Below, one piece after another: positions 1-13,250 of a DNA stretch of 13,250 nt. The translations under genes were made by a program, and so were the position numbers. The DNA lies in assembly GCA_043819795.1 (NCBI GenBank), contig JBDREN010000143.1:1-13250 (forward strand), written 5' to 3'. The notes beneath the pieces were generated by a model. The model worked only from the letters and a program-made list of their open reading frames with translations, did not search any database and had not been told where the DNA came from. Source of the stretch: Elusimicrobiota bacterium. Its GTDB lineage: Bacteria > Elusimicrobiota > Elusimicrobia > UBA1565. The stretch's first letter is position 1; each line of letters begins with the position of its first letter.

Positions 1-1
1 G

Positions 2-1120
2 GACGAGCGATTAGATTGCGCGGACTTACTCTCCGTCCCTGCAGGTCCGTCCGCCGTTGCCGTGGCCGTGGAGGGGGAGGGGGCGGACCTGAGCGCTTCG
101 GGCGAGGTGGCGGACCTGGCCGGGAACAACGCGTCAGCGACGCTCGGCGGGATCAGGATCGACCGGACCCCGCCGGTCATCACGGCCTCGAGCGCTCCCG
201 GCACGGGGCTGGAAGGCTGGAGCAACGGCGACGTGGAGGTGCGCTTCGAGTGCTCGGACGGGCTCTCCGGCCTGGACGGGCCGTGCCCTGTGGCCGTGGC
301 CGTGGACGGGGAGGGCGCGGACCTGAGCGCTTCTTCGGACGATGTCTAGGACTTGGCCGGGAAACGCGGGTCGGCGAGTCTGGAGGGGATCAAAATCGAC
401 CGGACGGCCCCGACCATCACTGCCTCGCGCTCGGCGGCCACGGGCCAGGACGGGTGGAGCAACGCGGATGTGACCGTGAGCTTCGAGTGCTCGGAGGGGC
501 TCTCCGGCCTGGCCGCGGCGTGCCCCGGTGCCGTGGCCGTGGACGGGGAGGGCGCGGACCTGAGCGCTTCGGGCGAGGTCGCCGACCTTGCCGGGAACAG
601 CGCGTCGGCGACGCTCGGCGGGATCAAAATCGACCGGACGGCCCCGGCGCTCGAGTACGCGGCGCAGGCCCCGGACGCCAACGGGGCGGGATGGAACAAG
701 ACGGACGTCGCGTTCGCCTTCACGACTTCCGACAACCTCTCGGGCGTGGCTTCGACGTCCATCGAGAGCCCGCTGATCCTGAGCGTGGAGGGCGGGGCCG
801 TGAGCGGCGAGGTGACGGTGACCGACGCGGCCGGCAACCCGGCCGCGTTCGCCTCGCCCGCGGTCAAGATCGACAAGACCGCGCCGACGCTCGCGTTCGC
901 GGAGCAGAGCCCGGCGGCCAACGGGGCGGGGTGGAACAACACGGACGTGTCGTTCACGTTCACCATCGCCGACGCCCTCTCGGGGGTGGCCTCGACGTCG
1001 GTCGAGAGTCCGCTGGTAATGAGCGCGGAGGGCGAGGGGGTGACCGGCGAGGTGACGGTCACCGACGCGGCCGATAATACGGGGGTGTTCGCTTCGCCCG
1101 CGGTCAGCATCGACAAGACC
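2..1120 (+). repeat. Tandem 234-240 bp (78-80 aa) Ig-like coding repeats, at least 5 units, two subtypes
   Basis: The IDRT/IDKT motif recurs at 158, 395, 629, 869 and 1109. The units ending at 395 and 629 carry a Cys pair (FECS.GLSGL...CP; degenerate in the partial first unit). The last two units lack Cys (GWN.TDV.F.FT..D.LSGVASTS.ESPL). Confidence 0.9.
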
Positions 1121-4100
1121 CCGCCGCAGATCGCCATCAGCACGCCCTCCGGCGGGCAGTCGGTGGCCACGCGCGACCCGATCGTGATCGGCTTCTCGGT
1201 GAGCGAGTTGGACCCGGCTCCCGCGATCACGGCGACGCTCACGCTGCTGCAGGCGGGAACCGGCGCTTCGGGGAAGGACGACGGCCCGATCGCGGTCTTC
1301 AACGGCCGGGTCCTCGAGCCTTTGGACCTGAGCGCGGGGACGTGGCGGCTGACGGTGAGCGCCACCGACCAGGCCGAGAACCCCGCCTACGCCGCCGGCG
1401 AGAGCTTCGAGGTCGTCCACGACATCCAGCCGCCGCGCACCGGCGTGGCGGTGGCCGAGCCCAGGTATCCGGACGCTTCGGAGCCTGAGCCGGCGCTGAT
1501 CTACGTGCGGGGGGATACGGAGCTGACGGCCTCGTCCATAGACGACTTGGTGGACGTGGGCGACGAGGACGGGCTGGGCGTGGAGCTTCAGGCGGTGAAG
1601 GTGGGCGGCAGCCAGCGCTTCAGCTGGGAGAACCCGAGCCCGGCGGTCGGACAGGTCTTCGCGAACAGCTTCACGCTCGACGATGCCGACGGGGCGCGGC
1701 TGAGCCTGGTGGCGGAGGCCGAGGACACGTTGGGCCGCGCGGAGACGGGCCGGGCGATGAGCCTGCAGATCGACGACAAGGCTCCGGTCGTGAGCCACGC
1801 GTTCGACGCGGCGCCGGTGGTGCGTCCGCCCAAGAACGAGGAGTGGTTCGCGGCGGACTTCCGGATCGTCTGGTCCGCGGAGGACGGCACGGGCTCGGGG
1901 GTGGCGTTTTTGAGCGGGCCGACGGACGTGGACTCGGAGGGCGGGGCCGTCCCCTACACGGGTCATGCCACCGACAACGTGGACAACCAGGGCAGCCTGA
2001 CGGTGGCGGTCAACCTGGACAAGACCGCGCCGGTGGTGGACGCGGGCGCGGACGTGACCGTGGAGGAGGGCGCGGAGCTGGGCTTCTCGGCCGGCGTGAC
2101 GGACAACCTCGACGACCAGCCGGAGTTCGGCTGGACCTTCGGGGACGGGGGCACGGCGGGCCAGGACCCGACGCCGAGCCACACCTACGCCGACGACGGC
2201 GTCTATGAGGCGAGGGTGAGCGCGACCGACCACGCGGGGCACCCCGCCTCGGATTCGCTGACGGTGACGGTGCTCAACGCGGCGCCGGTCGTGAGCGCGG
2301 GCGGCGATCAGGTCGCGGGAGCGGACGGGCTGTTGCGGATCGGCGGCGCGATCGCGCCGAGGAGGATGGACGCCCTGGACAACGGCGCTTTGGTCTCGCT
2401 GCCGATCGGGCCGGAGGCGCCCATCGTGGTGCCGGCGATCACCTTCGGCGACCTGGGCGCCTTGGACACGCACACGGCGACGATCGACTGGGGCGAGCCT
2501 CCGCCGGCGGAGCCGGAGGAGGTGCCCGTGGGCGCCGGCACGATCTCGGCCGAGCACCACTATGCGGCCAGCGGGGTCTACACGCTGCTCGCCACGGTAA
2601 CGGACAACGACGACGGGTCGGGCTCCGGCGGCTTCCAAGTAAAGGCGGACGCGGAGGCGCCCGAGACCGTGCTCTCGCACAGCGGGGACGTGAGCACGGA
2701 GGCGGGGATCCCGGCCGAGGCCGAGGTGTTCCTGGATGCGGACGCGATGAACGCGCTCAACGCGACCGACGCCGTGGTCGAGGACATCTCCGGCGTGCAG
2801 TGGACGTTCCGCAGGGATTTGACCATAGACGGCGAGAACTCGACGTTCACGCTGCACGCCGCGGCCTTCAACCTGGCGCAGGAGGGCCCGCACCGGCTGG
2901 AGTACTTCAGCGTGGACCTGCGCGGCAACGAGGAGGGCCACAAGTTCATCACGATCGGGGTGGACCACACGGCGTCCTCGTGCGCGCTGCACGTGGGCAA
3001 CCCGGTGAAGTACGAGTTCGACCAGGCCTACATCAGCCCCAAGACGGAGCTGACGCTGACGGCCTTCGACATCGAGTGGGCGGGCGTGGCGTCGGGGGTC
3101 AAGGAGATCCGGTACCGGATCGACGACGGGGCCGAGGTCGTGTATGAGACGCCCTTCCCGCTGCCGGAAGGGGTGCATACGGTGAGCTACTGGAGCGTGG
3201 ACAAGGTGGACAACGTCGAGGCCGAGGAGTCGATGCTGTTCAACGTGGGCAAGATCATGGACCGCCAGGCCACGGCCGGGGCGGGCAAGAAGAAGTCGAT
3301 CGACCTGCTGGGCACGGTCGAGATGACGGGCGACCTGGCGTCGAACGGGCCCTTGACGCTCAAGGGGACCGTGGTGATCAACGGCAGCGTGGTCGCGCCC
3401 GAGATCTCGGTGAACAAGAACAGCGGGATCACGGGGGAGCAGACGATCCAGGAGGATCCGCTTCACCCCGCGCCCTTCGACTTGGCGGCCGTCAAGGCGT
3501 ACGTGGAGGAGCACGACCTGGCCAAGAGCACGACGAACCCCATCGCCGCCTACCTCAACAAGAGCGGCGAGCTGGTGATGAACGGGCAGGCCAGCCTGAG
3601 GCTGCCCGCCGGCGACTATCTGCTCGCCGGCATCACGATGACCGGGGGCGCGGAGCTGACGATCGAGGGCAAGGTGGGCATCCTGGTGGAGGGTCCGATC
3701 GTGATCAACGCCTCGAACGTGAACGCGGGCGCGGAGGCTCCGGATTCGCTGAGCATCTTCAACAACCAGGAGACCACCATCGACCTGAAGGGGCAGGCGC
3801 GCCTGGCGGCGCTCGTCTACGCCCCGGACGCGACCACGAACTTCTCGGGGAGCGCTCGATACGGCGGGCGGCTCTTCACGGGCCACCTGACGATGAACGG
3901 GAGCGGCATCGCGCTCTCGGACGCGGCTCCCAAGGCGTACGCGGCGGAGCCGAGCGAAGAGACGGGCAAGGGCGGCAAAGCGGCCTCGGCCGGGCTGGCG
4001 GCGGAGGGCGCCGACCCGAGCTTCGCGCTGCGCGAAGCGTACGTGTTCCCGAACCCGGCGGCGGGCGGGGCGCGGCCGGTGATCCACGCGGCGGTGGGGA

Positions 4101-4330
4101 TCGCGGACAAGGTGACGCTCCGCATCTACAACCTCGCGGGCCAGCAGGCGCACCAAGCGACGCTCGAGGGCGCGCCGCCCGTGATCGACGACGGGAGCGG
4201 GCCCAAGTATGCCTACGAGTTCGTGTGGGACGGCCGGATCCCGAGCGGCGTGTACCTGTACACGATCGTGGCGGAGAAATCCGGGGAGGCGTCCATCCGC
4301 AAGGCCGGCAAGCTGGCCGTGGTGCGTTGA
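2..4330 (+). CDS. Giant secreted/surface protein, 5'-truncated by the window: tandem Ig-like repeats, two PKD domains, OmpL47-type Ig-like modules, beta-helix-like domain, C-terminal T9SS-sorting/FlgD-Ig-like domain; one in-frame TAG at 347-349
   Basis: Frame +2 is open from base 2 to TAG 347-349 and continues in the same frame to TGA 4328-4330 (ORF track 62..349 and 353..4330), with the repeat register kept across the stop. PKD signatures: FGWTFGDG...HTYADDGVY (~2020-2280) and IDWGE...HHYAASGVY (~2280-2650). SGVKEIRYRIDDG...HTVSYWSVDKVDNVE module (~2970-3250). Gly-rich beta-helix-like region with ALVYAPDA (~3295-3920). C-terminal VFPNP...LRIYNLAGQ...WDG...SGVYLY...KLAVVR. Confidence 0.88.
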
Positions 4331-4351
4331 GCGCGCCGGGGCGGGCCGCAG

Positions 4352-4390
4352 GCTCCGGGCGGGGATCGGCCCGCCCGGAGCTCATTTTCT
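4352..4390 (+). terminator. Intrinsic terminator after the giant surface protein gene
   Basis: Perfect 12-bp stem gctccgggcggg (4352-4363) / cccgcccggagc (4370-4381), 6-nt loop, followed by tcattttct; begins 21 nt after the stop codon. Confidence 0.75.
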
Positions 4391-4446
4391 ACGCGGATAC
4401 CTCCCCATTACCTGACAAGGCGTTGACAGTCTTCTCCCCCTCCTGA

Positions 4447-4684
4447 AAGGGGCTGGACAAGCCCGGCACGGCGGACACGGACTCGGATGCGGACGGGGTG
4501 CCGGACGACTATGCCGGCGATTCGGACGCGTGCCCGGACTCGACGCTCGACGCCATCGAGCTCAACTGAGGCGCTGGGCGCGGGCGAGGGGCACGCGAAG
4601 AAGGGCTGCTCGCCCGGGCTCATCCAGAAGTGGACGGGCTTAAGCGCGCAGCCCGACAGGCCGGGGACGGGCAAGAACAAATAG
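4447..4684 (+). pseudogene. Remnant of the C-terminus of a thrombospondin type 3 (TSP3) repeat secreted protein, frameshifted and probably internally deleted
   Basis: Frame +1 (4447-4569) reads KGLDKPGTADTDSDADGVPDDYAGDSDACPDSTLDAIELN*, a DxDxDGVPD...DxCP Ca-binding motif. Frame +2 from 4568 reads EALGAGEGHAKKGCSPGLIQKWTG...* (stop 4682-4684). There is no start codon for the frame +1 piece. Confidence 0.6.
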
Positions 4685-4847
4685 ACGCTATCGAGGGCGG
4701 GCGGAACTCGAGCGACTGCTCAGCTATTGTCGCAGGCCCGCGCTCAGCTTCAAGCGGCTGCTGTGGCCAGCCCGGGGTCGTTACCCAAGATGATCCGGGG
4801 CTATTGTGACCGGCTTCAGCAGGGCGGACACTCCTCTGCTCCCACCA

Positions 4848-4909
4848 GGGCCTTTTGGGTAAGCTGGAAATAGGCCCCCCTGGACCAAAGGCCTAGGCCC
4901 AAAGGCCCG
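4848..4909. promoter_or_regulatory. Repeated GGNCCAAAGGCC motif upstream of the 4960 gene (putative regulator binding sites)
   Basis: Tandem ggaccaaaggccta (4882-4895) and ggcccaaaggcccg (4896-4909); inverted variant gggccttttgggt (4848-4860). Confidence 0.45.
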
Positions 4910-4959
4910 GGTAGTCGCCCATATCCCGGGCATCCTATTAGTGAATGAAGAGGAGGAAC

Positions 4960-6756
4960 ATGGATACCTTTTTCTCTCCGCCACGCCACAGACTCCTGAG
5001 CCTGGGGGCCGCCTGCACGATGCTGGGGACGGCCCTGTTCATGGGCTTGGGAGCGGGGGCTCATCGGGCGCTGGCCGCCTCCGTGCAGGTGACCCAGCCC
5101 GTCTCCGGCGCTCAGCCCGCGGCGGCGGGCGTCTCGGGCGCCGGGCTCAATCAGGCGGCGGCGATCAGGCAGCGGTCCCGCCGTCTCTCGGCGCCGGGGC
5201 TGAATTCCGTCCTGCCCGGGAACGTCTCCTTCGAGCTGAAGCCCGTCATCCCGGCGAAGTCCGCTCCCTCGGCGAGCCTCGCGGAAGGGATCGGGGCGAA
5301 GACGGCTCCGCCGGGCGCGCCGGGACTAACCGCCGCGCCACAGTCCCAGCCCCATTCCGGAGGGGACCGGGCACTGCGGACCTCCCAATCGGACGACGCC
5401 CGGACAGCCGCCGCCGAGGGTACCGCAAAGCCCGCTGAGGGCAAAAAAGCCCGCGTCTTGGGGATGCTGAAGCAGGCGCAGGCGATCTTCTCGAAGAGAA
5501 TAAAGGACGATTCACGGGGGCATCAGGAAGACCTCGCGGAGCAGAGCCGGCTCTACGACGGCGGCAAGGCCTTCGGGCCGCGAACCGAAGACGCCGTCGC
5601 GACTTCGGAGAGGGCCGGGGCGGCGGACCTGCCGCAGGGATGGAGACTGCGTGCGATGGAGCCCGGCCGGCTCGAGTCCCGCGCCCCCCTGGCCGCGAGA
5701 CCGGCGCGCCAGAGCATCGCCTACGCCCCGGGCATCGACGGGACGAGGACCCCCGTGCTCGACATCACCCATCCGGAGATGGCGCCCGCCTACCGCTTCG
5801 ATGATCCGCTGCTGGGCTGGAAATCCATCCTATTGCTCAAGGCCATCCAGGCGCTCCCCGGAAGCCTGCGCGAGGCCATCGCCAGAAGGTCCGCCATCCT
5901 GGCCGATTTCATAGGCAAGCGCGAATACCTCAACGGATTCTCGACCTATCTGGCCAAGCTCGGCAAGCGCCATGTCCCCGGAGGGATCTTCGACAAGCTG
6001 GCCACGGGCAGCAAGCACGCCGTCGCCGTCGTCTACCGCCTGAGGGACTTCACCGACCAGCACGCCGGCGCGCTGGCGGAAGCGGTCCGGCGCAACCCCC
6101 GGGCGGACACCATCCGCTTCGTCAACATCGCGGGCGGACCGGCGCCGGACAGCATCAACACCGTCCTGAAGGTCCTGGCGGATCCGGCCCGCGCCGGTTC
6201 GCTCGCCGGCAAGAAGATCCGCATCGCGGTCTTCGACTTCAACACCGACGGCCCGGCTTTCGGCAAGAGGAGCGTGGCGGCCCTGAAGCGGCCCGGGATG
6301 AAGCTCGAAGACGTGGACATCGAGCTTGAGCACATCCCTTACGACTGGAACGATCCGTCCGCCATGGCCTCCCGGGTCCGGCAGTGGAAGCGGGAAGGGG
6401 ACATCCTCGTGGGAGGCACCGAAGGGGGCCTCATGGAATACGGCTCCGACGAGGCGATCTCGCGCAACCTGCGGGCCCTGCACGAGACCACTCCCGAGGA
6501 CTTCCGCTTCACCTTCTCGAACTACAAGAGCCGCGACGAGATCCATCCCGCGGTGACGGAGATGCTGAAGATCGCCGACATGGGGTGGCAGCTTCGCGGC
6601 CAGAACGGCGGCAAAGACGCCCGGGGCCGGACGCTCAAGGGCATCCGCCGGCTGGTCGAGGAGAACGGCTGGGTCGTCGAGACGAGCGTCACGGGCCGGG
6701 ACATATTCGACGTCCTGACCATCCGCAAGGCGGACGCCCCCCCCCTCAGAGCATGA
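4960..6756 (+). CDS. Predicted exported protein: signal peptide, Ala/Pro-rich linker and C-terminal class I SAM-methyltransferase-like domain (function unknown)
   Basis: ORF 4945..6756; ATG 4960 preferred because gaagaggagg lies just upstream. Hydrophobic N-terminus ending in ALA. ~210 aa low-complexity segment. Globular domain from ~5722 with Rossmann-like motifs FVNIAGGPAPDS, IAVFDFNTDG, YDWND and TEGGLMEYGSD. Confidence 0.8.
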   Translation: MDTFFSPPRHRLLSLGAACTMLGTALFMGLGAGAHRALAASVQVTQPVSGAQPAAAGVSGAGLNQAAAIRQRSRRLSAPGLNSVLPGNVSFELKPVIPAKSAPSASLAEGIGAKTAPPGAPGLTAAPQSQPHSGGDRALRTSQSDDARTAAAEGTAKPAEGKKARVLGMLKQAQAIFSKRIKDDSRGHQEDLAEQSRLYDGGKAFGPRTEDAVATSERAGAADLPQGWRLRAMEPGRLESRAPLAARPARQSIAYAPGIDGTRTPVLDITHPEMAPAYRFDDPLLGWKSILLLKAIQALPGSLREAIARRSAILADFIGKREYLNGFSTYLAKLGKRHVPGGIFDKLATGSKHAVAVVYRLRDFTDQHAGALAEAVRRNPRADTIRFVNIAGGPAPDSINTVLKVLADPARAGSLAGKKIRIAVFDFNTDGPAFGKRSVAALKRPGMKLEDVDIELEHIPYDWNDPSAMASRVRQWKREGDILVGGTEGGLMEYGSDEAISRNLRALHETTPEDFRFTFSNYKSRDEIHPAVTEMLKIADMGWQLRGQNGGKDARGRTLKGIRRLVEENGWVVETSVTGRDIFDVLTIRKADAPPLRA

Positions 6757-7501
6757 AGCTCCCCCCGTTGACCGGGATGTACTCCCCCGTCACGTAGTCG
6801 GACAACGGAGAAGCCAGGAACACGACCGTCCCCGCGATGTCCTCCGGTTCGCCGACGCGCCCCAGAGGGGTCATGCCCGCGACCCGCTCTCTCTGCTCCG
6901 CCGGTATCCCGGAGGTGGCGTCCGTGCGCACCAGTCCCGGCCCGACCACGTTGACCGTTATCCCGCGGGGGCCCAGCTCCATGGCCATGACTTTCGCGAT
7001 GCCGTCCATGGCCGCCTTGGCGGCCGCGTGCGCCGAGAAGCCGAAGCCGGGGTGCCGGGAAAGGCCGCTGCTCACGAATATGAGCTTCCCCGACTTCCGC
7101 CTCGTCATGTCCCTGAGCACCGCCTGCGCGGGATAGAAGAGCGCCTTCATCTCCCCGGTGAGCTTCGCCTCCAGCTCCTCCCATGAGAACTCCACGAACG
7201 GCTTGATGGGAAAGGCGATGTTCGCGTTGTTGACCAGGACGTCTATCCCCCCGAATTCCCCGACCGCCGCCTCCACCATCCGGTCCACGGCCTCGCGGTC
7301 GCGCACGTCGGCCTGGACGGCGATCCCGCGGCCGCCGTCGCTCTTGATCTGATCCAGGACCTCCTCGGCCTTGTCCTTGTTCCGGACGTAGTTGACTACC
7401 ACCACGGCGCCCTGCCGGGCCACGGCCCTGGCGATCGCCGCGCCTATGCCCCTGCTGGCCCCCGTGACGAGCACCACCTTCTCCGCCATGTCAAGCTTCA
7501 T
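6746..7501 (-). CDS. Short-chain dehydrogenase/reductase (FabG-like SDR) with atypical HxxxK active-site motif
   Basis: TGASRGIG NAD(P)-binding motif, ADV, LVNNA, VSSG (catalytic Ser region), HAAAK, VNVVGPG, YVTGEYIPVNGG. Shine-Dalgarno AAGGAGG (7509-7515, minus strand) 7 nt upstream of the ATG. The 3' end overlaps the convergent gene by 11 bp. Confidence 0.95.
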   Translation of the reverse strand: MKLDMAEKVVLVTGASRGIGAAIARAVARQGAVVVVNYVRNKDKAEEVLDQIKSDGGRGIAVQADVRDREAVDRMVEAAVGEFGGIDVLVNNANIAFPIKPFVEFSWEELEAKLTGEMKALFYPAQAVLRDMTRRKSGKLIFVSSGLSRHPGFGFSAHAAAKAAMDGIAKVMAMELGPRGITVNVVGPGLVRTDATSGIPAEQRERVAGMTPLGRVGEPEDIAGTVVFLASPLSDYVTGEYIPVNGGSFML

Positions 7502-7665
7502 GTATTAGCCTCCTTCGCCTCCGAGCCCGGCCTCTTGGCCCGGCAGGCTCGAAACCTGCTAGAATTCCCTGCTAAACTCCATATTGTCCACGAGCCTGCA
7601 ACAACCCGTGGCAATAAGACGTATTAGGAAATGGTACCATCTGGCGGAGGCGTCTCGCCAATACC

Positions 7666-8442
7666 ATGACACCGCTGAAAGCGACCCTTTTCGGGTGCCT
7701 GGCCTTTTCTCTGGCCCTCGGGGGAGCCCCGGCGCGCGCGGCCGAACCTCCGTCCAGTCCGGAAGCCGGGAGCGAGCCCTCCGTTTTCGACGAGTTCGAG
7801 GATGAATTCGAGTTCGACGCGGACGGGGCGGAGCCGAAAAAGGTGTTCGATCCTCTCCGCGGCTACAACCGGTTCATGTTCAAGGTGAACGACAAGCTCT
7901 TTTACTGGCTCCTGAAGCCGGCGGGCAAGGCCTACGCGAAAGTCGTGCCCGAGCAGGCCCGGACAGCCTTCGGCCGAGCCTTCCACAACCTCCACTTCGG
8001 CCTGCGTTTCTCCAGCTCTTTGCTGCAGCTCAAGTTCAAGAAGGCCGGGACCGAGCTGGGCCGCTTCGTCGTCAACTCCACGGTCGGCGTCGGCGGCCTC
8101 TTCGACCCCGCGGACAAGCTCCTGCATTGGCGGACGACCGACGAGGACTTCGGCCAGATGCTCGGCCACTACGGAGTGGGCGGCGGCTTCCCGGTCGTCC
8201 TTCCCGTGATCGGGCAGACCAACCTGCGCGACGGCCTCGGGATGGTGCCCAACTATCTGCTGAACCCCGTGACCTACGTGGCCGACTTCCAAACCAACTT
8301 CATGGTGGGGGCCGGCGAGCACTTCAATTTCGCGTCCCTGCATCTCGACGAGTACGAAGCCATCAAGAAGGACGCGCTGGACCCGTACACCTTCCTACGG
8401 GACGCCTATAAACAGCATCGGGACAAGAAGATCAAGGAGTAG
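7666..8442 (+). CDS. mlaA: MlaA/VacJ family outer-membrane lipid asymmetry protein
   Basis: DPLRGYNRFMFKVNDKL, RFVVNSTVGVGGLFDPA, EDFGQMLGHYGVGGG..VVLPVIG..NLRD and DPYTFLRDAY are hallmark VacJ motifs; N-terminal signal peptide. Confidence 0.93.
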   Translation: MTPLKATLFGCLAFSLALGGAPARAAEPPSSPEAGSEPSVFDEFEDEFEFDADGAEPKKVFDPLRGYNRFMFKVNDKLFYWLLKPAGKAYAKVVPEQARTAFGRAFHNLHFGLRFSSSLLQLKFKKAGTELGRFVVNSTVGVGGLFDPADKLLHWRTTDEDFGQMLGHYGVGGGFPVVLPVIGQTNLRDGLGMVPNYLLNPVTYVADFQTNFMVGAGEHFNFASLHLDEYEAIKKDALDPYTFLRDAYKQHRDKKIKE

Positions 8443-8445
8443 GCC

Positions 8446-9147
8446 ATGAAGAGACTGCTGACATCCGCGCTGATCGCGCTCCTCCTCTGCCGGCCGGCTC
8501 CGGCCTTGGCCGATGACGACGAGAAGGCGGTGGACGCCCTCATCAAGGCCTCCGTGAACTCGGTCATGGAGATCCTCAAGGACGCGGATTTGGACAAGGA
8601 GGCGAAGAAGGAGCGGGTCATAGAGGTCGTGGACCCCTTGTTCGACCTGCCCCTCATCGCCAAGCTGGTCATGGGGCGCAATCAATGGGGGGCGATGGAC
8701 GAGCGCCAAAGGAAGGAGTTCGAGGACCTCTTCGTCAAGCAGGTGCGGGACTCCTACTTCGGCAAGGTGGACCTGCTCACCGACGAGAAGGTCGAGTTCG
8801 AGAAGCCCGTCAGGACGAAGAAGAAATTCACCATGCTCACGCGCATCCTCTCCAAGAACCAGCGCTATGAGATGCTCTACAAGCTGCACGACGATGCAGG
8901 GCGCTGGAAGGTCTACGACATGGAGATCGAGGGGATCAGCATCGTGAGGTCCTACCGGTCCCAGTACGAGCAGTTCCTCCAGAAAAGCTCGATCGACGAC
9001 CTCCTCAAGAAGATGAAGGGGAAGGTCCTGGAGCCTCCGAAGGAGCTGAAGGAAAAGCAGGACGAGATCAAGGCCAAGGCCGAGAAGGCCGAGGCCGAAA
9101 AGACGGAGAAGAAGCGGAAGAAGCCCTCCCCGGAGGATGGGGGCTGA
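8446..9147 (+). CDS. mlaC: MlaC/Ttg2D family periplasmic lipid-binding protein
   Basis: Signal peptide ending in ALA. FDLPLIAKLVMG..W, QRKEFEDLF and WKVYDMEIEGISIVRSYRSQY motifs. SD aaggag (8434-8439) inside the end of mlaA. Confidence 0.92.
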   Translation: MKRLLTSALIALLLCRPAPALADDDEKAVDALIKASVNSVMEILKDADLDKEAKKERVIEVVDPLFDLPLIAKLVMGRNQWGAMDERQRKEFEDLFVKQVRDSYFGKVDLLTDEKVEFEKPVRTKKKFTMLTRILSKNQRYEMLYKLHDDAGRWKVYDMEIEGISIVRSYRSQYEQFLQKSSIDDLLKKMKGKVLEPPKELKEKQDEIKAKAEKAEAEKTEKKRKKPSPEDGG

Positions 9148-9165
9148 CCGACCCCCGACTCCGGC

Positions 9166-11682
9166 ATGGCGGAGACGACCAACCCTTTCATCGGCCTCTA
9201 CGACCGGATCGTCCTCGAGCGGCCCAAGGCCGCCATCCTGACGCTGGTCGCCGTCTTCGCCTTCTTCGGCTACTGGGCCAAGGACTTCCGCCTCGACGCC
9301 TCGGGGGAGTCTCTGGTCCTGGAGCACGACGACGACGTCCGGTACTTCGCCGCGATCAACGACCGCTACCAGGGCGGCGATTTCATCATCATCACCTACT
9401 CCCCCCCCGAGGACCTCTTCTCCAAGGAGTCCCTCGACCGGCTCGGGCGCCTGCGCGACGAGCTCAGAAAGCTGGATCGGGTCTCGTCGGTCGTCACCTT
9501 GCTGGACGTGCCGCTGCTCAAGAACCCGCCCGGGACGCTCAAGGAGCTCAAGGACAACATCAAGACCCTGGAATCGCCGGACGCGGACATGGGCCTGGCC
9601 GTCGCGGAGTTCCGCGACAGCGATCTCTACCGCAACCTCCTGGTCAGCCCCGACCTCAAGGCCACCGCCCTGCTGGTCAACTTCCGGATGGACAAGGGCA
9701 GCACGGAGCTCCTGTCGCGCCGCTCCAAGCTGCGCGAGAAGGACTATGACGGCAGCCTGACGCCGGCCGAGCGCGAGGAGCTCGAGGCCCTGGAGGTCGA
9801 GTTCCGGCGCGACAAGGACCGGCGGCGGGCGGGGTGGCACGAGGACATCGCCGCCATCCGGGCGCTGATCGCGGGGGACCGCTCCGGCGCGCGCCTCTTC
9901 CTGGGCGGCGTGCCCATGATCGTCGACGACATCATCTCGTTCATCAAGAACGACCTGAAGGTGTTCGGCCTCGGGATGCTGTGCTTCCTGATCCTGACCT
10001 TGGGGGTCATCTTCAAGCGCAAGAGATGGGTCGTCCTGCCGATGCTGTGCTGCTCGCTCTCGGTGCTCACGCTCATGGGCATCCTGGGGCTGAGCACCTG
10101 GGACGTGACCGTCGTGTCATCCAACTTCATCTCGCTCCAGCTCATCTTCACGATGTCGCTGGCGATCCACATCGTCGTGCGCTACCGCGAGCTCCTGCGC
10201 TGGACGCCCGACGCGCCCAACCGCGACATCGTGCGGGACGCCGTCCGCCTCACCTTCGTCCCCTGTCTCTACGCGATCCTGACGACGATCGCCGGCTTCT
10301 GCTCTCTGGTCATCTGCGACATCCTGCCGGTCGTCAACTTCGGCTGGATGATGACGATGGGGCTCTGCGTGTCCATGATCGTGACCTTCCTGCTCCTGCC
10401 GGCGGGGCTCATGCTGATGAAGAAGCCGCCGCCCGCCAGCGAGAAGGCCTTCGGCCTGCCGCTCACCTCCTTCTTCGCCCGCCTCACCGAGAGGCACGGA
10501 GCCGCGATCGTCGCCGCGAGCCTGGCCATCGCCGTCGTCACGGCCTTCGGCATCACGCGGCTGGAGGTGGAGAACAGCTTCATCGACTATTTCAAGAAAT
10601 CCACCGACATCTACAAAGGGATGAAGTTCATCGACCAGGAGCTGGGGGGCACGACGCCGCTCGAGGTCATGATCGATTTCGCCCCGGAAGCCTCCGCCGA
10701 GCCGGAGCCCGCCCCCCCTCCGGACGAGGCCTTCGACGAGGACTTCGACGAGTTCGCGGAGTTCGAGGAGAAGTCCGCGGAGGACGCGGAGAAGTACTGG
10801 TTCACGACCGGGAAGCTCGAGGTGGTGAACAAGGTCCACGACTACCTCGACGGGCTTCCCGCCACCGGGAAGGTCATGTCTTTGGCCACGCTGTGGAAGA
10901 CGACGCGCGATCTCAACGAGGGCAAGCCCTTCGACGATTTCGCCCTGGCGATCCTGTTCAACCAGATGCCGGAGGAGCATAAGGACATCCTGGTGAACCC
11001 CTACGTCTCGATCGAGCACGACCAGGCGAGGATCACGGCCCGCATCAAGGACTCGATGCGGGACCTGCGGCGCGACCCCCTCATCAAGAAGATCCGCGCG
11101 GACCTTCGCGGAAAGCTCGGCCTCAAGGAGGACCAGTTCCGCGTGACGGGTCTGATGGTCCTCTACAACAACATGCTCCAGAGCCTGTTCCGCTCCCAGA
11201 TCCAGACCGTCGGATTCACCGTCCTGGCGCTCATGGCCATGTTCATGATCCTCTTCCGCTCGATCAAGATCTCGCTCATCGCCATCTTCCCGAACCTGCT
11301 CTCGTCGATGATCGTGCTCGGCGTGATGGGCCTCGCCCGGATCCCCCTGGACATCATGACGATCACGATCGTGGCCATCAGCGTGGGCATCGCCGTGGAC
11401 AACACGATCCACTACCTGCACCGCTTCCGGCGCGAGATCACGAAAGACTGGGACTACCTGAAAGCCATGCATCGCTGCCACGGCAGCATCGGCAACGCCA
11501 TGTTCTACACGTCTCTGTCCATCACCATCGGGTTCTCCATCCTGGGGTTCTCGAACTTCATCCCCACGATCCTCTTCGGCCTGCTGGCCGCCCTCGCGAT
11601 GGCGATGGCCTTGGTCGCGGCCCTGAGCCTACTGCCCAAGCTCATCATGTTCTTCAAGCCCTTCGGCACCGGAAAAACCTAG
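9166..11682 (+). CDS. MMPL/RND superfamily membrane transporter (HpnN/YdfJ-like), likely lipid transport
   Basis: 838 aa with a duplicated (TM + periplasmic domain + ~5 TM) architecture. LGGVPMI, LTTIAGFCSL, LGGTTPLEV, GIAVDNTIHYLHRF and GFSILGFSNFIPT motifs. Operonic with mlaA and mlaC. Confidence 0.92.
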   Translation: MAETTNPFIGLYDRIVLERPKAAILTLVAVFAFFGYWAKDFRLDASGESLVLEHDDDVRYFAAINDRYQGGDFIIITYSPPEDLFSKESLDRLGRLRDELRKLDRVSSVVTLLDVPLLKNPPGTLKELKDNIKTLESPDADMGLAVAEFRDSDLYRNLLVSPDLKATALLVNFRMDKGSTELLSRRSKLREKDYDGSLTPAEREELEALEVEFRRDKDRRRAGWHEDIAAIRALIAGDRSGARLFLGGVPMIVDDIISFIKNDLKVFGLGMLCFLILTLGVIFKRKRWVVLPMLCCSLSVLTLMGILGLSTWDVTVVSSNFISLQLIFTMSLAIHIVVRYRELLRWTPDAPNRDIVRDAVRLTFVPCLYAILTTIAGFCSLVICDILPVVNFGWMMTMGLCVSMIVTFLLLPAGLMLMKKPPPASEKAFGLPLTSFFARLTERHGAAIVAASLAIAVVTAFGITRLEVENSFIDYFKKSTDIYKGMKFIDQELGGTTPLEVMIDFAPEASAEPEPAPPPDEAFDEDFDEFAEFEEKSAEDAEKYWFTTGKLEVVNKVHDYLDGLPATGKVMSLATLWKTTRDLNEGKPFDDFALAILFNQMPEEHKDILVNPYVSIEHDQARITARIKDSMRDLRRDPLIKKIRADLRGKLGLKEDQFRVTGLMVLYNNMLQSLFRSQIQTVGFTVLALMAMFMILFRSIKISLIAIFPNLLSSMIVLGVMGLARIPLDIMTITIVAISVGIAVDNTIHYLHRFRREITKDWDYLKAMHRCHGSIGNAMFYTSLSITIGFSILGFSNFIPTILFGLLAALAMAMALVAALSLLPKLIMFFKPFGTGKT

Positions 11683-11748
11683 GAAAAGTCTAGCGATTCC
11701 GCGCCCCGCGTCCCCCTGGCCGCGTTCCGCCCCGCACCCCCCTCCGCG

Positions 11749-11804
11749 ATTTCGCAAGAATTTCGCAGGAATGTGAGGCTGCGTTAAAGCCGCAGTGTTA
11801 TCCT
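11749..11804 (+). promoter_or_regulatory. Putative promoter of the cyclase gene: 11-bp tandem direct repeat plus extended -10
   Basis: atttcgcaaga (11749-11759) / atttcgcagga (11760-11770), 10/11 identical; TGnTATCCT at 11796-11804; SD-like aggagg (11811-11816) and aagga (11820-11824). Confidence 0.45.
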
Positions 11805-11829
11805 TTATGCAGGAGGCGGAAGGATATCC

Positions 11830-13041
11830 ATGTCGACTACGGGTCCCAAACGGCCGCACGCGAAAGCCGCTCATGCCGAGCGCCCGGGGAGCGCCGCGGA
11901 GCGCGTCCCCCGCCGCGAACCGGCGGGCGCGGGCCCACGCCGCATCCGGCGCCCTCCCGAGAGCATCCTCATCATCGAAGACGACCCCTCCATGCTATCG
12001 GTGGTGACGCGGGCCCTGGACTCCCCCCGCCGCGGGATCCTGGCCGCCGAGAGCGCGGACGAGGCGCTCGTATTCCTGGACGAGCAGGATTTCGACCTGG
12101 TCATCACCGACGTGGTCATGCCGGGCGGCATGGACGGCCGTGGCCTCTTCCGCTGGGTCAGGGAGCACCGGCCGAACACGGACACGATCCTGGTCTCGGG
12201 CTTCCCCAGCATAGAGGGCGTCCTCGAAGCATTCCGCCACGGGGCGTGGGACTACCTGGTCAAGCCCCTGGACCTGGGCGGGCTGGAGAGCACGGTCTTG
12301 CGCTGCATCCAGCGGCGCCGGGCGGAGGACGACATGGCGGACGAGGTCTCCGTGCGGACCTCCCTGAGGAAGGCCTACCGCGAGCTCAACGCCATGGACG
12401 GCATGCGGGACGCTCTGCGGCGCTATCTGGCCAAGGAGGTGGCGGACAAGGTCATGTTCTCGCCGCACGCCGCCCTGAAGGGCGAGAGGATAATCGCCAC
12501 CATGCTTTTCGCCGACATCCGGGGTTTCACGACCTTCGCCGAGTCCCACCCTCCCGAGGAGGCGGTCGCCGTCCTGAACTCCCTGTTCGAGCGCTTCAAC
12601 GCGGTCGTCAAACGGCGGCTGGGCGTCGTCAATAAGTACACCGGCGACGGCCTGATGGCGATCTTCGGGGCGCTCCAAGCCGTGAAGGACCACGCCCAAC
12701 GGGCGGCCCTCTGCGCCTTGGATATGATCGACGAGACCGCCGAGTGGAACGAGCGGCGGCGCGCCGAAGGGCGCCTCCCGCTGGACATAGGGATCGGCAT
12801 CAATACGGGGGAGGTGGTGGCGGGCAGCATCGGGACCTTTGAGCGCAGCGAGTACACCGTGGTGGGGTCGGCGGTGAACCTGGCCGAGCGTCTCGAGCAC
12901 CACGCCGCCCCCGGGCAGATCCTCGTCGGGCCTGGATCCGTACCGGCCCTGAGCCGGAGCTTCCGTCTGCGCTTCCTCGGCTCGGACTGGTTCAAGGGAT
13001 TCTCCCGCCCCAGCCGCGTCTACGAGCTCTCCCGACTATAA
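11830..13041 (+). CDS. Response-regulator receiver domain fused to class III nucleotide (probably adenylate) cyclase
   Basis: Receiver motifs IIEDD, ITDVVMPG, LVSG and YLVKP. Cyclase motifs LFADIRGFT, NKYTGDGLMAIFG, IGIGINTGEVVAG and EYTVVGSAVNLAERLE. The Lys plus Thr specificity pair is typical of class IIIb adenylyl cyclases. Confidence 0.95.
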   Translation: MSTTGPKRPHAKAAHAERPGSAAERVPRREPAGAGPRRIRRPPESILIIEDDPSMLSVVTRALDSPRRGILAAESADEALVFLDEQDFDLVITDVVMPGGMDGRGLFRWVREHRPNTDTILVSGFPSIEGVLEAFRHGAWDYLVKPLDLGGLESTVLRCIQRRRAEDDMADEVSVRTSLRKAYRELNAMDGMRDALRRYLAKEVADKVMFSPHAALKGERIIATMLFADIRGFTTFAESHPPEEAVAVLNSLFERFNAVVKRRLGVVNKYTGDGLMAIFGALQAVKDHAQRAALCALDMIDETAEWNERRRAEGRLPLDIGIGINTGEVVAGSIGTFERSEYTVVGSAVNLAERLEHHAAPGQILVGPGSVPALSRSFRLRFLGSDWFKGFSRPSRVYELSRL

Positions 13042-13047
13042 GACGGC

Positions 13048-13116
13048 GTCGGGCGTTGACTTTGTTAACTAATTCGCGACCACGATGAAAATTAGTTAAC
13101 AAAGTTAACGCCTGAT
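13048..13116. repeat. Long AT-rich REP-like inverted repeat
   Basis: ggcgttgactttgttaactaatt (13052-13074) / aattagttaacaaagttaacgcc (13090-13112): 22 of 23 pairs Watson-Crick, 15-nt loop. Extends to 13048/13116 with G-T pairs. Confidence 0.9.
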
Positions 13117-13250
13117 AATCATCTAGAGGTCCCCTCCCGCAGGTTGTATTGTTTCGTTGCGAGACGAACATTCCAACCCGAGGAGGGGACAGATGAAATT
13201 ATACGCAGGAATCGACCTGCATTCCAACAACAACGTGCTGGTGATCTTGG
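13116..13250 (+). mobile_element. Left end of an IS110-family insertion sequence (boundary inferred; continues beyond the window)
   Basis: Transposase start at 13193. A ~77-nt structured leader begins where the flanking palindrome loses symmetry (after CCTGA, 13115). GC content is lower than in the flanking genes. Confidence 0.7.
13193..13250 (+). CDS. IS110-family (DEDD RuvC-like) transposase/recombinase, N-terminal 19 codons only
   Basis: MKLYAGIDLHSNNNVLVIL carries the GIDLH first catalytic Asp motif of IS110 DEDD domains. Strong SD aggagg (13181-13186) 6 nt upstream of ATG 13193. The frame is open to the window end. Confidence 0.82.
   Translation, partial: MKLYAGIDLHSNNNVLVIL

Follow-up and report, generated by a model that had tools for sequence, protein, structure and literature searches.

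A putative RNA-guided IS110-family element with an IS1111-like layout, inserted in a TIRtron-type terminal repeat of an Elusimicrobiota genome

The window analysed here is the whole of contig C143, 13,250 nucleotides from an Elusimicrobiota genome of 67% GC, and the left end of an insertion sequence lies at its right edge. Positions 1-4330 encode a long, repetitive protein of surface type that matches PKD, Ig-like and DUF7305; an in-frame stop near 349 divides it from a similar frame extending beyond the start of the contig. A 603-amino-acid ORF at 4945-6756 has no Pfam match at E 0.01 and is convergent with an ORF that we labelled by eye as short-chain-dehydrogenase-like. One run of MlaA, MlaC and MMPL-family genes occupies 7666-11682. 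The host gene at 11830-13041 (plus strand; PF00072 and PF00211) encodes a response regulator / nucleotide cyclase, in which a receiver domain is joined to a nucleotide cyclase domain of class III, and points at the element, with the target palindrome directly downstream. Read-through into the element would come from this gene. The recombinase gene starts at ATG 13193 and reads MKLYAGIDLHSNNNVLVIL to the contig end. These are its first 19 codons (13193-13250, plus strand), and the start is shared with the copy on contig C120, whose product carries PF01548 and PF02371. Since the window is the entire contig, the remainder of this copy is unassembled; a break inside the gene is expected at a multicopy element. 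The preliminary description had located the gene start, the arms and loop of the leader hairpin and a GATAAT word, and every base and position that it gave is correct.

The genome holds eight left ends of the element and six matching right ends. The copies are of two variants, 86% identical over 1037 bases. Variant A comprises the copy in the window, two on C120 and one on C202, and 319 residues of its recombinase are assembled at C120; variant B has a full-length copy on C90 with a protein of 339 amino acids. The variant A right end used here was taken from C230, which overlaps C120 at 100% identity over 141 bases, and not from the window's own copy. At C142:10400-10797 a variant-A copy ends at the last codon of the recombinase and is followed by a TIR palindrome, the guide region being absent.

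The earlier assignment to the IS110 family holds for these other copies. Both PF01548 and PF02371 score over cut-off in the proteins of C90 (variant B) and C120 (variant A), and the variant B protein reaches 180.7 with NF033542 (cut-off 140) and has weak PDB matches to IS621 and ISCro4. All 16 aligned relatives have the residues D8, E55, D93 and D96 unchanged; S259, which aligns with the E-S-G serine of IS621, is kept in 15 of the 16. The aligned proteins share a C-terminal motif, RCVxSxxxSNG, and the IS1111 motif GL-P----S(t)G is absent. Relatives at 56% identity are annotated as 'ISGsu4 family transposase'. Judged from sequence, the element is an RNA-guided member of the IS110 family with an IS1111-like layout.

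The ends of the element can be read from its other copies and from empty sites. A TGA core (13113-13115, plus strand) is found at both ends of the integrated element, in 8/8 left and 6/6 right ends, and once in empty arms. Comparison with the right end identified a left subterminal inverted repeat (sTIR; 13119-13134, plus strand) with 11 perfect base pairs at 13124-13134, within the 11-13 bp of IS1111 elements, plus a TCAT that is offset by one base. Beyond CAT/ATG there are 9 bp in total; depending on where the core is cut, this would be compatible with the 6+3 form of the terminal extensions of IS1111 elements, which are 7+3 or 6+3 bp. The left non-coding end is short (77 nt) compared with the right one (422-423 nt), so that the long region lies downstream of the gene as in IS1111-type elements. 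It had been predicted that GATAAT (13114-13119, plus strand) would be the -10 half of a promoter assembled on circularisation, and joining the right end to the left end in silico indeed gives a candidate promoter of this kind, TTGACG-18 nt-GATAAT, with the -35 word coming from the right end. Among 50 homologue junctions (from the best 80 of 578 loci) the spacer is 15-18 nt and the -10 word is GATAAT in 28; the tally of -35 words across these junctions is partly circular, as the right-end finder demanded a TTG-like word. We found no promoter-like site on the plus strand at the left end of the integrated element. The contigs of four DNA runs contained no end-to-end circle joint, though such contigs cannot show absence. 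By analogy with the family, the element would excise as a circle that joins the right-end -35 to GATAAT, and the junction promoter would transcribe the leader, the recombinase and the right end, probably from a start near 13126.

Three features are missing from the preliminary description: the upstream palindrome as the target, a helix over the AUG and an antisense-promoter-like site. The palindrome (13045-13115; self-match, z -8.9) consists of two TIRtron-type terminal inverted repeat arms, with the insertion sequence in the tip of the right arm. Arms of this kind occur 116 times in the genome and three times in the reversed genome. TIRtrons, or TIRYT, are described as subclass 2.1 of the TnpA-REP group, with Y1 genes flanked by terminal inverted repeats (TIRs) that start with GGGGWSAS, and with dispersed single and dimeric TIR copies (PMC3733652, PMC6006769). 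In our genome such arms, 27-39 bp long and 856-909 nt apart, flank four of the six Y1-transposase loci examined. The GGGGWSAS motif is exact in one of the four TIR-flanked loci and differs at the third base in the other three, and most TIRs of the genome begin GG(C/T)GTCAG. At the C-terminus, where TIRtron transposases have a helix-turn-helix domain, the Y1 proteins carry an extension; a Pfam scan of one of these proteins gave no match at E 0.01. Because the arms bound Y1-transposase loci, the target fits TIRtrons; attC and REP sites were set aside as targets, since the repeats flank Y1 genes as terminal repeats. The sequence itself places the element at a TGA core, within the tip of TIRtron terminal repeats. 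Evidence of this link is less frequent in other genomes: the right flank is CCC in 32 of 48 cases, five of the 80 loci (the best of 578) have a Y1 gene close by and an inverted partner arm is present in 7 of 61. In five host genomes such repeats lie at 3 of the 11 Y1 loci that are not of IS200 type, and one host-genome Y1 repeat matches the flank of locus L030 over 16 bases.

The guide appears to lie in the right end, as the preliminary description had allowed in an aside. For the homologues we used the best 80 of 578 related loci. Their right ends contain a stem with a large internal loop that starts within about 10 nt of the stop codon. In 32 sequences, picked from 64 having the pattern, 94.5% of the cells of this stem are paired and 14 of its 17 pairs have changed on both sides, whereas shuffled and slid controls stay far below these values. 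The loop contains the right target flank in reverse complement on its 5' side and a copy of the left flank plus core on its 3' side; the top-strand match lies 5' of the bottom-strand match, as in IS1111 elements. In L005, L006, L007, L035 and L048 the right-flank match is 7/7 with five different flanks. The pattern-based finder overlooked the loop in 33 of 76 loci and placed it wrongly in about five (L020, L074, L075, L079 and L080), and an alignment-free test was used in its place. For 43 two-ended elements from the best 80 of 578 loci, each element's own flanks were matched to the 110 nt that follow the stop codon; the best matches scored 6.81 against 5.77 and 5.65 against 5.07 for permuted flanks, and 0 of 5000 permutations were as high in each comparison. 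The leaders of the same 43 elements gave 5.02 against 5.07 and 4.84 against 4.84, hence no target signal in either orientation. This fits the broad IS110 definition as far as computation goes, in that a non-coding end holds segments which match the target and change with it. Covariation shows two guide segments in the post-stop stem-loop, first the reverse complement of the right flank and then the left flank with the core.

A second motif lies about 265 nt after the stop codon, some 200 nt past the target loop, and copies the right donor end plus core. Of 43 elements, 34 have a complete copy and all 43 agree at position 4; seven have a wobble where the core begins, two differ at the last base, and three further elements lack the motif. 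In L005, L006, L007, L013, L036 and L040 the core is CGA while the donor motif has TGA, which implies that a U-G pair is tolerated in the first position of the core. The match of this motif to the right donor end is likewise a covarying one. Inspection of 54 elements by eye revealed no corresponding segment for the left donor end. When target and donor words of the window's element are compared with the leader and the right end, the leader agrees at 4-5 of 7-8 bases and the right end at 7/8 and 8/8. A model of the guide gives no score on 13043-13250, and among the 150 of 1574 candidates scored it found the two expected copies and no orphan guides. The two variants differ in their targets: the arms that hold variant A end in CGC (2/2 right ends), those that hold variant B end in CAC (4/4), and the guides of the two differ at this CGC/CAC base. 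Seven of the eight left flanks score higher with the guide of their own variant, with one tie. The relatives L005-L007 and L129 carry guides for unrelated targets.

The leader forms a hairpin (13129-13190, plus strand) in which the outer stem pairs an anti-SD arm (13129-13137) with the SD arm (13182-13190); further inside are the arms 13142-13146/13174-13178 and a GCGA loop at 13159-13162. The region 13116-13200 folds at -39.1 kcal/mol (z -6.2), and 0 of 200 shuffles were as stable. The claim that the outer stem sequesters the SD is supported by this fold and by pairing across homologue leaders. Of 71 distinct leaders (from the best 80 of 578 loci), 59 have z < -2, and the SD has an unpaired probability below 0.2 in 48, against 3 of 71 when the upstream leader is shuffled. 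CUCC:GGAG is paired in 93-99% of 69 leaders. Four further pairs next to it, of several types, are kept in 72% against 43% when permuted; the pairing register was set by the individual folds, and related sequences are not independent. In the RNAalifold consensus of 10 close leaders nothing but the SD stem of 9 bp remains, and it has 0 compensatory pairs. The inner stems and the loop vary across homologues. The GNRA loop was rejected as a conserved feature because it is kept in the two local variants only, and a single sub-threshold match to a microRNA hairpin in Rfam, on the minus strand, was taken as chance. As the anti-SD arm overlaps the sTIR, a constraint at the DNA level also shapes this arm; the CUCC that meets the SD lies at or past the inner edge of the sTIR.

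An extra predicted helix (13119-13124 with 13191-13196, spanning 13119-13196 on the plus strand) covers the AUG in transcripts that start upstream of the junction -10 only. The predicted unpaired probability of the AUG is 0.93 in the junction transcript and 0.001 in read-through RNA, and the predicted opening costs are 20-23 and about 25 kcal/mol, respectively. Opening the ribosome footprint costs 20.4 kcal/mol, a value reached or exceeded by 26 of 250 control host genes, which is high and not extreme. Five to six of the six pairs of the AUG-covering helix are present in 38 of 68 homologues; this count has no control and the complementarity of TCAT and ATGA is nearly automatic, hence it was not used as support. 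It had been suggested that the hairpin silences translation from read-through transcripts. The SD is indeed buried there, but the restriction to read-through RNA does not hold, since a junction transcript from near 13126 would keep the whole SD stem and silencing would extend to it as well. In the folding models the AUG-covering helix alone is specific to read-through RNA. The left hairpin would then bury the SD in every transcript, and read-through RNA would bury the AUG too.

Within codons 2-12 an antisense-promoter-like site, TTGGAA-18 nt-TATAAT, is found on the minus strand (13198-13227). Sites of this type occur in 38 of 71 homologue starts (from the best 80 of 578 loci); the controls have them in 24 of 1283 starts of host genes and in 20 of 1165 internal windows. 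Both synonymous positions on which the site depends show a bias: 48 of 51 sequences have A as the last base of codon 2 (16 expected) and the His10 codon is CAT in 40 of 51 (18.6 expected). Codons 5-7 are also enriched in A/T, and a general 5' codon bias therefore explains part of the signal. An antisense RNA from this site would probably start near 13191 and run over the SD and the hairpin. By covering the SD it would add a repression that rises with copy number, which we regard as the least certain step of the mechanism. Taken together, the clade-wide conservation of the anti-SD/SD stem and the antisense-promoter-like site make translational silencing of the recombinase the likely role of the hairpin.

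We consider it probable that the account as a whole is right, namely that the window holds the left end of an IS1111-like member of the IS110 family, targeted to TIRtrons, with a guide in the right end, a hairpin that buries the SD and antisense repression. A different view of the hairpin and the antisense RNA is that they form an activating switch, in which the antisense RNA would unfold the leader and so make the ribosome site accessible. The model for this is ISPpu9, for which a structured leader and an antisense promoter within the first eight codons are described, and the printed -35 region of which contains the same hexamer as here (PMC8450116). The geometry differs, however. The antisense -10 of ISPpu9 is reported to overlap the ribosome site, so that its antisense RNA starts upstream of that site (PMC8450116); here the -10 lies in codons 2-4, and the antisense RNA would itself cover the SD. 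Repression of the IS10/IS200 kind is therefore to be expected more than activation of the ISPpu9 kind, and we think the activating switch unlikely.

The hairpin might also have no regulatory role at all: the sTIR, a G-rich SD and high GC could give rise to it as a side effect, or it could act as a DNA structure at the end. Such an origin would suit an opening energy near the 90th percentile of host genes, a 5' arm that doubles as the sTIR and the lack of a compensatory pair in the 10 close relatives. It is harder to reconcile with the low z values in 59 of the 71 leaders, with two arms that change together across the wider clade and with the position of the SD-meeting CUCC at or beyond the inner edge of the sTIR, and we judge it quite improbable. 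The original proposal that the left hairpin is part of the guide fares worst. In its favour, or in favour of the variant in which the hairpin supplies the missing donor-binding segment in a round-the-circle transcript, one can say that the hairpin is very stable, that it would be transcribed from the junction promoter and that no left-donor-end segment was found in the right end. But the 43 leaders do not track the target, the matches of target and donor words in the window's leader fall short of those in the right end, the guide model scores nothing across the left end (13043-13250), the inner stems and the GNRA loop vary freely, and the guide loops follow the stop codon. We regard a guide function of the hairpin as very improbable, and translational silencing remains our preferred reading.

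The layout with a guide downstream of the gene is that described for IS1111 elements (PMC11187229, PMC11208160). With ISEc11, ISKpn4 and ISPa11, which have IS1111-type seekRNAs, our element shares the short left end, the sTIRs, the junction promoter, the long non-coding region after the gene with the top-strand match 5' of the bottom-strand match, the 339-aa protein and natural reprogramming among relatives, as far as these are described in PMC11187229. It differs from what that paper describes in the motif RCVxSxxxSNG in place of GL-P----S(t)G, in a separate donor-end motif and in its target. ISGsu4 is given as 'IS110' in the source data of one paper, where its protein is 15-23% identical to the 160 entries listed, including IS1111A, ISEc11 and IS110; its protein sequence in a supplement has motifs that are, by eye, similar to those of the present element. 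Searching main texts for the name ISGsu4 gave one paper, which by its listing deals with another subject. Because the IS1111 C-terminal motif is absent and ISGsu4 is listed as IS110, we describe the element as working like IS1111 without filing it there. IS621 and ISCro4, in the account of PMC11208160, share with it the DEDD and serine domains, the shared core and loops that match target and donor. Their RNA lies in a long left end, while here a guide was found in the right end and not in the left, the order of the target segments is reversed, and one covarying donor segment was found rather than both (PMC11208160).

Insertion in the terminal inverted repeats of another mobile element is also reported for the IS1111 members IS4321 and IS5075, which target Tn21-family repeats and not those of TIRtrons. 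For ISPpu10, the structure of the target is reported to play a part. We did not find an insertion sequence aimed at TIRtron repeats in the open-access literature; target logos in the supplements or repository of PMC11208160 and PMC11187229 might show one. With regard to regulation, ISPpu9 of the IS110 group and its RNA Asr9 likewise combine a leader structure that buries the ribosome site with an antisense RNA against the leader; the ISPpu9 leader is given as 244 nt and the RNA as activating (PMC8450116), whereas our leader is about 67 nt and the geometry predicts repression. A buried ribosome site with an antisense RNA is described for IS200 (art200) and IS10 (RNA-OUT) as well, whose transposases are unrelated (PMC4513863). 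In the open-access literature text we found no such leader and antisense arrangement in an element with a downstream guide.

The family and all the principles involved have been published before, and what the locus adds is a precisely bounded element with a compact target loop of about 75 nt and dozens of natural guide/target pairs, on a branch far removed from those bridge and seek systems that have been studied. It also offers a testable account of how recombinase translation may be limited in elements with a downstream guide. With less than even confidence, we further propose that a widespread and deep-branching ISGsu4-related clade, filed as IS110 and built like IS1111, is a hyperparasite specialised on TIRtrons. 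Its guide would read the conserved tip of the repeats and be re-tuned as subfamilies diverge, the recombinase would be held down by an anti-SD hairpin common to the clade and a repressive antisense RNA encoded in codons 2-12, and the donor loop would base-pair with one end only and leave the other to the sTIR. The two variants in one genome, with different guides that match different repeat subfamilies, would be an instance of such re-tuning.

Some loci of the genome show target arms in other arrangements. At L001 (1110-1140 and 1395-1420; G000:C90 near 48070-48380) a Y1-type C-terminal gene fragment lies between inverted target arms, one of which carries the full insertion sequence and the other seven left-end bases abutting an inverted, degenerate right end. 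This stub looks like the scar of an inversion or of a failed recombination. Target-type arms 2-5 kb apart, inverted or in tandem, are found at G000:C48:9326-13324 and C230:44328-48960, and these pairs could bound TIRtron derivatives that carry passenger genes.
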